From positions 1,160-65,159 of the forward strand of contig JBGRPZ010000007.1 in NCBI GenBank assembly GCA_041725915.1: a stretch of DNA of 64,000 nucleotides. The letters run 5' to 3'. Position numbers and translations under genes: made by a program. Shown piece by piece: positions 1-64,000 of the stretch. How positions within the stretch are numbered: position 1 is the stretch's first letter; each line of letters starts with the position of its first letter. The notes below the pieces were generated by a model that did not search any database, was not told the origin of the DNA, and saw only the letters and a program-made list of their open reading frames with translations. The DNA comes from Hyphomicrobiales bacterium. GTDB taxonomy: Bacteria; Bacteroidota; Bacteroidia; Bacteroidales; JBGRPZ01.

Positions 1-428
1 AAAGTTTTTCTTCCAGCAATAGAACCTACATTAATAATAGTACCTGTTTTTCTTTCCTTCATGGAAGGCAATACAGCATATACACCATTGAGAAGTCCTT
101 TGATATTAACATCAATCATGGCATCCCACTCATTAGGGGCTTGTTCGGCAGCATCACCAAGTAGCATTACTCCCGCATTGTTGATCAATAGATCTGTTTT
201 ACCATATAGCTCTTCTGCTTCTTTTACGGCATTTATAAACATTTCTCTATCTCTAACATCTACTTTCTTACAGATTGTGTTAGGTAGGTTTAATGCTTCA
301 AGTTTCTCAATTCTTCTGGCTATCAACAAAAGAGGATGACCTAGTTTAGAAAATTCTTTAGCTGCTTCGGCTCCTATTCCGGAACTAGCCCCTGTGATTA
401 CCACTAATTTTTTTTGATCGGACATCAT
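1..428 (-). CDS. SDR family NAD(P)-dependent oxidoreductase (runs off the left edge of the window)
   Basis: Manual minus-strand translation from ATG at 428/425: MMSDQKKLVVITGASSGIGAEAAKEFSKLGHPLLLIARR...LINNAG...IINVGSIAG. TGxxxGIG and NNAG motifs. Not in the ORF track because it is truncated. Confidence 0.9.
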   Translation of the reverse strand, partial: MMSDQKKLVVITGASSGIGAEAAKEFSKLGHPLLLIARRIEKLEALNLPNTICKKVDVRDREMFINAVKEAEELYGKTDLLINNAGVMLLGDAAEQAPNEWDAMIDVNIKGLLNGVYAVLPSMKERKTGTIINVGSIAGRKT

Positions 429-693
429 ATTTATTTTTATTTAAGTGTTTCTTTAATGAAAGAGATTTCTATTCTCAATAGAATAAACATCCTTAATGTT
501 ACATTGAGCAGTTTATGCTCTTCAGTAGATATTAGCTAAAGCTCATAAATTGCACCTTTTTATAATATCTAATGTTATGGTAAATAAATGATAATTATAC
601 TGTTGTAATATAATATTGCAAATTTAAGCTTATCTGAAGTTTGTGGCAATATCAATTTTTAATGGTATCTATTAATGAAACTTATAATATATT

Positions 694-1524
694 ATGGATA
701 TTAGATTATTGAAGTTTTTTGTTGCTCTATATAAAGACAATAATATGACGATTGCTGCAGAACGATGCTTTGTAAGTCAGCCGTCTATATCTAATGGAAT
801 TAAACAATTGGAGGATGAATTGGGAGTGCAGCTTTTTGAAAGGATAAAAAAAGGTGTACAACCTACAGAAGAAGGACATCACCTTTATCCTATCGCCATA
901 AGGATACTTTCAGAATTTGATGATCTTAAGGAACAATTCAAACCCAATAAAAAAAGTAAATACTCCTTTAAACTTGCTATAATGCTAGATCTAAGTGTCT
1001 CCAGACTTTCAAAGTTTTATGAGAATATACGCTTGTTATCTGATGATGTACTTTTGGATCTTGTTGATTATAATGATACTGATTGTGATGCAAGAATTAC
1101 GCTTTTGGATTTTAAAAGTCAGGATGAATTATTCTTACCCCTGTGGACGGAAGATTATCTTCTATGTATATTAAAGTCGCATCCTCTTGCAAATTATTCT
1201 GAAGTAAATCTTGAAGACTTAAATAATTATAACTTTATTGAATGTCCTCCCTGTGAAGCCCATAAACAGACCTTAAGTCTGCTTAGTTGTTCAAAAAAGT
1301 ATATTGTAAGCTCGGGGACTTCCCATTACAAAAGTGGGGTGTTGGCTATGGTAAAGGCGGGTTATGGAATATCGTTTCTTCCTGAAGGTTTGATAGAGGG
1401 AGAAACAGATATAATAAGCCCTCCATTTAATGGCTCAAGGATGTATAGAAGTATAGGTATGGCATATAAAGGTGATAAAGCAGAAATGCCAATCATACAA
1501 AAGCTTATAGAATATTATCAATAA
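694..1524 (+). CDS. LysR family transcriptional regulator, divergent from the SDR gene
   Basis: N-terminal HTH AAERCFVSQPSISNGIKQLEDELGVQLFER; C-terminal VKAGYGISFLP. Confidence 0.92.
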   Translation: MDIRLLKFFVALYKDNNMTIAAERCFVSQPSISNGIKQLEDELGVQLFERIKKGVQPTEEGHHLYPIAIRILSEFDDLKEQFKPNKKSKYSFKLAIMLDLSVSRLSKFYENIRLLSDDVLLDLVDYNDTDCDARITLLDFKSQDELFLPLWTEDYLLCILKSHPLANYSEVNLEDLNNYNFIECPPCEAHKQTLSLLSCSKKYIVSSGTSHYKSGVLAMVKAGYGISFLPEGLIEGETDIISPPFNGSRMYRSIGMAYKGDKAEMPIIQKLIEYYQ

Positions 1525-1628
1525 ATTTATTTATTATATGTAATAAAAAATGCCTAAAGTTTAGTAACTTTATTATTACTCAAAAAGAATTTCACATCCA
1601 TTATTTATCTCAAAGAATTCCAGTTATT

Positions 1629-2087
1629 ATGATTAAGGAACTAAAGAAAGTAGACCTTTCCATGTGGGGGCTACTTACAGAAACCTTTGTGTTGAGGCAT
1701 CAATGCTGCAAAGATGTTCAAGATATCCGCGAGTATAAGATAGAATATTGTAATAAAGAATATAAGTGGTTTAAATCTTCGTGTTTTCCAAGTCTTTCAT
1801 GTACTTCCCCAAAATCTATTTCCCCAAGATTAGGCATAAGAGTTATTACTCCTGATATATATATGCGAATGCTAGATGTATCACAAGTAATAAAGATCTT
1901 TCATGAAGGAGATTATGGAGATTATTTTGTGAATGAGATTAAACTTTATTGGCCTTTATATTACTTATGTAAAGAACCTATATATGTGTTTGAAACTATG
2001 AATCATGACATTGTAAATATTAATGCTTTGTCAGGTAAAGTAAACTTGATATCCTTAACTAAAGACAAAGTCGAAGGAGTCATGTGA
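1629..2087 (+). CDS. hypothetical protein
   Basis: 152-aa ORF followed by a terminator; no recognisable motif. Confidence 0.45.
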   Translation: MIKELKKVDLSMWGLLTETFVLRHQCCKDVQDIREYKIEYCNKEYKWFKSSCFPSLSCTSPKSISPRLGIRVITPDIYMRMLDVSQVIKIFHEGDYGDYFVNEIKLYWPLYYLCKEPIYVFETMNHDIVNINALSGKVNLISLTKDKVEGVM

Positions 2088-2106
2088 TTTTATAAGTTCA
2101 TATTTG

Positions 2107-2146
2107 AAAGGGATATACTATAAGTTTCAAGTATATCCCTTTTTTT
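2107..2146 (+). terminator. intrinsic terminator
   Basis: aaagggatatact...agtatatccc followed by a T-run. Confidence 0.75.
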
Positions 2147-2236
2147 ATGGATAGATACACTTTGCAAGGTTTTACATCAAAACATTAAGTCTTAATTAAT
2201 TCATATCTTTGGCGGAAATAAAAAATAATAGTACGG

Positions 2237-3373
2237 ATGCTATTTAAAGATATTCCTGGACATCACGATATTAAGCGACGCCTTATTAATAATGTTAAGA
2301 AGCATAGAATTAGTCATGCTCAACTTTTTTTAGGTGCTGAAGGCAATGGTAAGTATGCTTTGGCGTTGGCTTATGCTCAATATATAAATTGTACTGACAA
2401 AAAAGAAGATGATTCTTGTGGACATTGTCCGTCGTGTATCAAGATGAATAAGTTGATACATCCGGATATGAATCTTGTAGTCCCTGTTGGAACTACTTCT
2501 AGTATTACCAGCAAGCCAATCACAAAGTATTTTCTTGAAGACTGGAGAGCCTTCTTGAATGAGAATAATTTCTTCCCAACTCTAAATGCTTGGTATCAGC
2601 ATATAAATATTGGAAATAAACAAGGAGCTATCAATGCTGAGGAATGTAATGAAATCATAAAGACCCTTAGCTATAAGGCTTATGAGGGGGGATTCAAGAT
2701 TATGATTATATACATGGTAGAGAAGCTTAATCATGCTGCTGCTCCTAAGTTGCTTAAAATACTTGAAGAACCTCCTGAGAAGACCTTGTTCATATTGATT
2801 GCGGAAGATCAGGAAAAGATCCTAAAAACTATTCTTTCAAGAACTCAACTCACTGTTATCCCTCCATATTCTGATGCTGAAGTGGAAGATTATATAAAGA
2901 ATAATAATTCTTGTGATGATCAAAAGGCTCAGTTAATAGCTAGTGTTTCGGAGGGAAACATAAGTACAGCTAAAGATTTATTGAATACAGATTTTTCTGA
3001 GAATAAAAACTTTATTCTATTCCGTGAATGGATGAGGCTTTGCTATTCAGGAAGTATTGCAAAAATACACCCTTTTGTAACAACCTTATCGAAGTTAGGT
3101 AGAGAGACTATAAAGGAATTCTTAATATTTGGATTGAGAACTGCAAGAAATTGCCTTATCTATGGATACCAACAGAGCAGTCTGCTCCATCTAACAGAAG
3201 AAGAGTTTGAGTTTATAAAGAAGTTTTCCCCTTTCTTCAATACAAATAACCTGATTCCTGCTATTGATCAATTAGATAAAGCGGTATATCATGTGGAAAG
3301 AAATGCAAATGGGAATATCCTTTTAATGGATTTATCCGTTAAGTTTATTAAATTACTTAAAATCAGAGTTTGA
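2237..3373 (+). CDS. holB: DNA polymerase III subunit delta'
   Basis: HAQLFLG-x-EG, zinc motif CGHCPSC, HPD, KLLKILEEPP, TILSR. Confidence 0.92.
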   Translation: MLFKDIPGHHDIKRRLINNVKKHRISHAQLFLGAEGNGKYALALAYAQYINCTDKKEDDSCGHCPSCIKMNKLIHPDMNLVVPVGTTSSITSKPITKYFLEDWRAFLNENNFFPTLNAWYQHINIGNKQGAINAEECNEIIKTLSYKAYEGGFKIMIIYMVEKLNHAAAPKLLKILEEPPEKTLFILIAEDQEKILKTILSRTQLTVIPPYSDAEVEDYIKNNNSCDDQKAQLIASVSEGNISTAKDLLNTDFSENKNFILFREWMRLCYSGSIAKIHPFVTTLSKLGRETIKEFLIFGLRTARNCLIYGYQQSSLLHLTEEEFEFIKKFSPFFNTNNLIPAIDQLDKAVYHVERNANGNILLMDLSVKFIKLLKIRV

Positions 3374-3507
3374 TAAGGGGAGTTGGTTGGTTAAGTGGAT
3401 TTTGACACTCTTTTGTTAACTTTGTGAATATTTTAACCAATACACTTAATAGACATAAAGACTTCTTGCTAATAGAGGATCTTTTTGTTCGTTATTTTTA
3501 TATATGT

Positions 3508-4710
3508 ATGGAAAAAGAAGATAAAAAACAAGATATAAATAATACAGATAAATTTAAATCAAGAGGATTGGATAACATACCAGATCCTTCTGATACTTCT
3601 ATCAAGAGCTGCTCTTACCAATGTTCAAAGCTTGATTCTTATGATTGGTTGAGCAATGTAGTTTCTATTGGAGACTATAAATACTCTAATGTTGCTGAAG
3701 TAAGATTTAAGAATAATAGAAAAGAATTCTTTTCTTACTCAAAGGAAATGCAGTTAAAAGAAGGTGACTTGGTTGCTGTTGAAGCCACTCCAGGGCATGA
3801 TATAGGTATTGTCTGCCTTATTGGTGATGCTGTAAGACTTCAGATTGAAAAGAAAAAGAGTCAAATAAAAAGACCTGAGTTTAAAAAGATTTATCGTAGA
3901 GTCAGACCCTCAGACATTGAAAAATGGATTGTTGCTGTAGATAAAGAAGATGAAACTTTCATTAAATCTAAGCAAACGGTTGAAGAAGTTGGCCTCGAAA
4001 TGAAAATCAATGATGTAGAATATCAAGGTGATAATACAAAAGCAATATTCTACTATACTGCTGATGATAGAGTTGACTTTAGAGAACTGATAAAGAAACT
4101 GGCTGAAATATTCCGTGTTCGTATTGAAATGCGACAAATTGGAGTCAGACAGGAAGCTGGTAAGCTTGGTGGAATCGGTTCTTGTGGTCGTGAACTTTGC
4201 TGTTCAACATGGATGACAAATTTCAGATCTGTTACCACTAACACTGCTCGCCTTCAACAGCTTTCCCTGAATCCACAGAAGCTAGCAGGGCAATGTGGTA
4301 AGCTTAAATGTTGTCTTAACTTTGAGTATGATGGATATAAAGAGGCACTTCAAGAATTTCCTGATCAGGAAACTGTCCTTAAGACTAAAAAGGGAAATGC
4401 TATTCATCAAAAAACTGATGTATATCAAAAGATAATTTGGTATTCTTATGAAAATGATCCTTTCAAGATGATACCTATCCCATTAGATAAAGCTTATAAA
4501 ATCATCTCTGTGAATAAAAGAGGAAAGCTTGTTGATAAGCTTGAAGATTATTCAGTGCCAAAGGAACAGGGAGAGATAATCGTTGATTTAAAAAGTGATG
4601 TTGATATTAATGAGGAACCTTCAAAACCAAAAAAACAGAATAAAAGCAATCAAAATGGAAATGGAGGAAATCGTCGAAAAAAGAACTTTAACAGAAAACC
4701 TCGAAAATGA
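3508..4710 (+). CDS. ricT: PSP1/RicT (YaaT)-family Fe-S regulatory protein
   Basis: FYYTADDRVDFRELIK, GGIGSCGRELCC, GQCGKLKCCL. ATG 3508 preferred over the GTG at 3424. holB-ricT-gldH order. Confidence 0.88.
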   Translation: MEKEDKKQDINNTDKFKSRGLDNIPDPSDTSIKSCSYQCSKLDSYDWLSNVVSIGDYKYSNVAEVRFKNNRKEFFSYSKEMQLKEGDLVAVEATPGHDIGIVCLIGDAVRLQIEKKKSQIKRPEFKKIYRRVRPSDIEKWIVAVDKEDETFIKSKQTVEEVGLEMKINDVEYQGDNTKAIFYYTADDRVDFRELIKKLAEIFRVRIEMRQIGVRQEAGKLGGIGSCGRELCCSTWMTNFRSVTTNTARLQQLSLNPQKLAGQCGKLKCCLNFEYDGYKEALQEFPDQETVLKTKKGNAIHQKTDVYQKIIWYSYENDPFKMIPIPLDKAYKIISVNKRGKLVDKLEDYSVPKEQGEIIVDLKSDVDINEEPSKPKKQNKSNQNGNGGNRRKKNFNRKPRK

Positions 4711-5183
4711 AACGCTTAGCTATTTTTTTTACTTCTACTATTATAATAGTACAGTTTCTTGCTTCATGTAATAATGCTACCTATGATCATTATGTACAAA
4801 TAGATGATGGTAAATGGGATAAAAATCATGCTGCGAAGTTTGTTGTACCTATTGAAGATACTTTAACCTTTTATAAGGTTTTCTTGAATGTGAGAAATGA
4901 TGCCAGATACCCATATAGAAATGTCTATTTCTTTATGGACTTAATTGATCCGAGTGGAAAAGTTCAACGAGATACTATAGATATTGATATTGCAGATCAA
5001 CATGGGAAATGGCTAGGAAGTGGTTTAGGTGAAATTAAGCATAATAGAATCTTACTAAGCCCTTCTGTACATCTATCACAAAAGGGAAACTATACTTTCC
5101 TTATTGAACAAGCAATGCGAAAAGACACCTTAGTGGGTCTAAGAGATATAGGTATTAGAATAGAAAAGAATAAAACAAACTAA
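4707..5183 (+). CDS. gldH: gliding motility lipoprotein GldH
   Basis: Lipobox FLASC; YPYRNVYF, GKWLGSG, IEQAMR, GLRDIG. Confidence 0.9.
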   Translation: MKRLAIFFTSTIIIVQFLASCNNATYDHYVQIDDGKWDKNHAAKFVVPIEDTLTFYKVFLNVRNDARYPYRNVYFFMDLIDPSGKVQRDTIDIDIADQHGKWLGSGLGEIKHNRILLSPSVHLSQKGNYTFLIEQAMRKDTLVGLRDIGIRIEKNKTN

Positions 5184-5192
5184 ATCAGATCA

Positions 5193-7487
5193 ATGACTGA
5201 AAATAAAAAAGTTAATTTAAAAGAAAAAGAAAAACGCCTGTTGAGAAAAGTATTGCTTTGGGTTTGGGGACTATTTGCTTTTGGTGTAATATTTATATTT
5301 TTCATCTTTTTAGGGATCTCTCTTGAATGGTTTGGAGGTATGCCTACTTTTGAAGAACTAGAAAATCCTAAATCTTTTCAGGCTTCTGAAATTTATTCTT
5401 CCGATAACAAGATGTTAGGGAAATACTATATTGAAAACAGATCTAGTGTTGAATATAAGAATATTTCTCCTAACCTTATTAATGCGTTAATGGCAATTGA
5501 AGATGTGCGTTTTGAAGAACATTCTGGCATTGATGAAATTGCTCTATTTAGAGTTGTTGAAGGTATCGTTACTGGAAATCACAAAGGTGGCGGTAGTACA
5601 TTGACTCAACAGCTGGCAAAAAACCTTTTCCCTCGTGGTAATTTGAATAAAGTAAGATTGATCTTACGTAAACTTCAGGAATGGGTTACTGCTACCAAAC
5701 TTGAAAGAAATTATTCCAAAGAGGAAATTATTGCTATGTATTTAAATACTGTTCCTTTTGGCAATAATTCTTTTGGTGTTAAAGCTGCTGCGAAAACTTT
5801 CTTCAACAAAACTCCTGATTCATTGAATCTTCAAGAATCTGCCTTATTGGCTGGTGTTGTTAATGCTCCCACCCGGTTTAACCCTATAAGGAATCCTGAG
5901 AATGCCTTTAAGAGAAGAAATATTGTCCTCTATCAAATGGAAAAGTATGGATTCATCACTGAAGCTGAATATGATAGTGTAAAGATGATACCTATTGATA
6001 TGTCTGAATTTGGAGTTCTTGATCATAATTCAGGTCAGGCAAGATATTTCCGTGAGTATGTAAGAACTTTCATGAAAAAGTGGTGTAAGGATCACTTGAA
6101 ACCTAATGGGAAACCTTATGACCTTTATAGAGATGGATTACGTGTATATACATCTATTGACTCCAGACTACAAAAGTATGCCGAGGAAGCTGTTGCTGAA
6201 CATATAGGTAAAGACTTACAGCCTGCTTTTGTGAAGGATATGAAGAATAATAGGAATGCTCCATTTATTTTTCCAAGTGCTACTGCTAGTAAGGATATAA
6301 AAAGACTTATGACTCGTGCTATGAAGCGTTCATACAGATATAAGAGTATGAAAAGAGCCGGAGTCCCTGAAGATTCTATATTACTGGCTTTTAATAAACC
6401 TATTGAAATGAGGGTTTTTGCATGGAATAAACAAGGACATGTTGATACAGTAATGTCTCCTGTTGATTCTATCAGATATTATAAATCATTCCTAAATGTT
6501 GGACTAATGTCTATGGAACCAGAAACAGGACATGTGAAAGCTTATGTAGGTGGTATTGATTATATGTACTTTAAATTTGATCATGTGTCTCAGGGACAGA
6601 GACAAGTTGGTTCTACTTTTAAGCCATTCTTATATGCGTTGGCTATGCAGGAAGGATCTTTTACTCCTTGTACAAAAGTTGCAAACATCCCTTATTCTGT
6701 TGAGCTTTCTGATGGAACATTCTGGACTCCTGATAATGCAGGTTCAAAGAGAGTTGGAGAGGAAGTTACTTTACAATGGGCTTTGGCAAATTCTAATAAC
6801 TGGATTTCAGCTTACCTTATGAAGAACTTTAGCCCTCAATCTGTAATTAAGCTTACAGGAAAGATGGGTATAACAGCAGATATCCCTGCAGTTCCTTCGA
6901 TTGCTTTAGGATCTGCAGATATCAAACTTGATGAGATGGTTGCTGCAATGAATACTTTTGTTGATAGGGGAGTTTATGTCGAACCTATATTCATCACAAG
7001 AATAGAAGATAAAAACGGTAATATCCTAGAACGATTTTCTCCTGAAAGAAGAGAGGCGATAAGTGAAAATACAGCTTATAAGATGCTTCAACTTATGAAA
7101 GGTGTTGTGCGTTCTGGTACAGGTATTCGCTTGAGAACAAGATATGGATTCAATAATCCTATTGCTGGTAAAACAGGTACAACACAAAATCAATCCGATG
7201 GTTGGTTTATGGGCTTAATTCCTGATCTTACTACTGGTGTATGGGTAGGTGCTGAAGATCGCAGTGTTCATTTTAGAACCATTACTCTGGGACAGGGTGC
7301 AAATATGGCATTGCCAATTTGGGCTTTATATATGAAAAAAGCATATGCTGATCCAAGCTTGAAGTTATCGAAAGATGATTTCCCTGCACCTCCGGGGATG
7401 AATTCAAGTATCTTTGATTGTAAAGATGCTACAGATAATTCGAACGACAACCTCATGAATGAGGATCCTGACAATGATATATTCTAA
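5193..7487 (+). CDS. penicillin-binding protein 1A (transglycosylase/transpeptidase)
   Basis: EDVRFEEHSG, GGSTLTQQLAKN, RKLQE, SxxK (GSTFK), SNN, KTG. Confidence 0.95.
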   Translation: MTENKKVNLKEKEKRLLRKVLLWVWGLFAFGVIFIFFIFLGISLEWFGGMPTFEELENPKSFQASEIYSSDNKMLGKYYIENRSSVEYKNISPNLINALMAIEDVRFEEHSGIDEIALFRVVEGIVTGNHKGGGSTLTQQLAKNLFPRGNLNKVRLILRKLQEWVTATKLERNYSKEEIIAMYLNTVPFGNNSFGVKAAAKTFFNKTPDSLNLQESALLAGVVNAPTRFNPIRNPENAFKRRNIVLYQMEKYGFITEAEYDSVKMIPIDMSEFGVLDHNSGQARYFREYVRTFMKKWCKDHLKPNGKPYDLYRDGLRVYTSIDSRLQKYAEEAVAEHIGKDLQPAFVKDMKNNRNAPFIFPSATASKDIKRLMTRAMKRSYRYKSMKRAGVPEDSILLAFNKPIEMRVFAWNKQGHVDTVMSPVDSIRYYKSFLNVGLMSMEPETGHVKAYVGGIDYMYFKFDHVSQGQRQVGSTFKPFLYALAMQEGSFTPCTKVANIPYSVELSDGTFWTPDNAGSKRVGEEVTLQWALANSNNWISAYLMKNFSPQSVIKLTGKMGITADIPAVPSIALGSADIKLDEMVAAMNTFVDRGVYVEPIFITRIEDKNGNILERFSPERREAISENTAYKMLQLMKGVVRSGTGIRLRTRYGFNNPIAGKTGTTQNQSDGWFMGLIPDLTTGVWVGAEDRSVHFRTITLGQGANMALPIWALYMKKAYADPSLKLSKDDFPAPPGMNSSIFDCKDATDNSNDNLMNEDPDNDIF

Positions 7488-7509
7488 AATAGATACATAT
7501 TATATGCAT

Positions 7510-7541
7510 AAAAAAAGCAATCCAACAGGATTGCTTTTTTT
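7510..7541. terminator. bidirectional terminator between convergent genes
   Basis: aaaaaaagcaatcc-aaca-ggattgcttttttt. Confidence 0.85.
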
Positions 7542-7561
7542 GTAATATCTTTTTGGTTTAT

Positions 7562-10102
7562 CTAAAATCTTGTTATTAATCTTACATTTAGATATCTTGA
7601 AGTAAGATAGTTTGGAATAGCATAAGACCTTCCATCATAAGATTGAAACCATTCATAGCTGATAACATTATTGATATCAAAGAGATTAAAGACTTCAAGA
7701 TGTACACTCATAGACTTTATATGTCTAAGAAAGCTTTTCTTACTCCTACGTTCATCTGAGATGATCTCTTTAGAGAAACCTAAGTCAACTCTTCTGTATG
7801 GTGAGAGTTCATATCCTGCGGCATCACTGGCAGCTCTTGGAGTGTTTGGAACATCAACAGGAAGACGAGTTCCAAATACAAACTTTAAATGCACTTTGAA
7901 AGTAGGATCTATAGGTAAGTTGTCCTGGAAGAAGATAGCAGCTGTTAATAGTTGGTCAGATGGTCTACGGGTATATCCCGGAGATATAAGTAAACTATCA
8001 TTTGCTACACCGTCAAACTCTTTACCTCTATAAACGATATAACCATTATCATTGTAGAACTCATAAAAGTCACTATCGGCAATATTTTCTCTTGTATTCA
8101 ATAAGGATAGACTAGCATAAGACTCTACGCCTGGTATAAACTCCCCATTGATTCTAAAGTCTAATCCTGTAGCGTAACCAATACCTTTATTGTTTGCCTG
8201 ATACTTGATTCTTACATTATCAATAGTGTAAGGATTGATATCCCACAGATATTTATAATATAGCTCTCCTGATATCTTGAATGGCCTTTCCCATATGGTA
8301 AGTTGTTTTTCTGCTGCAAAGCTAATCTGCCATGATTTTTGAGACTTGACATCACGGTTTAGTTCTCCTTGCATATCTCTTATCTCTCTATAGAAAGGAG
8401 GTTGATAATAAAGACCTGTTGCTAACTTGAATGTAAGTTGATCATCCCAGTAAGGGGTATACGAAGCATATATTCGGGGAGTGATAAAGAACTCTTTATT
8501 GATATCCCAATAACTAGCTCTAAGTCCAATATTCAAGGTGTAATTACTTTGCTTCTCTGTGATGAAGCTGAAAGAGTTTTGCAAGTATCCTGTAATACGA
8601 TGAGACTGTAATTTTGCTTTGGATGATAATGAATGTTTAAGTTTAAGATCGAATCTTTCTGGATTAGGTTTGCCAAACTGTATGGGTAAATCGGGAATGT
8701 TATATCCTAATGAATCAAACATTGTCCATTCACTTATCTTATCATCGATACTTTCATTTTGATACTTTAGCTGCCACTCAAGATTGTGTTTGCCATATTT
8801 AAACTCTCCGTGTTGAGCAATGTTGAATACATCAATGTATAAGCGGTTTCTTGCATGACGAAGCTGAGCGCCTATGCCTTGCTCGCCAGTTATGTTTCCA
8901 AAATTTTCACTACCTAATTGTGAGTCCAATTCACCAATGAAGTATTCACCATAAATATCAAAATATTCTGTTTCCGTTGACTGAAAGCCAGAAAGTATAA
9001 GGTCGAGTTTAACTTTGTTTGAAGGTTTGTATGAAAGGGTATAGCCACCAAAAAGTGTTTTGAACTGATCCTTTTCATTTCCATCAAAGTATGTCTTTAG
9101 CTGTTTGGCATTATTTACAGTACCAAAACTGGTTTCTTTTGATGTAGGGACTACTTGGTAAGTATTGTCAGAGTAATATCCCAAAGCAGACATTGACCAT
9201 TTGTCTGATAGATCATAATTGACCAAAGCCTGAAAATCAAGAAACTTAGGTTTGTAATCTCCTTTTGTATCAAGTGTATTTAGAATGCCTGAAGTTGACT
9301 TTCTTCTAAATCCTGCAATGTAATTCAGTTTTTTGTTCTTAGTAGCTCCTCCAATTGTAATATTCTGACTCAATAGATTCAAGTCTACAGAACCACCAAA
9401 TTTCTCAGGATTCTTGTATTTTACATCTAATACTGATGATAATTTATCTCCATATTTTGAAGGGAAACCTCCAGCAGAAAACATTAATGAACCTACCATC
9501 TCTGGATTGACAAACGAAAGCCCTTCTTGTTGCCCTGAGCGTACAAGCTGAGGTTTGTATATTTCATATCCGTTGACATAGATAAGGTTCTCGTCAAAGT
9601 TACCACCTCTTACATTATATTGAGAACTTAGCTCATTGGTTTGTACAACACCTCCTTGAGCCAATAAGATTTCGGATATACTTCCAGATGCAGATGGAAG
9701 ATTCTGTATAGCTTTAGGATCTATTCTGTTTAGCGTAGATCTTGATATTTTTTTATCTCTAATTTCTATTTCAGGTATGTTTTGAGCATTTACTTCCAGA
9801 CTGACATCAAATTCTTTTTGCTCATTTGGCTTAAGGTATATGTTGAAGTATCGTGTTTTGTATCCTATATAAGAAAATACCAAAACGAATTTCTTTTCAC
9901 TTGGAACTGTTAGGGAGTAATGGCCATCATCATCAGTAATTATCCCATAAGGATAACCTTGAATTGCAACATTTACTAAAGGAATGACTGCTTTATCAGA
10001 ATCTGTAACTTGTCCGGAAATAGTTCCTCTTTGCTGTGCTATAGCACTAAATGAGAGCAAAAGGGATATGGTAGTTATGCAAAAGTGTTTATAGAAGCTC
10101 AT
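7562..10102 (-). CDS. TonB-dependent receptor with N-terminal carboxypeptidase-regulatory-like domain
   Basis: Signal peptide, LVFSYIGY, plug YNVRGGNFDEN, C-terminal Phe. Confidence 0.9.
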   Translation of the reverse strand: MSFYKHFCITTISLLLSFSAIAQQRGTISGQVTDSDKAVIPLVNVAIQGYPYGIITDDDGHYSLTVPSEKKFVLVFSYIGYKTRYFNIYLKPNEQKEFDVSLEVNAQNIPEIEIRDKKISRSTLNRIDPKAIQNLPSASGSISEILLAQGGVVQTNELSSQYNVRGGNFDENLIYVNGYEIYKPQLVRSGQQEGLSFVNPEMVGSLMFSAGGFPSKYGDKLSSVLDVKYKNPEKFGGSVDLNLLSQNITIGGATKNKKLNYIAGFRRKSTSGILNTLDTKGDYKPKFLDFQALVNYDLSDKWSMSALGYYSDNTYQVVPTSKETSFGTVNNAKQLKTYFDGNEKDQFKTLFGGYTLSYKPSNKVKLDLILSGFQSTETEYFDIYGEYFIGELDSQLGSENFGNITGEQGIGAQLRHARNRLYIDVFNIAQHGEFKYGKHNLEWQLKYQNESIDDKISEWTMFDSLGYNIPDLPIQFGKPNPERFDLKLKHSLSSKAKLQSHRITGYLQNSFSFITEKQSNYTLNIGLRASYWDINKEFFITPRIYASYTPYWDDQLTFKLATGLYYQPPFYREIRDMQGELNRDVKSQKSWQISFAAEKQLTIWERPFKISGELYYKYLWDINPYTIDNVRIKYQANNKGIGYATGLDFRINGEFIPGVESYASLSLLNTRENIADSDFYEFYNDNGYIVYRGKEFDGVANDSLLISPGYTRRPSDQLLTAAIFFQDNLPIDPTFKVHLKFVFGTRLPVDVPNTPRAASDAAGYELSPYRRVDLGFSKEIISDERRSKKSFLRHIKSMSVHLEVFNLFDINNVISYEWFQSYDGRSYAIPNYLTSRYLNVRLITRF

Positions 10103-10273
10103 TAAAATAAATAAGTGTTGATGAAATGTGAAAAGAACAAAATTATCATATTATTTGGAATAACCTATCTGAACAAGAATCATTTCTCTATATCATCAAA
10201 GAAGAAGGTATAAAAAAACTGCTATATCTGGATAGAGATATAGCAGCTTTATAGTATTAGGTCTAATAATATC

Positions 10274-10510
10274 TTATTTAAGAAAACCTTTTTGTCTAGC
10301 ATCTTTCATTGCTACATGAATACCTTTCTTGTCAATTGTCTTCAATCCTTTTGAAGAAACTTTTAGGACTACCCATTCGCCTGTTTCTGGAACAAAAAAC
10401 TTCTTTGTGTGAAGATTAGGATAAAACTTTCTCTTAGTCTTGATGTTTGAGTGAGAAACGTTATTTCCTGTGATTACTTTTTTTCCAGTGATTTCACAAA
10501 TTCTTGACAT
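10274..10510 (-). CDS. rpmB: 50S ribosomal protein L28
   Basis: MSRICEITGKKVITGNNVSHSNIKTKRKFYPNL. Confidence 0.98.
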   Translation of the reverse strand: MSRICEITGKKVITGNNVSHSNIKTKRKFYPNLHTKKFFVPETGEWVVLKVSSKGLKTIDKKGIHVAMKDARQKGFLK

Positions 10511-10694
10511 TGCTCAATATTTTTTAAAATTGCTTTCTACTTTCTAAAAACGGGTTGCAAAATACGTAATAATTTTTCTAATAATCAAGTTGTAAGAAGA
10601 AATTTTTATGTATTTCAGTGAATTAGCCCTCAAAGAGTTTCTTTCTTTTGTTGATTAACGCTAATTAATATTCATTATTTGACATTAATAAATA

Positions 10695-11930
10695 TTATTG
10701 CAAAATAGTTCTTATCATATTAAGACTTGCGTTGGCTGTTCTCTTAATGTTTGATTCTCTATTTCTTCCAAAAGAAAAACACTTGGCAATGGTTTTCTTT
10801 GGGCTGGCAATTGCAATCCAAACAGTACCTACAGGCTTTTCTTCACTTCCTCCATCAGGACCAGCAATTCCGGTTGTTGCTATTGCAAAATCAGTGTTAA
10901 TAGCTTTTCTTACTCCATTGGCCATAGCAATAGCGACTTTTTCACTGACAGCACCATGTTTATCCAGATCATCTGCACTTACATTCAGTAGTTTATTCTT
11001 GATCTCATTAGAATATGCTATAACACTACCTTTGTAATATGCCGAGCTACCCGCAGTGGAAGTGATAAGGTGAGCAATAAATCCACCTGTACAGCTTTCT
11101 GCTGTAGCTATTGTTTGTTTGTTACTTTTTAATAACTCTCCGATTACATTTTGTAGCTTATCTTCATCCTGCCCAAATATATATTGAGGAATTAGATCGT
11201 ATAGCTGATTGATCTTGTGATCAATCAGCTTTTCCAGTTTTTCTTTATCTGTTCCTCTGGCAGTGATTCTAAGTCTCACCATTCCTGGTTGAGGTAAATA
11301 GGCTAAGGACATATTTCCTGATAAACTATCTTCCCAATCTTCAATAATTTCAGAGAGAAAAGATTCTCCAATACCATGAGTCATAACGGTTTTGTGAATA
11401 ATAAAACCTAAATCAAACTTTTCTTTCAGCTTGGGGATAATATGTTTTTCCATTACAGATTTCATTTCATAAGGCACACCAGGCATAGAAATAAAGATCT
11501 TATTATCTTCTTCAATCCACATGCCTGGAGCAGTTCCATATATATTTTCAATATATTTAGCCTTATCAGGAATGTAGGCTTGTTGTTTATTAAGGTCTGT
11601 AAGAGGAAGATTGCGACCAGAGAAGATACGTTCGATATTGTCCAAAGCATCACTATTTAAAACTAACTTTGAATTGAAGAGCTCGCACAATGTTTGTTTT
11701 GTAATATCATCTTTTGTAGGGCCAAGTCCACCTGTAATTAATATAATGTCAACTTCTGATTTACTGGCCTGTAATGTATTGATAATAGCTTCTTTTGTAT
11801 CTGAGATTGTTAGTGTTTTGTTGATTTCTATTCCTGCTTTAGTAAGCTCTTTGCCCATCCATGCGGCATTTGTATTTACTACCTGACCAATAAGAAGTTC
11901 ATCTCCTATTGATATTATGTTTGCCTTCAT
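10695..11930 (-). CDS. cinA: competence/damage-inducible protein CinA (NMN deamidase fusion)
   Basis: IGDELLIG, GGLGPTKDD, AESCTGG, TTGIAGP, KPVGTV. Confidence 0.95.
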   Translation of the reverse strand: MKANIISIGDELLIGQVVNTNAAWMGKELTKAGIEINKTLTISDTKEAIINTLQASKSEVDIILITGGLGPTKDDITKQTLCELFNSKLVLNSDALDNIERIFSGRNLPLTDLNKQQAYIPDKAKYIENIYGTAPGMWIEEDNKIFISMPGVPYEMKSVMEKHIIPKLKEKFDLGFIIHKTVMTHGIGESFLSEIIEDWEDSLSGNMSLAYLPQPGMVRLRITARGTDKEKLEKLIDHKINQLYDLIPQYIFGQDEDKLQNVIGELLKSNKQTIATAESCTGGFIAHLITSTAGSSAYYKGSVIAYSNEIKNKLLNVSADDLDKHGAVSEKVAIAMANGVRKAINTDFAIATTGIAGPDGGSEEKPVGTVWIAIASPKKTIAKCFSFGRNRESNIKRTANASLNMIRTILQ

Positions 11931-12344
11931 CTTTAATCTTAATTGATTGAGTAAAAATTCTGTACGAATATATGATTATAACAAAGAATTATGGGAATTG
12001 ATATAAAAAGAGCTTGTTACTTATGGAAGATATATCAGGTATTTTTGTTGAATCACTAGAATCACTATGAGTTTGAGTAGTTGAAGAGAGTTGTTTTTAA
12101 CATAAAAAAACACTTACTTTTTTTTTTAATTTTCATAATCATTAACCTAAAGATCAAAAGCCTAAAATCTGCTTTCCCCTGTATTTTTGTACATTTTCAC
12201 TAATCTACATAAACGCCTTGTAATCAGTACTTTTTAAATATATAATAACAAGATATATCTTGTCACTACAGCATGTTTTGTTGATAATCACGATCAAAAG
12301 TTAAGCGAATAAATCTCGTAGGTCTACTGATTAAAGGCAAAAAA

Positions 12345-12499
12345 CTAGGAGTTTTGTTTTAAAGTCTAGGAGTTTTGTTTTAAAGTCTAGGAGTTTTGTT
12401 TTAAAGTCTAGGAGTTTTGTTTTAAAGTCTAGGAGTTTTATTTCAAAGTCTAGGAGTTTTATTTCAAAGTCTAGGAGTTTTATTTCAAAGTCTAGGAGT
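12345..12499. repeat. 21-bp tandem repeat: 7 full copies plus a partial
   Basis: 4x CTAGGAGTTTTGTTTTAAAGT, then 3x CTAGGAGTTTTATTTCAAAGT, then CTAGGAGT; no spacers. Confidence 0.97.
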
Positions 12500-12652
12500 A
12501 AAATTTCGTAGGCTTTAAGGTAAATCTTATAGTTCAGTTAGTTATGTATTGCAAATCAATTAGTTAATTCTTTTAGATCAATTCACCTTTTCATTTTCTC
12601 AGGAAACAGATCTTTTTAGAGTCATATATAATCGAAATCCGAAGCTTTTGCT

Positions 12653-12682
12653 ATTTAACATAACATTGGGCTTATATGTGCG
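12653..12682 (-). other. XerC/XerD (dif/cer)-like recombination site, 8-bp spacer
   Basis: Minus strand CGCACATATAA-GCCCAATG-TTATGTTAAAT; right arm identical to the canonical XerD arm; near-identical copy at 61989. Confidence 0.6.
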
Positions 12683-12864
12683 ATAATCTACAATTTTAAA
12701 ATTGAAAGCCGAATTATCGCACTATACAGCAGTTAAAAATAAGCGATAAAGCTTATAAAGAAGGGAATGTAAGCATCTGGAATAAAAACATTCCCCTTCT
12801 AAATCTTCAATAATAAGTAGATTATTAAGATGAATTAATTGTAAAAGTATATTATATCTGAATA

Positions 12865-12894
12865 AACTGATTTAAAGAAACCTTTAAATCAGTT
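12865..12894 (-). terminator. hairpin/terminator after the PepSY-TM gene
   Basis: aactgatttaaag-aaac-ctttaaatcagtt. Confidence 0.6.
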
Positions 12895-12898
12895 CATA

Positions 12899-14452
12899 TT
12901 AATCAACTTTTCTTTTACGTCTAAATGCTCGCTTCAACCATAATATCAACCCACTCAAAAGAATTAAGAAGGTAAACAGTCCAAATAATGGAATAATCAG
13001 TATATAGAACTTTCCAACTATAGGCTGAAAGATACGTGCTGTATGGGTCTCAAGACATAAATTCCAGAATGACATTCGTGAATTCTCTCTTAGCTCTTTA
13101 GGCATTGTAAGGCTCTTGGCTGCACGAGGAGTCATCCCTATCACACCATCATTATAATCAATATAGAAATCTCCAGATATACTATCTTGTATTACACCAG
13201 AAACAGCATTCTTTCCAATTGGAGGGCCTCCTCTATTGATCACTGGTGGAGCACCTGAAAAATAATCTAACAACACATCATCATAAGGATTCCATTCAAA
13301 CAAACCAGAGAAAGAACCTACAAGGTAATGCCCTGATGGACTATCTTCCATCACATTAATACCCATAACACTAATTGGGGGTTGTAGCTTTGATAAGTCA
13401 GGAACATCATTGAATGCAGTATCTACAGTATATATACCTTCAATAGTTCCTACTAGAACCTTATTTCTTTTCTTATCGAAATGTACTGCTCTGATAATAT
13501 CAAAATATGGGTTGGGTTGGTCAAGATGTGTACCTGCTATCTTTGAAACTCTTGAACTGGCTATTGGTATAAGTAAAGGAGGACGTAAGAACATTCCCGT
13601 TATAGTTATAATCATAAGAAAGATTACAACCCAAATACCTACCTTCAGATGATACTTATGATGCCATTTATATCTCTTTGACAACTTCTTTTTCTTCTCT
13701 TTATCTTCTCTTTTCTTTCTTATCCTTTTGGGAATTATCCACATCACAAGACCGCTAATGGCAAAAAAGATCATAAGTAATGCCATTATATCTACAAATA
13801 TCTTTCCTGCGAAACCAAAGATCTCACCACTATGTATCATCCAGAAAGTACGGAAAAGGCTCACCTTGCCATCCAAGTTCTTTGCTGGCAGCAACTCCTC
13901 TTTCACAACAGAATAATCATTACCCTGCTTTGTCATAGTAAAGATATCAGAACGAGTAGCCAACAACAACTTATCATTCAATAAATCCAGATCTACAATT
14001 CTCTCTTCTTTGGTTGGAAGACCGTAATACATCCAATCACTATATAAATCAGGCTTGTAATAAAGACCAAACTCAGTTGCTGCAAACAGCTGATCACCCC
14101 ATCTTACAATATCATATATCTTACGGCCATCAGCTCCAGCACCAAAACCATTATTATAGTCATTAAACTGTGAGAAACTATTATCTGTAAGAAAGCAACC
14201 TTCATTACCATATACCAACATTTGTGTGGAATTCAGGCGCAGACCACCATTCAAAGCACCGAAATTCCAATTGCCCATTGCATATTCCTTTGGCAAAGCC
14301 GAGCGGGGAACATCCCATGATCGTATCCAATCCCTATGATTCATGAATATACCCGACAGAGACCAAATAACTACAAACACTGTCAATACTATAGAAAACC
14401 ATTTATGTATCCAAAGCCACCTTTTCTTCTTTTTCTTCTTTTTCTCACTCAT
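12899..14452 (-). CDS. PepSY-associated TM helix domain membrane protein
   Basis: IHKWFS...SGIFMNH, IHSGEIFG, HLKVG...TGMFL, THTARIF: repeated His-bearing TM motifs. Confidence 0.85.
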   Translation of the reverse strand: MSEKKKKKKKRWLWIHKWFSIVLTVFVVIWSLSGIFMNHRDWIRSWDVPRSALPKEYAMGNWNFGALNGGLRLNSTQMLVYGNEGCFLTDNSFSQFNDYNNGFGAGADGRKIYDIVRWGDQLFAATEFGLYYKPDLYSDWMYYGLPTKEERIVDLDLLNDKLLLATRSDIFTMTKQGNDYSVVKEELLPAKNLDGKVSLFRTFWMIHSGEIFGFAGKIFVDIMALLMIFFAISGLVMWIIPKRIRKKREDKEKKKKLSKRYKWHHKYHLKVGIWVVIFLMIITITGMFLRPPLLIPIASSRVSKIAGTHLDQPNPYFDIIRAVHFDKKRNKVLVGTIEGIYTVDTAFNDVPDLSKLQPPISVMGINVMEDSPSGHYLVGSFSGLFEWNPYDDVLLDYFSGAPPVINRGGPPIGKNAVSGVIQDSISGDFYIDYNDGVIGMTPRAAKSLTMPKELRENSRMSFWNLCLETHTARIFQPIVGKFYILIIPLFGLFTFLILLSGLILWLKRAFRRKRKVD

Positions 14453-14511
14453 TCACTTAATTGTTTTGTATAGAAAATATGCCGCAAATAACGTAATTGT
14501 ATTTGAATTAG

Positions 14512-14535
14512 GGAATACCTTGATGTAGGTATTCC
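14512..14535. promoter_or_regulatory. perfect palindromic operator upstream of the PepSY-TM gene
   Basis: GGAATACCT-TGATGT-AGGTATTCC; second copy at 51822. Confidence 0.6.
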
Positions 14536-14564
14536 ATCTGAAAAAAGGTTCTCAATAATTATTT

Positions 14565-14660
14565 TTTGTTATAATTCATTTATTTATATACCTTTGTAGC
14601 AACATGCTTACCCCGCTTCCTTCTATGAATAGCGCGCTTAGGGTAAGCCTTTTATTTTTT
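14565..14660 (+). ncRNA. candidate ~55-nt hairpin small RNA with its own promoter
   Basis: TTTG(14565)-N20-TACCTTTG(14589) promoter, then stem GCTTACCC...GGGTAAGC and a plus-strand T-tract. Confidence 0.4.
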
Positions 14661-17600
14661 ATGATTCTACTTCTTGTTTTTCTTCTGTTGTCGTCTTTTT
14701 CTCCTCTATAGAATTTATATAATCCTCTAATAAAATAGCATATTTATTTCTTATCTTCTTTGCCGTTCTTTCCTCTGTTATATCCTTAGGAGCATTCTCG
14801 ATAATATATTCAGCTAATTCATCTGTTATTTCTGTCTCAATAAAAGCACGGATTCTTTCTTTTCTTTTTTCTATTTCTATCTTATCTTTTATATTTAACT
14901 CAAGATCTTTGAATTTATCAAATGCATCTAAAAATATTATTCCTGCTGATCTAAAAAAGACAATTAACCTAAGATTAAAACTTAGATCATTCATTAGTCC
15001 TAGAGGATTAGAACTCTCTAAAATAGAAATATGATTATAATATTTCCCAAATGCAGGAATATAAAAATATCTATGATTATATTCTTCTCTAAAATCAGAC
15101 AAATTCTTTTGAAAAAATATTCTTGGAATATCAAAATCAGAAGTAGGCTTTAATTTAAACTTAACAGCTCTATAACAATTACCTATAGGTATATTATCTT
15201 CTATAGTCATATCTTTCATTAAGAACTCATAAAAGTCTTCAATGTAAAATCCATTTGTTAAAAAATCTTTTAATAAAAGAAAATCTCGTGTGATAATCTT
15301 ACCCTGATTTTCCTCTTCATTTAAAAAAGAATTAAAGACTTCATTGATTGGATACTTATATAAATCAATTTCACCGCTATATTCAATATCTTTGATTTTC
15401 AAATATTTCTTTAGCAGAGAATTATTGACTAAATCTACACATATTACTTCTTCTGAAGAAAACAACTCCTTTAATGATATATCAAATCCAGAATCCTTTT
15501 TATTTAAAAGGATTGGTAGCTTAATATTATTAATCTCATCTTTCGTTAGAGATCCCTTTAAACTCTGATTATTACAATATCTTAATATTAAAGAAATTAA
15601 TCTGAAATACGCTAAATATGATTTAGGAGAAACATTCTCTTTATCATTAGAATATTTTGAGCAAAAAGCATCTGAAATTTTATCTATAACTCCTGAAATA
15701 GATTCGAATACTCTTGAAAAGATCTTTTTAATTAATACTTCATTAACTAATTCTTGCTCTTTTCGTTTTATGGAATTATCTCTTGAGAGTTTCACTATTT
15801 TACCTGAGTCACAATTGTATAAATCCCAAGTAACTGATTGGTGTAATAGATTTTCATATCCTCTTCCACCAGATTGCTTAAAAACACTAACCCCTTTAAG
15901 CCTCAATCTTAAATCACCATATTCATTGTGTTTTTCCATTATAAAAATTGATACTTTCGATCCAAAGAACTCAGTTTCTTCTATTTTTATTCTAAAAGTA
16001 TATAAGTCTCTCCCTCCTGTTCTTTGCTCCTTCTTTATATAAATCTCATATTTATTTCTAAAATCAGACCCAAAGAAACCTGAGTAAATTAATTCATCAT
16101 TTATATCATATTCTTGATGATATAAAAAAGTTTCTGGATCCACTCCTTTCTTTGGAAATTTAACATGATCAACTAATTCACTATATCTTCTTTTCAGTCC
16201 AAAAAATGAATATAAAACATCATTATCTTCAGGTAACACCTCTGTTAATGTTTTCTTAGAGATTAGCTCATCACCTGTCTTCTCTTTATACTCATCAGGT
16301 TTTAGAAGAATTTCGATTCTAGTTCCTCTTTCCATATTAGGAACATTTTCAGTAATACTGGAATACTCCCCTTTACTTGCCGATTTAAATACAATTTCTT
16401 TAGCTTTTTCTTTCTCTGTTTTGGTTTGTATTTTAAACTCATTAGCTACAAGAAATATCGATTGTAAACCAACGCCAAAATCACCTGTAGGTTGAAGAAA
16501 GTATGGGAGTTCACTCTTTATATCCTGAAAATCTTTATCCTTTCTCCTACTTTCACCAACTTTAAAGATCATTCTCTTTAATGTTTCTGTGCTTATACCA
16601 TGCCCTCTATCTTCTAATTGAATAAGAATTCCTTCTCCTTTTTCACCCTTGTTCTTATAATCAATATGAAATTTAATAGGATAATTATCATATACTTCTT
16701 GGGGAATATCTTCAGGAAAAGTAATAAGTTGATACAATTCCTTTCCTTCATCTAATTCTTTTTGTAGGTACTCAATTCTTTCCTGTTCTCCCTCCTTCTT
16801 TTCCATCAAAAGATATTTTTGAATAATAGAATTATATCTATTATCCTTTATATCATACCACAATTGCAATTTAGTTGCATCCAGAGCATTTTGCACAATT
16901 TCTCGTAAAAACACTTTATCTGGTTCATCATAAATTGCACCTCCTTCAAGCATTTCAAATATTTTCTTTTGTGGAATATCAAAGCGTAAGTTTTGTAACT
17001 CAGAATCGGCATCAACACCTTTAAATTTTACAACAATTTTATCTTTTCTAATATTCGGACAAGTTCCTTTCAGATCAAATGGAGCTATATCGTTCTTCCA
17101 ATAATCCTTTAACTCTGTTCTTTCTTTTAGAATTAATTCTCGCCAATTCATAGCCTCACGAAATATTAGATCACTTGGACAATTCCAGGTAATCTCAATA
17201 CTATCCGGACAAATTAAAATATGTTCTACAGATGCATGTTTTCCTTCATGAGCCACTGAAGTATCAGGAATAGTATTAAGAGTTGCTATTTGAAATGGGT
17301 TAAACCTTTTATCGTCTGCATCCAATAAATCACCTAATCGAAGCATCGCTGCAATAAAACGAGGATGGCATAAATCATTATCATAACCACTCTGCTTATA
17401 TTGAAGATTAGACAACAACTTATCATAGTCATAACCATGAGCAGCTACAATCTCAGCAATCATCTTGGAGAAACGATCAGGTAAGAAATTTAAATTAAAC
17501 TGATTCATCAATTTTTGAAAGATATGGTCTGAAGAAGCTGTAATATATTCCTTACTCCTTTGTGCATGCCCCCTTCTAAAATAATCAGCTGTTATTAGAA

Positions 17601-18093
17601 TCATTGCATTCTTTATATCCAATGACCATAGTTCCTCAATCTTAAAGCTATCATCAACTTTTTCTCCCAATAGCTTTTTATTATAATTCAATATTAATTT
17701 GGCTGCATCTTTTAGTCCATTATCAGAACTTTCTTTAATTATATCTTCACAAAATTGAATCAATTGCCCACCCTTCCATTCCTCTGCAATAAATTGATGC
17801 AATACAACCATTCCAATATCATGAAGGTAAGCACTCATTAAAATAAGAAAAGAGTCTGTAGGAGAAAGCTTCTCAATTCCCTCTTTTCCTAATACTCCCT
17901 CTATTGATTTCACTATAGCTCTGGAATGGCTGGCTCCATGTTTGCTATAATGAGGAAAGTTATTTGTAATTGTATCTAATGCATCAGGGAGGTGATCCTT
18001 GTTTAATTTCCATATAGAATATAAAACTTTAAAATTAGGATAGGTAGTGCAAATCTTCTCAAGATGCAACTCAATAGTATAATTTTCAAACAT
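14659..18093 (-). CDS. HD-domain (HD-CE-like) + Hsp90-like GHKL ATPase fusion protein, putative conflict/defence effector
   Basis: HYSKHGASHS, AYLHDIGM, RLGDLLD; GHKL motifs LREIVQNALDA, EDRGHG, GDFGVGLQS, GTRI. Confidence 0.8.
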   Translation of the reverse strand: MFENYTIELHLEKICTTYPNFKVLYSIWKLNKDHLPDALDTITNNFPHYSKHGASHSRAIVKSIEGVLGKEGIEKLSPTDSFLILMSAYLHDIGMVVLHQFIAEEWKGGQLIQFCEDIIKESSDNGLKDAAKLILNYNKKLLGEKVDDSFKIEELWSLDIKNAMILITADYFRRGHAQRSKEYITASSDHIFQKLMNQFNLNFLPDRFSKMIAEIVAAHGYDYDKLLSNLQYKQSGYDNDLCHPRFIAAMLRLGDLLDADDKRFNPFQIATLNTIPDTSVAHEGKHASVEHILICPDSIEITWNCPSDLIFREAMNWRELILKERTELKDYWKNDIAPFDLKGTCPNIRKDKIVVKFKGVDADSELQNLRFDIPQKKIFEMLEGGAIYDEPDKVFLREIVQNALDATKLQLWYDIKDNRYNSIIQKYLLMEKKEGEQERIEYLQKELDEGKELYQLITFPEDIPQEVYDNYPIKFHIDYKNKGEKGEGILIQLEDRGHGISTETLKRMIFKVGESRRKDKDFQDIKSELPYFLQPTGDFGVGLQSIFLVANEFKIQTKTEKEKAKEIVFKSASKGEYSSITENVPNMERGTRIEILLKPDEYKEKTGDELISKKTLTEVLPEDNDVLYSFFGLKRRYSELVDHVKFPKKGVDPETFLYHQEYDINDELIYSGFFGSDFRNKYEIYIKKEQRTGGRDLYTFRIKIEETEFFGSKVSIFIMEKHNEYGDLRLRLKGVSVFKQSGGRGYENLLHQSVTWDLYNCDSGKIVKLSRDNSIKRKEQELVNEVLIKKIFSRVFESISGVIDKISDAFCSKYSNDKENVSPKSYLAYFRLISLILRYCNNQSLKGSLTKDEINNIKLPILLNKKDSGFDISLKELFSSEEVICVDLVNNSLLKKYLKIKDIEYSGEIDLYKYPINEVFNSFLNEEENQGKIITRDFLLLKDFLTNGFYIEDFYEFLMKDMTIEDNIPIGNCYRAVKFKLKPTSDFDIPRIFFQKNLSDFREEYNHRYFYIPAFGKYYNHISILESSNPLGLMNDLSFNLRLIVFFRSAGIIFLDAFDKFKDLELNIKDKIEIEKRKERIRAFIETEITDELAEYIIENAPKDITEERTAKKIRNKYAILLEDYINSIEEKKTTTEEKQEVES

Positions 18094-18242
18094 AAAATAA
18101 CTGACTTAATAAAAAAGAAAGCAATTTACAAATAAAGATCTTATAAATTACATCTATACACTAACCTCTAATAACCAAAAAAAAGGCTCCACAAAAATGC
18201 AGAGCCTTATAGTATCTTAACAATATTCCAGAATGAAATCTC

Positions 18243-18491
18243 TTAATACCCCTCTCCTGCTGCCATAATATTAGCAGGATCGAAAGCATGGCAAGGAGTA
18301 ACACCATGTACCATATCACACTTTGGGCAGTGAGTTTCAAATCTATCCATAGTCATTAACTGGCCACAACCATGACAATTGATCTCGAGAGGCATAGGCA
18401 TCATCTGGTCATTAAAACCCATACTACGTATCTTGTCTACTATCTGCTTACCATTCTCAAAACTTCCTGCACATCCATCATGAGGGTTCAT
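18243..18491 (-). CDS. small Cys/His-rich zinc-ribbon-like protein
   Basis: HDGC, CHGC, CPKC, TPCH; last gene of the hcp cluster, followed by a hairpin. Confidence 0.75.
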   Translation of the reverse strand: MNPHDGCAGSFENGKQIVDKIRSMGFNDQMMPMPLEINCHGCGQLMTMDRFETHCPKCDMVHGVTPCHAFDPANIMAAGEGY

Positions 18492-18519
18492 ACTCTTTTC
18501 CTTTCTTGTTTATTTCTAT

Positions 18520-19533
18520 TTATATATCTCTCAAGCTCTCACCACTACGTAAAAGCCCTCTCATATTTTGCAAATACTTATCTGTTTCTTCCAGCTTCGA
18601 TAACAAAGCCTTTTCTTCTTCTGAGGTTTCAATTACTTTATGAATACCTCCATTCTTTATAACGATCCTCCTATCACCCATTAGTGCAAGAATAGGGTCA
18701 TGAGTCGCCATAAGAACAATCTTCTCTTCTCCTGTAAGTAGCTCCAGTGCTTTCTTACGGTCAATACCTGCATTCTCTATCTCATCAATCAATATGATTG
18801 GCGATTTACTCAAAATGGCAGTATCAGCAATCATCAAAGCACGAGATTGTCCACCACTAAGGCTTGTAATCGGACGATCAGCGGCAAAACTCTCTCCCGC
18901 AAGGGCATTAGCAGCTTCTATGATCTTCTCAACAACAAGCTCACGATTTTCTACAAGTCGACTTTCTGCATGCAATTCAAGGAATTCCTCTACAGTAAGA
19001 TCCATCACAAAGTTCATATTCTGTGACAACTGAGCAACCAGCTTATGAGCAGAAGAAAACCTCCATTTCGAATCAGGCTTTTCACCATTGATCAATATCG
19101 TTCTGGATGTAGGGGTATCTTTTTGTGCTACCCATTCAATATCACCCAAAAGACGACTTTTGCCCGAGCCTGTAGGCCCTACAATACAAATGATCTCACT
19201 CTGTTTCACTTCCAGTTTATCAAAAGCTTCAGGATTTCCTGACTTATCAGTTCCGGGAAGAATAGACACAGATCTCACCTTGCTATTGTCATCTTCACCA
19301 ATAAACGACAACATTTGGTTGATAAACTCTACCAACGATGCAATAACCTGATCATTATCTATAGCTTTATCTTCTCTTTCTTCTTCTGAAATAGCTTCCA
19401 GAACCTCAACAGTTGTTTTTTCCTCATTACCATCAAGTTCTATAGTACTCCCTTGAAAGAATGATAATAGAAACGGATATCTTCTTACTAATACACCCAG
19501 CTTCTCATTTATTACTTTATCCTTGCTGATCAT
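18520..19533 (-). CDS. ABC-type ATPase with extra N-terminal domain
   Basis: GPTGSGKS, LSGGQ, ILIDE, ATHD; overlaps the upstream GTPase gene. Confidence 0.88.
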   Translation of the reverse strand: MISKDKVINEKLGVLVRRYPFLLSFFQGSTIELDGNEEKTTVEVLEAISEEEREDKAIDNDQVIASLVEFINQMLSFIGEDDNSKVRSVSILPGTDKSGNPEAFDKLEVKQSEIICIVGPTGSGKSRLLGDIEWVAQKDTPTSRTILINGEKPDSKWRFSSAHKLVAQLSQNMNFVMDLTVEEFLELHAESRLVENRELVVEKIIEAANALAGESFAADRPITSLSGGQSRALMIADTAILSKSPIILIDEIENAGIDRKKALELLTGEEKIVLMATHDPILALMGDRRIVIKNGGIHKVIETSEEEKALLSKLEETDKYLQNMRGLLRSGESLRDI

Positions 19534-20227
19534 CCTTATCGTCTATTTTCATTTTACGAACATTTCCCATCTGATATGATTCTCCTATTCTGGTCTCTCC
19601 CAAGCAATATGAACAAAGAGCCGAAGGCATAGGGAATCTTAACTTTTCACCCTGAAGTGTTTTTACTTCTTTATTATCATCATACATCAATGTAGTCAAT
19701 TCATATGCCCCCTGACCAGTAAGTCCATTGACATGAAGAATGGCTGCCGATGGGTTTACTATATTGACTTTAGAAGCAAATACTTCTCTTTCTGCCTGAG
19801 AAACAATATCCCCTTTGGTAATCACACAAATATCAGCAGTCTTCAACATAGGGCCAATTTTCTTAGGTGTATTGATACCACTAAGGTTATCAATCACACA
19901 TACAGCCAATATATTCTTGATATAAGGAGAACACCGATTACACAGCCCTGCACTCTCTGTTATCAATAAATCTAAGCCCTCTTTAATTCCCCATTGAGTC
20001 ACTTCCTCGATATTAGATACAAAATAATGATCAGGACAAAGCGAGCCCGAAAGCCCCTTTTTCACCTTTACACCTGCTTTCTCATACAAGACATCATCAT
20101 CTGTATGTAAACAGTCAAACTTTACAACACCTACATTCAACCCACGAGACTTAAATGACTCAATAGTCTTTAATATTACCGAGGTCTTACCAGACGACGG
20201 AGGCCCTGAAACAGTGACTAGATTCAT
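19517..20227 (-). CDS. HypB/UreG/CobW-like (G3E) metal-binding GTPase
   Basis: GPPSSGKT, LCPDH, ESAGLCNRC, TKGD, C-terminal CSYC. Confidence 0.85.
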   Translation of the reverse strand: MNLVTVSGPPSSGKTSVILKTIESFKSRGLNVGVVKFDCLHTDDDVLYEKAGVKVKKGLSGSLCPDHYFVSNIEEVTQWGIKEGLDLLITESAGLCNRCSPYIKNILAVCVIDNLSGINTPKKIGPMLKTADICVITKGDIVSQAEREVFASKVNIVNPSAAILHVNGLTGQGAYELTTLMYDDNKEVKTLQGEKLRFPMPSALCSYCLGETRIGESYQMGNVRKMKIDDKDDQQG

Positions 20228-20363
20228 ATATCTATTGTTTTTTATTCTATTCCTTTACTATAACTCACCTATAAGCTCACTCATATATCATCAATAAATA
20301 AACGACATTATAGCCATTTGTCAGAAATATAAAATGAACTGTACTTAATGTGAAAATATCAAC

Positions 20364-21593
20364 TTAGAGATCTGCACCTCTATTGAATGCCTTTTCACAA
20401 TGATCAACCAGAGTTTGTATATCATTTTCATATACATAATCCCAACCCAACCATAGGTATTTATTTTCCTCAGGAACTCTATTATCAACTTCAGGATGAG
20501 TAGAAGGAAATAAGCCCTGATGTGCCAGTAATTCACCTACTTTTTTAGAAGCCAAGAAGTCAATTACAGGCTGTAAGTTCTTATTTGTATCACTTTTTGT
20601 CAACATAAAAATAGGACTGATAATAGCACCATCAGAAGGCCATACAGCAGCCATAGTACCCCCTTCTTTCACCATCTTAGTGAAGAAATAAGGCATAATA
20701 GTCACCGCAGGTTTATCACCTTGCTTTTTGTGTGAACGAACCATTTGTGAAGGATGCATATCAGTAAGAAGAGAACGACCCAGTTTTTCCAAAGCTTTCT
20801 CACCATACAAGCGATACAGAGAAAGGAGAATAGCATTAAATAAATCAAAGTCGCCAATAGGAAGGCTAACACTCTTTTCAAACTCAGGACTCAAAATATC
20901 TTCCCAAGACTGAGGGACTTTACGCCCATTCAATTCATTCTTATTCACAAGAAAGACAGCCGGAACAACACCTATAATACTATAGTGACCTGAAGGATCT
21001 TTCAGTGAAACATAATCATTATCAAAATCTTTATTCAAACGGTCATAAGATACACGATCAGCAAAAACATCATCTTTCTTGAAACGTCCCATCTTCTTTT
21101 CATCAAAGAACATATCAAAGCCTGCTGAAAGATATACATCTGCAAGATCATTTTTAGTAGCTTCAGGAGCCCAGTCATCTCTAATCCAATCTACACCCAT
21201 AGAAGCCGCCTGAAGTTCATACTTTATATCAGTACCATCAGTAGCAAGTTTCTCAGCAAAAGCCTCCATTTGTTCCGTCAATGGAATACGAATAGGACAA
21301 GGCAACAAGCCTTTAACTAGAATTCCGGAATCACCATTACCAAAAGAAGATGAGGCTTCAGCTTTATTTCTCTCCTGCTCGATCGTTTCTTCAAGAAGTA
21401 CAGAGAAAGACTTCATATCTATCTGACGGAAATTCAATGCTACTTCCAGTGTAATATTAGCACCAAATAACTCTCTCTTTTCAGGGTCATCCATTTGAGG
21501 AAAGCCATTAGCTTTGAATACCCTTATAGTTTCAGGGTATTTATTTGTAATGGTTAATAGTGTATCGTTTGAATCAAAATATTTTCCTGACAT
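20364..21593 (-). CDS. DUF1858-like domain + ABC substrate-binding-fold protein, no signal peptide
   Basis: N-terminal KYPETIRVFKANGF; LPCP; SBP-like PQSWEDIL and VWPSDGAIISP. Confidence 0.75.
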   Translation of the reverse strand: MSGKYFDSNDTLLTITNKYPETIRVFKANGFPQMDDPEKRELFGANITLEVALNFRQIDMKSFSVLLEETIEQERNKAEASSSFGNGDSGILVKGLLPCPIRIPLTEQMEAFAEKLATDGTDIKYELQAASMGVDWIRDDWAPEATKNDLADVYLSAGFDMFFDEKKMGRFKKDDVFADRVSYDRLNKDFDNDYVSLKDPSGHYSIIGVVPAVFLVNKNELNGRKVPQSWEDILSPEFEKSVSLPIGDFDLFNAILLSLYRLYGEKALEKLGRSLLTDMHPSQMVRSHKKQGDKPAVTIMPYFFTKMVKEGGTMAAVWPSDGAIISPIFMLTKSDTNKNLQPVIDFLASKKVGELLAHQGLFPSTHPEVDNRVPEENKYLWLGWDYVYENDIQTLVDHCEKAFNRGADL

Positions 21594-21656
21594 AAATTTT
21601 CTTTCTCTTATTAATATTGGTAAAGGGGCGAAAATAGATTCGCCCCAATTTATATA

Positions 21657-23306
21657 TTAAGCCATAAACATCTTAATGTCATCATCAACCTCACCAATAC
21701 CAGCAATACCAAATGTATCAACAAGAACATTAGCAACATTTGGAGATAAGAACGCAGGTAAGGTAGGTCCTAAGTGGATATTCTTCACGCCAAGTGAAAG
21801 AAGAGCAAGCAGTACAATAACAGCTTTTTGCTCATACCATGCGATATTGTATGCAATAGGAAGATCATTAACATCATTTAGTTCGAATACTTCCTTCAAT
21901 TTCAATGCAATCACTGCAAGAGAATAAGAATCATTACACTGACCAGCATCCAATACACGAGGGATACCACCTATATCACCTAAAGGCAATTTATTGTAAC
22001 GATACTTAGCACAACCAGCAGTAAGAATTATAGTATCTTGAGGTAGTTTAGTTGCAAACTCTTCATAGTAAGAACGATCTTTCATACGGCCATCACAACC
22101 AGCCATAACGAAGAACTTCTTGATAGCACCACTCTTTACAGCATCAACAACTTTGTCAGCAAGAGCGATCACCTGATTATGTGCAAATCCACCTACAATT
22201 TCACCAGTTTCAATTTCTTTTGGAGCTTCACACTTCTTAGCATGTTCAATAACTACAGAGAAGTCTTTTCTTCCACCTTCAGGACGGTCAGCAATATGAG
22301 TATATCCAGGGAAACCAGAAGCACCAGTAGTATATACTTTATCTTGGTAAGATGCATTGTTTCTAGGAGGAACAATACAGTTGGTAGTAAATAAAATAGG
22401 ACCGTTAAAGCTTTCGAATTCTGTTGTCTGCTTCCACCATGCATTACCATAGTTACCAACGAAGTTATCATACTTCTTGAAGAATGGATAGTAGTGAGCA
22501 GGAAGCATTTCACTATGAGTATAAACGTCTACGCCTGTACCTTTTGTCTGTTCAAGTAGATCTTCAAGATCTCTAAGGTCGTGACCACTAATAAGGATAC
22601 CCGGATTATTTTTTACGCCTATGTTAACTGAAGTGATCTCAGGGTTTCCGTATCTATCAGTATGAGCAGCATCAAGTAAAGCCATTACTTCAACACCAAA
22701 CTTACCACATTCCATATTTAATGCAACAAGATCATCTGCAGAAAGAGAATCATCAGTAGTAGCTACTAGAGCTTTATGCATAAATGCGAAAATATCATCT
22801 TTACGGCTACCAAGATTAGAAGCATGTTCTGCATAAGCAGCCAAACCTTTTAAACCATATGTTAAAAGCTCTCTCAATGAGCGTACATCTTCATTCTCTG
22901 TTAATAATATACCTACTTCTATAGCCTTTACAAGTAAGTCATTATCATTAGATGCATTCCATGTTGCACACTCAGGAAGGTTGTTAAGTTCAATACTGTT
23001 ATTTTCAGCCTCTGCCTTAAGCTCATTCCTTAAAGCAAGACCAGCTTTAATTCTTTTTACAAACTCAGCATCATCAAAGTTAGCATTCGTAATTGTGGTG
23101 AATAAACCTTCCATCACAAAAGTATCTACCTTGTCAGAAGTAATCCCCTTTTCTCTCAATTTCTGAGAATATACAGAGATACCTTTAAGTACATACATTA
23201 ATAAATCCTGAAGATTACTTACATCTTCATTTTTACCACAAACGCCTTTTATAGTACAGCCAGTTCCTTTAGCGGCTTCCTGACATTGAAAACAAAACAT
23301 GCTCAT
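21657..23306 (-). CDS. hcp: hybrid cluster protein (hydroxylamine/NO reductase)
   Basis: MFCFQCQE...[40 protein letters not shown]. Confidence 0.97.
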
Positions 23307-23362
23307 TTCTTATTATTTTTTGATCTTTTATTCTTTGTTACTTATATCTGAAACGCTTATTT

Positions 23363-23430
23363 AAGTATTTCGATACGCAAATTAAACAATAGTTTCTGTA
23401 ATAAACAAGAAAAAAGGTATCGTATTACCT
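23363..23430. promoter_or_regulatory. two candidate Rrf2 operators upstream of hcp
   Basis: AAGTAT-TTCG-ATACGC (23363) and AGGTAT-CGTA-TTACCT (23415). Confidence 0.55.
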
Positions 23431-23507
23431 GAATAGGATTATTTACATACGATCTAAACAATAAGAAAAGGTGAAAAAAAAACGGGAACATCCCGTTTTA
23501 TAAGCGT

Positions 23508-23906
23508 TTACAAGTACATATCAAGCGATTGCCCTTTCATGTAATCCCGATATTCCATTGTCATCCTACTAGTAACATTATTCATTATACACTTATCAAA
23601 AGGACAAACTTGTTTATCCAAAGGACATGCATGTACTTCTATTTTGCCTTCAATAGCTTCATAAATCTGTAATAAAGTAATCTCATTTGGTTCCTTCTTC
23701 AAGAAAAAGCCTCCAGAAGGACCTCTCAGAGAACTCACCAGATTTTCTTTTACTAAACGCTGAAATACTTTTGCTACATGATGCTTCGAACTAGAAGTGG
23801 CTTCAGCAATATGAGCAACATTCATCATCTCTTGTGATCTTGCCACCAGAATCATTCCATGTAGAGCTATAGAAGCAGCTTCGGATAAAGTGAATATCTT
23901 TGCCAT
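23508..23906 (-). CDS. Rrf2 family transcriptional regulator (3 Cys, probable Fe-S)
   Basis: SLRGPSGGF, ITLLQIYEAIEG, CPLDKQVCPFDKC. Confidence 0.93.
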   Translation of the reverse strand: MAKIFTLSEAASIALHGMILVARSQEMMNVAHIAEATSSSKHHVAKVFQRLVKENLVSSLRGPSGGFFLKKEPNEITLLQIYEAIEGKIEVHACPLDKQVCPFDKCIMNNVTSRMTMEYRDYMKGQSLDMYL

Positions 23907-23915
23907 TTATAATCT

Positions 23916-23989
23916 AGGTATTTAAATACTTATTAACAAATCCTATTTGTGCGTAATAACGGTAAATAAATTAAGATATTGCAATACTT
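23916..23989. promoter_or_regulatory. two candidate Rrf2 autoregulatory operators
   Basis: AGGTAT-TTAA-ATACTT (23916) and AGATAT-TGCA-ATACTT (23974). Confidence 0.55.
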
Positions 23990-24179
23990 AAATTATCGAA
24001 TTGATACATCGGTTGATAATAGAGGGATAGCAATAAATATCATACAACCTCTAACAAAATATAAATGTCAATGTTCTTACAATTTATAGACTGAACAATG
24101 GTTATTTACCTTCGGGCATTTATATTTACCTAATTTTGTCTTAGAGAAAAACAATTAGACGTCATCAAAAACCTTAAAC

Positions 24180-25316
24180 ATGTATTCAGAAATACTACAG
24201 CAAACAGTAATAATAACTGGATTTGTACTTGTCATGATGCTACTAATAGAGTATCTGAATGTGCAGTCCAGTGGGAAATGGATAAATGGACTCAAGAAAA
24301 AAAGTAAGATTCAATCAGTATTGGGGGTCATTTTAGGAGCAGCACCAGGGTGCTTGGGAACATATACCGCCGTATCTCTGTACTCTCACAAGAACATGGG
24401 TTTCTCAGCATTATTAATGACTATGATCTTAACAACAGGAGATGAAGCTTTCTTCATGCTCTCACTAATTCCAAACACTTTTGTAAAGATTACTATCATA
24501 CTATTAATTATAGGTATAATAGTAAGTATTGCCCTTAGAAAAGTCTTCCAGAGCAAAATGTTTTCAGATACATTAAATCATAATCTTGAGGTACACCATC
24601 ATCATCACTGTGTTTCAACAAAGAGTAATATTATTGACAACTTTAGACGTATAAGCTTTCCAAGAGCCATCTTATTATCAGCCTTAATTATATTCATAAT
24701 AGGATTGAGTACAGGAAGAATACAACACTCTCACACCTTTGCCCCAAACAACACAGAACATACAAGTGCAGAAATACATGAAGGGCATCAGCATAACCAT
24801 GAAGAACACGCTCATTTCGATGAACATGCTCATACAAGTGATGTTCATGAACATGGACAATGGGATTGGTTCAATATCACACTTATATCAGTATGCTTTC
24901 TTGCACTGCTGATTATAGCAACAGTACCAGATCACTTCTTGAATGAACACTTATGGGATCACATTATAAAGAAGCATGCTCTAAAGATATTTATATGGTC
25001 ATTAATCATATTATCAGTAATCTTCTTTGCAAGTGAATATATAGATATCCAAAGTTGGGTATCCAACAATTACTTCAAGACATTGATTATAGCCTTACTT
25101 ATAGGTATTATTCCACAATCAGGCCCACATTTGATATTTATAGTGCTCTTTGCTCAGGGAACAGTCCCATTCAGTATTCTGCTTGGAAACTCTATCGTTC
25201 AAGATGGTCATGGTGCTTTACCCCTACTTGCAGAATCTAAAAAGAGTTTCATATTAATAAAAGGTATAAAGTTTGTAATTGCTTTGATAATAGGAATTGT
25301 TTATTATTTCATATAA
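24180..25316 (+). CDS. putative metal transporter (DUF2899 / putative manganese transporter-like) with His-rich loops
   Basis: Multiple TM segments; PGCLG, GDEAF, IPQSGPH, QDGHG; HHHHH and HEGHQHNHEEHAH. Confidence 0.75.
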   Translation: MYSEILQQTVIITGFVLVMMLLIEYLNVQSSGKWINGLKKKSKIQSVLGVILGAAPGCLGTYTAVSLYSHKNMGFSALLMTMILTTGDEAFFMLSLIPNTFVKITIILLIIGIIVSIALRKVFQSKMFSDTLNHNLEVHHHHHCVSTKSNIIDNFRRISFPRAILLSALIIFIIGLSTGRIQHSHTFAPNNTEHTSAEIHEGHQHNHEEHAHFDEHAHTSDVHEHGQWDWFNITLISVCFLALLIIATVPDHFLNEHLWDHIIKKHALKIFIWSLIILSVIFFASEYIDIQSWVSNNYFKTLIIALLIGIIPQSGPHLIFIVLFAQGTVPFSILLGNSIVQDGHGALPLLAESKKSFILIKGIKFVIALIIGIVYYFI

Positions 25317-25512
25317 ACCACTTATGAAGGGTACAGTTAGCCTGTACTCTTCTTTCTTCAATGTTTCTAACTCATACAAACTAAAACATCAATATTCAAT
25401 CTCTTATCGTAAATAAAATCACCTCTGACACAAGCTTAGATATAACTCTATCGTTTTCAGAATAAAACTATTATCTTTATTATATCAATATTCCATAGCT
25501 AAAATATTTGTT

Positions 25513-26403
25513 ATGAAAAAGATACTCATCCCCGTTGATTTCTCTGAACACTCTATTACAACATGTAAATTCGCCTTAAAGCTTTTCAAAGGACATGATA
25601 CAGAAATCACCTTATTCCATACTTATTTTGATCAGTTAACTCTAGCAGAAAATCATCTTACTACAGACCTTGAGCCTAATATCATTGGGTTTATGGACGA
25701 AAGAATCTTTAAAGATCTCAAAAAGAACTCAGAAAAGAAACTTGATGAACTGGCTGAGAATTTAAATAATTATAAAAACATTCTGGGTAATACCTCTATA
25801 ACCATATTGACAAAAACAGAAGGTGGACTCCCTTTGAATGAGGTATTAAATTCAATAAAGAGAGAACATTATGATTATTTATTCCTTGGAAGTAAAAAGG
25901 ATCATGAAAAGCGTATAGGTGATAACAGCTTACAATATAAACTACTGAATAGGTCTTCTATACCTGTATTCGTAGTTCCTCCGGAAGTAGATAATACAGA
26001 AATAAAGAACATTCTCTACCTAACAGAGCTTAATCTCGTAGACATAGACCATATACACGGGCTATACAAATTCTATAAGAGTGACTCTTTACGGATAAAT
26101 ATTCTGCATTTCGAGAAATCAAATAAGGAAAACACTTATGAAAAGATGACTAGCTTCAAAAGCTCCTTCTCTCAATCCGAGACAAATAATGCGCTTGACT
26201 TTATGATTGAGCCTGCTGTAAAGGTTGAAGAAAAACTTGAAGAGCTAACTAAAAGCCTGTCTATTGATCTTATCAGCTTTATACCTCAAAAGAAAACTAT
26301 GTCTCATATCTTTTCTGTTCCTGCTGTATCAAAAAAAGATCTACTACATCTAAACATTCCATTATTAGCTATTCCGGAAAAAGCTATCTACATGAATGAA
26401 TAA
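25513..26403 (+). CDS. universal stress protein (tandem USP domains)
   Basis: MKKILIPVDFSEHS; IPVFVVP; IPLLAIP. Confidence 0.9.
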   Translation: MKKILIPVDFSEHSITTCKFALKLFKGHDTEITLFHTYFDQLTLAENHLTTDLEPNIIGFMDERIFKDLKKNSEKKLDELAENLNNYKNILGNTSITILTKTEGGLPLNEVLNSIKREHYDYLFLGSKKDHEKRIGDNSLQYKLLNRSSIPVFVVPPEVDNTEIKNILYLTELNLVDIDHIHGLYKFYKSDSLRINILHFEKSNKENTYEKMTSFKSSFSQSETNNALDFMIEPAVKVEEKLEELTKSLSIDLISFIPQKKTMSHIFSVPAVSKKDLLHLNIPLLAIPEKAIYMNE

Positions 26404-26539
26404 AATCAATTCATATATAAAAGAATAAAAGGAGATTGACATCTCCTTTTTTTATATCTATAATAACCATTTGTTGACATCAATGAATATAGTATCTTTG
26501 ACCGCTATTTAAAGTTAGGAAACTAAAGAAGATATTAGA

Positions 26540-28492
26540 ATGAAGTTATCGATAATTATTGTCAACTACAATGTAAAGCATTTCCTTGAGCAATGCTTGT
26601 ATTCAGTAAGAAGAGCCATTAAAAATATTGATGCAGAAGTCTTTGTTGTAGACAACAATTCTATCGATGATTCTAATGAAATGGTGCAAGAAAAGTTTCC
26701 TGAAGTAAAGCTTATAGCAAATAAAGATAATGTTGGATTCTCCAAAGCCAACAACCAAGCCATCAGAGTATCTAAAGGTGAATACGTTTTGTTGCTTAAC
26801 CCTGATACTGTCGTTGAAGATGACACCTTCAAGTCTTGCATAGAATTCATGGATGCACATCCTGATGCTGGAGGCCTGGGAGTCAAAATGATTGATGGTA
26901 AAGGAAATTTCCTACCTGAATCAAAACGCGGACTTCCCACTCCTGAAGCTGCTTTCTACAAGATATTCGGAATCTCCAAGCTCTTCCCAAAGTCAAAAAA
27001 GTTCTCTCATTATCACCTCAGCTATCTGGACAAAGATGAAACAAATGAAGTAGAAATCCTTGCTGGTGCTTATATGATGATGAGAAAAGAGGCTCTTGAT
27101 AAAGTTGGCCTTCTTGATGAAACTTTTTTTATGTATGGTGAAGATATTGACCTTTCCTACAGAATCATCAAAGGTGGATACAAAAATTACTACTTCGCTG
27201 ATGCAAGAATTATACACTATAAAGGAGAAAGCACAAAGAAGAGCAGTGTAAATTATGTGTTTGTCTTTTATAATGCAATGATCATCTTTGCGAAGAAACA
27301 TTTCTCTCAAAAGAATGCAAAACTTTTCTCCTTACTGATCAATGCTGCTATCTACTTTAGAGCTGGATTGGCAATCTTCAACAGGTTTGTAAAAAAGGCT
27401 ATTCTACCCATCCTTGACTTTATACTTATATTTATTGGTATCTTCTTCATAAAAGAATATTGGGAACAAAATATATTCTCCGACTTTCAGGACTATTACC
27501 CTGCCCTGCTGATGAAGTATGAAATCCCTTCTTTTATTGTAATATGGTTATCTTCTTTATGGTTGAGTGGTGGATATGATAAAACTACAAAGCCGGGAAA
27601 AGTACTTCAAGGTATAGGAATGGGTACTCTTGCTATACTTGTAATTTATGCATTACTCCCTGAAAGTTTACGATTCTCAAGAGCTTTGGTATTGATTAGT
27701 GCTGCATGGAGTACAATTACCATCTTCCTGAACAGAATTGTCCTCAACCTCATTGGTTTTAAATCCTCAAAGATTGGATATGATAAAAACAAAAGGTTTG
27801 TAATTATAAGTGATCAATCCGAAGGTGAAAGAGTAAAGAGATTATTGGAGTCTACATATTATAATCCTATAATCACCGGTATTGTCAATGTCAATAATAC
27901 TAAAGAAAAAGGATTCATCGGCAATATATCTCAGGTGAAAGAAATCATAAACATACATAAGATCAATGAAGTTATATTCTGCTCTAAGTCTATTTCGCAC
28001 CAAAAGATAATGGACTATATGGCCGAGCTTCAAAGTCCGGATATCGATTTCAAGATTGCTCCTGAAGATAGTCTGTCTATAATCGGAAGTAACTCCATAC
28101 ATACATCAGGAGATTTATATACTATTGACATCAATTCTATTGACAAAGGATACAACAGAAGAAACAAAAGACTATTCGATATTATACTATCTTTTTTCCT
28201 TATTACCTCCTTCCCTATCTCGATGCTATTCATAAAGAACCCTTTTGGGCTGCTAAAAAATATCTTCCATACTATTATTGGCTGTAAATCGTGGGTAGGA
28301 TACGAAGAAAACAACTCTCAGGTAAAGCTTCCCAAAATCAAGAAAGGCATACTTTCTCCCGTAATAAGTATCAGAAAAATAATACAAGCAGAAACAATTA
28401 CTAAATTGAATTTGTTATATGCGCGGGATTATAAAGTAATTACTGATCTCAAGATCATACTTAAAGGTTTTAAACATTTAGGTCGGGATTAA
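26540..28492 (+). CDS. GT2 glycosyltransferase fused to TM / sugar-transferase-like C-terminal region
   Basis: SIIIVNYN, VVDNNS, LLLNPD, YGEDID; C-terminal KRLFDI. Confidence 0.9.
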   Translation: MKLSIIIVNYNVKHFLEQCLYSVRRAIKNIDAEVFVVDNNSIDDSNEMVQEKFPEVKLIANKDNVGFSKANNQAIRVSKGEYVLLLNPDTVVEDDTFKSCIEFMDAHPDAGGLGVKMIDGKGNFLPESKRGLPTPEAAFYKIFGISKLFPKSKKFSHYHLSYLDKDETNEVEILAGAYMMMRKEALDKVGLLDETFFMYGEDIDLSYRIIKGGYKNYYFADARIIHYKGESTKKSSVNYVFVFYNAMIIFAKKHFSQKNAKLFSLLINAAIYFRAGLAIFNRFVKKAILPILDFILIFIGIFFIKEYWEQNIFSDFQDYYPALLMKYEIPSFIVIWLSSLWLSGGYDKTTKPGKVLQGIGMGTLAILVIYALLPESLRFSRALVLISAAWSTITIFLNRIVLNLIGFKSSKIGYDKNKRFVIISDQSEGERVKRLLESTYYNPIITGIVNVNNTKEKGFIGNISQVKEIINIHKINEVIFCSKSISHQKIMDYMAELQSPDIDFKIAPEDSLSIIGSNSIHTSGDLYTIDINSIDKGYNRRNKRLFDIILSFFLITSFPISMLFIKNPFGLLKNIFHTIIGCKSWVGYEENNSQVKLPKIKKGILSPVISIRKIIQAETITKLNLLYARDYKVITDLKIILKGFKHLGRD

Positions 28493-28621
28493 TGCTAACA
28501 AACGTTTTTAAAGGCTGATAATCAGTCAATATTGAACTAAAATCATTAATTTTGCTTTGTAACTCCCTTCTCCTTACTTGTCTGAATCAGTAAGGTTTCA
28601 TAATTATAAAATCGTGACTAC

Positions 28622-29926
28622 ATGGCAAAATTCGAGATAGTAATGCCCAAGCTGGGCGAAAGTATTATTGAAGCAACCATAACAAAATGGTTGAAGGAAG
28701 AAGGTGAACGCGTTGAAGAGGATGATTCTATTGTTGAGATTGCCACGGACAAAGTAGACTCCGAAATACCTTCTCCTGTTGATGGTGTTATAAAGAAACG
28801 CCTTTTCAATGAAGGTGATGTTGTGCCTGTTGGTGAAATCATCGCTATAATTGATACTGATGACGATAGCAGCGAAGTTGAAGACGAAGAGCCTATAGAA
28901 GTAAAAAGTGCTGCAAGTTCTATCACCGAGGAAATCAACTCTATATCTTCTGATGTTAAAGTCGAAGCTCATAGCTCTGACAGATTTTACTCTCCTCTTG
29001 TAAGGAATATCGCTAAGGAAGAAAATATATCTATGCAGGAACTTGATACAATCAAGGGCTCTGGAAAAGATAATAGAGTCACTAAAGATGATATCCTTGC
29101 TTATGTGAAAGCCAGAAAAGAAACTCCTGCTTCTGCACCTAAACAAACTCAGATAGCTCCTATACAAAAGACAACGCAAGCAGTAACTGTGCAAGCTGTC
29201 CCTGTAAGCTCTGAAGAAGGTGATACCATTGTAGAAATGGACAGAATGAGGAAGATCATCGCTGAAAGAATGCTTACTTCTAAACACATTTCTCCTCATG
29301 TCACTATGTTTATTGATATTGATATGACAAACATCGTGAACTGGAGAAATAAAGTGAAAAATGAATTCCTGAAGAGAGAAGGCGAAAAGATCACTTATAC
29401 TCCTATCTTTATTGAGGCTGTTGCCAAGGTGCTTAAAGAATTCCCTGGTGTGAATGCTTCTGTGGATGGCAATAACATTATATACCGTAAGAATATCAAT
29501 GTTGGTATGGCTACTGCCCTGCCTAATGATAATCTTATCGTCCCTGTTATCAAAAATGCTGACCAGAAGAATCTTCTTGGAATCACCAAGACTGTAAATA
29601 GTCTTGCCGGCAGAGCCAGAATCAATAAGCTACAGCCTGATGAAATTCAGGGAGGAACTTTCACGGTTACCAACTTTGGAACATTTGATAACTTGACAGG
29701 TACGCCTATTATCAATCAACCTGAAGTTGCTATCCTTGGTATTGGAACAATCAGGAAACAACCAACCGTACTAGAAACCCCTGATGGTGATGTTATAGGT
29801 ATCAGACATATTTCTATATTCTCCCTTGCTATGGATCATAGAATTGTTGATGGTGCTATGGGTGGTAAGTTCCTGAAACGCATGAAAGAAGTACTGGAAA
29901 GATTCGATCCTAATACAGAGATCTAA
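28622..29926 (+). CDS. 2-oxo acid dehydrogenase E2 (dihydrolipoamide acyltransferase)
   Basis: Lipoyl ATDKV, E3-binding SPLVRNIA, catalytic DHRIVDG. Confidence 0.95.
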   Translation: MAKFEIVMPKLGESIIEATITKWLKEEGERVEEDDSIVEIATDKVDSEIPSPVDGVIKKRLFNEGDVVPVGEIIAIIDTDDDSSEVEDEEPIEVKSAASSITEEINSISSDVKVEAHSSDRFYSPLVRNIAKEENISMQELDTIKGSGKDNRVTKDDILAYVKARKETPASAPKQTQIAPIQKTTQAVTVQAVPVSSEEGDTIVEMDRMRKIIAERMLTSKHISPHVTMFIDIDMTNIVNWRNKVKNEFLKREGEKITYTPIFIEAVAKVLKEFPGVNASVDGNNIIYRKNINVGMATALPNDNLIVPVIKNADQKNLLGITKTVNSLAGRARINKLQPDEIQGGTFTVTNFGTFDNLTGTPIINQPEVAILGIGTIRKQPTVLETPDGDVIGIRHISIFSLAMDHRIVDGAMGGKFLKRMKEVLERFDPNTEI

Positions 29927-30006
29927 TCACAAGAACAAATATTTATTGGCATTAAGGTTGGGAAATTATATTTTTGCGGTTTCTCAACCTTTTTAATTAT
30001 AGGAAA

Positions 30007-30816
30007 ATGGATTTAAATCTAAACAAACCATTAGCATTTATTGATCTGGAAACAACTGGACTCAAGATAGCAACCGATAGAATCGTAGAAATAAGTATAG
30101 TTAAGGTTATGCCTAAAGGAGAAGTGAAGACTAAGACTTTAAGGCTAAACCCTACTATCCCCATTTCTGAAGAATCTATAAACATTCATAAAATCACTGA
30201 TGAGGATGTTGCAAATGAACCTACTTTCAGTGATGTGGCTAAAGACCTTAACCAATTCTTGAATGGTGCTGATCTTGCTGGCTACAACTCAAACAAGTTC
30301 GACATCCCTCTACTTGTTGAAGAGTTCCTAAGAGCTGATGTTGACTTCGAGTTGAAGGGCAGAAAACTTATCGATGTGCAAAATATATTCCATAAAATGG
30401 AACCTCGTACTCTAAGTGCTGCTTACCAGTTCTATTGCAATAAGTCGTTAGAAAATGCACATAGTGCCGAAGCTGACACTGTAGCAACTTATGAAATCCT
30501 TAAATCGCAAATCGAAAGATATAATAATGTGGAGTATAAGGATAGAAATGGAGATATATCCACTCCTATACAGAATGATGTGAATGCTTTATCGCAATTC
30601 TCTGTTATGAACAAGAATGCTGATCTTGTTGGACACATCATTTTCAATAAGAAAGATGAAGAAGTGTTTAACTTCGGTAAGTATAAAGGAAAAACTGTTG
30701 ACAGCGTTTTCCAAAAAGAACCTGCTTACTATGATTGGATGATGAAAAGCGATTTCCCTTTGTCCACGAAAAAAGTGATCACCTCCATTAAACTCAGAGC
30801 TTTTAATAATAGATAA
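30007..30816 (+). CDS. DnaQ-like 3'-5' exonuclease
   Basis: DLETTG, YNSNKFD, HSAEAD; ATG 30007 preferred. Confidence 0.92.
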   Translation: MDLNLNKPLAFIDLETTGLKIATDRIVEISIVKVMPKGEVKTKTLRLNPTIPISEESINIHKITDEDVANEPTFSDVAKDLNQFLNGADLAGYNSNKFDIPLLVEEFLRADVDFELKGRKLIDVQNIFHKMEPRTLSAAYQFYCNKSLENAHSAEADTVATYEILKSQIERYNNVEYKDRNGDISTPIQNDVNALSQFSVMNKNADLVGHIIFNKKDEEVFNFGKYKGKTVDSVFQKEPAYYDWMMKSDFPLSTKKVITSIKLRAFNNR

Positions 30817-30819
30817 GTT

Positions 30820-31428
30820 ATGAAAATCATCTGCATTGGAAGAAACTACGCTTTACATGCTAAGGAACTCAATAACGCAGTTCCTGAAAAGCCTGTCTTC
30901 TTCATGAAACCTGATTCCGCAATACTGAAAAGTAATAAGCCATTCTATCTTCCTGACTTTAGTGATGATGTCCATTATGAAGTGGAACTTGTCATCAGAA
31001 TTAATAAGATCGGAAAGAATATTGAAGAAAAGTTTGCTCATAAATATTATGATGAAATTGGTCTGGGCATAGACTTTACTGCTCGCGACCTTCAGGCTGA
31101 ATGTAAAAAGAAAGGACTACCATGGGAAGTAGCCAAAGCATTTGATCAGTCTGCTGTGTTGAGTGATTTTATTTCTCTTAAAGACAAAAATATTCAGGAT
31201 ATCAACTTCTCTCTTCTTATCAATGGTGAGCAAAGACAAATTGGGAATTCTAAAGATATGCTTTTCTCTGTTGACAAGATCATTGTATATGTCTCTCAAT
31301 TTATGACCCTCAAAATTGGAGACCTTATTTATACAGGTACTCCTGCTGGTGTGGGTAAAGTCAATATTGGGGATCACCTTGAAGGTTTTATCGAAAACCA
31401 AAAGATGTTTGATACTAAAGTCAAGTAA
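30820..31428 (+). CDS. fumarylacetoacetate hydrolase family protein
   Basis: IGRNYALH, HYEVELV, DFTARDLQ, TGTPAGVG. Confidence 0.93.
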   Translation: MKIICIGRNYALHAKELNNAVPEKPVFFMKPDSAILKSNKPFYLPDFSDDVHYEVELVIRINKIGKNIEEKFAHKYYDEIGLGIDFTARDLQAECKKKGLPWEVAKAFDQSAVLSDFISLKDKNIQDINFSLLINGEQRQIGNSKDMLFSVDKIIVYVSQFMTLKIGDLIYTGTPAGVGKVNIGDHLEGFIENQKMFDTKVK

Positions 31429-31446
31429 CCAAACAAAGATCTAAAG

Positions 31447-31479
31447 AAAAAGCCATAAGAAGTTCTTATGGCTTTTTTT
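31447..31479. terminator. bidirectional terminator
   Basis: aaaaagccataaga-agt-tcttatggcttttttt. Confidence 0.8.
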
Positions 31480-31495
31480 ATCTTTTATCATCTCC

Positions 31496-31975
31496 TCAAA
31501 CCTTTGGATGAATATATTCTGTAATGCCGTCTGAAAATTCTATCATATTATCTGTATTGTAATGCTTTATCTTTACTATCTCTCCATCTATAGTTGTGAA
31601 AAGACTGACACTGCCCACCTCTAGATTATAACTCTCCAGAATAGATTTCTGATCAAAGTTGATATGAATCTTCTCTTCTATATTCTTATCAACAACAACA
31701 TCCCCCGAATAGATCAAACTAATTGAAGGAGTATTCTTTTCTAATGCTGCTGATAAAGTTCGCATAGCTCGGGAGACACAACCTTTGCAATGAAAAACAG
31801 GTACTATAATATAAAGATGTTTGTCTTTGGGTATAGGCTCTGAAAAAGCTTCTTGCAAATAAGCATCCAATATCTTTGTCTCTAAAGGATATTTGCTATC
31901 ACTCTTGCATCCTGCAAAAAAAAATAGGACAAATAATAAAATATAGCTTCTTACTCGAATTGATATTGGTAACAT
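31496..31975 (-). CDS. lipoprotein with CxxC motif (thioredoxin-like?)
   Basis: Lipobox FAGC; FHCKGC; overlaps the upstream gene. Confidence 0.6.
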   Translation of the reverse strand: MLPISIRVRSYILLFVLFFFAGCKSDSKYPLETKILDAYLQEAFSEPIPKDKHLYIIVPVFHCKGCVSRAMRTLSAALEKNTPSISLIYSGDVVVDKNIEEKIHINFDQKSILESYNLEVGSVSLFTTIDGEIVKIKHYNTDNMIEFSDGITEYIHPKV

Positions 31976-33115
31976 AATAACTTTATTTTGTAGTGATTAT
32001 CTTCTTCTGATCTATTGATTCTTAGATTCCATATACCCTCTTCTGTGAATATCTCATTACCTATAGTTGGGGAATCCTTATCCCAATCAATTAAATACTC
32101 CCCTAACAGTTTAAAATCTTTATTTAAAATAATATAAGAAGACTTACGGCTTGGCTTCTTCATCATGTCTTTATTGACAATCAACCTATCTGTATAGCTT
32201 CGAATATAAACTTTACGATATGGATCGTAACTAATAAAATAATAGGCTGGCTCTTCTTCAAAATATTTCTTCGTCTGAGCAAGATTAGAATTCGGGTCAT
32301 AAGGATTAAAGTGATGAGATATGGACGATCCCATAAACTCTGCTCTTTTATTTCCTTTAAAGTCATAAATAAATATGCTATCGCTCTTCTCAAAAGAAAA
32401 TACTATACTTTCATTATCACCTTTTGCAAAGTGATATATCGCATCATTATAGACCTTACCTTTATAATAATGTGGAGGATATTTAAACTTAGTCTCTTGC
32501 TCTAATTGATTTGCCGTATCTGAATATGTCAAATAATAACCTGCATACTGCTCATACGTTGAATCTATACTTCCTTTGCCATTATTAAATGATAAAAGTG
32601 TTGGTAAAAACAAACCATCATTATAGATCAATGGCTTTTGTCCATAAAGGATTATCATTTCTCTTTTATCTTGTTCTTTCGGCTTTGTATTGTACTGATT
32701 GATTAAATTCCCTTTAAAATCATAAACCAACAGCTTTTGATTATCTGTATGAAATAAGGAAAAAGTAGTATCACTCAACCAATTAAAATGTAAACTATAA
32801 GCTAAGTGCTTTAATGTATCAGGTAAGCTTATTTGAATATGATTCAGGATTAACCACAAAATATTTTATCGTCTTATCATCCTTAAAATAATTTCCTAAA
32901 TAATAATCATTGTCAATCTTTCGTAAATCTCCATTCTTAATTTGCCTGATCATCTTATCCCCATATACAGAATCTGAAAGGCTAAAACTATATTCTTTTA
33001 TCTTCTTGAAATCAAATTTAGAAGTATTTAGAGCTTTATCATTACAAGCAGTTATAAAAAATAATAGAGTTGCTAATCCCCCAAGACCAGCCAAAAAGCG
33101 TTTTTTATTTAACAT
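31951..33115 (-). pseudogene. DUF4221-like beta-propeller lipoprotein split by a frameshift near 32820-32860
   Basis: 32819..33115 carries the lipoprotein signal (FITAC); 31951..32859 continues in the +1 frame with YDPYRKVYIR and ILNKDFKLLGE. Confidence 0.65.
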
Positions 33116-33546
33116 AAAGTATAAAATTTAATCTCAATAATTAATTTTGTGTTCGTTCTTTATTAAAAGAATTTATGTATAGTTGGCTAACAATTATGCA
33201 AAGCAAAAGAAAAAAGAACATATAACAAAACTTACAAGCAGCCATCTTTTGTAGAAAAATACAATCACAACTATAAACAGTTAGTACTTAACCCACAATC
33301 AATCATCTTTTTTCAATAAAAAACACAGATAAGAATAACACAATTTTATAATTTATACCAAAAATCAATACTTTTCCTGAGTTGAACTTTCACAAAAAAC
33401 ATTGCTTTTTTCTCGCAGCATACAGACGAATTCAATCATTCTTTATTATCTCCTCAATCTTTAGAGTGAAATAACATCATATTTCTTCTTCGGTTTTCTT
33501 CTCTTAAAAGAAGTCAAAACACAAATCATCTACTGAAAAACATAAA

Positions 33547-33700
33547 TCTTAGGCAGGAAGATTTTTGATTTCTAGGGGGGACGAATCATCATCTTAGGCG
33601 GGAAAAACATCCTTCTTCCTCCCTAAGTTACTCTTTCTTCCTAGGGAAAGATCATCATCCGTCAGGCTAAATTTTCAATTTCATCAAGGCTAAATTTGAT
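33547..33700. repeat. degenerate ~22-bp periodic array (~7 units)
   Basis: TCTTAGG/TCTTCC-type cores at ~33547, 33570, 33592, 33614, 33636, 33658, 33680. Confidence 0.6.
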
Positions 33701-34115
33701 ATTCAAAGTCAGAAGGATAATGCTCTTTATTTTATATAATATTCATTGCTGAATATGAGAATTCAACAGTAATCATTGAATAACGTTTTGGACTATACGG
33801 AAAATCTACGAAAAATTCCACTCTCAAAATCGCTTATAAAGGCATAAAATAATTGTTTCCATACCTGAATATGGGCATAAATCTTATGGATATCCATCAT
33901 TTTACACCAAAAACATTATATTTTTCCAATAGGACAACTTGCATTAACAAGATGCTAAATAACGGTCTAATCATAATTGTAAATAGATTTACAGAAAATG
34001 GAAACAAGAACTCAGCAGACATAAAAGGCAATAAAATTGTAGACAAAAAAAGAACCATCCCAAACGAGATGATTCTTATATTTCTTATGATTCTATAAAT
34101 GGTAAAGATTCTACA

Positions 34116-34934
34116 CTAGGCTCTAATCTCCTCTTTTATTGGTAAATCCTTATCATATGCAGGCTGCTTGGAAGCAGAGAATATACGCTTCAACAGATAA
34201 GCAGAAATAACAAAGACTACAACACCAATACCAACAGTGATTGCAAAACTACTTGGTGTACCTAGCAACTCTTCTGTCTCATCAAAACCAAGAAAAGATA
34301 AGGTGAAAGCCAAACTATTATTTACAAAATGAATTATAATAGTATAGGTAAGGTTACGTGTACGATAATAGATCCATCCCATAAATATTCCTACAAAGAA
34401 AGCTGGAACAAACTGCCATGGGTTAAGGTGTACTATACCAAACAAAAAAGCTGAGAAGAGAATCGCCTTCACAGGAGAATACTTCTTCAATAATCCATCT
34501 AGGACAATGCCTCTAAACAATACTTCTTCAAGTATCGGAGCAGCTACGGCAAGAGTAAGAAAAGTGAAAACACCATGATCGCCCATCATAGACTTAAACA
34601 TTTCTTCAATATAATCAGGCATTGGTATTAGATCACCAAGAGGGAAAGATACTGCCATTATAAAACCTAAAGTAGCTATTATAACTAATCCTAACACTCC
34701 TAACTTAGGTGCTTTTACCTCCAATTTTGTAAGGCCTGAAAGATTCTTTCGCATGGTATAAGCAAAAAGTATAGGCAATCCCATAGTAGCCAAGTAAGTT
34801 AGGAGCTGAGCAGGGCCAATTCCAATAAATCCTTTCAAATAATAGATTGGACTCGCTCCCAACATTGCAACAACTGTTATCCCAAATATCCCCCAACTCT
34901 GGCCAATATTTGGGTAATTTTTATAGTTTATCAT
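34116..34934 (-). CDS. CPBP (Abi/CAAX) intramembrane glutamic endopeptidase
   Basis: EEVLFRG, FGIVH, HFVNN. Confidence 0.93.
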   Translation of the reverse strand: MINYKNYPNIGQSWGIFGITVVAMLGASPIYYLKGFIGIGPAQLLTYLATMGLPILFAYTMRKNLSGLTKLEVKAPKLGVLGLVIIATLGFIMAVSFPLGDLIPMPDYIEEMFKSMMGDHGVFTFLTLAVAAPILEEVLFRGIVLDGLLKKYSPVKAILFSAFLFGIVHLNPWQFVPAFFVGIFMGWIYYRTRNLTYTIIIHFVNNSLAFTLSFLGFDETEELLGTPSSFAITVGIGVVVFVISAYLLKRIFSASKQPAYDKDLPIKEEIRA

Positions 34935-35185
34935 GTGTAATTTTTTTTATAAAAATAGGAAAGTTTATATATTCTACAAGGGAAAACAAAGGAGTCTATA
35001 AAGGATTTCAAATATTCATCTTACCATTAATAACATAACTCACTGAAATAATAAAACATAAACAACATCAGATTAACTCAAAATTAAACCCTCAATAATA
35101 AACAGGCTTTAAGCAAATATTTTCTCATTCCTAAAGAACAGCTTTCCTATGCCTTATAAGATATAAAACCGTAACGATTCTAACA

Positions 35186-36004
35186 CTAAACACTAACCTT
35201 CTCTTTTATTGGCATATTATCAGTATAGTCTGGCTTTCCCGAAGTAATAAATATACGATTCAATAGATAAATAGAACCTGCAAGGATTACAAACCCAACA
35301 ACAACAGCGATCAGTAAATTACTTGTTGTGATAAATAACTCCTCTAAGTTGTTAAAGCCAAGATAAAATAATAAGAAGGATAAACTATTGTTTATAACAT
35401 GAATCACAATAGGATAAATAAGATTTCGTGTATTATAGTAAGCCCACCCTAACAATATTCCTGAAAGAAAACAAAAGATAAACTGCGATGGGTTAAAATG
35501 TGATAAGCCAAATAAAAAGCTTGAGAAAAGAATAGCCTTCTTTGGAGAATATTTCTTCAGTAATCCATCAAGCATAATTCCTCTAAACAGTACTTCTTCA
35601 AGTATTGGAGCTATTACAACAGCAGTAAGTAAAGAAGTAAACCCATAATCACTCACTACAATATCAGATTGCCTATCAAGAAAATCTGGTACAGGTATTA
35701 ACTCTGTAAAAGGAATGTTTATAGCTAAAATAAAACCCAAAGCAGTGACTATAATTAACCATAATACTCCTACCTCAGGAGTTCTCACCTCTAGTTTCGT
35801 GCATCCAGACCAATCCTTTCGCATTTTATATGCAAAAAACACAGGCAATCCTAAACCTACTAAGTAAAACAATATACGAGTAATATCATTTCCAATAAAA
35901 GATTCAAAGATATTGACTTCGGTTGCCAATAACATTCCAAGAAATGTCATCCCAAATATACCCCAGCATTGCTTGATATTTGGGTAATGTCTATAATTTA
36001 TCAT
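35186..36004 (-). CDS. CPBP (Abi/CAAX) intramembrane endopeptidase, tandem paralog
   Basis: EEVLFRG, FGLSH, HVINN; same length (272 aa) as its neighbour. Confidence 0.93.
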   Translation of the reverse strand: MINYRHYPNIKQCWGIFGMTFLGMLLATEVNIFESFIGNDITRILFYLVGLGLPVFFAYKMRKDWSGCTKLEVRTPEVGVLWLIIVTALGFILAINIPFTELIPVPDFLDRQSDIVVSDYGFTSLLTAVVIAPILEEVLFRGIMLDGLLKKYSPKKAILFSSFLFGLSHFNPSQFIFCFLSGILLGWAYYNTRNLIYPIVIHVINNSLSFLLFYLGFNNLEELFITTSNLLIAVVVGFVILAGSIYLLNRIFITSGKPDYTDNMPIKEKVSV

Positions 36005-36200
36005 ATTTAATTATTTTTTTCATAAAAATAGAAAAACACATGTGTTCTACAAGAAAAAAACAAAAGATAATGTAGACAATCACAAATATTTCTTCACTTA
36101 AATTGCAATACACAGATAGTACACATATCCAAATAACCAAAGAAAAGTAACAAACACCAAAAAACAACGTAAATAAACTACACTTACAAATCTTTCAGAC

Positions 36201-37259
36201 ATGAGACAATTATTATTATTCATACTCTTATTTACTACAATCTATGTAAAGGGGCAAATTGGAATTAAAGTAGATGACAGAGCAGCAGAACAGTTATTAC
36301 AATTCCTTGACAAAGCTGATACATCTCAGATCAACAATATAGTACAACTTCCTGCCAACCAAATCATGGAACAATTATATGTTGATGCAACAGATTCTAT
36401 TGTTCCCTCTTTCAAAGAGACATTGTATAATTTTATTCCTACTGACAGCACCACCGGCATCTACTACAACCTATACAAGGCATACAAGAAAAGAAAAGAT
36501 ATCAGATCTCTTTTGGATAAACTTCAAAACCAAACAGATTATGATGATATTATCAATAGGGCATTATACTTCTTCCCTACTGATTATAAGTTTAAAAATG
36601 ACTACAATGTTTTTTATAGCCTTACAGGCTGGAAATGGGGAGACGCACAAAAAGTACAAGTTCAACTGGATGATAAAAATGATATAGTAAGCCTCGGAAC
36701 TGGAAAGCCTGCTTTAATATTCAATCTTAGAATCATTGCTGACTTATATGGTAAGGATACTGATTCCAGAATCAAGACCCTGAAAAATGTAATGTCTCAT
36801 GAAATCTTTCATGCCTTATTAGATGACTACTCAAATGATATATGGAAAACTACAGATATCAACTCATCTGATGATTTCCTTCGCTATTATCTCCTCAATG
36901 AAGGCATTGCACATTATATAACTCAAAGGGATGAAATAAAAACCAATTACAAGGACTTTAAAGAGAATGAACAACATGCTTTTGATACCCTCAATGTAAA
37001 ATATAACCACATCCACCAATTGAATATATCAGAAGAGGAAAAGATAAAGATGTTTGGCAAAGGATTATATGGAAGATTCTGGAATAAATACATTTGTATC
37101 TCTGGCATGTTTATGGCCTATCATATCGAAAACATCTTAGGCATAGAACAGCTGCGACAATGTATAAACAAAGGTTTCAACAACTTTATAGAAACATATA
37201 ATAATCTGGCTACTGAAAACGACAATCTTCATAAGGCAAATATAAATATCGAAATGTAG
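36201..37259 (+). CDS. secreted putative Zn-dependent protease (DUF5700/DUF2268-like)
   Basis: Signal peptide; HEIFH plus downstream NEGIA (gluzincin-like). Confidence 0.7.
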   Translation: MRQLLLFILLFTTIYVKGQIGIKVDDRAAEQLLQFLDKADTSQINNIVQLPANQIMEQLYVDATDSIVPSFKETLYNFIPTDSTTGIYYNLYKAYKKRKDIRSLLDKLQNQTDYDDIINRALYFFPTDYKFKNDYNVFYSLTGWKWGDAQKVQVQLDDKNDIVSLGTGKPALIFNLRIIADLYGKDTDSRIKTLKNVMSHEIFHALLDDYSNDIWKTTDINSSDDFLRYYLLNEGIAHYITQRDEIKTNYKDFKENEQHAFDTLNVKYNHIHQLNISEEEKIKMFGKGLYGRFWNKYICISGMFMAYHIENILGIEQLRQCINKGFNNFIETYNNLATENDNLHKANINIEM

Positions 37260-37376
37260 ACAGATGCACCACTATCACACTCAAATAAAACAACTTACCA
37301 TTTGTCGAGATAAGATATTATATAATTATATTTGTATATACTTTACACCTTTATATATAATATCTTATCTCCAAAC

Positions 37377-38741
37377 ATGAAGCACCTATACTCTTTCATA
37401 CTTCTGATAATATGTATAAATATAAATGCTCAGGATACAATACTAGATCACTACATAAGAATTGGCATTGATAATAATATACAACTACAACACAGTAGAA
37501 ACAAGCTCAACAAAGCCCAGCTAAGTCTACAAGAAGCCAAAAGCAAATATTATCCTCAGCTAAACTTATACGCAAGATACACAACCTCTGTTGGAGGTCG
37601 TACCTTTGATATCCCTGTAGGTGACCTGCTTAATCCCGTATACTCTTACCTGCACAAAACTTCTCAAGTCCTTCCTGAACCTCAACAATTCCCAAATATA
37701 TTTGTCGACAACCAAACATTCAACTTACTTCGCCCCTACGAGCAAGAAACAAAATTCACCTTGCTACAACCTATATTTAACAGACAGATTTATATAAATA
37801 AAAGACTCAACAAAAAACTTGTTACTACAGAGAAACTAAGTTATAGGCTATCAAAAGAAGATCTAATCCACGATATTAAAGTTTCATACTATAACTTTCT
37901 CCTTACTGTCGACCTACTGCAAGCTCTACAAGCAACAAAGAAAGTCTTACAAGAAAACCTGAGAGTCAGCCAAAGCCTATTCAAAAATCATAAGGTCACT
38001 AAGGAAATTGTATATCGATCAAAAGCTGAACTTAGCAAGTTCGAGAAAGAAATTACAGATGCAGAAAAGAAAAATGCATTGGCGGCTTCCTATTTCAACA
38101 CTCTTATCAATAGAGATATAGATGCGTCTATAGAAAAACAATCCTCTTTCAGTGATACCAACCTGATTCTGGATAAAGATATATTGATCCTACAGGCTCT
38201 AAGCAATAGAAAAGAACTGAAGCAACTTGATCATGCCAAGGAGATATATAAAGATAAAGTAGAGATAAACAGAAGTAATTATGTCCCCAATTTATCTGTC
38301 TATGGGGAGGCTGGTATACAAGGTGAACATTATGACTTTGGAAGATCCTACAATTATTATACTGGTTCATTGGTGTTGCAATGGAAGCTATTTGCCGGAC
38401 TGGAAAATAGACATAAGGTAAAACAAGCACGATTAGATGTGAAAAACATTGATCTGGAAAAGGAAGATGCAAAAAACAAAATACGCCTTCAGGTAATCAA
38501 CGCATATTATGACTGCTTATCACAAAAGAAGAATCTTCATTATTCCAAAGAAGAGTTTTCAAGTGCTCAAGCAGCATTTAAACTTGTCCAAAAGAAATAC
38601 TATCAGGGACAAGCTTCTCTCCTCGAATTCCTAGATGCCAGAGCCACCATGACACGAGCCGAAAAACAAAAAATCATTACAAGGTATCAGTTTCTTATCG
38701 CTCTGTCGAATCTCGAGAATACTATATCATCCCCCGAATAA
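37377..38741 (+). CDS. TolC family outer membrane efflux protein
   Basis: Signal MKHLYSFILL..INAQD, YYPQLNL, QPIFN, GQASLLEFLDA. Confidence 0.9.
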   Translation: MKHLYSFILLIICININAQDTILDHYIRIGIDNNIQLQHSRNKLNKAQLSLQEAKSKYYPQLNLYARYTTSVGGRTFDIPVGDLLNPVYSYLHKTSQVLPEPQQFPNIFVDNQTFNLLRPYEQETKFTLLQPIFNRQIYINKRLNKKLVTTEKLSYRLSKEDLIHDIKVSYYNFLLTVDLLQALQATKKVLQENLRVSQSLFKNHKVTKEIVYRSKAELSKFEKEITDAEKKNALAASYFNTLINRDIDASIEKQSSFSDTNLILDKDILILQALSNRKELKQLDHAKEIYKDKVEINRSNYVPNLSVYGEAGIQGEHYDFGRSYNYYTGSLVLQWKLFAGLENRHKVKQARLDVKNIDLEKEDAKNKIRLQVINAYYDCLSQKKNLHYSKEEFSSAQAAFKLVQKKYYQGQASLLEFLDARATMTRAEKQKIITRYQFLIALSNLENTISSPE

Positions 38742-38747
38742 ACGCTG

Positions 38748-39797
38748 TTGCTCATGAAAAGAACTACTATATATAATATAACATCCCTGCTGCTTATACT
38801 CGCTGTCGCTCTTTCTTGTAAAGACAAGTCCCAAGAACATGAAGCCAATGTAGTAGGTATTATAATTGGTAAGCCTTTGAAGAAGAAATATAGCTTCCCC
38901 ATTCATGCTTCTGGCAGACTGTTCCCCGAACATGAACTTAAATTGAGCTTCAAAACTGGTGGGCTTATAAAATATATTTGGGTAAAAGAAGGGCAGTTTG
39001 TAAAAAAAGGAACTCTCTTGGCTCAGTTGGATCTGCAAGAGATAAAAGCCTACAATCAACAAGCCCGGCTAGGACTCGATAAAGCTCAACGGGACTACGA
39101 AAGAGCTCGCAATCTCTATAATGATAGTGTCGCCACTCTGGAACAACTACAGAATGCCCATACTGCCTTGAAAGCCGCTAAAAGCAATCTTGATATTACA
39201 TCATTCAACTTAAGCCAAAGTCTTATTAAAGCACCTAGTGATGGATGGATACTCAAGAAACTTTCAAATGAGAATGAAATCATTGGCCCCGGATATCCTG
39301 CATTCTTCTTCGGTGAAAAAGGCGAACAATGGAAAATGAAAATGGCTGTTGCTGATAAAGAGATCCTGAAAATCCATATGGGAGACTCTGCATCAGTATC
39401 CTTCTCTGCTTATCCTGATATGACTTTCAAAGCTCATGTGTCTGAGATAGGATCTTATGCCGACCCTTATACAGGAACTTTTGAAGTTGACCTGAAACTT
39501 ATCCCCACCCAATATAAACTGTCTACTGGCTTTATAGGAAACTGTCAGATATTCCCTTCTGCACAGAAAGAACTCTTCTTTATTCTTCCATCTGCACTTA
39601 CAAATACTTCCGGATCAAAAGCTACAATTCATGAGTATAAGGATGGTAAAGCTATAAAACACAGGGTTCATATTGCTGGTATGCTCGAGAATTATATACT
39701 TGTCGATAAAGGTATCAATGAATCTATGGACATCATCATCAAAGGATCATCATACATAAGAAAAAACTCTAGCCTGAAAGTCCAAACCCATAAATAA
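38748..39797 (+). CDS. RND efflux periplasmic adaptor
   Basis: Lipobox LSC; LSFKTGG, VKEGQFVKKG, IKAPSDG. Confidence 0.92.
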   Translation: MLMKRTTIYNITSLLLILAVALSCKDKSQEHEANVVGIIIGKPLKKKYSFPIHASGRLFPEHELKLSFKTGGLIKYIWVKEGQFVKKGTLLAQLDLQEIKAYNQQARLGLDKAQRDYERARNLYNDSVATLEQLQNAHTALKAAKSNLDITSFNLSQSLIKAPSDGWILKKLSNENEIIGPGYPAFFFGEKGEQWKMKMAVADKEILKIHMGDSASVSFSAYPDMTFKAHVSEIGSYADPYTGTFEVDLKLIPTQYKLSTGFIGNCQIFPSAQKELFFILPSALTNTSGSKATIHEYKDGKAIKHRVHIAGMLENYILVDKGINESMDIIIKGSSYIRKNSSLKVQTHK

Positions 39798-39805
39798 AAG
39801 CTACA

Positions 39806-42800
39806 ATGAAGCTCCCTAAATATGCAGTTGATAACATACAGTTTACCACTATAATCTTTATAGTGCTGTTGATTCTAGGACTTAACTCCTTTTTTTCAAT
39901 GCCACGGACTGAAGATCCTCCGGTAAATGGAAATGCTTGTACTGTTGTTGTTATATACCCGGGAGCTAACCCCAAAGACCTTGAACAATTAATCGCTGAC
40001 CCCATTGAAGACGGCATCAACGAACTTGACGAAATTAAGAAAATCAAAACAGAGCTTAGGGATGGATTATGTTTCATGAACATATACTTTGACAATAGAG
40101 CCAACTCTGAGAAAGTATATGACAAGGTCACCGAGAAACTTAATAACCTCAAGAACGATCTTCCGGAAGATATATATGATATGCTCTGGTTTCCATGGGA
40201 AAGTACAGATACAAAAGTCTTTACTCTCGCTATGATATCTGATTCTGTGCCCTACTGTAGCATGGAAGAATATTCCGAAAACCTAAAGAAAGCCCTGAAT
40301 CGTATAAAAAGCATTAAGAAGGTTGATGTTGATGGCTACCCCAAACAAACTATAAACATACTAATGGATATGGAGAAAATGGCTGGTATGAACATCGATT
40401 TTACGGATGTCATCAAAGCTATTCAAAGTGAGAACCAAAATATCCCTGGTGGTGGTGTTATTATTGGCGGTAACAGATTCAGCATCCAAACCTCCGGATC
40501 ATATAAAGATATTGAAGGTATCAGAAATACTATAGTAAGCTCTTACTTGGGAAGACTCATATATCTCAAGAACATTGCCAAGATCGAACAAGGATATGAA
40601 GATGAAAAATATAAAGCCCGGCATAATGGACATAGAGCCATCTTTGTATCTGCTACTCAAAAAGATGGATTCAACATATTTGATACCTTCGACCAGATAT
40701 ATCTTGTTGTAGACGAATTTAAATCTACCCTTGACCCTAATGTACATATGGAGTACGTTCTTGACCAATCTATTGGGGTAAGCCATCGTATCAATCAGTT
40801 CTTACTTAACCTGCTTGAAGGAATTATATTGGTGGGAATAGTGATAATATTCGCCATTGGCATAAGGTCTTCTTTGATTATTATGACTGCTATCCCCCTG
40901 TCTATAATAGTAGGATTGTTCTTTGTAGATATATCAGGTTATGGTCTTCAACAGATATCTATTGGTGGCCTTGTATTAGCTTTGGGATTATTAGTCGACA
41001 ATTCAATTGTTGTAGTAGAGAATGTTGATAGATTCAAGAAAAGTGGACTAGGTAGCCGGGAGTCTGCAATAAAGGGAGCGTCACAAGTTGGATGGCCTGT
41101 AATCAGTTCGACAGTTACAACCATACTTGCATTCATTCCAATATTAATGATCGAAGGTGTCGCTGGCGACTTTGTAAGATCTCTCCCAACAACAGTGATA
41201 TATGTGCTTGCTGCCTCTCTTCTTATTTCTCTTACTCTATCGCCTCTTCTATCCTCTTCATTGCTAAGTAAGGGTAAATCCCAAAGAGAAAGCAGACTAC
41301 AGAAGCTACTGAACAAAATCATTAATGGATCATATCAAAATACACTTAATTATGTCCTTGTCCGCAGGAAAAGAGTTTTGTTTGTAACACTTTTAATCTT
41401 CATCGGAGCTATCTTTCTTTTCTCTTTTGGTATAACAAAATCATTCTTCCCTAAAGCAGAAAAACCCGAATTCCTTATCAATATTAATGCTGCTACAGGA
41501 AGCAGTTTAGATAATACAAACGATATAGCAAAGGAAATCGAAACCTATCTTGACACCTTACCTGAAATAAAATCTTACTCTACAGCCGTTGGACATGGTT
41601 TTCCAAAGGTATACTATAATCAAGGTGAATCTAGCTTCGACCCTTCTCTTGCTGTAATATATGTTGAAGTCAATAATTATCATCCCAAAAGACTAGAGGC
41701 TGTTGTCAATAAGATAAGGAAACATTATGCCAACTACTCAGGGGCGAAAATAGAAGTGAAGGAATTTGAACAAGGGGCTCCTGTAGATGCTCCTATAACC
41801 TTGAGAGTAACAGGTAAAAACCTCAACATATTACAGAAGATCGCCAGTGACATTGCTGATACTACAATGAATACTGTCGGTGCAGTTAATGTAAACAATC
41901 AACTCGACAAATCACAGACAGACATCAAAGTCAATATCAATAAAGACAAAGCTCTTCAGTTAGGAATACCATTATCTATAATTGACTACGCCATCAGAAC
42001 TGCCGTAAATGGAAATCCTATTTCTGATTACAGAGATAAAAACGGAAAGCAATTTGATATCATATTACGACAAGATTTCCATAAGAACGTACATGTAAAC
42101 ATATTCAAGAAGATCTGGATAAAATCTTTATCCGGAAGAATGATCCCCCTTAATGAGGTCACCAATCTTGAGTTCGATAATAGCCCTGCACTAATAACAC
42201 GATACAATAAAGAAAGATGTGCTGCCATTTTATCTGATGTAAAGAAAGGATATTCTGCCAATGCCGTAACTCAGACTATTCTTGATAAACTCGAAAACTA
42301 TAAGTACCCTGAAGGATACAGATTGATCGTTGAAGGTGATACTGAACAAATGAAGGAAAGCTTTGGATCAATGGGGATTGCTGCAATAATTGCACTCATA
42401 GCGATATTTGCTGTATTGGTATTGCAATTCAAATCACTGCTGCAACCTTTGATTATATATTCCGCTATTCCTCTTGCTGTCATTGGATCTTTTGTTGCTC
42501 TGTATATAACTGGTAACTATTTCTCTTTTACTGCATTTATTGGCCTCACCAGTCTGATCGGAATTGTTATTAACAACTCTATTATACTGGTCGATTATAC
42601 AAATCTCCTTGTCCGTAAGGAAAAGCACAAAATCATAGATGCTGTTATCAAAGCCGGGAAGATCAGATTTACACCTATAATACTTACAACTCTGACCACC
42701 ATAGGAGGACTATTACCCCTTACTCTTACAGGTGGCCCTATCTGGGCTCCTTTAGGTTGGACAATCATCGGAGGTTTAGCATTTTCTACTTTCCTAACAT

Positions 42801-42841
42801 TGATTATTGTCCCTATATTATATTCTATATTCACGAAATAG
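39806..42841 (+). CDS. RND efflux permease (AcrB/AcrD/AcrF family)
   Basis: YPGANP, GLLVDNSIVVVEN, NNSIILVD, RFTPIILT. Confidence 0.95.
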   Translation: MKLPKYAVDNIQFTTIIFIVLLILGLNSFFSMPRTEDPPVNGNACTVVVIYPGANPKDLEQLIADPIEDGINELDEIKKIKTELRDGLCFMNIYFDNRANSEKVYDKVTEKLNNLKNDLPEDIYDMLWFPWESTDTKVFTLAMISDSVPYCSMEEYSENLKKALNRIKSIKKVDVDGYPKQTINILMDMEKMAGMNIDFTDVIKAIQSENQNIPGGGVIIGGNRFSIQTSGSYKDIEGIRNTIVSSYLGRLIYLKNIAKIEQGYEDEKYKARHNGHRAIFVSATQKDGFNIFDTFDQIYLVVDEFKSTLDPNVHMEYVLDQSIGVSHRINQFLLNLLEGIILVGIVIIFAIGIRSSLIIMTAIPLSIIVGLFFVDISGYGLQQISIGGLVLALGLLVDNSIVVVENVDRFKKSGLGSRESAIKGASQVGWPVISSTVTTILAFIPILMIEGVAGDFVRSLPTTVIYVLAASLLISLTLSPLLSSSLLSKGKSQRESRLQKLLNKIINGSYQNTLNYVLVRRKRVLFVTLLIFIGAIFLFSFGITKSFFPKAEKPEFLININAATGSSLDNTNDIAKEIETYLDTLPEIKSYSTAVGHGFPKVYYNQGESSFDPSLAVIYVEVNNYHPKRLEAVVNKIRKHYANYSGAKIEVKEFEQGAPVDAPITLRVTGKNLNILQKIASDIADTTMNTVGAVNVNNQLDKSQTDIKVNINKDKALQLGIPLSIIDYAIRTAVNGNPISDYRDKNGKQFDIILRQDFHKNVHVNIFKKIWIKSLSGRMIPLNEVTNLEFDNSPALITRYNKERCAAILSDVKKGYSANAVTQTILDKLENYKYPEGYRLIVEGDTEQMKESFGSMGIAAIIALIAIFAVLVLQFKSLLQPLIIYSAIPLAVIGSFVALYITGNYFSFTAFIGLTSLIGIVINNSIILVDYTNLLVRKEKHKIIDAVIKAGKIRFTPIILTTLTTIGGLLPLTLTGGPIWAPLGWTIIGGLAFSTFLTLIIVPILYSIFTK

Positions 42842-43097
42842 CTCCAAAACTCAGTCTACATAAAATAACCAAAAACGACACTAATATAATATTATACATT
42901 ATCTGAAAATCATTATTAAAGGCGCAAACATATATTGTAAGTAGACCTTTTAAAAGAAATTAGCTATATATTATAGAAGTAATAATATTATAGAAATATA
43001 AAAAAAATTCGATAATTTGTTGTTTCTTTATCCTGCAATTTAATATTTAAAGGTAATATTATTTGGGTAAAAACTGGAACTAACCAAAAATATAACA

Positions 43098-46000
43098 ATG
43101 AAGCAGTTGTACAATTTGGGGAAAATGTATAGCATGTACAGCAAACACCTCGCTTTTTTAATAACAATAACAGTATTTTTCATTGGAAATAAATCCATTT
43201 TAGCACAAGAAGCTTTTACAATTAAGAAATGTAACACAAAACAAGATGTAGTAGAAATCATAGAAAAGGTCTTTCTAAAGGAAATAGGTAAGCAAGGATT
43301 AATAACAAACATAAAGGTACAAGGGAACTGGCAATGCTTTGGTTCTTTTACAAATGGAGGCTATATCGGTTTTGATGAGGGCATTATGATGACCACTGGC
43401 AAGGCTGATGACTTTGTTGGCCCTAACCAAGCGGCAAGCAAAGGTGGTGGAATGAAAGGAAAAGGAGACTTAGATCTCAGTAAAATGGCTGGTGATCTCA
43501 ATACTTTTGATGCCTGTATCATTGAATTTGACTTCGTGCCTACTGCTGATTCTATTCAATTCACATATGTTTTCGCTTCTGAAGAGTATAATCAATTCGT
43601 AGACTCTAAATATAATGATGTGTTTGGCTTTTTGATCAGTGGCCCGGGCATTACAGGTCCTTTCAGCAAAAACTCTATGAACATAGCTTTAGTACCAGGA
43701 TCTACAGACTACATATCCATCAACAACGTCAATTGTGGTAAGAAAGGGAACTATAAAGAAGCTCCTACAGGCCCTGGCAAAAATTGTGAATATTACCGCT
43801 ATAATGATCAGTTCAGTGGAGAAGAAGCAAAAAAAGCTTTTGAGTTCAATGGGTTTACAGTCCCTTTGGTTGCTAAGGCTAAGGTCACACCATGTAAAGA
43901 GTACCACCTGAAGTTAGCTATTGCAGATGTAAATGATGGTTCTTATGGCTCTGGAGTATTCCTCAAATCCGGAAGTTTTGATATAGAAAAGTATAAAGTC
44001 AACTTCCTTGTCTCAAAGCCAAATTTCGATAAGCATGCTATTGAAGGTTGTAACAATCCTATATTGAAAGTAAAGTTCAAAAAGCCAGTTGAAGAACCCT
44101 TTACCCTTCCTCTATCATATATAGGTAATACAGATGATGAAGACTTTGAATATTTACCAAATGTCTTAACAATAGAAAAAGGAGACACCGAAATAAATCA
44201 GGAGTTTATTACAATTAAAGATGATCTTGCTGAAGATGATGAATGGTTAAAAATCTCCTATCCATCAAATCTTTGCGATGGAGCTTCTGATGTTACTGAC
44301 TCCGTTCTTATAAGAAACTACGAGCCTTTAACTGTAAAACCTCTCTCTAACTATAAGTTCGAATGTGGGAAAACCATAAAAATAAAACCTAACATCTTAA
44401 AGGGAACTACTCCTTTCTCTTATTTCTATAATGATATACAAGGAGACGAGCAGCATAATATCACCATCAATAATGACGAAGAAATAAAAATAACTGTTCA
44501 GGATGTATGTAAAGTAGAGCATACTCAAACGATAAAGGTGGCTATGATAAAGCCTAATGTCTTTTGTGGTCCTGACCTTAAGGTTTGTCCTGATGATTTT
44601 ATTACCATAAACGCAAATTCTACCGGCTCTTTGAACTGGAAACAAGATGGTCTTTCTATGGGTAAAGATGGGGAATCAACAGTTGACATCGTTATAGATG
44701 ACAATACTGATATTATTGCATCTACTACTGATGGCTGTGGAAATACTGCTGCCGATACAGTAAAAATTCAAGTCATTAGATCAACAGTAGATATGGAAGC
44801 TGAGAAGAATGTATGCCCGCTTTCAACTACATTATTGACAGCTCCCCAAGGAAATTCCTATTTATGGAGTACTGGCGAAATTACTCAAAGTATAGAAGTG
44901 TCTCCAGAGGCAGATACTAAATATACTGTTGCTGTTACTAACAGTTGTGGTAATACTGGCGATGGTAGCACCATGGTAAAGTTAAAGCCTAAAGGAATTG
45001 CTGACGCTGGCCCTGATGTTACTCTATGTTATGGTGAAACCCTATCAGTATATGGTAAAGGAGGTAGCAATGCTGAATGGTATAATAGTAAAGGTAAGCT
45101 CATTACTAACCAACGATCTCTTCAGGTTATTCCAATGATGGACACTTATTATGTATTAAAAACCTATGGTACTTGTTTAGGTATTGATACTGTCTTTGTA
45201 GATTTGATCGAACTTCCTCCTGTAAAAATAAATACACTGGAAGAACTTATATGTCCAAAGGAACCAATATCGCTAGCTGCGTCAGGAGCTAACGCCTATG
45301 AATGGACTTCTACTCCTACTGACATAACATTATACAATCAGATAACAAAGGAAGTTGTTACCGTTGTCCCTACTGATAACACTAAATATATCGTCAAAGG
45401 TACAGATAACAAGACAGGATGTATCAATAGTGATACTGTGGATATTTACCTGAAAGAGTTGCTTACTTCAACATTCAAGATCAATGCCGATACTCTTTGT
45501 CAACATGATAATTGTATAATTACATTCACTGGTACAACTCCAAAAAGCGATAATTCTATGCGGTGGCAACTAGGAGGTGGCAAAAAGGTTGATAATGCAC
45601 ATAATTCTTTCACTCTCACTTTTGACACTCCCGGAGACAAAAAAATATCCCTTCAGGTGGCAGAGAATGGATGTCAATCTGAACAAACAACAAAAGATAT
45701 ATATATTGAAGCAAAACCAGTATTACAACTTACTGTCTCTGATACTCTATTTTGCACAGGTAAGGTGATAAATGTAAAAGCATCTGGTCATAATTATGAT
45801 AAATGTAATGCTAACTGGGAAACAAATGGAGGTGATGCAGCCATAGATAAGTTTAATCCTTTCAATATCTCGTGGGAAAAAGGAGGAAAAAAGAAGATAT
45901 TAGTACATGCGCGAAGCAAATATTGTAGTTCAAAAGCCTATGAAGACGTTAGAGTTGTCGACTACCCTATCGTAGATTACTTCATTGACAAAACAGAACA

Positions 46001-47003
46001 ATGTGCCCCTGCCGTATTTAATATAGAGTACGATGGAGATGTTGACATGAAAGATCTAGACTTTAAATGGTCGTTGAATGGGATGTCTACTTTCGGAAAC
46101 CTTCCATATACTCAGGTACAACTCCCTGTCATTGGTTCATATGATTTAAAGCTTCTTGTGGGCAGAGAAAAATTATGTTATGATAGCATCGAGAAGAAGA
46201 GCGTCCTCAATGTATATGATTCCCCAATCTCAGATTTTGACTTCAATAACCAAGAGGGATGTAGCCCCTTAAGCTACAGTTTTATCAATAAAACAATAGA
46301 GAATCACCCTCTTGAATATCAATGGTTAGTTAATGATATAGTTGTTGATAACACTAAAGATCTTGAATATATCTTTAATCGTGAAGGCACACACAGTGTT
46401 GGCCTAATAAGTATATCTGATAAAGGATGTAGTGACACTCTTTATGCTGACAATATAATTAAGATCTTTCCTTCTCCGGAGTCAGGCATTCGTTGTAATT
46501 ATGTGAAAATAGCAATGAATGACCCAAGTGTAAAATTCTCTCCCTCCAAGGTTGAAGATGGTTGGAGTTATAAATGGGTGCTCCCTGTCAATGACACTAT
46601 AGAGTCAATACATGCCAGAAAAAGATTCAGTGAAGAAGGTGATATTGAAGTCGATCTTATAACAACTAATAAATTCGGTTGTAAATCCATTACAACAAAG
46701 ATGTTTGAAGTCTTCAAAGCAAAGGTCTTTATCCCTAACGCCTTTACCCCTAATGGTGATGGCCTGAATGATAGACTTAATTTTATGCTTTGGGGAATAA
46801 AGGAATTTGAAGCTTATATTTTTGATCGTTGGGGAAGAGAAGTTCATTCATTCACCAACGATGATATTGACACATACGGCTGGTGGGATGGGAAAGTTAA
46901 TGGTCATGATGTCGCTAAAGGCGTTTACATCATAAAGATCAATTATATACTCCAAAATAATGAACCCGGCGAATATAGAGGTATAGTCAATTTATTAAGA
47001 TAA
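43098..47003 (+). CDS. choice-of-anchor-L / Ig-PKD repeat surface protein with T9SS type-B sorting domain
   Basis: YVFASEEY..FNDVF-like motif, KLAIADV; C-terminal IPNAFTPNGDGLND...IFDRWG...WDG. Confidence 0.87.
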   Translation: MKQLYNLGKMYSMYSKHLAFLITITVFFIGNKSILAQEAFTIKKCNTKQDVVEIIEKVFLKEIGKQGLITNIKVQGNWQCFGSFTNGGYIGFDEGIMMTTGKADDFVGPNQAASKGGGMKGKGDLDLSKMAGDLNTFDACIIEFDFVPTADSIQFTYVFASEEYNQFVDSKYNDVFGFLISGPGITGPFSKNSMNIALVPGSTDYISINNVNCGKKGNYKEAPTGPGKNCEYYRYNDQFSGEEAKKAFEFNGFTVPLVAKAKVTPCKEYHLKLAIADVNDGSYGSGVFLKSGSFDIEKYKVNFLVSKPNFDKHAIEGCNNPILKVKFKKPVEEPFTLPLSYIGNTDDEDFEYLPNVLTIEKGDTEINQEFITIKDDLAEDDEWLKISYPSNLCDGASDVTDSVLIRNYEPLTVKPLSNYKFECGKTIKIKPNILKGTTPFSYFYNDIQGDEQHNITINNDEEIKITVQDVCKVEHTQTIKVAMIKPNVFCGPDLKVCPDDFITINANSTGSLNWKQDGLSMGKDGESTVDIVIDDNTDIIASTTDGCGNTAADTVKIQVIRSTVDMEAEKNVCPLSTTLLTAPQGNSYLWSTGEITQSIEVSPEADTKYTVAVTNSCGNTGDGSTMVKLKPKGIADAGPDVTLCYGETLSVYGKGGSNAEWYNSKGKLITNQRSLQVIPMMDTYYVLKTYGTCLGIDTVFVDLIELPPVKINTLEELICPKEPISLAASGANAYEWTSTPTDITLYNQITKEVVTVVPTDNTKYIVKGTDNKTGCINSDTVDIYLKELLTSTFKINADTLCQHDNCIITFTGTTPKSDNSMRWQLGGGKKVDNAHNSFTLTFDTPGDKKISLQVAENGCQSEQTTKDIYIEAKPVLQLTVSDTLFCTGKVINVKASGHNYDKCNANWETNGGDAAIDKFNPFNISWEKGGKKKILVHARSKYCSSKAYEDVRVVDYPIVDYFIDKTEQCAPAVFNIEYDGDVDMKDLDFKWSLNGMSTFGNLPYTQVQLPVIGSYDLKLLVGREKLCYDSIEKKSVLNVYDSPISDFDFNNQEGCSPLSYSFINKTIENHPLEYQWLVNDIVVDNTKDLEYIFNREGTHSVGLISISDKGCSDTLYADNIIKIFPSPESGIRCNYVKIAMNDPSVKFSPSKVEDGWSYKWVLPVNDTIESIHARKRFSEEGDIEVDLITTNKFGCKSITTKMFEVFKAKVFIPNAFTPNGDGLNDRLNFMLWGIKEFEAYIFDRWGREVHSFTNDDIDTYGWWDGKVNGHDVAKGVYIIKINYILQNNEPGEYRGIVNLLR

Positions 47004-47162
47004 ATACAACAATAAAGAGCTGTTTTTCAAGAAGACAGCTCTTTGTCTTCCTTCCATAAAAGAATCTTCATCAATACTAGCCAAATAAAAATTCGTTGAT
47101 AAAGTAGTTTTCTTTCTCAAATTTGATTAAATTAGACTCAATTCATATTAACTAGTTTAACC

Positions 47163-47510
47163 ATGACAAGAAAGATTCATACTTCCTTATTATTATTTTT
47201 CATATTGCTGGGATTGAGCATCGAAATTCCACACATCATAAAACAAGAGAAAGCCATAAGAGCTTCTAAAGAAAAGAATTTTGTAGCAGTCAAAAAGACA
47301 TCAGAAAGCAATAGCATCAACATCTATAGACAAGACGGGAAACTATTATCCACCACCTACTATTCAAACTCCAAAAGGCATGGTACATTTATCGAATATC
47401 ACAAGAATGGGGAAATAAGACTTTTGGCTAATTACATCAATGGATGGAAGAAAGGAGATCAATTTCTTTATAATAATCAAGGGGAACTAATACGGAAATT
47501 TTTCTACTAA
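47163..47510 (+). CDS. MORN-variant repeat (YwqK-like) protein
   Basis: HGTFIEYHKNG, YINGWKKG, YNNQG; N-terminal TM. Confidence 0.65.
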   Translation: MTRKIHTSLLLFFILLGLSIEIPHIIKQEKAIRASKEKNFVAVKKTSESNSINIYRQDGKLLSTTYYSNSKRHGTFIEYHKNGEIRLLANYINGWKKGDQFLYNNQGELIRKFFY

Positions 47511-47520
47511 AAACAAAAAA

Positions 47521-47620
47521 AGGGTAAGCTACCTGCGTCGCACTGCTACAACCTCATACCCTTGCTGCCTTCCGGCCCTGGGGGATTCTGAGGGAGCTAG
47601 TCGCACAGGACTTACCCGGC
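47521..47620 (-). ncRNA. ffs: signal recognition particle (4.5S) RNA
   Basis: Minus strand has domain IV CCAGGGCCGGAAGGCAGCAAGG inside a long hairpin closed by GGGTAAG/CTTACCC. Confidence 0.93.
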
Positions 47621-47900
47621 CACAAAGATAGAAAAAAGTTGGTAAATACAAGTTTTTTTCATCCTTTCTGAGAAAAAAAATCATATCACAATATATACCA
47701 ATACTATACAACTGCATTTTTTTTACAAAAAAGAAGAAATCCAGCCCCACTCTACTATAAAACGCTAATATCCCCCCGAAAATCCAGTTGAATTTCTATA
47801 AATCTTCCTCTTTTTCCACAAAAGTCTCTCATAAAATCTCAAAAAGACATTCTTTTCTCTTCTTTTCGGCAAATTTTGTCCTTGCCTGCGTTTTTATAAA

Positions 47901-48045
47901 TCCTCCCCCAGAAAAATAAAGTTTCATCCCCTGATGAACATCAATCTTCCCACTGACACTCATCCATTCTCCCCTTGACACTCACCCATCTTCCTACTGA
48001 CAACCATTCATCTTCCCCCCGACATTTATGCATTCTTCCCCCGAA
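47901..48045. repeat. degenerate ~22-bp periodic array (7 units)
   Basis: TCTTCCCNNNGA-type cores at ~47901, 47924, 47945, 47967, 47989, 48011, 48034. Confidence 0.7.
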
Positions 48046-48265
48046 GAATCAAAATATGTAATATTACAAATATCAAAAGGTCTAAAGACACCCCTACAAC
48101 CTCTAAATAAACGATTGTTTTTCAGTAATATAAAATTAGCTTAACCCAACAATACACATCAACTATATTTCTCTATATTAATTAAAAATAAGGCTAGGAA
48201 GAACATCATTCTTAATAATTCTTAATTTGCGCCGTTTATAAAGTAACCTAAAAAACAGCTTTAAA

Positions 48266-49729
48266 ATGATTAGTTTTCTTACTGCAATTGTAGCACTTAT
48301 AGCAGGCTATTTTGTATATGGTGTTATTGTAGAAAAAATATTTGGGGCAGATCCCAAAAGACCTACACCAGCAATTACAAAAGCCGATGGTGTGGACTTC
48401 GTCCCAATGCCAATTCGAAAGATCTTTCTTATTCAATTCTTAAACATTGCCGGTCTGGGGCCTATATTTGGTGCTATTGCTGGAGCATTATGGGGGCCAG
48501 TAGCTTTTCTATGGATCGTATTTGGGTGCATCTTTGCAGGAGCTGTTCACGATTATCTTTCAGGGATGATCTCATTAAGACACGATGGAGCCAGCCTACC
48601 AGAGATAGTAGGTAAATATCAGGGCAAAGGCATGCAAAACTTTATGCGCTTCTTTGCTGTCATACTACTTGTCCTTGTAGGGGCAGTATTTATCAAAGGC
48701 CCGGCAAGTATACTTCACGATCTTACAGGAGTTAACACATTAATTCTAGCAGGAGCAATATTTATATATTATCTTATTGCAACCTTAGCACCAGTAGATA
48801 AAATCATTGGAAAAATCTACCCTGTATTTGGGTTATCATTGCTTATTATGGCAGTAGGAATATTCTTTGCTTTAGTATTTGGAGGCTATAATATTCCTGA
48901 AATCTCTCTTGATTCATTTGCAAATATGCATAACTCCCCTGATGAGTTCCCTGTATTTCCTATGTTATTTATAACCATTGCTTGTGGGGCTATCAGTGGC
49001 TTCCACGCAACACAATCCCCTATGATGGCAAGATGTATGACCAACGAGCTTCACGGGCGTAAGATATTTTATGGAGCAATGATTTCAGAAGGTATAGTTG
49101 CTTTAATATGGGCAGCAGCATCAATGAGTTTCTTTGGAGGCGTTGAAGCACTAGCAACAACAATGGCCAGAGAGGGTAACAATGCAGCATGGGTTGTCAA
49201 TGAGATATGTAATACAACTTTAGGTAGAATTGGAGGAGCTTTAGCCATTATAGGCGTTGTAGCAGCCCCTATCACATCAGGAGATACTGCCTTCAGGAGT
49301 GCAAGACTTACTATTGCAGATGCATTAGGATTCAGCCAGAAACCAATCTCAAAACGATTACTTATCTCTATCCCTTTATTTGTAGGAGGTTTGGTACTTA
49401 CTCAAGTTAACTTTGGTATCATATGGAGATATTTCGGCTGGGCAAATCAGACATTAGCAACAATTACTTTATGGACATTAGTATTGTATCTAGCAAAGAA
49501 ATCAAAGCCTTATGTATTTGTATTGATCCCTGCAATCTTTATGACAGCAGTCATATTCACATATATCTTAGTAGCACCAGAGGGCTTTGCTCTCGATCTA
49601 AATCTGGGATACATAATAGGTATTAGCTTAACAGCAATTGTAACATTGATCTATCTTCTCGTTATCAGACGAAGGTCTACAGAAGGAGTGTTACAGGTTG
49701 AGCCTGAAAAAGTCAAAGTAGATAATTAA
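48266..49729 (+). CDS. cstA: carbon starvation protein A family transporter
   Basis: FLNIAGLGPIFG, GAVHDY, TIACGAISGFH, ITSGDTAFRSAR. Confidence 0.93.
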   Translation: MISFLTAIVALIAGYFVYGVIVEKIFGADPKRPTPAITKADGVDFVPMPIRKIFLIQFLNIAGLGPIFGAIAGALWGPVAFLWIVFGCIFAGAVHDYLSGMISLRHDGASLPEIVGKYQGKGMQNFMRFFAVILLVLVGAVFIKGPASILHDLTGVNTLILAGAIFIYYLIATLAPVDKIIGKIYPVFGLSLLIMAVGIFFALVFGGYNIPEISLDSFANMHNSPDEFPVFPMLFITIACGAISGFHATQSPMMARCMTNELHGRKIFYGAMISEGIVALIWAAASMSFFGGVEALATTMAREGNNAAWVVNEICNTTLGRIGGALAIIGVVAAPITSGDTAFRSARLTIADALGFSQKPISKRLLISIPLFVGGLVLTQVNFGIIWRYFGWANQTLATITLWTLVLYLAKKSKPYVFVLIPAIFMTAVIFTYILVAPEGFALDLNLGYIIGISLTAIVTLIYLLVIRRRSTEGVLQVEPEKVKVDN

Positions 49730-50128
49730 GTAATGATGAAAGAAAGAGGTTTTAACTTAAAGTTAAAGCCTCTTTTTATATCATCTCCCATATAATATAT
49801 TTCTCTAGAATAGTAACAGTCTCATACCTCAACAAATACGCTGATAATTACCTCTCCTCCTCTGAAATAAACAACATAAGAATAAGCTTATCTACTCAAA
49901 AACCACAAAAAGTTATTTTATTTAACATTAATTAATAAAAGTACATAAGCTAGTATTCATCAGTCACAGAGCTTATATAGAATATAAATAGTAAGCCTAA
50001 TATGCACTGAGTTTTGAATAATTGTTTCCTTAGTGCGTTAAAAGAAGAAACTCAAAACTCACCTCCGTACGAACTACTTAAATAACTCCTATTTCCTCAC
50101 TCAAGAGGAATCTTTAAATTGCTATGAA

Positions 50129-51607
50129 ATGATTACTTTTCTTGTTGCAATTGCAGTCTTAATTATAGGTTATCTTATATATGGCGTGATTGTAGAAAAA
50201 ATCTTTGGTGCAAATCCAAAGAGGCCAACTCCTGCAATAACAAAAGCAGACGGAGTTGATTTTGTTCCTATGTCCGGTAAAAAGATATTCCTTGTTCAGT
50301 TCTTGAATATTGCAGGACTAGGACCAATATTTGGTGCTATATCAGGAGCTCTATGGGGTCCGGTAGCGTTTCTATGGATAGTATTTGGCTGTATATTCGG
50401 CGGTGCTGTCCATGATTATATTTCCGGAATGATTTCATTGAGAAGTGATGGAGCTAGTTTACCCGAAATTGTAGGGAAATATCAAGGCAAAGGCATGAAG
50501 AACTTTATGCGTTTCTTTGCAGTGATACTTCTTGTCATTGTGGGAGCAGTGTTTATCAAAGGCCCTGCTGTTATCCTTCACGATCTTACAGGACTCAATA
50601 CAGTAATTCTTGCAGTAATCATCTTTCTGTATTATTTAATTGCAACACTAGCCCCTGTAGATAAAATTATAGGTAAGGTTTATCCAATATTTGGATTGGT
50701 GTTGCTCATAATGGCATTAGGATTATTCTTTGCACTGATATTTGGTAAGATGCATATTCCAGAGATATCATTAAGCTCATTTACCAATTGGCATAGCTCA
50801 CCAGAGAAATTTCCTACTTTCCCTATGTTGTTTGTCACCATTGCCTGTGGAGCGATAAGCGGTTTCCATGCTACACAGTCTCCTATGATGGCTCGATGTA
50901 TGACCAATGAGCGACAAGGAAGAAAGATCTTCTATGGTGCAATGATAACAGAAGGTGTACTAGCATTGATATGGGCAGCAGTTTCCATGAGTTTCTTTGG
51001 AGGCGTTCATGAGCTAGGTACAGCAATGGCCAAAGAAGGTAATAACGCTGCATGGGTCGTCAACGAGATATGTAATACTACCTTAGGTAAAGTTGGAGGT
51101 GCATTAGCGATAATAGGAGTAGTTGCTGCCCCTATAACATCAGGCGATACCGCCTTCAGGAGTGCAAGACTTTCCATTGCAGATGCACTTGGTTTCAGTC
51201 AAAAGCCGATATCTAAACGACTAGCTATCTCTATACCTCTATTTGCAGCAGGTTTAATACTTACACAAGTAGACTTTGGCATCATATGGAGATATTTCGG
51301 CTGGGCTAATCAAACACTTGCAGCAATTACTTTGTGGACGCTGGTTCTATATATGGCGAAAAAATCAAAGCCTTATATAATTGTGTTAATTCCTGCAATC
51401 TTCATGACTGTAGTTATTACATCTTACATATTAGTTGCTCCAGAAGGTTTTGGATTAAAGCACAGCTTAGGTTATCTCATTAGCATTATAGTATCATTAA
51501 TTATCACACTGATATATCTATCCATAATAAAACGAAGATCAGTAGTGGTATCACTCAACAAAGCTAAAATAGAACCCAAGCCAGAAAAGGTTAAGGCCGA
51601 TAATTAG
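50129..51607 (+). CDS. cstA: carbon starvation protein A family transporter, tandem paralog
   Basis: Same motifs; colinear with the upstream copy including the C-terminal PEKVK.DN. Confidence 0.93.
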   Translation: MITFLVAIAVLIIGYLIYGVIVEKIFGANPKRPTPAITKADGVDFVPMSGKKIFLVQFLNIAGLGPIFGAISGALWGPVAFLWIVFGCIFGGAVHDYISGMISLRSDGASLPEIVGKYQGKGMKNFMRFFAVILLVIVGAVFIKGPAVILHDLTGLNTVILAVIIFLYYLIATLAPVDKIIGKVYPIFGLVLLIMALGLFFALIFGKMHIPEISLSSFTNWHSSPEKFPTFPMLFVTIACGAISGFHATQSPMMARCMTNERQGRKIFYGAMITEGVLALIWAAVSMSFFGGVHELGTAMAKEGNNAAWVVNEICNTTLGKVGGALAIIGVVAAPITSGDTAFRSARLSIADALGFSQKPISKRLAISIPLFAAGLILTQVDFGIIWRYFGWANQTLAAITLWTLVLYMAKKSKPYIIVLIPAIFMTVVITSYILVAPEGFGLKHSLGYLISIIVSLIITLIYLSIIKRRSVVVSLNKAKIEPKPEKVKADN

Positions 51608-51611
51608 AGTA

Positions 51612-51660
51612 TAAAAAAAGAAGAAATTCTGAAGTGGCTAGATTCAGGATTTCTTCTTTT
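51612..51660. terminator. bidirectional terminator
   Basis: aaaagaagaaattctgaa...ttcaggatttcttctttt. Confidence 0.8.
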
Positions 51661-51790
51661 AAAAGAATATATTATTATGTGTTGACTCTAATCTGCAAAA
51701 CGGCGAATAATGCTTTTTTAAAGTCTTTCAAAAATTAATAAGAACAGTAATAGCAAACTATAAAAGGCTTACATTTATAATCACTAACTG
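51612..51790 (-). ncRNA. candidate ~170-nt small RNA
   Basis: Minus-strand TATATTTG promoter (51794-51801), upstream palindrome, no credible ORF, ends in the terminator with a U-tract. Confidence 0.4.
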
Positions 51791-51821
51791 CGGCAAATAT
51801 AAAAGCAAAACACAAAGCAGT

Positions 51822-51843
51822 AAATACCTAAAACAAGGTATTT
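51822..51843. promoter_or_regulatory. palindromic operator, same motif as 14512
   Basis: AAATACCT-AAAACA-AGGTATTT. Confidence 0.6.
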
Positions 51844-51942
51844 TTTATATACAGTCTAAAATAACAAAGTAGGAAAGATGTATAAAAGAATAAGTTTATA
51901 CTTATCTTTATCAAAAGATTAATCAATCTATCCCAAAGTACA

Positions 51943-52443
51943 ATGAAAACATATTATCGCCTCATTATACTTTTATACACTTTTGCCTTAGCCTTGTATT
52001 TCTCACTTATTGTTTTCAATAACCTTGCTGATTATAATAGCAATTTCCTTTCAGTAAAAGGGATTTTAGACATGAGTGAAGTGATAAAAGACTCCATTGC
52101 CTGGCGAAGTATAGAGAGCCCATATATTCATCACACCTTTTATATACTTATCATCATCTTCGAGTTTATAATCGCTGTCTTATACTGGATTGGGTTTATA
52201 GATATGATAAGAACATTTAGACGAAGTTGGATCGAAAGACCTTCAGCTTTCAAGTGGGTTTCTGCTTCATCATTCATAGTGCTTCTTATATTTCTACTTG
52301 GGTTTGTTGTGATAGGTGGAGAGTTTTTTCTTTCCTACAGATCAGCAACAATAAACTCTGTCATACCGGGAATGAGGATATCAACAATCATTATATTCTA
52401 CATTATTCTTCAGATTCCATATTTAAGCAGAATGGAATTATAG
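51943..52443 (+). CDS. DUF2165 family membrane protein
   Basis: FNNLADYNSNF..V..IL.M, WRSI, GFVVIGGEFF. Confidence 0.78.
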   Translation: MKTYYRLIILLYTFALALYFSLIVFNNLADYNSNFLSVKGILDMSEVIKDSIAWRSIESPYIHHTFYILIIIFEFIIAVLYWIGFIDMIRTFRRSWIERPSAFKWVSASSFIVLLIFLLGFVVIGGEFFLSYRSATINSVIPGMRISTIIIFYIILQIPYLSRMEL

Positions 52444-52528
52444 TTATATTCTTATCTGTTTTCGTCTATAGATACAATAATGCAGGTAATTATTCATTTT
52501 CACCTAAACATAAAAATCAATAATTGCA

Positions 52529-53209
52529 ATGCCTGTATATTTATTATCTGAAGAACCTTATTTCCCCAATCCATCAGAAGCAGAAGAAGATGGTTGTCTG
52601 GCTATTGGAGGAGACCTAAGTACAATAAGACTTATCAATGCATATTATAATGGCATCTTCCCTTGGTACAATGAAGGAGAAGATATTATGTGGTTCTCTC
52701 CTGATCCCAGACTAGTTATATACCCCAATGAGTTTAAAGCATCAAAGAGCCTGAGAAAGATTATCACCAAAAACACATTCGATGTAAAAATCAATTCAGA
52801 TTTTGAACAAACAATTCAGAATTGTGCTTTTATATCTAGGCAAGATCAAGATGGTACTTGGATCAATAAAGATATGATCCAAGCATACATAAACTTACAT
52901 CATGAAGGCTGGGCTCATTCAATAGAAGTATACGAAAATTCAGAGCTTATAGGAGGTCTGTATGGAATACTATTAGGAAACGTCTTCTTTGGAGAATCCA
53001 TGTTTCATAAAAAAAGCAATGCTTCCAAAGTTGCCTTCTATCACCTGATAGAAAAATGTAAAGAATCAAATATCTCTCTGATTGATGCCCAACAGGATAC
53101 TCCACACATGAGAAGTCTTGGAGGAAAATTGATAGAAAGAAGGCGATTTATTGATACAATTCATACATTAATTACTCCAGAGAACCTGCAAAACAACTTT
53201 CGCTTTTGA
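52529..53209 (+). CDS. aat: leucyl/phenylalanyl-tRNA--protein transferase
   Basis: AIGGDL, GIFPW, SPDPR, GTWI, GGLYG, FFGESMF, ASKVA. Confidence 0.96.
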   Translation: MPVYLLSEEPYFPNPSEAEEDGCLAIGGDLSTIRLINAYYNGIFPWYNEGEDIMWFSPDPRLVIYPNEFKASKSLRKIITKNTFDVKINSDFEQTIQNCAFISRQDQDGTWINKDMIQAYINLHHEGWAHSIEVYENSELIGGLYGILLGNVFFGESMFHKKSNASKVAFYHLIEKCKESNISLIDAQQDTPHMRSLGGKLIERRRFIDTIHTLITPENLQNNFRF

Positions 53210-53341
53210 ATTATTTTTGGCTCAATTAAGGGCGTTAATTAATTATCATTTTATGTAATAATTATGTAAATTTGCCATCTTTTGAAAACAAAGCACGTTA
53301 ATTTATTATCAATATATTAGGACATTTAATTATAATATAAC

Positions 53342-53713
53342 ATGAGTCTTGAAATAACAGGCAGAATATTCCAAAAACTTGATGAAGTTTCTGGAGAAGG
53401 AAGAAACGGAACATGGAAAAAACAAGAGTTTATCCTTGAGACTGAAGACCAATATCCTAAAAAAGTATGTATAGGTACTTGGGGAGATAAAGTTGATATT
53501 GTTAAAAGCCTTAGCCTTGGAGAAAAGGTAACAGCTTCTATCAATGTTGAATCAAGAGAATACAATGGTAGGTGGTATACTGATGTTAGAGCTTGGAGAA
53601 TAGAAAAAGTAGCAGAACAAGCTACTGCTGAAAACGCTCCAACACCTAATGAAGGTGATTTTAATACTAGTCCTGCATCTGCAACCAGCGAAGAGGACGA
53701 TCTACCATTCTAA
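53342..53713 (+). CDS. DUF3127 family OB-fold protein with SSB-like acidic tail
   Basis: WKKQEFILET.DQYPK, SREYNGRWYTD..AW, C-terminal DDLPF. Confidence 0.85.
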   Translation: MSLEITGRIFQKLDEVSGEGRNGTWKKQEFILETEDQYPKKVCIGTWGDKVDIVKSLSLGEKVTASINVESREYNGRWYTDVRAWRIEKVAEQATAENAPTPNEGDFNTSPASATSEEDDLPF

Positions 53714-53715
53714 CT

Positions 53716-53752
53716 AAAAAGGCCGAAGTACTCTTGCTTACTTCGGCTTTTT
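53716..53752 (+). terminator. intrinsic terminator
   Basis: aaaaaggccgaagta...tacttcggcttttt. Confidence 0.8.
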
Positions 53753-53795
53753 GTTTCCTTAACTATTTCACACTAACAATTTAATACTACTACCA

Positions 53796-54113
53796 ATGAA
53801 CATCATCAAAGCAGACGAACTATACCAATGGAAAGAAGAAGGGAAAGATTTCCAACTTATTGATGTTAGAGAATCAAATGAATGGGATAATGGATATATA
53901 GAAGGAGCTATTCATATTCCTATGAGATCTGTTGCAAAAAACTTATCACAGCTATCAACAGAAAAACCTGTAGTACTATACTGCCAAGGGGGAATACGCA
54001 GTATGCAAACTATTATCTATCTACAAACATTCAAGAAGGTTAAAGGGCTATATAATTTACAAGGGGGTATAAATGCCTGGACAAATTTAATGAGATCAAA
54101 GATGTCCAGATAA
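53796..54113 (+). CDS. rhodanese-like domain protein
   Basis: LIDVRE, IEGAIHIP, YCQGGIRS, LQGGINAW. Confidence 0.92.
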   Translation: MNIIKADELYQWKEEGKDFQLIDVRESNEWDNGYIEGAIHIPMRSVAKNLSQLSTEKPVVLYCQGGIRSMQTIIYLQTFKKVKGLYNLQGGINAWTNLMRSKMSR

Positions 54114-54121
54114 TAATAACT

Positions 54122-54898
54122 TTAACCAAAAGATCCACAGACAGCACCGCCATCATGTGAGATGGTTTGTCCTGTCACAAATCGGGAAAGTGGTGAGAGT
54201 AGCCATAAAGCTAATACTGCTATTTCTTCTGCTTTCCCCAGATCCTTGACTGGAATTACAGACTTGAAACTTTCCTTAGCTTCTTCAACACTTATATTTT
54301 CTGTTTCACTCTTTTTCTTGTACAGTCTTTGCATTGCAGGTGTATCATGCATACCCGGAGCCATTACATTCAGTGTTATTCCTTCTGATGCAACTTCATA
54401 TGACAACGTCTTTACAAAACCAACAACTGCCATTCTCAAGGAGTTGCTCAATACCAAGTGTGATATAGGCTCTTTTACTGACATACTTTCAATATAAGTA
54501 ATGCGACCATATTTCTGTGGTCTCATCTTGGATAGTAAAAGCTGAGTGAAATTCACTTTCCATCTAAGGACATTCTGGTAGGCTTCATCCCATTGAGACA
54601 TATTCACCTCAAGGAAAGCTCCTGCAGGAGGGCCACCAGCATTTATCAATGCTCCATCAAGATGGCGGCTTCCCACTAAAGACATTACATCATTCTGTGT
54701 TTTATCCTGAGTTATATCACCACAAACAACCTCAACCTGAGTTTTATATTTATCAATTAGCTCTTGAAGTTTTTCTGATCGACGACCAATTGCAATAACT
54801 TTAGCTCCTTCATCAAGTAAGAGCTCAGCTATGGCTCTACCAAATCCACTAGTAGCACCAGAGACTATAATCAGTTTTTCTTTTATTTGATAATCCAT
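54122..54898 (-). CDS. SDR family oxidoreductase
   Basis: SGATSGFG, NAGGPP, LSNSLR, TGQTISHDGG. Confidence 0.9.
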   Translation of the reverse strand: MDYQIKEKLIIVSGATSGFGRAIAELLLDEGAKVIAIGRRSEKLQELIDKYKTQVEVVCGDITQDKTQNDVMSLVGSRHLDGALINAGGPPAGAFLEVNMSQWDEAYQNVLRWKVNFTQLLLSKMRPQKYGRITYIESMSVKEPISHLVLSNSLRMAVVGFVKTLSYEVASEGITLNVMAPGMHDTPAMQRLYKKKSETENISVEEAKESFKSVIPVKDLGKAEEIAVLALWLLSPLSRFVTGQTISHDGGAVCGSFG

Positions 54899-55076
54899 AT
54901 TATTACATATTTATGTTGAAATAACAATCTAAATGTACATATGTTCCACAAATAGCGTTAAGCTACTCCCAATCATTATCAACTCAACACTTATGTTTTA
55001 TAATCCATTGATGACATTCTATAAGATCATATTTTCTTTAGGTCGGTTCTACAAAAAGAACAAACTGCATATAAAG

Positions 55077-55109
55077 AAGGGATCATCTGAAGATATCAGA
55101 CAATCCCTT
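55077..55109 (-). terminator. hairpin/terminator downstream of the peptide gene
   Basis: aagggat..tctga....tcaga..atccctt. Confidence 0.55.
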
Positions 55110-55202
55110 TCTCTTATTTTCATTAAATGTAAGAATATGTACTATTAAAAGATACCAAAAGATAATACTGCTTTTAGTTTCTCTTTTGTTTCAAATAATC
55201 AT

Positions 55203-55400
55203 TTAGCAACATTGTGATTTTACTGAACAACAATCAGACATGTCTGATTGGGGTTGAGGACAATGAAGACAATTTGTAAGTCGAGAACAAACATCAGTAT
55301 AAAGTGCAGAAGATATTATACTTGTTCCTCCAACTAAATCTTGTTGTTCATTGTTAGAAAGAATAGAAATTGTTTGTTTGTTAAACTTTAAATTTTTCAT
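55203..55400 (-). CDS. RiPP precursor (Bacteroidetes class I lanthipeptide-like leader, double-glycine site)
   Basis: Leader MKNLKFNKQTISILSNNEQQDLVGG; 40-aa core with 7 Cys and 11 Ser/Thr. Confidence 0.75.
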   Translation of the reverse strand: MKNLKFNKQTISILSNNEQQDLVGGTSIISSALYTDVCSRLTNCLHCPQPQSDMSDCCSVKSQCC

Positions 55401-55542
55401 AATAAGTTTCTATTTAATCATTGAAGAAAATTATTTAAGGCCAAATATGAAGACTTATAGTGCAAATAAAATTCAGTGAAACTTATATGAGAAAAATAAA
55501 TTTATGTGATTATATACATTTTAGCACGTAAATACATCTCTT

Positions 55543-55833
55543 TTATTGAATCACTATTTTCTCTATCAACTCCTCTCCTGCCATTCTATTCAGCTCATCT
55601 TTTATTTTATCTGCAGCATATGCCAATTCATTACGAATAACAGAAGATTCAACTTTAACAAAAAGAACACTTTTCTCCATATGAATATCACGAGTATTAT
55701 TACTTATCATCTTACCGACAACATCTTCCCATGATTGTTCTATATTAATTTCTTTCAGTTTATTATCAAGGCGATAATCTTTCAGAAGTTCCTTAATTAC
55801 ATCACCAAGACTAGATTCATTAGTGTTTCGCAT
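55543..55833 (-). CDS. DUF721/DciA family protein
   Basis: WEDVVG, LFVKVESSVIRNEL; directly downstream of recF. Confidence 0.88.
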   Translation of the reverse strand: MRNTNESSLGDVIKELLKDYRLDNKLKEINIEQSWEDVVGKMISNNTRDIHMEKSVLFVKVESSVIRNELAYAADKIKDELNRMAGEELIEKIVIQ

Positions 55834-55837
55834 GATA

Positions 55838-56944
55838 TTATATTTTGCTAACTATTCCTGTTTCTACTTTCATTAATTGATGTTCAAGATGGGTAGATTC
55901 TAAAACCTTCTTTATTCTATCAATACTTGTATCGGTTATAAAAACCTGACCGAACTCATTATCACCAATAAGGTGGATTATCTTTTCTACTCGTTCCTCA
56001 TCCAGCTTATCAAAGATATCATCAAGGAGAAGAATAGGATAAAATCCTTTTTCACGTTTAATAAACTCTAATTGCGCAAGCTTTATAGCAATAACAAAAG
56101 ATTTTTGCTGGCCTTGAGAGCCAAACTTCTTGATAGGATAACCACTTATCTTAAACGTCAAATCATCTTTGTGAATTCCTCGGGAAGTGTATTTTAGTGC
56201 TTTATCCCTCTCAACATTCAGTTTCAATACTTCATGAAGATCAGTTTCATGGAGATCTGATTTATATTCAATGCTTACTTTCTCATGGCTACCAGCAATA
56301 TGAGAATAATAATGTTGAAACAAATCCAGAAACTCTGTAACAAACTCCTTACGATATTTATGTATCTTTCCTCCAATATCAGATAAAGATTGATCCCAGA
56401 TTTGCAATGCTTCAAGATCAAAGTAATGAGATTCAGCAAAAGACTTCAACAGAGAGTTTCTTTGCATCAATGCTTTATTATAGTCAAGTAGCAGATTCAG
56501 ATACGTTTTATTGAACTGGCTTATTACTCCATCGATAAACTTACGTCTAACATCAGACCCTTCGTTTATCAGATCTCTATCATAAGGACTTATAAGTACC
56601 AGAGGAATTAAGCCTATATGTTCAGAAAGCTTTTTATATTCCTTTTGGTTGTATTTAAATATCTTCTTTTGTCCTTTCTTGAAGATACAACTTACCTGCT
56701 GCCCTGTTTCTGTGTCATTATCAAAGTCTGCATGTATAGCAAAGAAATCTTTTCCATGTTGCACATTCTGCGAATCCTGAGGATTAAAATAGCTTTTACA
56801 GAATGAAAGGTAATAGATAGCATCAAGGATATTAGTCTTTCCTGTTGCATTCTTCCCAATAAAACAATTGATTCCTGAGCATAGATCCACTTCAGTGAAC
56901 TCATAGCTTTTAAAATCCGTAAGAGAAAGTTTTTTCAGATACAT
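55838..56944 (-). CDS. recF: DNA replication/repair protein RecF
   Basis: GKNATGKTN, RRKFID, GIHKDD, GSQGQQK, LLLDD. Confidence 0.96.
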   Translation of the reverse strand: MYLKKLSLTDFKSYEFTEVDLCSGINCFIGKNATGKTNILDAIYYLSFCKSYFNPQDSQNVQHGKDFFAIHADFDNDTETGQQVSCIFKKGQKKIFKYNQKEYKKLSEHIGLIPLVLISPYDRDLINEGSDVRRKFIDGVISQFNKTYLNLLLDYNKALMQRNSLLKSFAESHYFDLEALQIWDQSLSDIGGKIHKYRKEFVTEFLDLFQHYYSHIAGSHEKVSIEYKSDLHETDLHEVLKLNVERDKALKYTSRGIHKDDLTFKISGYPIKKFGSQGQQKSFVIAIKLAQLEFIKREKGFYPILLLDDIFDKLDEERVEKIIHLIGDNEFGQVFITDTSIDRIKKVLESTHLEHQLMKVETGIVSKI

Positions 56945-56949
56945 ATAAA

Positions 56950-57813
56950 CTATTTGGAAAGTTCTTCTATGCGTTTAATTACATTTTCCATCAACCATGA
57001 GGGGGTAGAAGTAGCTCCAGAAACACCTACTCTATTTGCTTCTGTAAACCACTGTGGATTCAGTTCATTGACAGAACTGATATGATAAGATTTAGGGTTA
57101 CTCTCTTTACACTCTGCAAACAAGGCTTTACCATTACTACTATTCTTTCCAGCAACAAATATCACACAATCACACTCCAATGCAAACTTCTTCAACTGAG
57201 GTACTCTATTCGAAACGCTTCTACAGATTGTATTTTTTGCAGTGACATTATTCTCACCAACTTTGTTTTTGATATTATCAATTAGCTTTTGATAATTATG
57301 TATGTCTTTTGTAGTTTGAGAGAAAATATTTACATGTTTTGACGCGTCGATATCATGTATTTTTTGAGGATCTTCAATAATTATAGCTTCATTATCAGTT
57401 TGTCCTTTAAGTCCAACTACTTCAGCATGATCTGTTTTTCCATAAATAACAATGGTATTATCAGAATCTGTCTTTTCACCTTCCCATACCTTCTTGATAT
57501 CTTTCTGTAATTTGAGTACTATAGGACAAGTAGCGTCAATAATCTCAATATTTCTTTCTTTTGCTAACTTATAAGTAGATGGAGGTTCACCATGAGCACG
57601 AATCAACACAGTACAATCTGAAATATGGTTTAAATCTTCATGATTTATTACTACTAAACCTTTTTTCTCTAGTCTTTGTACTTCTTCATGATTATGTACT
57701 ATTTCACCCAAACAATACAATTTCTTACCTGTAGAAAGATATTTCTCAACAGCTTTTATTGCATTATTAACTCCAAAACAAAAACCTGAAGCTCTATCTA
57801 AAACAATTTCCAT
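56950..57813 (-). CDS. ispH: 4-hydroxy-3-methylbut-2-enyl diphosphate reductase
   Basis: GFCFGV, IVHN, RAHG, DATCP, QTT, TIC, SSN, ATSTP; ATG 57813 preferred. Confidence 0.96.
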   Translation of the reverse strand: MEIVLDRASGFCFGVNNAIKAVEKYLSTGKKLYCLGEIVHNHEEVQRLEKKGLVVINHEDLNHISDCTVLIRAHGEPPSTYKLAKERNIEIIDATCPIVLKLQKDIKKVWEGEKTDSDNTIVIYGKTDHAEVVGLKGQTDNEAIIIEDPQKIHDIDASKHVNIFSQTTKDIHNYQKLIDNIKNKVGENNVTAKNTICRSVSNRVPQLKKFALECDCVIFVAGKNSSNGKALFAECKESNPKSYHISSVNELNPQWFTEANRVGVSGATSTPSWLMENVIKRIEELSK

Positions 57814-58041
57814 ATTATTAATATCCTCATTTGTTGCAAATTTACTCAAAAGAGCTATTCTGTTCACAAATAATGTTGAAAGTTTATCATATAACTAAAT
57901 AGAGATCGCTTTAATATGAAGTTACATAAAAACTTCAAACTTTATTTAAATAAAAAGAAGAGACCTAAGCCTCTTCTTTTCTTCAATAATCATGTAAAGC
58001 TATTTACAGATTATCATTATATCTTATAATAGTTTTATTCT

Positions 58042-59100
58042 TTATTTGAAATTCCCAAGATTTGTAGATATAGTAAAGTAGTTAGGAGAGCCATATAAAT
58101 GGTAAGCTGATCTTGAGTAGCTGATATTAAATCTATTTAACCTAAGACCTAGACCCCATGAGAAGCCAACAGTTCCAGATCTTTCTTTTATACTCAATTC
58201 ATTACTTCTTTTGAAGTTATAGCTCATTCTCACATATAATCTCTTTGCTATAGCTAGCTCACCCCCTATAATAATATGTCTAACTGCGTTCTTGAAGAAT
58301 TCCTCTGCTTCAGAGTCTGATTTCTTTTCACCAGTAAAAGCATCTATATTTTCAGCTTCTTCCTCAGGGTCATTATAAGTAAGATCCCATTTCTGAAGGT
58401 CGTCAAGATTAATGAATAATCTCACAGGAATATGTAAGAAGCCTTTAGAAACACCTAATTGAAGTTTAAATGGTAGTGATTCATATTCACCATCATGAAA
58501 AGGTTTTATTTGTGTACCTATATTTCTTCCTATAAGCGAGACTGCCCATTTAGATTCATCAGAATGAAAAGTAGCTGCTACATCTGCTGCTATACCATTA
58601 GACTTGTACGATTCATAAGAAGAGTAAAACCATTTAAGGTTAGCACCGATGGTAAAGTTATCTGTCAACTCCCTACCCCATCCTAAGGTAAAGGCAAAAT
58701 CATTTGCATTAAACTCTCCTGCTTTTGTTCCACTCTCATCAGCATAAGTAAATTTACCATAATTAAAATACTGTATACTTCCTACAAAAGTACCTACCTT
58801 TTCAAAGGATCTTCCATATTGAGCAACTCCAAAGTTTATTCCATCAAAGAAATTCACATAATTCAAGCCGATAGAATTATTTACTTCAGAAGAAATTAAG
58901 GATGGGTTATAAGTTGTTAATGTAATGTCGTTATCATAAACAGAAAGAAAGTCACTTCCCAAAGCTGCAGACCTTGCATTATATGTTGTGTTTAAGAACT
59001 GATAAGCCCCCATTCCTCCATTTTGACACAATGCTGTATTTGTATTCAAAACACCAAATAAAGCTATAATTATTGTCAGTAAGCAGTATTGTTTCTTCAC
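58042..59100 (-). CDS. porQ: type IX secretion system outer-membrane protein PorQ
   Basis: AYQFLN...ARSAALG, YNPSL, beta-barrel pattern, GFSWGLG; upstream of ispH. Confidence 0.8.
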   Translation of the reverse strand: MKKQYCLLTIIIALFGVLNTNTALCQNGGMGAYQFLNTTYNARSAALGSDFLSVYDNDITLTTYNPSLISSEVNNSIGLNYVNFFDGINFGVAQYGRSFEKVGTFVGSIQYFNYGKFTYADESGTKAGEFNANDFAFTLGWGRELTDNFTIGANLKWFYSSYESYKSNGIAADVAATFHSDESKWAVSLIGRNIGTQIKPFHDGEYESLPFKLQLGVSKGFLHIPVRLFINLDDLQKWDLTYNDPEEEAENIDAFTGEKKSDSEAEEFFKNAVRHIIIGGELAIAKRLYVRMSYNFKRSNELSIKERSGTVGFSWGLGLRLNRFNISYSRSAYHLYGSPNYFTISTNLGNFK

Positions 59101-59182
59101 GGAATTAAATTTTAATTTAAAGTAATTGATTTAAAAAACGAGCACCCAAGAAATTAATTATTGACATTATATAAATTTAAAT

Positions 59183-59893
59183 CTAATTATCTAATTTTTG
59201 GATAAAAGCATTTTCTTTCAGACAGGATTGTATTTTAGGATTTCCCCTATAATATAGGTAGCTATTTCCTGCCAACTCAATATTCATTCGTTTAGTGGAG
59301 TCCAGAAAGTATTGCCCTGAACCCTTACTATCAATATCAATAAAATGAGATCTCAAGCCAACAGTTTTTATCAAGCTATTCCCTTTAGAATTTAGATCGA
59401 CTTCATCGGCTTTTCCTTGCAAGACAATAGTTCCCTCTCCTTTCTCTGAGATTAATACTTTCTCTGTATTAAGATTTAGCTTCATATACGCTCCGCCACT
59501 CATCTTAATTTTAAATTCTTTTGTTTGTGGGAATCCCGAATCCATATTAATTGATGCCTGCCCATATGCATATAGTTTCTTAAGTTGGTTTGCATAAATA
59601 TTTATTTTGACTGTAGCATCACACAAATATCTATCTGAGACAATATTCAATAAGCCATCATTAAAACTAAATACTAAATGCTTTAACACCTTTTCACTTG
59701 TTGTCACCTCAAAATAACTTGAATCAGACTTGATGATAGAAATATCAGCAGGAATAGACACCTGAAGGCCTGAAAAATCATTAAGATTCCTCATCTTGGT
59801 GATTTGCCCTCCTTGGTTTTCCACACAATCACATGAAGAAAAGAAAGTTGAAAGTGAGATTATGAATATAAATATCTTAGTAATTGATTTCAT
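59183..59893 (-). CDS. DUF2807 (GIN/head domain) lipoprotein
   Basis: Lipobox SSC; repeated xxGxG beta-helix units; YYRGNP. Confidence 0.8.
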   Translation of the reverse strand: MKSITKIFIFIISLSTFFSSCDCVENQGGQITKMRNLNDFSGLQVSIPADISIIKSDSSYFEVTTSEKVLKHLVFSFNDGLLNIVSDRYLCDATVKINIYANQLKKLYAYGQASINMDSGFPQTKEFKIKMSGGAYMKLNLNTEKVLISEKGEGTIVLQGKADEVDLNSKGNSLIKTVGLRSHFIDIDSKGSGQYFLDSTKRMNIELAGNSYLYYRGNPKIQSCLKENAFIQKLDN

Positions 59894-60164
59894 CCTTTTA
59901 GCTATTTATTGATATTACCAATATTCTCAGCATTTATACTGAAAAGGATCAAAACCATTACAAAACAAAAACTTAACCCTATTTAAATATACAAAAGACT
60001 TTTTTGAAGATATTCAGAACCAGCCTGAATAGCGCAAATTTAGCAAAATATTTCTATAATATGCAAATATGTAGATCTAAATTGCAATTTAAATTAAACT
60101 CATCACCTAAGTTTTCCTTACTCTATACTGATTAACAAATGTTCTATATCAAGAGGTATTTGCC

Positions 60165-61217
60165 TTATTGTTTTTCAATATTATGCTTAATGATAGTTCT
60201 CATTATTTCACGATTTGATTGATATTGATCAAACAATAGTATATTCACCTTTTTATGTTTTCTCTCTGCTGCTTTGACCAGCTCAGGAAACCATGTCTTA
60301 ATTGTACTATTTACTGAGCTAGAATCAGAAACTATCTGATAAATACTCTTAGGGCGATGTCTCAATGAATTGATAAGCACTTCCTCGGTTGGAGTCTGAA
60401 CAGCAAAAGAAATATATAGTTTATCCATAGCTCTATTGCCAATATCTCTCTTCATATCTGTTATTACTTCCTTAGCATTAAACTTATCTATATTCTCTTG
60501 CATCAACACTTTATCACTCTCATAATATAATTCAGTTTGACGTTCATTTTGTGCAGGATAAGAAGAGATAAAAATAACACTTCTCTTTCTTCCCCAAACA
60601 TCTCCCAAGGTCAATGTAATATCTTGTTCATCTACTCTTGCTATATGAGGAGAAAGGCGATCAATAAAGATTTGTAACAACTCATCATAAAGAGCTGGTT
60701 CAACATTCAATCTTCGTAAATTAATAATGATAATTTCTTTGGGGTGTCTCCTGATAAATGTAGAAATCTGATCTAAAACAGGTTGTATAGGATTCGAAAC
60801 AAAATTATGGAAAGACCAAATTGTATTCTTATAAGATTGTAAATGAAAATCAAAATATCTCACTCCATTTTCTAACTGCTCAATGATTGGCTGTGATTGA
60901 TTTTGAGAAAACATCAACAAGCCTTCTTTTCCTACTTTTTTTCTTATCGAATCAGACCAATTATCATAAGAATACTGAGATAAAGGCTTATCAAGCCTTA
61001 TCAAATCTGTAAGAGAATGATGAGTTCCTACAAGAGCAATATCAGTTAACTTTACCTCAGGTTTTTCTTTATATATCTCATACATCCAATCTGATGTCTT
61101 TATTTTTTTTCCATTTATATTTTCTACCTGAGTATTTTCACATGAAGAAATAACAAATAAACTAATTATCAGGAGATAAAATTTATATGACACTTTCATA
61201 AAGTAGAGGTTTTTCAT
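60165..61217 (-). CDS. PI-specific phospholipase C X-domain lipoprotein, divergent active site
   Basis: Lipobox ISSC; GTHHS, QLENGVRYFDFH, HPKEIII. Confidence 0.78.
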   Translation of the reverse strand: MKNLYFMKVSYKFYLLIISLFVISSCENTQVENINGKKIKTSDWMYEIYKEKPEVKLTDIALVGTHHSLTDLIRLDKPLSQYSYDNWSDSIRKKVGKEGLLMFSQNQSQPIIEQLENGVRYFDFHLQSYKNTIWSFHNFVSNPIQPVLDQISTFIRRHPKEIIIINLRRLNVEPALYDELLQIFIDRLSPHIARVDEQDITLTLGDVWGRKRSVIFISSYPAQNERQTELYYESDKVLMQENIDKFNAKEVITDMKRDIGNRAMDKLYISFAVQTPTEEVLINSLRHRPKSIYQIVSDSSSVNSTIKTWFPELVKAAERKHKKVNILLFDQYQSNREIMRTIIKHNIEKQ

Positions 61218-61702
61218 TTGATCAGTACATCTTTTATAGGTGAAGTAGCTTCAAACCACTTATAAAACAGAAAGGCTTATACTAAGTATGTTAAACCACA
61301 ATTCAAGCTTTTGAAATATTAGATACTTGAAGATAAGTAATTATTATTTTGAATAATATTTATTCTTGAAATACTGGTTTCTAAATATAAACAAAATTAC
61401 AATACATTTGGTTGAAAAAACTTATAGGTAATTAAGTATACCACCCCAAATCATTTCAAAATAAAAATACAATTTTATCTATAAAACCTTCTTACATTAA
61501 TACAAAAATCCTGACCAAAAGAATGTGTTCTATTCCCTTTTTTTGAAAATCCTTGCTATTACAGCATATACCACTAATAATCAATATAATATATATTTCA
61601 GACTTTTATGTTTCATCTAATCCTACACAAATTTAAGTCAAGTCTCAAAATCTAAATTAATATCTTCCAAAAGAAAGTTATAATCATATGATATATATAT
61701 CA

Positions 61703-61870
61703 CTACCTAGAAAATATAATTTTAGCTACCTAGAAATTTATATTCTTGCTACCTAGAAAATATAATTCTTGCTACCTAAAATAAAATTAGACTTACCTAA
61801 AAATTTATATTCTTGCTACCTAAAATAAAATTAGACTTATCTAAAAATTTATATTCTTGCTACCTAAAAT
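61703..61870. repeat. 21/23-bp tandem repeat array (8 unit starts)
   Basis: (C/T)TACCTA(G/A)AA cores at 61703, 61726, 61749, 61772, 61793, 61816, 61837, 61860; the 44-bp segment 61772-61815 is nearly duplicated. Confidence 0.92.
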
Positions 61871-61988
61871 TTCTCAATCCTCTATTCTCTTAAAAATCAT
61901 AAGTTTGATAACAATCAGCGATCAATCTTTTACAAAGAGATATTTTCCAGATTATTTTTAAACACCAAAACTTATTATTCATAATTCT

Positions 61989-62018
61989 ATTTAACATAAG
62001 ATTGGGCTTATATGTGAG
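61989..62018 (-). other. XerC/XerD (dif/cer)-like recombination site, 8-bp spacer
   Basis: Minus strand CTCACATATAA-GCCCAATC-TTATGTTAAAT; 28/30 identical to the 12653 site. Confidence 0.6.
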
Positions 62019-62167
62019 ATAAAAACAAACTTTGAAATAGAAAAGCTTATTTATTCGATTCTCAGAGCGTTTAACATTACCCCAAAAGCTTATAAATCAT
62101 CAATAAAGAAGATTCGAAAACTTTACAAGAAATTGAAAGAATTTCATTTATTTTTGATTCTTTTAAT

Positions 62168-63250
62168 TCAATTAGTTTTAAGAGTAGATTTATTTGTTTT
62201 TAAAATAGTTGCTTTTAAATTCAATTGATTATAATTCAAAAGGCCTTCTATCATTATAGGATTCAATTGATACTGATCAAAAATCAATATATTGACACTT
62301 CTATCATTCATATTTGCAGCATTGGCCAATTGCGGAAACCAGTTTGAGAAAGTATTATTCAAGCTATTAGGAGCTTTAACCATTTCTATAATTCCATCAG
62401 GGCCACCTTTAAGTGAGTTTTCAAGAGTCAAGCTATTTGGGCTTTGGATGGTCTGAGAGACATATAGCTTATTCATAGGTCGTAAAGCAATACTATCTTT
62501 CAGGATAGGGACAATTTCTTCAGGTTTATACTTATCAGGCCAATAGTTTAATATAGATTTACTTCTATCATATACATATGTATCATTCTCTTTATTAGCA
62601 GTATGAAAAGAAGAAAGAATAATTACAGATACACCCTTATCCCAGAAGTCTTTTAATGAAGAATTAACGCCTATTTCATCAGACTTAGCAATGTGCCTAC
62701 CAAACTTATCTACAAATGATTTAATCAAATGATTATATGTATCATCATCCATAATAACCTTTTGCAGATCAATAATAAGTATTTCTTTAGGGTGATTTTC
62801 CACAAATCTTGACATCTCTTCTATTACTGGCATAAGAGGGTTCGAGACCAAATGATGAAAAGACCATACTTCGTTATTATATTCCTGAATACGAAAGTCA
62901 AAATATCTAATTCCACCACTTAATTGTTCGGCCATAGTTCTGGATTGATTTTGAGAAAATAAGAATATTCCTTTCTTACCTACAGCTGTTTTCACTTCTT
63001 CAGTCCATTCATTTACAGGCTGTAAAGAATAAGGATTGCTTTCCGAAATCTGATAAGTCAATGCATCATGAGTTCCAGGAATAGCAATTGCAGTTAATTT
63101 AGTATTGGGATGGTTTTTATAAATCTGATCCATCCAATTAGATTTACTTACATCTGCTGTAGATTCTGAATTATGAGAATCTGCATTTTTTCCGCATGAT
63201 CCAAATAGAAAACAGATAGCAAACATGCTTAGCAAGAAATAGCGGTTCAT
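62168..63250 (-). CDS. PI-specific phospholipase C X-domain lipoprotein
   Basis: Lipobox FGSC; IPGTHD, QLSGGIRYFDFR, HPKEILI. Confidence 0.85.
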   Translation of the reverse strand: MNRYFLLSMFAICFLFGSCGKNADSHNSESTADVSKSNWMDQIYKNHPNTKLTAIAIPGTHDALTYQISESNPYSLQPVNEWTEEVKTAVGKKGIFLFSQNQSRTMAEQLSGGIRYFDFRIQEYNNEVWSFHHLVSNPLMPVIEEMSRFVENHPKEILIIDLQKVIMDDDTYNHLIKSFVDKFGRHIAKSDEIGVNSSLKDFWDKGVSVIILSSFHTANKENDTYVYDRSKSILNYWPDKYKPEEIVPILKDSIALRPMNKLYVSQTIQSPNSLTLENSLKGGPDGIIEMVKAPNSLNNTFSNWFPQLANAANMNDRSVNILIFDQYQLNPIMIEGLLNYNQLNLKATILKTNKSTLKTN

Positions 63251-63468
63251 TAGTCTTAGGTTATGTATTTAGTTTCAGAGTTTTATTTCACTTTAAATAA
63301 ACGATATTTCATATATGACAAATACAAGAGCAGCAGTATTTAGAATCGAAATAACTTTTAACCAACAGAAAACAAGGTGATTAAAAGCTTACTTCACAAA
63401 AAAACCGACAAGCATTAAATACTTGTCGGTTAAATCATCATATATGATATTCAGTTTTTAAATCAGTT

Positions 63469-63933
63469 TTATAACAAATCTTCTTCGGGTTCAAAGATGC
63501 GATTAACTTCATTTTGTACCCATCTAATTTGTTTCTGTTTTTTATAATCCTTCCACTTATCATATACTCCTAACCTTTTAATCTCAGAATTAAAATTTGT
63601 AAAAGCATATGTACCTTTTATCAATTCTTCTAATCTATACTTATCATTAGACTCTGGTAGTTCGAAGACAAATTCTTCAATCAATTCAAACAGTCCTTCA
63701 TTCGTCATTGGTTGTATTCGCTCAAAGAGCTCATGGATATCTTCATAGTTTTTTCTTTCATTTCTCATATTTAAGTCTTCATCACAATTTAAAAGCTCTT
63801 CTGAGGGAACTTCAATGATAACTCTATTCAGTTTATGTATGTAATATTCATATCCACCAAAGTGAACATTCTCAGCAAGGGATTTCCATTCTTCTTGAGT
63901 AAAATTCATAGTATAATATGGTTTAGAATTCAA
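63469..63933 (-). CDS. UPF0158-like hypothetical protein
   Basis: FELIEEFV...L...IKG..AF.NF...KWKDYK pattern; start uncertain. Confidence 0.6.
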   Translation of the reverse strand: MNSKPYYTMNFTQEEWKSLAENVHFGGYEYYIHKLNRVIIEVPSEELLNCDEDLNMRNERKNYEDIHELFERIQPMTNEGLFELIEEFVFELPESNDKYRLEELIKGTYAFTNFNSEIKRLGVYDKWKDYKKQKQIRWVQNEVNRIFEPEEDLL

Positions 63934-64000
63934 TAAAGGAGGAGGCTTAATTAGGCCAGCAAAAGAACTTATGCTGTTATCCTTTCAATATATAACGATT

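What the first reader, a model, noticed from the sequence alone, without database searches (positions are those of the whole stretch)
12345..12759. Composite non-coding element: helically phased repeat array plus XerC/D-like site with 8-bp spacer (copy 1)
Seen: a 21-bp x7 array, then ~150 bp later a ~110-bp block (12651-12759) that recurs at 61987-62096, also behind a 21/23-bp array. The block starts with ATTTAACATAA-N8-TTATATGTG.G and ends in AAAGCTTATAAA. The two arrays differ in sequence, while period, array length and the downstream block are conserved. Established: TTATGTTAAAT is the XerD arm of dif. Chromosomal dif has a 6-bp spacer, whereas 8-bp spacers occur in sites such as ColE1 cer that need accessory protein-binding DNA. 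Inference: this is a dispersed, gene-less element family in which a two-helical-turn protein-binding array is coupled to a tyrosine-recombinase site. It could be a non-autonomous Xer-mobilised element, a gene-capture hotspot or a chromosome-organisation site. I know of no description of this architecture.
Basis: partly seen in the sequence, partly recalled or inferred. Interest (0 to 1): 0.85.

Follow-up and report, generated by a model that had tools for sequence, protein, structure and literature searches.

The report
High-copy minisatellite MITE with dif-like core
This stretch is one of about sixty copies of a gene-less mobile repeat that carries a short tandem-repeat array and a conserved motif matching half of the chromosome's dimer-resolution site; miniature transposons of this build are already known from a related bacterium.

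Summary
A 21-bp x7.4 array lies at 12345-12499, and 151 bp later a ~110-bp block recurs at 61987-62096 behind a 23-bp array. The two copies are only the visible part. The block gives 81 blastn rows in the organism's own 123-contig genome, 54 of them at contig ends. The repeated unit is about 760-800 bp (window ~12096-12897): leader, 21-23-bp minisatellite, spacer, tail. I found 51 leaders and 59 tails. Many copies are bounded by a 15-bp terminal inverted repeat, 44 exact copies against 0.07 expected. Small elements holding IS5-family transposase remnants share it. [quoted passage not shown] The "Xer site" is half supported. The first 11 bases equal the XerD arm of E. coli dif and of a single-copy dif-like site in this genus. 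The second arm is not conserved across sub-families, and the conserved unit is a 17-mer. No recombination is shown. Verdict: a new member of a known kind, with an unexplained conserved XerD half-site.

The parts
11995..12009 (+). Possible degenerate left terminal inverted repeat (GAATTGATATAAAAA, 13 of 15 to the family TIR). Uncertain.
   Evidence: TIR scan, (C7:13154). Contig depth in 12010-12110 is at single-copy level, so the stretch between this and the leader is not part of the high-copy repeat.
12096..12344 (+). Leader module of the repeat family. It ends in ...AAGTTAAGCGAATAAATCTCGTAGGTCTACT.
   Evidence: Alignment of 7 full copies. Blastn gives 81 rows with left limits at query 36/46. 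There are 51 anchors. Summed contig depth jumps from about 3-5 to more than 500 at 12111.
12345..12499 (+). Minisatellite: 21-bp unit CTAGGAGTTTTGTTTTAAAGT, 7.4 copies.
   Evidence: TRF. Other copies of the same family carry 21-, 22- or 43-bp units at this place.
12500..12650 (+). Spacer between array and tail, conserved within family 1.
12653..12669 (+). Core 17-mer ATTTAACATAACATTGG. Its first 11 nt (12653-12663) equal the reverse complement of the XerD arm of dif.
12678..12722 (+). Hairpin GTGCGATAAT - 25 nt - ATTATCGCAC, directly after the variable 8-nt patch.
   Evidence: strand folding: z -4.65 on the + strand and -3.82 on the - strand. A stem of 7 bp or more follows 31 of 48 cores.
12651..12856 (+). 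Tail module: core, hairpin, AAAGCTTATAAA at 12748-12759, a variable hairpin, CTAAATCTTCAATAATAA, and ...TTGTAAAAGTATATTATA.
   Evidence: There are 59 tail anchors, one of which looks spurious.
12865..12894 (.). Terminal hairpin made of two TIR-like arms (AACTGATTTAAAG / CTTTAAATCAGTT). It looks like a collapsed copy of the 173-194-bp TIR-bounded mini-MITE that ends many other copies. It sits 4 nt past the stop of the PepSY_TM gene (12899-14452, minus strand).
   Evidence: fold z -7.53.
61703..61870 (+). Minisatellite of the second, diverged copy: 23-bp unit CTACCTAAAAATTTATATTCTTG, 7.4 copies; also reads as a 44-bp unit.
   Evidence: It falls in the same flank-similarity cluster as copy 1.
61987..62096 (+). 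Tail block of the second copy (sub-family 3). Its core is at 61989-62005 with one mismatch (ATTTAACATAAGATTGG).

Best explanation
The locus is one copy of a high-copy, non-coding, modular interspersed repeat of the MITE kind. Its parts are a leader (~250 bp), an internal 21-23-bp minisatellite (105-234 bp where complete), a spacer (~150 bp) and a conserved tail (~205 bp).

Shown:
- There are about 50-60 copies of the main family, plus at least three diverged sub-families that keep the tail but carry other arrays.
- All examined copies are intergenic, and in either orientation.
- Many copies are bounded by a 15-bp terminal inverted repeat. Small elements that still hold the first codons and the C-terminus of an IS5-family transposase share that repeat.

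Inferred:
- The composite was spread by an IS5-family DDE transposase acting in trans on those ends.
- The array grows and shrinks by slippage. In family 1, different copies have amplified different overlapping halves of one ~43-bp stretch that carries GTCTA every 21-22 bp.
- The window copy is an older copy with eroded ends.

The core 17-mer is an internal conserved module. It contains an exact XerD half-site. Its role is not established.
For: Copy number and limits:
- 81 blastn rows for the block, 54 at contig ends, and 81 rows for the leader.
- 51 leader and 59 tail anchors.
- An alignment of 7 full copies fixes the limits.
- Summed contig depth in public runs is 350-1665 over 12111-12918, against about 3-6 in the flanks. 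Depth is not a copy number.

Terminal repeats:
- GAAGTGATTTAAAAA occurs 44 times exactly and 184 times with up to 2 mismatches; 0.07 exact copies are expected.
- A full TIR-to-TIR copy is C3:13371-14461, 1091 bp.
- 20 of 51 leaders carry extension A. It starts with the TIR and holds an ATG plus ~17 codons also found in the 295- and 432-bp elements C66 and C93.
- The C-terminal remnant in those elements matches NCBIfam IS5 family transposase NF033580, E 3.9e-8, positions 216-258 of 258.
- The anchor of the right extension, a 173-194-bp TIR-bounded mini-MITE that also occurs on its own, has 38 hits, most of them behind tails.

Placement:
- No ORF of 50 aa or more lies in the element.
- Orientation against the neighbouring genes is 30:21 on the leader side and 33:26 on the tail side.

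Distribution:
- The 806-nt element matches 2 of 41 genomes: the own genome and the one same-genus genome. It matches 0 of 39 other families.
- The leader is 89% identical between the two species, while cinA is 64%.

Precedent: BrickBuilt has the same build (PMC4596501).
Against: - No intact transposase with these ends was found in the own assembly or in the sister species. The PF01609 hits are other IS types, NF033580 hits only remnants, and the near-complete IS5-type element in G001 has different ends.
- Target-site duplications are not clear: 'AT' stands on both sides in 3 of 9 TIR pairs.
- The window copy has no clean TIRs.
- No empty-versus-filled site was found.
- Only 25 of 169 arrays of period 20-23/43-44 have this TIR within 900 bp, against 95 of 2000 random windows.
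- Plain transposon decay does not explain two things. The 17-mer is the best-conserved piece across sub-families. And 3 exact plus 2 one-mismatch solo 17-mers stand in unrelated DNA.
- A TnpB C-terminal remnant, not an IS5 end, abuts some leaders.
Confidence: 0.6

Rival explanations
1. The core is a working Xer-type site, or at least a XerD-binding half-site. Either XerD (with XerC or alone) or another tyrosine recombinase exchanges strands next to the 17-mer and so shuffles or moves tails. Or XerD bound there acts without recombination, as at the XDS sites of Bacillus. The arrays would then be accessory protein-binding DNA.
For: - The 11-mer equals the XerD arm of E. coli dif.
- It also equals the arm of a dif-like site with a 6-bp spacer that occurs exactly once in G000 (C5:28964) and once in G001 (C51:10977, spacer differing by one base). 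Four of 41 genomes have such a site, one each.
- It is the best-conserved piece of the element.
- Directly 3' of the 17-mer lies a variable patch, where a crossover region would be.
- Solo 17-mers have unrelated DNA on both sides, with 0.004 expected by chance.
- The genome encodes 2 Xer-sized and 3 integrase-type tyrosine recombinases. One of them has a solo core 263 bp upstream.
- Phage dif-like sites can have central regions longer than 6 bp (passage of PMC3025954).
Against: - The second arm is not conserved and shows no dyad symmetry in sub-family 2.
- The six bases after the arm are as conserved as the arm, unlike a spacer.
- The roughly 50 sites are dispersed. They show no orientation bias against GC skew (12 versus 21, 18 in weak skew) and no clear clustering (3 on C5 against 1.0 expected, P 0.08).
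- The recombinant tail C45 switches sub-family inside the hairpin region, not at the core.
- The sister species has the dif-like site and leaders but 0 cores.
- The array upstream of the sister's integrase belongs to a dispersed family there, so it may be a chance insertion.
- The phage sites mentioned in PMC3025954 have a degenerate XerD arm, the reverse of what is seen here.
Confidence: 0.18
2. The tail is a miniature IS200/IS605-type unit (PATE/REP-like). A conserved flank plus a sub-terminal hairpin would be recognised as single-stranded DNA by a Y1 (HUH) transposase. The 17-mer would hold the cleavage or target site.
For: - A strong hairpin lies directly after the core: z -4.65, and a stem of 7 bp or more follows 31 of 48 cores.
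- A second small hairpin sits near the tail's end.
- Core-plus-hairpin units occur without the rest, at C5:63056 and C5:36157.
- A TnpB C-terminal remnant (PF07282, E 6.7e-12) abuts a leader at C1:89466-89618, and similar sequence precedes other leaders.
Against: - There is no Y1 transposase above cut-off: one hit at 21.4 bits against a cut-off of 23.
- There is no intact TnpB.
- The TnpB remnant lies on the leader side and reads away from the element, not next to the hairpin.
- The hairpin stem shrinks to 5-6 bp in other sub-families, and RNAalifold finds no consensus pairing.
Confidence: 0.07
3. The element is kept for a host function in cis or as RNA: outward promoters or terminators, or a non-coding RNA whose array binds a protein.
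For: - BrickBuilt segments drive transcription in both directions (abstract of PMC4596501).
- The TIR-arm hairpin lies 4 nt after the stop of the PepSY_TM gene and could terminate it.
- Many array units hold short palindromes.
Against: - There is no orientation bias towards neighbouring genes.
- Sigma-70-like sites number 7 against 6.7 in shuffles, and no terminator-like site was found. The scan does not cover Bacteroidota promoters.
- There is no Rfam match better than E 0.25.
- RNAalifold finds no consensus structure on either strand.
- The array folds no better than shuffles, z +0.43.
Confidence: 0.07

Closest known systems
BrickBuilt MITE of Porphyromonas gingivalis (Klein et al. 2015, PMC4596501; I read the abstract, section 5 and part 1 of section 7)
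   Same: - Leader, head-to-tail 23-nt repeats without spacers (1-22.8 copies) and tail, up to 991 nt in all.
- Strictly intergenic.
- About 19 copies, many lacking one end.
- Short TIRs like those of IS5-family elements.
- Restricted to a species or genus.
- Same bacterial order, judged from the Bacteroidales-type small SRP RNA in the window.
   Different: - The TIR sequence differs: the paper prints GAGACCTTTGCA, and here it is GAAGTGATTTAAAAA.
- There are about three times more copies.
- Several sub-families have unrelated array units but a shared tail.
- The tail holds a conserved 17-mer with an exact XerD half-site and a hairpin.
MITE464 / MITEPgRS of P. gingivalis (as described in PMC4596501, section 7)
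   Same: It is a MITE with internal 41-nt tandem repeats and IS5-like TIRs. Here some family-1 copies carry 43-bp units.
   Different: Its flanks are themselves repetitive. No sequence comparison was possible.
BOX elements of Streptococcus pneumoniae (recalled, no call)
   Same: The logic is modular, A-(B)n-C: conserved ends around a variable number of one repeated internal box, dispersed in intergenic DNA.
   Different: They are much shorter, belong to another phylum and show no IS5-type ends. This is a resemblance only.
dif / cer-type XerC-XerD sites and Xer-exploiting elements (IMEX, pdif modules). dif sequences and the remark on phage sites come from PMC3025954; cer, IMEX details and pdif modules are recalled.
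   Same: An exact XerD arm is followed by a central stretch and, in family 1, a TTAT-starting second half at 8-bp spacing.
   Different: - The second arm is not conserved.
- There are about 50 dispersed copies rather than one site at the terminus or sites on plasmids.
- No cargo genes are present.
- No evidence of Xer action was found.
XerD-binding XDS sites of Bacillus subtilis (Karaboja et al. 2021; only cited passages in PMC11894783 were seen; the paper itself is not held)
   Same: The concept is XerD binding to sites other than dif, with no recombination.
   Different: XDS act in the terminus region. The cores here show no clear terminus clustering or orientation bias. The XDS motif could not be compared.

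Membership tests
MITE (non-autonomous DDE-transposon derivative) | Small, non-coding, many dispersed copies | tested here: met
   No ORF of 50 aa or more lies in 11931-12898. There are 51 leaders and 59 tails, and 54 of 81 block hits lie at contig ends.
MITE (non-autonomous DDE-transposon derivative) | Terminal inverted repeats | tested here: inconclusive
   The family has them: the 15-bp TIR occurs 44 times exactly against 0.07 expected, and C3:13371-14461 is bounded by it. The window copy has only a 13/15 match 100 bp left of the repeat and a collapsed TIR-arm hairpin on the right.
MITE (non-autonomous DDE-transposon derivative) | Target-site duplication | tested here: inconclusive
   'AT' stands on both sides in 3 of 9 TIR pairs. 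The flanks are AT-rich.
MITE (non-autonomous DDE-transposon derivative) | A parent IS with the same ends | tested here: inconclusive
   Only remnants were found: C66 and C93, with an IS5-family C-terminus at E 3.9e-8. No intact copy exists in G000 or G001. The assembly is 96% complete and breaks at repeats.
MITE (non-autonomous DDE-transposon derivative) | Insertion polymorphism (empty versus filled sites) | tested here: inconclusive
   The sister species is too diverged. Its cinA locus lacks the element, but its neighbour gene also differs. No joints were seen in 4 public runs.
BrickBuilt-type minisatellite MITE | Leader, spacer-less 21-23-nt tandem array, then tail | tested here: met
   The 11 complete family-1 arrays span 105-234 bp, with periods 21 (7), 22 (3) and 43 (1).
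BrickBuilt-type minisatellite MITE | Sequence homology to BrickBuilt (leader, repeat, tail, TIR) | tested here: not met
   Only the TIRs printed in the paper could be compared, and they differ. The rest could not be tested because supplements are closed. The claim is therefore same kind, not same family by descent.
XerC/XerD recombination site (dif, cer-like) | XerD-binding arm | tested here: met
   It is 11 of 11 identical to the arm of E. coli dif and to the arm of the genus's single-copy dif-like site.
XerC/XerD recombination site (dif, cer-like) | A second, partly palindromic arm (XerC side) conserved with the first | tested here: not met
   The TTAT start is lost in sub-family 2 and others. 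Conservation covers the arm plus 6 nt, then a variable 8-9 nt.
XerC/XerD recombination site (dif, cer-like) | Binding and strand exchange by XerC/XerD | not testable with these tools
   This needs EMSA, ChIP or a resolution assay.
IS200/IS605-type end (PATE/REP-like) | A sub-terminal hairpin with a conserved flank, plus a Y1 transposase in the genome | tested here: not met
   The hairpin is present. No Y1_Tnp exceeds the cut-off, and only a TnpB remnant exists.
Structured non-coding RNA | A match to a known family, or a conserved secondary structure with covariation | tested here: not met
   Rfam gives no hit at gathering score, and the best E is 0.25. RNAalifold on 22 diverse tails finds no structure on either strand.

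The most novel reading that the evidence does not exclude
A transposon-like repeat has scattered about 50 copies of a functional XerD-binding half-site through the chromosome of one species. This half-site is identical to the XerD arm of the genus's own dif. XerD, or another resident tyrosine recombinase, acts at the 17-mer. It would either exchange DNA at the adjacent variable patch, which would explain the mosaic of arrays joined to one tail and the bare solo 17-mers, or it would organise the chromosome as XDS sites do. The neighbouring 21-23-bp arrays would serve as accessory protein-binding DNA.
Probability: 0.15. Interest if true: 0.8.

Novelty: new member of a known kind. Interest (0 to 1): 0.42.

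Why it matters
- The repeat explains why this draft genome is broken into 123 contigs. About 54 contig ends fall in this one block.
- Minisatellite-bearing MITEs were so far described mainly in Porphyromonas. This copy shows that they also occur in a distant, low-GC genus of the same order.
- They can reach more than 1% of a genome (my estimate, from about 55 copies of about 0.8 kb).
- Two open points could be tested directly:
  1. Why is a perfect XerD half-site the best-kept part of a mobile repeat?
  2. Why does this genome hold 164 intergenic arrays that all have a 21-23-bp period, in about 58 unrelated unit types?
- If XerD binds these sites, mobile repeats would be rewiring a chromosome-maintenance protein.

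Tried and rejected
Searches and tests that led nowhere:
- Rfam at gathering score on the whole window found only a Bacteroidales small SRP RNA at 47518-47624. By E-value on 11900-12950 it found only two microRNA chance hits, at E 0.25 and 0.67.
- RNAalifold on 31 and then 22 diverse tails found no consensus structure on either strand.
- The sigma-70 and terminator scan showed no enrichment.
- No RNA holder is listed among public runs.
- Laying contigs of 4 DNA runs gave no joints and no contig spanning the element.
- The target-site duplication is not resolved.
- The hunt for a partner enzyme found the following:
  - PF01609 hits are other IS types.
  - tblastn with the remnant peptides finds only remnants.
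  - NF033580 finds remnants in G000, and an element with different ends in G001.
  - There is no IS110-type or serine recombinase, no Y1 transposase above cut-off, and only a TnpB fragment.
- The search for related loci with the C5 integrase found no relative.
- Exact-pattern scans found nothing: the core pattern in genome contigs and metagenome contigs, and the left-end pattern of extension A in metagenome contigs.

Leads considered and set aside:
- The link between the resident integrase and the core or arrays was down-weighted. The gene is syntenic in both species. The array upstream of the G001 ortholog belongs to a dispersed family there.
- Enrichment at the terminus and orientation against GC skew are not significant. 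Seven contigs show strong skew switches, so skew alone does not place the terminus.
- The reading of the array as a CRISPR array, plasmid iterons or a centromere was rejected. There are no spacers, no rep or par genes nearby, and dozens of chromosomal copies.

Tools and papers not available:
- PMC7897262 is not held.
- Supplements are closed. The BrickBuilt supplementary figures and sequences, which would allow a direct sequence comparison, were not seen.
Full report
**What is there.** The region 11931-12898 lies between cinA (10695-11930, minus strand) and a PepSY_TM membrane protein gene (12899-14452, minus strand). It holds no ORF of 50 aa or more.
- TRF confirms a 21-bp unit repeated 7.4 times at 12345-12499, with 98% matches.
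- The conserved block starts 151 bp later, with ATTTAACATAA-CATTGGGC-TTATATGTGCG at 12653-12682 and AAAGCTTATAAA at 12748-12759.
- A second intergenic region lies between two PI-PLC-like genes. It has a 23-bp array at 61703-61870. From 61987 it has the same opening (34 of 36 bases alike) and the same closing word.
- The flanking genes of the two sites are unrelated.

**It is a high-copy repeat.** The window is G000:C7:1160-65159 of a 3.88-Mb draft genome with 123 contigs and 33% G+C.
- The 130-nt block gives 81 blastn rows in that genome. Of these, 54 lie within 30 nt of a contig end, so the assembly breaks on this repeat.
- The sequence left of the array is repeated as well, with 81 rows, many at contig ends that face the array.
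- Aligning seven copies that have both flanks fixes the shared unit at about window 12096 to 12856. It consists of a ~250-bp leader, the array, a ~150-bp spacer and a ~205-bp tail.
- Anchors find 51 leaders and 59 tails; one tail hit looks spurious.
- Of the 51 leaders, 30 have an array within 350 bp, and 19 of those arrays run into a contig end. The 11 complete arrays span 105-234 bp with periods 21 (7 arrays), 22 (3) and 43 (1).
- Mean pairwise identity is 0.88 for tails (n=30) and 0.85 for leaders (n=36).
- In four public DNA runs, the summed contig depth rises from about 3-6 in the flanks to 350-1665 over 12111-12918. This fits the same limits, although depth is not a copy number.

**Modules and sub-families.** Within family 1 the array unit differs from copy to copy. 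It can be 21 bp (as in the window), 22 bp (AATCTCGTAGGTCTACTTACAG) or 43 bp. These units are overlapping parts of one stretch at the end of the leader that carries GTCTA every 21-22 bp. At least three further sub-families have unrelated arrays and different spacers but keep the tail. Their units are CTACCTAAAA... as in window copy 2, AAGCTCGAGAGAATC..., and GACTTTT...AAAAGTC.

- Of 31 cores with enough upstream sequence, 17 have a period 21-23 or 43 array within 450 bp. Random positions give 127 of 5000.
- Two more (C8, C45) have two-unit arrays that fall below the threshold.

**Ends and likely mobilisation.**
- Twenty of 51 leaders are preceded by a ~170-bp extension that begins GAAGTGATTTAAAAAGTC.
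- Many tails are followed by a 173-194-bp unit that ends GTAGTTTTTAAATCACTTC. The right-extension anchor has 38 hits.
- The two termini are inverted repeats of each other. The 15-mer occurs 44 times exactly (0.07 expected) and 184 times with up to two mismatches.
- C3:13371-14461 is a complete TIR-to-TIR copy of 1091 bp. The right-hand unit also exists alone as a 173-194-bp MITE.
- Two small elements with the same ends (C66, 295 bp; C93, 432 bp) keep the start of an ORF, which is also present in the left extension. They also keep a C-terminal piece that matches NCBIfam 'IS5 family transposase' (E 3.9e-8, positions 216-258 of 258; Pfam DDE_Tnp_1_2 only at E 0.038).

I read the composite as a derivative of an IS5-family element in which the transposase gene was replaced by the leader-array-tail cargo. 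The evidence against this reading is substantial:
- No intact matching transposase exists in this assembly or in the sister species.
- Duplications at the ends are unclear.
- The window copy has only eroded ends. These are a 13/15 TIR-like word at 11995-12009, separated from the leader by single-copy DNA, and a tight hairpin of two TIR-like arms at 12865-12894.
- Ten of 51 leaders have other left flanks. Some contain a TnpB C-terminal remnant that reads away from the element.

**Placement and spread.**
- All examined copies are intergenic.
- Orientation towards the neighbouring genes is unbiased (30:21 and 33:26).
- Orientation towards GC skew is also unbiased (cores 12:21 with 18 in weak skew; leaders 18:17).
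- The 806-nt element matches only the own genome and the single same-genus genome among 41 genomes searched. It matches none of 39 other families of the order.
- Between the two species the leader is 89% identical, whereas cinA is 64% and another flanking gene 66%. This suggests recent spread or exchange.
- The tail is not found in the sister species.
- The 17-mer core occurs 55 times in the own genome. It occurs 0 times in the sister and 0-3 times in each of 400 genomes of the order, which is no more than the reversed control.
- A core pattern that allows the variable patch is absent from the 185,579-species genome collection and from the metagenome collection.

**The 'Xer site'.** The E. coli dif sequence printed in PMC3025954 ends in TTATGTTAAAT. 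The core begins with its exact reverse complement. I then looked for the organism's own dif.
- Of 67 exact copies of the 11-mer, 52 are in cores and 15 are elsewhere.
- Only one of those 15 has a 6-bp spacer followed by TTATG. It is C5:28964 ATTTAACATAA-TATGAA-TTATGAATTTA, between convergent genes.
- The same pattern occurs exactly once in the sister species, with one spacer base changed. It also occurs once each in two of 39 other genomes.
- GC skew on C5 turns from +0.11 to -0.08 around this place. Seven contigs show comparable switches, so skew is weak support.

I take C5:28964-28991 as the probable dif. The XerD arm in the element is therefore the native one.

The rest of the proposed site does not hold:
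- Across 22 diverse tails the invariant stretch is the arm plus the next six bases (CATTGG).
- The following 8-9 bases, which include the TTAT of the supposed XerC arm, change freely.
- Conservation resumes at GTGCGATAA, the left arm of a hairpin.
- In sub-family 2 no dyad symmetry is left.
- A recombinant tail (C45) switches sub-family inside the hairpin region, not at the core.

One thing speaks for a site-specific process at the 17-mer. Three exact and two one-mismatch solo 17-mers stand in otherwise unrelated intergenic DNA, where 0.004 exact copies are expected. One of them lies 263 bp upstream of a resident Arm-type tyrosine integrase. That gene is syntenic in the sister species, where a 23-bp x3.8 array sits upstream instead. 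The unit of that array recurs elsewhere in the sister genome, so this may be an ordinary insertion. I cannot decide this by computation.

**Other readings tested.**
- No known RNA family matches.
- There is no consensus RNA structure on either strand.
- The array folds no better than shuffles.
- Sigma-70-like sites are not enriched, although Bacteroidota promoters are not covered by that scan.
- The genome has no IS110-type or serine recombinase, and no Y1 transposase above cut-off.

**Comparison with what is known.** BrickBuilt of P. gingivalis is described as follows (PMC4596501; I read the abstract, section 5 and part 1 of section 7):
- It has a leader of up to 285 nt, spacer-less 23-nt repeats (1-22.8 copies) and a tail of up to 318 nt, with 12-nt TIRs like those of IS5-family elements.
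- It has 19 copies, is always intergenic and is restricted to P. gingivalis and P. gulae.
- A sister MITE carries 41-nt repeats.

A 2024 review lists BrickBuilt among strictly intergenic, promoter-bearing MITEs (passages of PMC10969869). The element here has the same build, so the architecture is not new. What differs is:
- the TIR sequence;
- the copy number;
- several array types sharing one tail;
- the conserved XerD half-site plus hairpin in that tail.

Descent from BrickBuilt itself could not be tested, because its sequences are in closed supplements. I file the element as a new member of the kind 'minisatellite-bearing MITE', not as a member of the BrickBuilt family.

**Wider pattern, noticed in passing.**
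- The genome holds 164 arrays of period 21-23 (81, 58 and 25), out of about 270 arrays with periods 10-100. They fall into about 58 clusters of unit sequence.
- Of 124 arrays that are internal to contigs, 117 lie outside long ORFs, although such ORFs cover 81% of the genome.
- Their flanks fall into 85 similarity groups. The largest group (15 arrays) contains both window arrays.
- Only 25 of 169 have the TIR described above within 900 bp.
- The sister species shows two such arrays in one 18-kb stretch.

The preference for a 21-23-bp period is therefore broader than this family, and it is unexplained.

**Verdict.**
The two-arm Xer site, the novelty of the architecture and Xer mobilisation do not.
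- The best explanation is a BrickBuilt-like composite MITE spread by an IS5-family transposase in trans (0.6).
- The main rival is that the conserved 17-mer is a working XerD or tyrosine-recombinase site (0.18).

Noticed in passing
window 47939-48040: A third array of the same kind lies here: a 22-bp unit (CATCCATCTTCCCACTGACACT) repeated 4.6 times, about 300 bp from the Bacteroidales-type small SRP RNA at 47518-47624.
   Followed up: no
whole genome G000 (not window coordinates): There are 164 tandem arrays of period 21-23, in about 58 unit-sequence clusters. Of 124 contig-internal ones, 117 lie outside long ORFs. Most have flanks unrelated to the family studied here.
   Followed up: partly
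G000:C5:28964-28991; G001:C51:10977-10998: This is the probable chromosomal dif: ATTTAACATAA-TATGAA-TTATGAATTTA. It is single-copy, lies between convergent genes and sits near a GC-skew turn. The sister species has one near-identical site.
   Followed up: partly
G000:C5:50700-52253; L041 (G001:C35) 4661-6140: A resident 424-aa tyrosine integrase (Arm-DNA-bind_5 + SAM_5 + Phage_integrase) is conserved in synteny between the two species at 60% identity. A solo 17-mer core lies 263 bp upstream in G000. A 23-bp x3.8 palindrome-bearing array lies upstream in G001.
   Followed up: partly
L010 1117-1429 (G000:C1:89364-89676): A TnpB (Cas12f1-like TNB) C-terminal remnant directly abuts the leader of another copy and reads away from it. 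Related sequence precedes several other leaders.
   Followed up: partly
L005 (G001:C53:1-387) versus window 12096-12484: The leader is 89% identical between the two species, while flanking housekeeping genes are 64-66% identical at the DNA level. The sister species lacks the tail and the core.
   Followed up: partly
window 12865-12894: The TIR-arm hairpin of the element begins 4 nt after the stop codon of the PepSY_TM gene. It may serve as that gene's terminator.
   Followed up: no
window 14659-18093 (minus strand): This is a 1144-aa protein with an HD-CE domain (E 1e-44) and weak HATPase_c_3 and HD matches. I did not look at it further.
   Followed up: no
G000:C45:21849-22060 versus C8:14273: This is a mosaic tail. 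It matches sub-family 2 up to the hairpin loop and family 1 after it, which suggests exchange between copies by homologous recombination or conversion.
   Followed up: no

Follow-up and report, generated by a model that had tools for sequence, protein, structure and literature searches.

Downstream of the gene for Hcp, a nitric oxide (NO)-detoxifying enzyme, the 64,000-nucleotide stretch of Hyphomicrobiales DNA that we analyzed (hereafter the window) carries a four-gene cassette that is widely conserved and unstudied, and that combines transporter-like and nickel-chaperone-like parts with no membrane component. Because it lacks a membrane component and has predicted regulators in common with Hcp, the cassette probably encodes a cytoplasmic machine for the handling or repair of metal centers under NO stress. 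We give an even chance to the more specific reading that it is an NO-induced, nucleotide-driven metallochaperone or repair module that acts in the cytoplasm as a member of the NO-stress regulon. A full-text search of the literature found no description of the four-gene cassette.

Organization of the locus

The genes lie in a minus-strand run of rrf2, hcp and the cassette, and their placement agrees with the initial annotation. The run begins with a gene for an Rrf2-family regulator of 132 aa (23508-23906; Pfam Rrf2, 96.7 bits), after which a terminator-like hairpin with a T-run is found on the same strand (23479-23499). The hcp gene (21657-23306) encodes a hybrid cluster protein/hydroxylamine reductase of 549 aa that scored 871.9 bits against NF003658 (cut-off 367) and 611.7 bits against Prismane, and a profile search identified it as the sole Prismane/CODH-family gene in its own genome. 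The 63-nt spacer between hcp and the cassette holds a GC-rich hairpin with an 8-bp stem (21625-21646), which could act as a partial terminator or in processing or stability. The cassette itself encodes, in order, an SBP-like protein, a G3E GTPase, an ABC ATPase and a small double-CxxC protein, and the operon ends at a minus-strand terminator-like hairpin with an 11-pair stem and a T-run (18183-18208). Beyond rrf2, outside the 18243-23306 span of hcp and the cassette, is a divergent gene for a His-rich ArsP_2-type permease (24180-25316), a neighbor that is retained only in the nearest relative, L001.

Conservation and distribution

The order of the cassette is kept in 80 loci from several phyla. 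The SBP-like gene is followed by the GTPase gene in 79 of these, by the ABC gene in 77 and by the small gene in 71; all of the misses except two (L063 and L073) sit at contig ends, and the arrangement is far beyond chance. We found no conserved permease beside the cassette in the 80 loci and none within the operon, in keeping with the initial proposal that the module has no membrane permease. The sole multi-TM cluster near the cassettes is a lineage-specific ABC-2 exporter, which has its own ATPase and lies on the opposite strand. Of the 80 loci, 21 have a cupin gene, also lineage-specific, within the cassette or ahead of it. On methanogen-like contigs we observed a conserved sister triad that consists of an ABC ATPase, a G3E GTPase and an FeS-domain protein. 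Among 301 sampled genomes of the phylum the cassette was found in one, the window's own, and because of this rarity it is no general need of NO defense.

Predicted regulation

In 17 genomes of Ancylomarina, Labilibaculum and Marinifilum, hcp and the cassette are unlinked, and the cassette forms a separate promoter unit. These genomes contain 34 perfect HcpR2 boxes (TGTAAC-N4-GTTACA): 16 before the cassette, 16 before hcp, and 2 intragenic. An invariant copy of the box is located approximately 75 bp before the cassette in 13/13 aligned loci of the three genera (with one flank mismatch in L005), and it equals the HcpR2 consensus given in PMC1274295, GTAACnnnnGTTAC. The window itself has an Rrf2-type site in place of the HcpR2 box.

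This Rrf2-type palindrome, GGTA-N6-TACC, precedes rrf2, the cupin gene or the cassette in other lineages. We counted 35 sites within 250 bp upstream of rrf2, 12 upstream of the SBP-like gene and 10 upstream of the cupin gene, with at most 3 upstream of any other gene cluster. In the window the palindrome (23416-23429) sits in the promoter of hcp, 110-123 bp before its ATG. The 64-kb window contains no other match to it, L001 conserves it, and it is followed by a conserved TAATTTG that we take to be a Bacteroidetes-type -7 box. An operator-like palindrome, AGTA-N6-TACC, is present 11 bp upstream of rrf2 (23916-23931; the match at G000:C7:25076-25089 in the operator-motif search of the window's own genome corresponds to window positions 23917-23930), and a second conserved block is found upstream of rrf2 at 23974-23989. 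Both blocks are kept in L001, this class of motif recurs before rrf2 in related loci, and inverted repeats (I2 and I3) connect the regions upstream of hcp and of rrf2. The operator motif occurs at 8 places in the window's own genome versus 5 for the control and is not enriched, and therefore the argument for Rrf2 control is drawn from position and from conservation in L001.

The regulator matches the NCBIfam rrf2 superfamily model (91.3 versus 73.3) and falls below the NsrR, IscR and SUF-regulator equivalogs (for NsrR, NF008240, 33.3 versus 182 bits). With three C-terminal Cys residues (C-x6-C-x4-C), its sequence suggests that it is likely an Fe-S-sensing repressor. The tie to nitrosative stress and hcp that was proposed initially is borne out by linkage and, more strongly, by the shared predicted regulator sites.

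The initial annotation favored a complex that matures or repairs Hcp or other Fe-S proteins. As a dedicated Hcp system, the four proteins would build or rebuild the hybrid [4Fe-2S-2O] cluster of Hcp, for which CooC, CooT and CooJ, which serve the Hcp homolog CODH, provide an analogy. In the 17 genomes described above, hcp and the cassette are the sole promoter targets of the perfect HcpR2 boxes; hcp adjoins the cassette in two orders (hcp follows the small gene in 25 loci and lies upstream in 2); and most cassette carriers possess hcp, since of 40 additional carrier genomes 34 have it at a site away from the cassette. However, the flanks of 53 loci contain no hcp, no hcp was found in the other 6 of the 40 carriers (each a MAG of 2.4-3.5 Mb), and the control genomes of E. 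coli and B. thetaiotaomicron both have Prismane matches yet no DUF1858 match. E. coli Hcp is active without a cassette-like system. A dedicated Hcp maturase is unsupported because hcp is adjacent in just 27/80 loci, and the separate promoter unit, the hcp carriers that lack DUF1858 and the single cassette in the phylum sample also weigh against it; we consider it unlikely.

The SBP-like protein

The first cassette gene (20364-21593, minus strand) encodes a protein of 409 aa in which Pfam finds DUF1858 (residues 9-63; 33.4 bits against a cut-off of 32.2) and SBP_bac_6 (residues 148-390; 263.6 bits); the N-terminal domain resembles PDB 2fi0 (E 3.3e-5). In an alignment with a mean column identity of 61%, none of the 29 SBP-like sequences has a hydrophobic N-terminal leader, signal peptide or lipobox; all 29 open directly with the DUF1858 domain, and all carry the LPCP motif. 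Predicted TM segments have a median of 0 across 80 homologs. Pfam and the alignment therefore agree with the initial description of a signal-peptide-less SBP fold with a DUF1858 N-terminus and an LPCP motif, and the module is, as had been claimed, cytoplasmic. The AF2 model (pLDDT 85.3) has 6wce, 8c4y, 1si0 and 4r74 as its best Foldseek matches (TM 0.63-0.69 on target), and the modeled fold of the body is FbpA/FutA/AfuA/P5PA-like, nearest to ferric-binding proteins.

These features bear on a second alternative, in which the cassette is an analog of RIC/YtfE: the DUF1858-SBP protein would bind iron or iron-nitrosyl released from damaged clusters and, together with the two NTPases, would return the iron to clients and hand the NO to Hcp. 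DUF1858 is related, through its Pfam clan, to the ScdA_N domain of RIC. The ferric-binding-like fold and the predicted regulator sites shared with hcp fit such a role, as does the distribution of ScdA_N (PF04405), which was unmatched in the window's own genome and present in only 7 of 40 carriers. Those same 7 carriers, however, hold both ScdA_N and the cassette, the SBP-like protein has no hemerythrin or di-iron domain, and its DUF1858 domain contains no Cys in the alignment. In our estimation this reading is quite improbable.

The ABC ATPase

The third gene (18520-19533, minus strand; 337 aa) encodes a soluble ABC ATPase with an N-terminal helical domain (residues 1-85) and a single NBD. The gene shares its first 17 nt with the GTPase gene, in agreement with the initial call of an overlapping ABC ATPase. 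The protein has intact Walker A, Q-loop, LSGGQ, Walker B and H-loop motifs, and mean column identity is 66%. In Foldseek, the AF2 model (pLDDT 83.2) matches LptB, MalK, MJ0796 and SmsC equally. The further suggestion that its N-terminal domain resembles that of the SBP-like protein is weakly supported: the predicted helix patterns of the two domains are identical, but sequence searches were marginal (local hhalign probability 11%, P 0.0028; 2/10 ABC N-terminal fragments matching DUF1858, with E 0.015 and 0.057) or negative, as a profile search with the ABC N-domain yielded 93 representatives and 0 at SBP length.

The presence of SBP_bac_6 and ABC_tran domains, and an NBD fold that matches the importer NBDs of MalK and FbpC as well as any, would be consistent with a cryptic ABC importer that has its permease gene at another locus. 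We regard this as highly improbable given that the SBP-like protein has a cytoplasmic-type N-terminal domain in place of an export signal (29/29), that the 80 loci have no conserved permease, that a G3E GTPase is part of the cassette in 79 of them, and that the sister triad has an FeS-domain protein in place of the SBP.

The GTPase and the small double-CxxC protein

The second gene (19517-20227, minus strand) encodes a GTPase of 236 aa that belongs to the cobW/HypB/UreG family (PF02492, 45.3 bits). In our 30-sequence alignment, which takes in one 45%-identical paralog and has a mean column identity of 78%, CPDH (C64, H67), CNRC (C96, C99), C110 and CSYC (C205, C208) are invariant, so the Cys-rich G3E GTPase of the initial annotation is upheld with its three motifs. 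The G1 (GPPSSGKT) and G3 (ITESAG) motifs are likewise invariant; G4 is TKGD instead of NKxD in 30/30, which leaves GTP as the presumed nucleotide. In an alignment with Methanocaldococcus jannaschii HypB (2hf8), C64-P-D-H67 lines up with the "C-H" of HypB and GLC96NRC99 with its GNLICP loop; we take the HypB residues at C64/H67 and C96/C99 to be metal ligands. The GTPase scored below the HypB model TIGR00073 (45.8 bits; cut-off 121.2) and the ureG model (24 bits; cut-off 204.2). By its sequence it is best placed in an unnamed G3E subfamily with HypB and UreG nearest, and the names given to it in source annotations go no further than "GTP-binding protein", "Ni2+-binding GTPase..." and "hypothetical protein".

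The small protein (18243-18491, minus strand; 82 aa) is a HypA-like zinc-ribbon protein by alignment. Both CxxC pairs recognized initially (C39xxC42 and C55xxC58) are invariant in 25/25 sequences, as are H4, C7, C67 and H68, at a mean column identity of 62%. It scored under the Pfam HypA (PF01155) gathering threshold (18.1 versus 28.9, zinc ribbon only), and HypA is the automatic name of two among its three best Atlas clusters. The N-terminal Ni motif of HypA is of the MHE type; most homologs of the small protein begin with MH(D/E)GC, with MNPHDGC in the window and MVSHEGC in L001.

This pair invites the reading that another metal (Ni, Zn or Co) is delivered or buffered under NO stress, for example NO-mobilized zinc, or that a client with a metal other than iron, perhaps the small cupin of some cassettes, is metallated. 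The nearest families, HypB and UreG, are Ni-handling, the small protein is HypA-like, 21/80 loci include the cupin gene, and the His-rich ArsP_2 permease diverges from rrf2 in the window and in L001. Nevertheless, cupin and permease alike are confined to particular lineages, and the SBP-like fold is closest to ferric-binding proteins. A Ni-enzyme client is further disfavored by the window's own genome (95.9% complete), in which [NiFe]-hydrogenase (PF00374) had zero matches, CODH was not detected and hcp alone represents the Prismane/CODH family. We find this reading very doubtful.

A candidate mechanism

Our preferred reading, a metallochaperone or repair module, would join a HypA/HypB-like pair to a soluble ABC ATPase and an FbpA-like binder; the initial view that HypB/UreG-like and SufC-like kinds of parts are combined is in line with the GTPase and ABC assignments. 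The operon, in the order hcp, SBP-like, GTPase, ABC and small Cys protein, would be controlled here by the Fe-S Rrf2 repressor, and the cassette by HcpR2 in other lineages. A dimer of the HypB/UreG-like GTPase would hold a metal ion at its Cys/His switch site, and the HypA-like protein would give or take that ion. The FbpA-like protein would serve as a cytoplasmic metal holder, most plausibly for iron or an iron complex, and ATP-driven clamping by the ABC ATPase, like that of SufC in SufBC2D, would load the metal or strip it off. As clients we envisage NO-damaged metal centers, perhaps including Fe-S clusters, with Hcp as one candidate client or partner among others.

Comparison with known systems

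HypA/HypB insert Ni into [NiFe]-hydrogenase, and UreE/UreG serve urease. Like HypB and UreG, the cassette GTPase has a G3E G-domain with an invariant Glu in G3, and like HypB it is partnered with a small CxxC...CxxC protein, which in most homologs starts with MH(D/E)GC. It differs from HypB in its added invariant Cys residues (C99, C110, C205 and C208), its TKGD G4 and the lack of a detected [NiFe]-hydrogenase in a 95.9% complete genome, and from both pairs in being coupled to an ABC ATPase under predicted NO-sensor control; the small protein, at 82 aa, falls below the Pfam HypA cut-off. The COG0523/CobW/Nha3/ZigA GTPases share PF02492 with the cassette GTPase, whose alignment, however, lacks both the C-terminal COG0523 domain and CxCC, given in PMC9164220 as the defining motif of COG0523 GTPases.

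The SBP-like protein has the two-lobe fold of the cluster D periplasmic binding proteins FbpA/FutA/AfuA and P5PA (Foldseek E 2e-13 to 1e-11, TM about 0.63-0.69), with identity of just 12-18%. As in SBP-dependent ABC importers, the cassette NBD has Walker A/B, Q-loop, LSGGQ and H-loop, but the SBP-like protein has no export signal (29/29) and the operon has no permease. RIC/YtfE/ScdA repairs iron centers and is an NO-regulon member alongside Hcp. Its ScdA_N/DUF1858 kind of domain is found at the N-terminus of the SBP-like protein, which has only DUF1858 and SBP_bac_6, with neither ScdA_N nor a hemerythrin-like di-iron domain; the cassette also has two NTPases, which are absent from RIC. SufC (SufBC2D) and SmsC (SMS) are transporter-less ABC ATPases of Fe-S assembly, and the cassette ABC is likewise soluble, with a single NBD and no membrane partner. 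SmsC (9h7x, 9h78) is among its Foldseek matches, though no better than LptB or MalK. In contrast to SufBC2D and SMS, the cassette has no SufB/SufD/SmsB-type partners, and its ABC ATPase has an additional N-terminal helical domain and an SBP-fold protein as its partner.

Organization of the probable hcp operon

Six of the seven genes considered here are encoded on the minus strand of the window and begin with rrf2 (23508-23906, minus), followed by hcp (21657-23306, minus), a clear equivalog that scores 871.9 bits against a cut-off of 367. Downstream of hcp are the four genes of the cassette: an SBP-like protein of 409 aa with DUF1858 and SBP_bac_6 domains (20364-21593, minus), a 236-aa GTPase of the cobW/HypB/UreG family (19517-20227, minus), a 337-aa ABC ATPase (18520-19533, minus), and a small Cys-rich protein of 82 aa (18243-18491, minus). 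The spacers measure 201 nt between rrf2 and hcp, 63 nt between hcp and the SBP-like gene, 136 nt between the SBP-like gene and the GTPase gene, and 28 nt between the ABC ATPase gene and the small gene; the GTPase and ABC ATPase genes overlap by 17 nt. A terminator-like hairpin is present after rrf2 (23499-23479) and another after the small gene (18208-18183). Because of these spacers and hairpin positions, it is likely that rrf2 is transcribed by itself and that hcp and the four accessory genes form one unit. A GC-rich hairpin with an 8-bp stem (21625-21646) in the 63-nt spacer could lower read-through from hcp into the accessory genes. An Rfam search of positions 17500-25500 yielded no model close to its gathering score.

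Divergent from rrf2 is an ArsP_2, or "arsenic efflux"-type, permease (24180-25316, plus) with 10 TM segments and a long His-rich loop. The 273-bp region that it shares with rrf2 holds operator-like sites, and it adjoins the cassette elsewhere only in L001, the nearest relative of the window (54.9% identity). Directly past the operon terminator lies a 1144-aa protein (14659-18093, minus) in which an HD-CE domain scores 153.6 bits and another region resembles HSP90/HATPase_c_3; it is probably unrelated to the operon and perhaps belongs to a conflict system. Beyond it, a 517-aa membrane protein (12899-14452, minus) carries a run of nine Lys after its initial MSE.

Conservation of the cassette and the question of a permease

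The cassette is single-copy in the genome that carries the window. Scanning a single genome from each species returned 336 relatives of the SBP-like protein, and we studied the best 80 loci among them. The names among them include Bacteroidales (Ancylomarina, Labilibaculum, Marinifilum), Cloacimonadota, Aminicenantes/Acidobacteria, Spirochaetes, Neomarinimicrobiota and Clostridia/Tissierellia. Gene order is fixed: downstream of the SBP-like gene we found the GTPase gene in 79 of 80 loci, the ABC ATPase gene in 77 and the small gene in 71. The one locus without the GTPase gene, the three without the ABC ATPase gene and seven of the nine without the small gene lie at contig ends, and two loci (L063 and L073) are genuinely without a detectable small gene. 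The distribution is patchy; phylogenetic profiling, which the initial annotation had suggested, was run on a sample of 301 genomes from the window's phylum and located the cassette solely in the window's own genome, and this sample therefore gave no co-occurrence test.

For the neighbor survey we clustered 1,131 flanking ORFs and examined the ten commonest neighbor clusters with Pfam. No permease co-travels with the cassette among these clusters in the 80 loci, in agreement with the original reading of the module as lacking a membrane permease. The only multi-TM neighbor cluster is an ABC-2 exporter, found in Ancylomarina, Labilibaculum and Marinifilum, which has its own ATPase and is encoded on the opposite strand. 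The reading of the cassette as a cryptic ABC importer was rejected.

Lineage-specific neighbors are a small cupin, a CRP/FNR regulator and a flavodiiron protein. In 21 of 80 loci the cassette includes an optional fifth gene, which encodes a Cupin_2 protein of about 113 aa. This gene lies between rrf2 and the SBP-like gene in L016, L020, L033, L059 and others, and between the SBP-like and GTPase genes at L070:9297-9632; an Rrf2-type operator of its own often accompanies it. In the Ancylomarina/Labilibaculum/Marinifilum loci (L002-L032), the CRP/FNR-family regulator and the flavodiiron protein (ODP and flavodoxin domains) recur 1-7.7 kb upstream of the cassette, and the regulator is possibly HcpR2 itself. 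An ABC-2 exporter pair and a protein with a T9SS signal recur in the same upstream regions.

The cassette has no curated family name. None of the four proteins reached a curated cut-off among the NCBIfam models shown (for the ABC ATPase, the best 25 models listed), and PDB sequence searches gave distant matches only. Full-text literature searches, which covered the articles themselves, gave no description of the cassette; homologues may be listed in Table S1 of PMC1274295 or in the RNA-seq tables that accompany PMC12915319 and PMC5701242.

Properties of the four proteins

The initial annotation had described the SBP-like protein as lacking a signal peptide, and this is borne out in all 29 aligned homologues, in which an N-terminal leader is absent and the DUF1858 domain comes first. 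The domain matches 2fi0, a solved DUF1858 structure, with an E-value of 3.3e-5. The predicted model of the body (pLDDT 85.3) has P5PA, FutA, FbpA and AfuA as its nearest folds in Foldseek, with E-values of 2e-13 to 1e-11 and 12-18% identity. Residues invariant across the 29 homologues include the LPCP Cys (C99, just past the first strand), D160, H280, Y302 and C399, and invariant motifs include SAGFDxFF, SLPxxDFDLFN, HPxxMV and MPYFFTKM.

In the GTPase, the P-loop is invariant, G3 carries a Glu, and G4 reads TKGD instead of NKxD. Its invariant Cys/His residues (C64-P-D-H67, C96, C99, C110, C205 and C208) are also kept in a 45%-identical paralogue. When aligned to Methanocaldococcus jannaschii HypB (2hf8), the HypB "C-H" falls on C64 and H67 and the GNLICP loop on GLC96NRC99, positions that we take to be metal-binding in HypB. 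Identity across phyla is about 75-88%, and 6,523 sequence clusters, paralogues included, match at E <= 1e-10; source names on these entries are generic only. The CxCC motif, by which COG0523 is defined in the text of PMC9164220, is missing from the cassette GTPase.

Every catalytic motif of the ABC ATPase is intact. By Foldseek of the predicted model, its nucleotide-binding domain matches LptB, MalK, MJ0796 and SmsC equally well, and SufC/SmsC-like domains were not distinguished from those of transporters. Residues 1-85 make up a helical domain, and the helices predicted for it follow the same pattern as those of the N-domain in the SBP-like protein. Sequence support for homology of these two N-domains, whose resemblance had been noted from the sequence, is weak: a profile of the ABC N-domain searched against 1.84 billion representatives gave 93 matches at E <= 0.001. 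These were either short fragments or proteins as long as the ABC ATPase, and none had the length of the SBP-like protein, so that the two domains are not linked by HMMER. A complex prediction for the ABC ATPase and the SBP-like protein scored 0.12, with a mark of 0.32, which reads neither for nor against contact.

The small protein has an invariant CxxC...CxxC ribbon together with invariant H4, C7, C67 and H68, and its homologues mostly begin MH(D/E)GC. It matches Pfam HypA below the cut-off, and two of its three best Atlas clusters bear HypA as an automatic name.

Linkage to hcp and predicted regulatory sites

Neighborhood analysis places hcp within the flanks of 27 of the 80 loci, directly downstream of the small gene in 25 and upstream in two, one of them L001, which has the same order as the window; in the other 53, no hcp lies within the flanks. 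Where at least 2.5 kb is available on both sides (55 loci), hcp is present in 18 and rrf2 in 23. Among 40 carrier genomes, comprising 39 without hcp adjoining the locus and that of L001, a Prismane-family gene is present in 34; the remaining six are MAGs of 2.4-3.5 Mb.

We consider the regulatory sites to be stronger evidence than linkage for a tie to hcp and NO. In 13 aligned Ancylomarina/Labilibaculum/Marinifilum loci, the palindrome TGTAAC-N4-GTTACA is invariant and precedes the SBP-like gene by approximately 75 bp, with TAnnTTTG after it. By its sequence it is a putative HcpR2 site, corresponding to the consensus GTAACnnnnGTTAC given in the text of PMC1274295, where hcp is the only member of the HcpR2 regulons predicted for most Bacteroides and for several other species. 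We scanned the exact 16-mer pattern in 21 carrier genomes, 17 of which belong to these three genera. Perfect sites number 34 in those 17 genomes. Such a site precedes the cassette by 60-77 bp in 16 cases and hcp by about 130-150 bp in another 16, and the remaining two are within long ORFs. The cassette promoter is the only one, besides that of hcp, with a perfect HcpR2 box in the 17 genomes. The cassette site of one genome (G305) has one mismatch, and hcp was not detected in another (G317). Because a reversed-pattern control gave 0-2 sites per genome, it is the placement of the sites, and not their number, that is telling. Two carriers (G301 and G337) have no exact site, and two more (G323 and G329) have sites, none of them at hcp or the cassette. 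Three loci from the four other genomes (L035, L047 and L070) instead have an Rrf2-type site at the cassette, and L001 has one upstream of rrf2.

The full form of the Rrf2-type palindrome is approximately tAGGTATT-N3-GTACCTaa. Counting the core GTAYT-N2-ARTAC with at most one mismatch in the non-coding part of the 250 bp that precede each ORF of the 80 loci, we found it before rrf2 35 times, before the SBP-like gene 12 times and before the cupin gene 10 times, with at most three for any other cluster; two of the 12 SBP-like matches (L013 and L015) are located within the start region and are apparently spurious. The window has an AGTA-N6-TACC site 11 bp upstream of rrf2, and its hcp promoter contains the sole GGTA-N6-TACC within the 64 kb (23416-23429). 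Both sites are conserved in L001, and inverted repeats connect the two promoter regions of the window. The window's Rrf2 protein has three Cys and matches the superfamily model, and not the NsrR or IscR models. IUPAC motif scans of its genome for operators gave no excess over control for RGTATTNNNNRTACY, with the wrong spacing, and eight places for RGTAYTNNARTACY versus five for its control, the sole site just before a gene being that of rrf2. From these predicted sites, the module would be transcribed with hcp under NO-responsive regulators. A listing of sequencing runs gave three DNA sets, all from one study, and no RNA set.

A sister triad in methanogen-type contigs

L070 also encodes a paralogous set (the triad at L070:13131-16337, minus) consisting of a G3E GTPase, a 219-aa FeS-domain protein (PF04060) and an ABC ATPase that lacks the N-domain, together with a PHO4-family permease. 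The GTPase is 45-46% identical to that of the cassette and shares its Cys/His set. A metagenome scan with the FeS protein returned 284 relatives, and ORFs were clustered for the best 80 loci among them (L084-L163), in which the GTPase cluster is present 77 times, the FeS-protein cluster 77 times and the ABC cluster 62 times, many of the ABC misses being contig ends. The PHO4 permease is present in just two of the 80, hcp was not seen in them, and the triad has no curated names. The common neighbors are ComA, CofE-like, TFIIE-alpha, TfuA, FtsZ and Spt5 proteins and therefore point to methanogen-type archaea; Atlas placement of the FeS protein is mainly Methanobacteriota. Absence of the ABC N-domain coincides with lack of the DUF1858-SBP protein, which fits the idea that the two N-domains of the cassette may work together.

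Predicted function and significance

The module is soluble and strongly conserved, and holds two intact NTPases and two Cys/His-rich proteins. We propose that the GTPase and the small protein would act as a HypB/HypA-like metal donor pair, that the FbpA-like protein may hold a metal or metal complex, and that the ABC ATPase may provide ATP-driven clamping, the overall task being the clean-up or re-metallation of NO-damaged centers. Iron is the most plausible metal, because the nearest folds of the SBP-like body are ferric-binding proteins, because the regulon is an NO regulon, and because neither a [NiFe]-hydrogenase nor a second Prismane/CODH gene was found in the window's genome (95.9% complete).

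The initial annotation had included maturation of Hcp, and a dedicated Hcp maturase is possible; the data are explained without one, and it is hard to square with the hcp carriers that have no cassette. A RIC-like role for the module is attractive, as ScdA_N was not found in the window's genome and is present in just 7 of the 40 carriers, the carriers alone having been counted. To our knowledge, the repair of NO-damaged metal centers in anaerobes is understood for few proteins (for example RIC/YtfE), and the support of Hcp is likewise open.

We rate the cassette, read as a probable clean-up or re-metallation system, as a candidate NTPase metallochaperone system whose architecture has no studied precedent known to us. 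Several carriers are in culture, the non-pathogenic Marinifilum, Labilibaculum, Ancylomarina and Vallitalea being options, and in 17 genomes no promoter other than those of hcp and the cassette has a perfect box; the cassette is for these reasons a well-delimited candidate that experiments can reach. Its characterization could give the G3E metallochaperones a fifth functional subfamily and could yield the first SBP-fold protein paired with an ABC ATPase wholly in the cytoplasm. A broader proposal, which we hold only tentatively and think unlikely to prove correct, is that the soluble ABC ATPase and Cys-rich G3E GTPase are the core of an unrecognized ancient class of dual-NTPase metallocenter machines with at least two architectures: a bacterial one, which belongs to the NO/Hcp regulon and contains a HypA-like protein and an FbpA-like binder located in the cytoplasm, and an archaeal one, in methanogen-like contigs, with an FeS-domain protein in place of these two. 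If true, this would be a new route to build or rescue iron-based centers, apart from the ISC, SUF, NIF, SMS, Hyp and Ure systems.

Follow-up and report, generated by a model that had tools for sequence, protein, structure and literature searches.

Several bacteria are known to carry mosaic, modular, high-copy intergenic repeats, including BOX in Streptococcus pneumoniae, BIME in enterobacteria and NIME in Neisseria. In repeats of the boxA-boxB(n)-boxC type, an internal module is repeated a variable number of times and the combination of modules differs between loci. The modules of BOX, BIME and NIME are shorter than the family described here, and to our knowledge none of these repeats carries a look-alike of the recombination site dif. 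Xer sites such as those of E. coli and B. subtilis have a classical layout in which a XerC arm is followed by a 6-bp centre and a XerD arm. Plasmid Xer sites keep the XerD arm and vary the XerC arm; cer has an 8-bp centre, and in both cer and psi accessory DNA of ~180 bp lies next to the XerC arm.

The closest known kind of repeat to the one described here is the group of minisatellite-bearing MITEs of Porphyromonas gingivalis called BrickBuilt and PgRS. According to the available part of their description, BrickBuilt is at most 991 nt long, consists of a leader and a tail with a 23-nt minisatellite in between, ends in short inverted repeats that match IS5-family ISPg elements, and occurs in 19 copies that are always intergenic; PgRS (MITE464/PgRS) has a 41-nt repeat (PMC4596501). 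The available part of a second report, in which chromosome dimer resolution was called unstudied in Bacteroidetes in 2011, deals with the IMEX elements of Bacteroidales, i.e., microvirus-like BMV proviruses flanked by dif-like sites (PMC3091885).

As far as the available part of the P. gingivalis report goes, the family described here resembles BrickBuilt and PgRS in belonging to Bacteroidales, in being non-coding, intergenic and present in tens of copies, and in having a leader, a minisatellite, a tail and inverted-repeat ends. Lengths of up to ~1 kb, many partial copies, variable repeat number and restriction to one species group are shared as well. The likeness noted is one of build, and the arrays here consist of several unrelated units of 21-22 bp and multiples thereof. 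In addition, the copy number is three to four times higher than that given for BrickBuilt, and the ends match no IS in the assembly, unlike the BrickBuilt ends with their IS5-family ISPg counterparts. A further difference is the dif look-alike, since Xer, a dif site or a recombinase go unmentioned in the available part of the report (PMC4596501). The literature that we searched held no description of a dif look-alike within a MITE, and the matches listed for MITE, XerD and dif were mostly on Acinetobacter. The dif-like core is the new feature of the family; the BrickBuilt-type build was already known. We think it likely that both loci described below are copies of a lineage-specific, mosaic, non-coding, MITE-like repeat with a minisatellite of two-helical-turn period and a conserved mimic of the XerD arm.

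Two copies of one repeat in the window

The window, i.e., the whole stretch of 64,000 nucleotides that was analysed, is AT-rich and belongs to an assembly of 3.88 Mb in 123 contigs with 33% G+C. It contains two copies of the repeat, both read on the forward strand. Copy 1, which belongs to subfamily A, has a CinA gene and a PepSY_TM gene as neighbours. BLAST against the genome gave 242 HSPs, with similarity extending from 12096 to 12879, and showed that this 784-bp central unit is a piece of a longer repeat; it is 88% identical to C19:32296-33047. The minisatellite of copy 1 (12345-12499) comprises 7.4 units of 21 bp, CTAGGAGTTTTGTTTTAAAGT, and ends 153 bp upstream of the dif-like core (12653-12682), which reads ATTTAACATAA-CATTGGGC-TTATATGTGCG. 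An imperfect hairpin of subfamily A (GTGCGATAAT … ATTATCGCAC; -13.8 kcal/mol as DNA) lies at 12670-12730. At the right end of the copy, the terminal repeats of small MITEs stand back to back (…AACTGATTTAAAG-aaac-CTTTAAATCAGTT…; 12841-12918, no strand assigned). This abutting pair is the single one in the genome (1 match), and a ~190-bp module separates the same ends in 38 other copies. We also considered the terminal repeats as halves of a target palindrome, an idea that was rejected since just one pair abuts.

Copy 2 is a member of the divergent subfamily B and lies in a 950-bp spacer between two minus-strand PI-PLC-like ORFs (60165-61217 and 62168-63250). Similarity to other copies places the whole element at 61447-62194, with boundaries that are estimated and not sharp. 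In BLAST comparisons with the copies on C16, C59, C41 and C9, similarity spans 61495-62194; identity with the copies on C16, C59, C41, C37 and C9 is 68-75%, and the parts follow one another as in the rest of the family. The termini are degenerate: the left end, …AAATCATTTCAAAATAAAAATAC, resembles the left terminus consensus of the family, and the right terminus, TTTTAAGAGTAGATTTAT (62176-62194), resembles the family's …CTAAAAGTAGATTATA and overlaps the last codons of the PI-PLC-like ORF at 62168-63250. Similarity to the copy on C9 stops at 62194. The left module (61495-61600) is homologous to the AATCATTAACCTAAAGATC… module of subfamily A and shows 68-79% identity with its counterparts on C16, C41 and C59. 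No ORF of 50 aa or more was found in the spacer of either copy.

The minisatellite of copy 2 (61703-61870) has eight units, each 21 or 23 bp long and containing the motif (G)CTACCTA(A/G)AA. TACCTA starts at 61704, 61727, 61750, 61773, 61794, 61817, 61838 and 61861, i.e., at successive spacings of 23, 23, 23, 21, 23, 21 and 23 bp, and TRF reported both a period of 44 bp in 2.8 copies (94% matches) and one of 23 bp in 7.4 copies (66%). Related arrays, of the CTACCTAAAA type, are found on C16, C59 and C9. A gap of 118 bp separates the array from a downstream 30-bp site (61989-62018), which reads ATTTAACATAA-GATTGGGC-TTATATGTGAG. Its first 11 bases, ATTTAACATAA (61989-61999; reverse complement TTATGTTAAAT), look like a XerD arm and are identical to the arm of the dif candidates of the order. 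They are followed by an 8-bp central region, GATTGGGC (62000-62007), which is CATTGGGC in copy 1 and most other copies, and by an outer arm, TTATATGTGAG (62008-62018), in the position of a XerC arm. The outer arm starts with TTAT, giving an ATAA…TTAT dyad, and differs among diverged copies. The tail of the core unit (62019-62097) ends in AAAGCTTATAAA, which is conserved in the alignment of copies.

The preliminary description had placed copy 2 ~49 kb from copy 1 in the same orientation and layout, had counted 28 of 30 identical site positions with one difference in the spacer, had called the site Xer-like, and had located ffs, ispH and recF between the two sites. All of this was borne out. The sites have the same orientation, lie 49,336 bp apart from start to start, and both have the array upstream; they share 28 of 30 positions, with one difference in the 8-bp spacer (GCCCAATC versus GCCCAATG on the other strand) and a second in the outer arm. 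The arm and its outer flank are those of the order's ATAA-N6-TTATGTTAAAT sites, and the intervening DNA holds ffs (47518-47624, a Bacteroidales-type small SRP RNA), recF (55931-56938) and ispH (56965-57807). The alternation of 21- and 23-bp units in a 44-bp phase, which had also been described, applies to the last four intervals of the copy 2 array, while the first three are plain 23-mers. As members of one repeat family, the two loci resemble each other far more than chance would allow.

A mosaic repeat family spread over the genome

Searches of the 3.88-Mb assembly showed that the window copies are two of many. The 17-mer ATTTAACATAACATTGG, the left part of the site, has 55 matches with at most one mismatch, and a 28-mer of the site has 49 with at most five substitutions. 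An anchor in the left module has 76 matches, the core with its tail has 65-76 BLAST copies, and the outer left and outer right modules have ~47 and ~38 copies, respectively. Identity among family copies is 79-91%. The family totals 52,849 bp, or 1.36% of the assembled bases, and 158 of the 246 contig ends lie inside it; indeed, it is the main cause of breaks in the assembly. All 56 sites examined are intergenic, none falling inside an ORF of at least 150 aa. The genes neighbouring the copies are unrelated to one another, and the orientation of the sites relative to genes is random, with 27 opposite and 24 same-orientation neighbours on the tail side and 19 and 14, respectively, on the array side.

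The unit is made up of a left module, a tandem array with a period of two helical turns, a spacer of ~100-260 bp and a core unit of ~100 nt. The central unit is ~750-790 bp long and has imperfect termini of its own (…TATCAAACTACTTTAAAA and CTAAAAGTAGATTATA…), which are complementary at ~14 of 18 positions in a manual alignment. Many central units are flanked by two smaller modules with the outer ends GAAGTGATTTAAAAA and TTTTTAAATCACTTC, forming a composite of ~1.1 kb that ends sharply at these inverted repeats (47 ends on the left, 38 on the right). The same ends also bound many smaller elements of 72-430 bp. One full-length copy is contained in a single contig (C3:13371-14461) and has no ORF of 60 aa or more. 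At least three modules that differ in copy number make up the "full-length" form, so that speaking of one element simplifies the picture; the repeat as a whole is a patchwork of small non-coding elements that are nested in or adjoin one another.

Arrays could be assessed for 33 of the 55 cores, the other 22 being at contig ends. Results showed an array ending 102-260 bp upstream of the core in 20 of the 33, no array in 12, and only an unrelated 12-bp repeat in the remaining one. Wherever an array is present, it sits next to the XerD arm. Across the family its period is 21, 22, 43, 44 or 66 bp only, in 2.2 to 9.6 units, and at least five unrelated units are in use, namely CTAGGAGTTTTGTTTTAAAGT, a 43-mer composed of a 22-mer and a 21-mer, AATCTCGTAGGTCTACTTACAG, and the CTACCTAAAA and AAGCTCGAGAGAATC types; TAGG is present in most of them. 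The earlier suggestion that phase rather than sequence is under selection is partly supported, in that unit sequences differ and all periods are of 21, 22, 43, 44 or 66 bp.

Outside this genome the family is scarce. A search of 40 further genomes from the order, comprising a congener (G001) and otherwise one genome per family, found matches only on a single contig of the congener (C53), at 86-89% identity, in a genome whose coding DNA is ~66-68% identical to that studied here. The 17-mer has no credible match in the congener, where two mismatches gave four matches against two for a control. A relaxed core pattern had no match in 185,579 species representatives and none in IMG/VR, and its one match in metagenome contigs was unrelated on inspection. 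The picture is that of a lineage-specific, recent burst of a non-autonomous mobile repeat.

An autonomous partner was not found. Self-megablast detected no multi-copy segment of at least 500 bp at 85% identity that encodes a transposase, and searches with PF01609 and for inverted-repeat pairs found no transposase with matching ends in this genome or in the congener. The DDE transposases that are present have other ends (e.g., TCTAAGTACACGACAA), and the kb-scale inverted-repeat pairs that were found are probably due to chance, ~50 chance matches being estimated for a 15-mer at up to two mismatches. Since the smallest contigs are ~10 kb long (C123 reaches position 10,031), a collapsed IS may be missing from the assembly. 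The flanks of the copies are A/T-rich (often AT or TA), with no consistent target-site duplication readable, and the congener is only ~66-68% identical. A mobile island was also considered for C5:43.7-63.1 kb, which is delimited by two solitary cores in inverted orientation; the idea was rejected, the genes there being housekeeping genes.

The core and the genome's own dif candidate

Seen from the opposite strand, the core has the sequence ATAA-N8-TTATGTTAAAT-AG (ATAA-GCCCAATG-TTATGTTAAAT-AG). Within the order, ATAA-N6-TTATGTTAAAT occurs in 23 of 41 genomes, exactly once in 21 of these, compared to 5 of 41 for the reversed-pattern control, and the matches read …TTGTCCT-ATAA-TTAATA-TTATGTTAAAT-AG…. 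The first 11 bases of the core are the exact XerD arm of these dif candidates, and the outer flank AG is shared too. The genome studied here has a single such match, at C5:28964-28984. Since the GC skew flips at this position, from +0.108 on the left to -0.080 on the right, it is likely the terminus site. XerD is encoded in the genome, on C69 (TIGR02225, 339 bits against a cut-off of 329.6), and a XerC-like gene is also present, on C19.

To judge conservation, we compared a 137-nt stretch in 17 representatives with pairwise identities below 85%. Conservation is highest in the XerD-like arm, with 10 of its 11 columns invariant and one at 90% or more, compared to 30% to 90% for the outer arm and the rest of the stretch, a pattern suggesting that the arm is kept by something. 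In a chimeric copy on C45, our reading of the alignments places the switch between subfamilies in the hairpin loop and not in the 8-bp centre, which points to a probable homologous exchange rather than a Xer crossover.

The core is not the dif of this chromosome: its centre has 8 bp, not the 6 bp of the dif candidates, and has no sequence in common with TTCATA in the genome's own candidate, it is present in at least 55 copies rather than once at the terminus, and the candidate lies on C5. With dif, cer, psi and pdif it has in common an 11-bp XerD arm, here that of the lineage's dif candidates, and an ATAA…TTAT dyad. Its 8-bp centre is like that of cer, and its pairing of a conserved XerD arm with a varying outer arm is like that of plasmid sites. 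Judging by its bases, the core would fit a site of the cer/psi type, with arms around a centre of 6-8 bp. Unlike the accessory DNA of cer and psi, however, the array is on the XerD-arm side, and the core is not on a plasmid. The alternating inverted pairs of Acinetobacter pdif modules are absent here. The IMEX elements, in the available part of their description, offer a parallel in that Xer-exploiting mobile DNA has been proposed in this order and mobile elements can carry dif-like sites, but they are located at dif and have two direct dif-like sites and phage genes, whereas the units here each have a single core, are free of genes and lie at dozens of loci remote from dif (PMC3091885). A pdif or IMEX module was rejected as a candidate, each unit having one core and the window pair bracketing 49 kb of housekeeping genes.

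Competing explanations and significance

The preliminary description considered excision between the two window sites, which the spacer mismatch would hinder, and suggested a link between the element and gene duplication or acquisition. In a model along these lines, the sites would be a functional Xer pair able to excise the 49-kb segment, or once to have integrated it, and the element between the PI-PLC-like paralogs would mark the duplication or acquisition of one of them. The direct orientation and near identity of the sites are consistent with such a pair, as are the XerD and XerC-like genes, and the congener has neither the second paralog nor the element at the corresponding locus. However, there are at least 55 such sites and not two, at dozens of unrelated intergenic loci, the segment holds ffs, ispH and recF, and copy 1 flanks genes for CinA and a PepSY_TM protein. 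We also sought excision or circle joints in Logan contigs of three public runs from one coral-metagenome study. No joint between copy 1 and copy 2 occurs in the contigs of these three runs, from which rare circles may escape, being contigs and not reads. Only the reference arrangement is seen at copy 2, where a contig of 1,371 nt matches 61889-63259 at every position, and depth rises ~20-fold at the core. A weak 218-bp skip within the array appeared in one run, and loose contig ends at 62022 read as subfamily A sequence. The genes on either side of copy 2 are called PI-PLC-like in that PDB PI-PLC chains match at an E value of 4e-10, with Pfam PI-PLC-X below its cut-off. Their products are 38.9% identical, which would make the paralogs old; that of PLC2 is closest to a congener gene on another contig (45.5%), and that of PLC1 to the syntenic one (38.4%). 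The syntenic congener locus has one PI-PLC-like gene and a 206-bp spacer without the element. The PLC2-like gene of the congener, which lies elsewhere between spacers of 80 and 189 bp, also lacks it, so the element does not track the gene. Two neighbours of that gene in the congener (593-aa and 436-aa genes) adjoin on C19 in the genome studied here with no PI-PLC-like gene between them; a rearrangement has thus moved a PI-PLC-like paralog in one lineage without the element travelling along. A second tandem PI-PLC-like pair, on C113, has no match to the 17-mer core on that contig. The element is present regardless of paralog number, no link between it and the PI-PLC-like paralogs was found, and we regard the excision-pair account as extremely improbable.

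It is also very unlikely that the core unit of ~100 nt represents a small structured RNA or a single-stranded DNA hairpin site (of REP/RAYT, attC or CTX-type folded att-like kind) with an incidental likeness to Xer sites. The core unit of subfamily A does fold significantly (z = -3.24 on one strand and -2.63 on the other, the hairpin at 12670-12730 having z = -3.24 with 0 of 200 shuffles as good), and solitary core units without arrays, 12 of 33, would suit this idea. Copy 2 and its subfamily, however, fold no better than shuffles (z = +0.74 and +0.34), RNAalifold on 34 copies gave no consensus structure, and on our reading their alignment contains few compensatory changes. Rfam at gathering thresholds identified only the SRP RNA in the window and, at E values up to 5, only chance-level matches in the copy 1 region; no tRNA genes were found. 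A RAYT/IS200 gene was not found, the sole PF01797 match in the genome being a sub-threshold one to a 203-aa ORF in an unrelated gene cluster. As to particular hairpin systems, an integron attC (pattern RYYYAAC … GTTRRRY) was dropped, since subfamily B has lost the palindrome and tens of kb separate the copies. A REP/RAYT (REPIN) system did not fit either, with the hairpin lost in subfamily B and no RAYT gene. An element domesticated by the host is an unlikely explanation. In the manner of BIME/REP or of mobile promoters, array and arm would bind host proteins and be kept for chromosome organisation or for starting or stopping transcription of neighbouring genes. The two-turn phasing retained while unit sequences change, the strong conservation of the 11-nt arm and the intergenic position of all copies would agree with such a role, and BrickBuilt segments have, in the available part of the report, bidirectional promoter activity in E. 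coli reporters (PMC4596501). Against it stand the random orientation relative to genes and the unrelated neighbours, and we saw no Bacteroidetes-type -33/-7 promoter with correct spacing at the core when we inspected the sequence by eye. Furthermore, in the congener just one contig has the family, which is therefore not an old host function. Finally, there is a small chance that the family is a transposable element with a cer-like core, the phased array serving as architectural partner and host XerC/XerD possibly resolving cointegrates or acting at another step of the life cycle. Were this so, ~70 dif-like sites would have been spread over the chromosome as a side effect of a Xer-borrowing transposon. 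Such sites could drive Xer-mediated deletions and inversions or serve as landing pads for Xer-dependent phages, and the cluster of array-less cores that lies within 7-34 kb of the true dif would be a trace of Xer-mediated activity.

If both loci are copies of a lineage-specific MITE-like repeat, as we think likely, the window copies would be independent insertions of one family that spread within the species by means of a transposase supplied in trans. The XerD-like arm would most likely be a binding site for the host XerD/XerC pair, and would have been kept owing to a requirement in cis or a benefit to the host. The phased array would be a protein-binding scaffold beside this arm. The two window copies would not cooperate and would be unconnected to the PI-PLC-like paralogs.

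The finding as first framed thus fails, there being neither an excisable 49-kb segment nor a driver of PI-PLC-like paralogs. What the locus reveals is a minisatellite-bearing, MITE-like repeat that has undergone a burst at the species level and accounts for approximately two thirds of the contig ends of its assembly. Knowledge of the repeat is useful for the assembly and annotation of a little-sampled, coral-associated lineage of Bacteroidales. The order-wide ATAA-N6-TTATGTTAAAT sites, combined with a natural high-copy mimic, would permit simple tests of binding and recombination. Should the mimic prove active, a transposon would be using a host recombinase in a novel manner, and genome rearrangement would have a new source.

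Rearranged and solitary pieces of the repeat

The small ~190-bp module has its two terminal repeats placed back to back, 4 bp apart, at window 12841-12918, and a genome search showed this pair to be the sole case in the source assembly (G000). Such an arrangement could be the footprint of an internal deletion or of excision of the module. Two other copies of the repeat, G000:C7:1-235 and that around G000:C61:25499, are rearrangements in which the core (the dif-like site) is fused without a gap to the outer left module in reverse complement. Neither junction lies in the 8-bp centre; they fall where the XerD-like arm has its outer edge, or 14 nt upstream of this arm. We also found a solitary terminal-repeat motif, CAGTTTTTAAATCAGTT, at window 63451-63468, immediately following the stop codon of ORF 63469-63933(-), and this motif is not present in the corresponding spacer of the congeneric genome G001. 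The only repeat pieces in G001 were located on a single contig (C53:1-399 and 17895-17978), where they are 86-89% identical to those of G000, versus ~66-68% for coding DNA of the two genomes. Either the contig is mis-binned or the pieces were acquired by a recent transfer.

Genes adjoining the repeat copies and other window features

The PI-PLC-like ORF 62168-63250(-) encodes 360 aa as compared to 342 aa in its closest G001 relative, and the alignment of the two products stops at residue 342. Since the 18 additional C-terminal codons (window 62168-62224) reach into the repeat at its right end, insertion may have supplied a stop codon in place of the original one. Another tandem pair of PI-PLC-like genes occurs at G000:C113:4227-6313, with 26-27% identity to the window pair. 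Adjoining the neighbour of repeat copy 1 is a gene on the minus strand (window 14659-18093) whose 1144-aa product combines an HD-CE domain with a GHKL-type ATPase domain, possibly a defence-type gene. Close to the SRP RNA gene, a 22-bp tandem repeat, CATCCATCTTCCCACTGACACT, is present in 4.6 copies with 71% matches (window 47939-48040).

A chromosomal dif candidate and nearby core units

Outside the window, motif and GC-skew switch together identified a dif candidate, ATAA-TTCATA-TTATGTTAAAT, at G000:C5:28964-28984, where GC skew changes from +0.108 to -0.080; this is likely the chromosomal dif of the source genome. A pattern search for ATAA-N6-TTATGTTAAAT returned matches in 23 of 41 genomes of the order, mostly as a single occurrence, making the pattern a candidate dif consensus for the order.

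Four core units of the repeat (G000:C5:36158, 43757, 50700, and 63056) lie 7-34 kb from the dif candidate, all on the same side of it and with housekeeping genes between them. The core at 50700, which is reduced to its first 17 nt, is located 279 bp upstream of an integrase gene (G000:C5:50979-52253), itself followed by a GNAT gene. Its 424-aa product is of the Bacteroidetes type (Arm-DNA-bind_5, SAM_5, and Phage_integrase domains), and the site may be an att junction at which an integrating element used the core as its target. The tandem array is absent from three of the four units and small at the remaining one. Contig C5 makes up 2% of the assembly, yet carries three of the 12 array-less cores of G000. 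The cluster could reflect Xer activity close to the terminus, or it could have arisen by chance.
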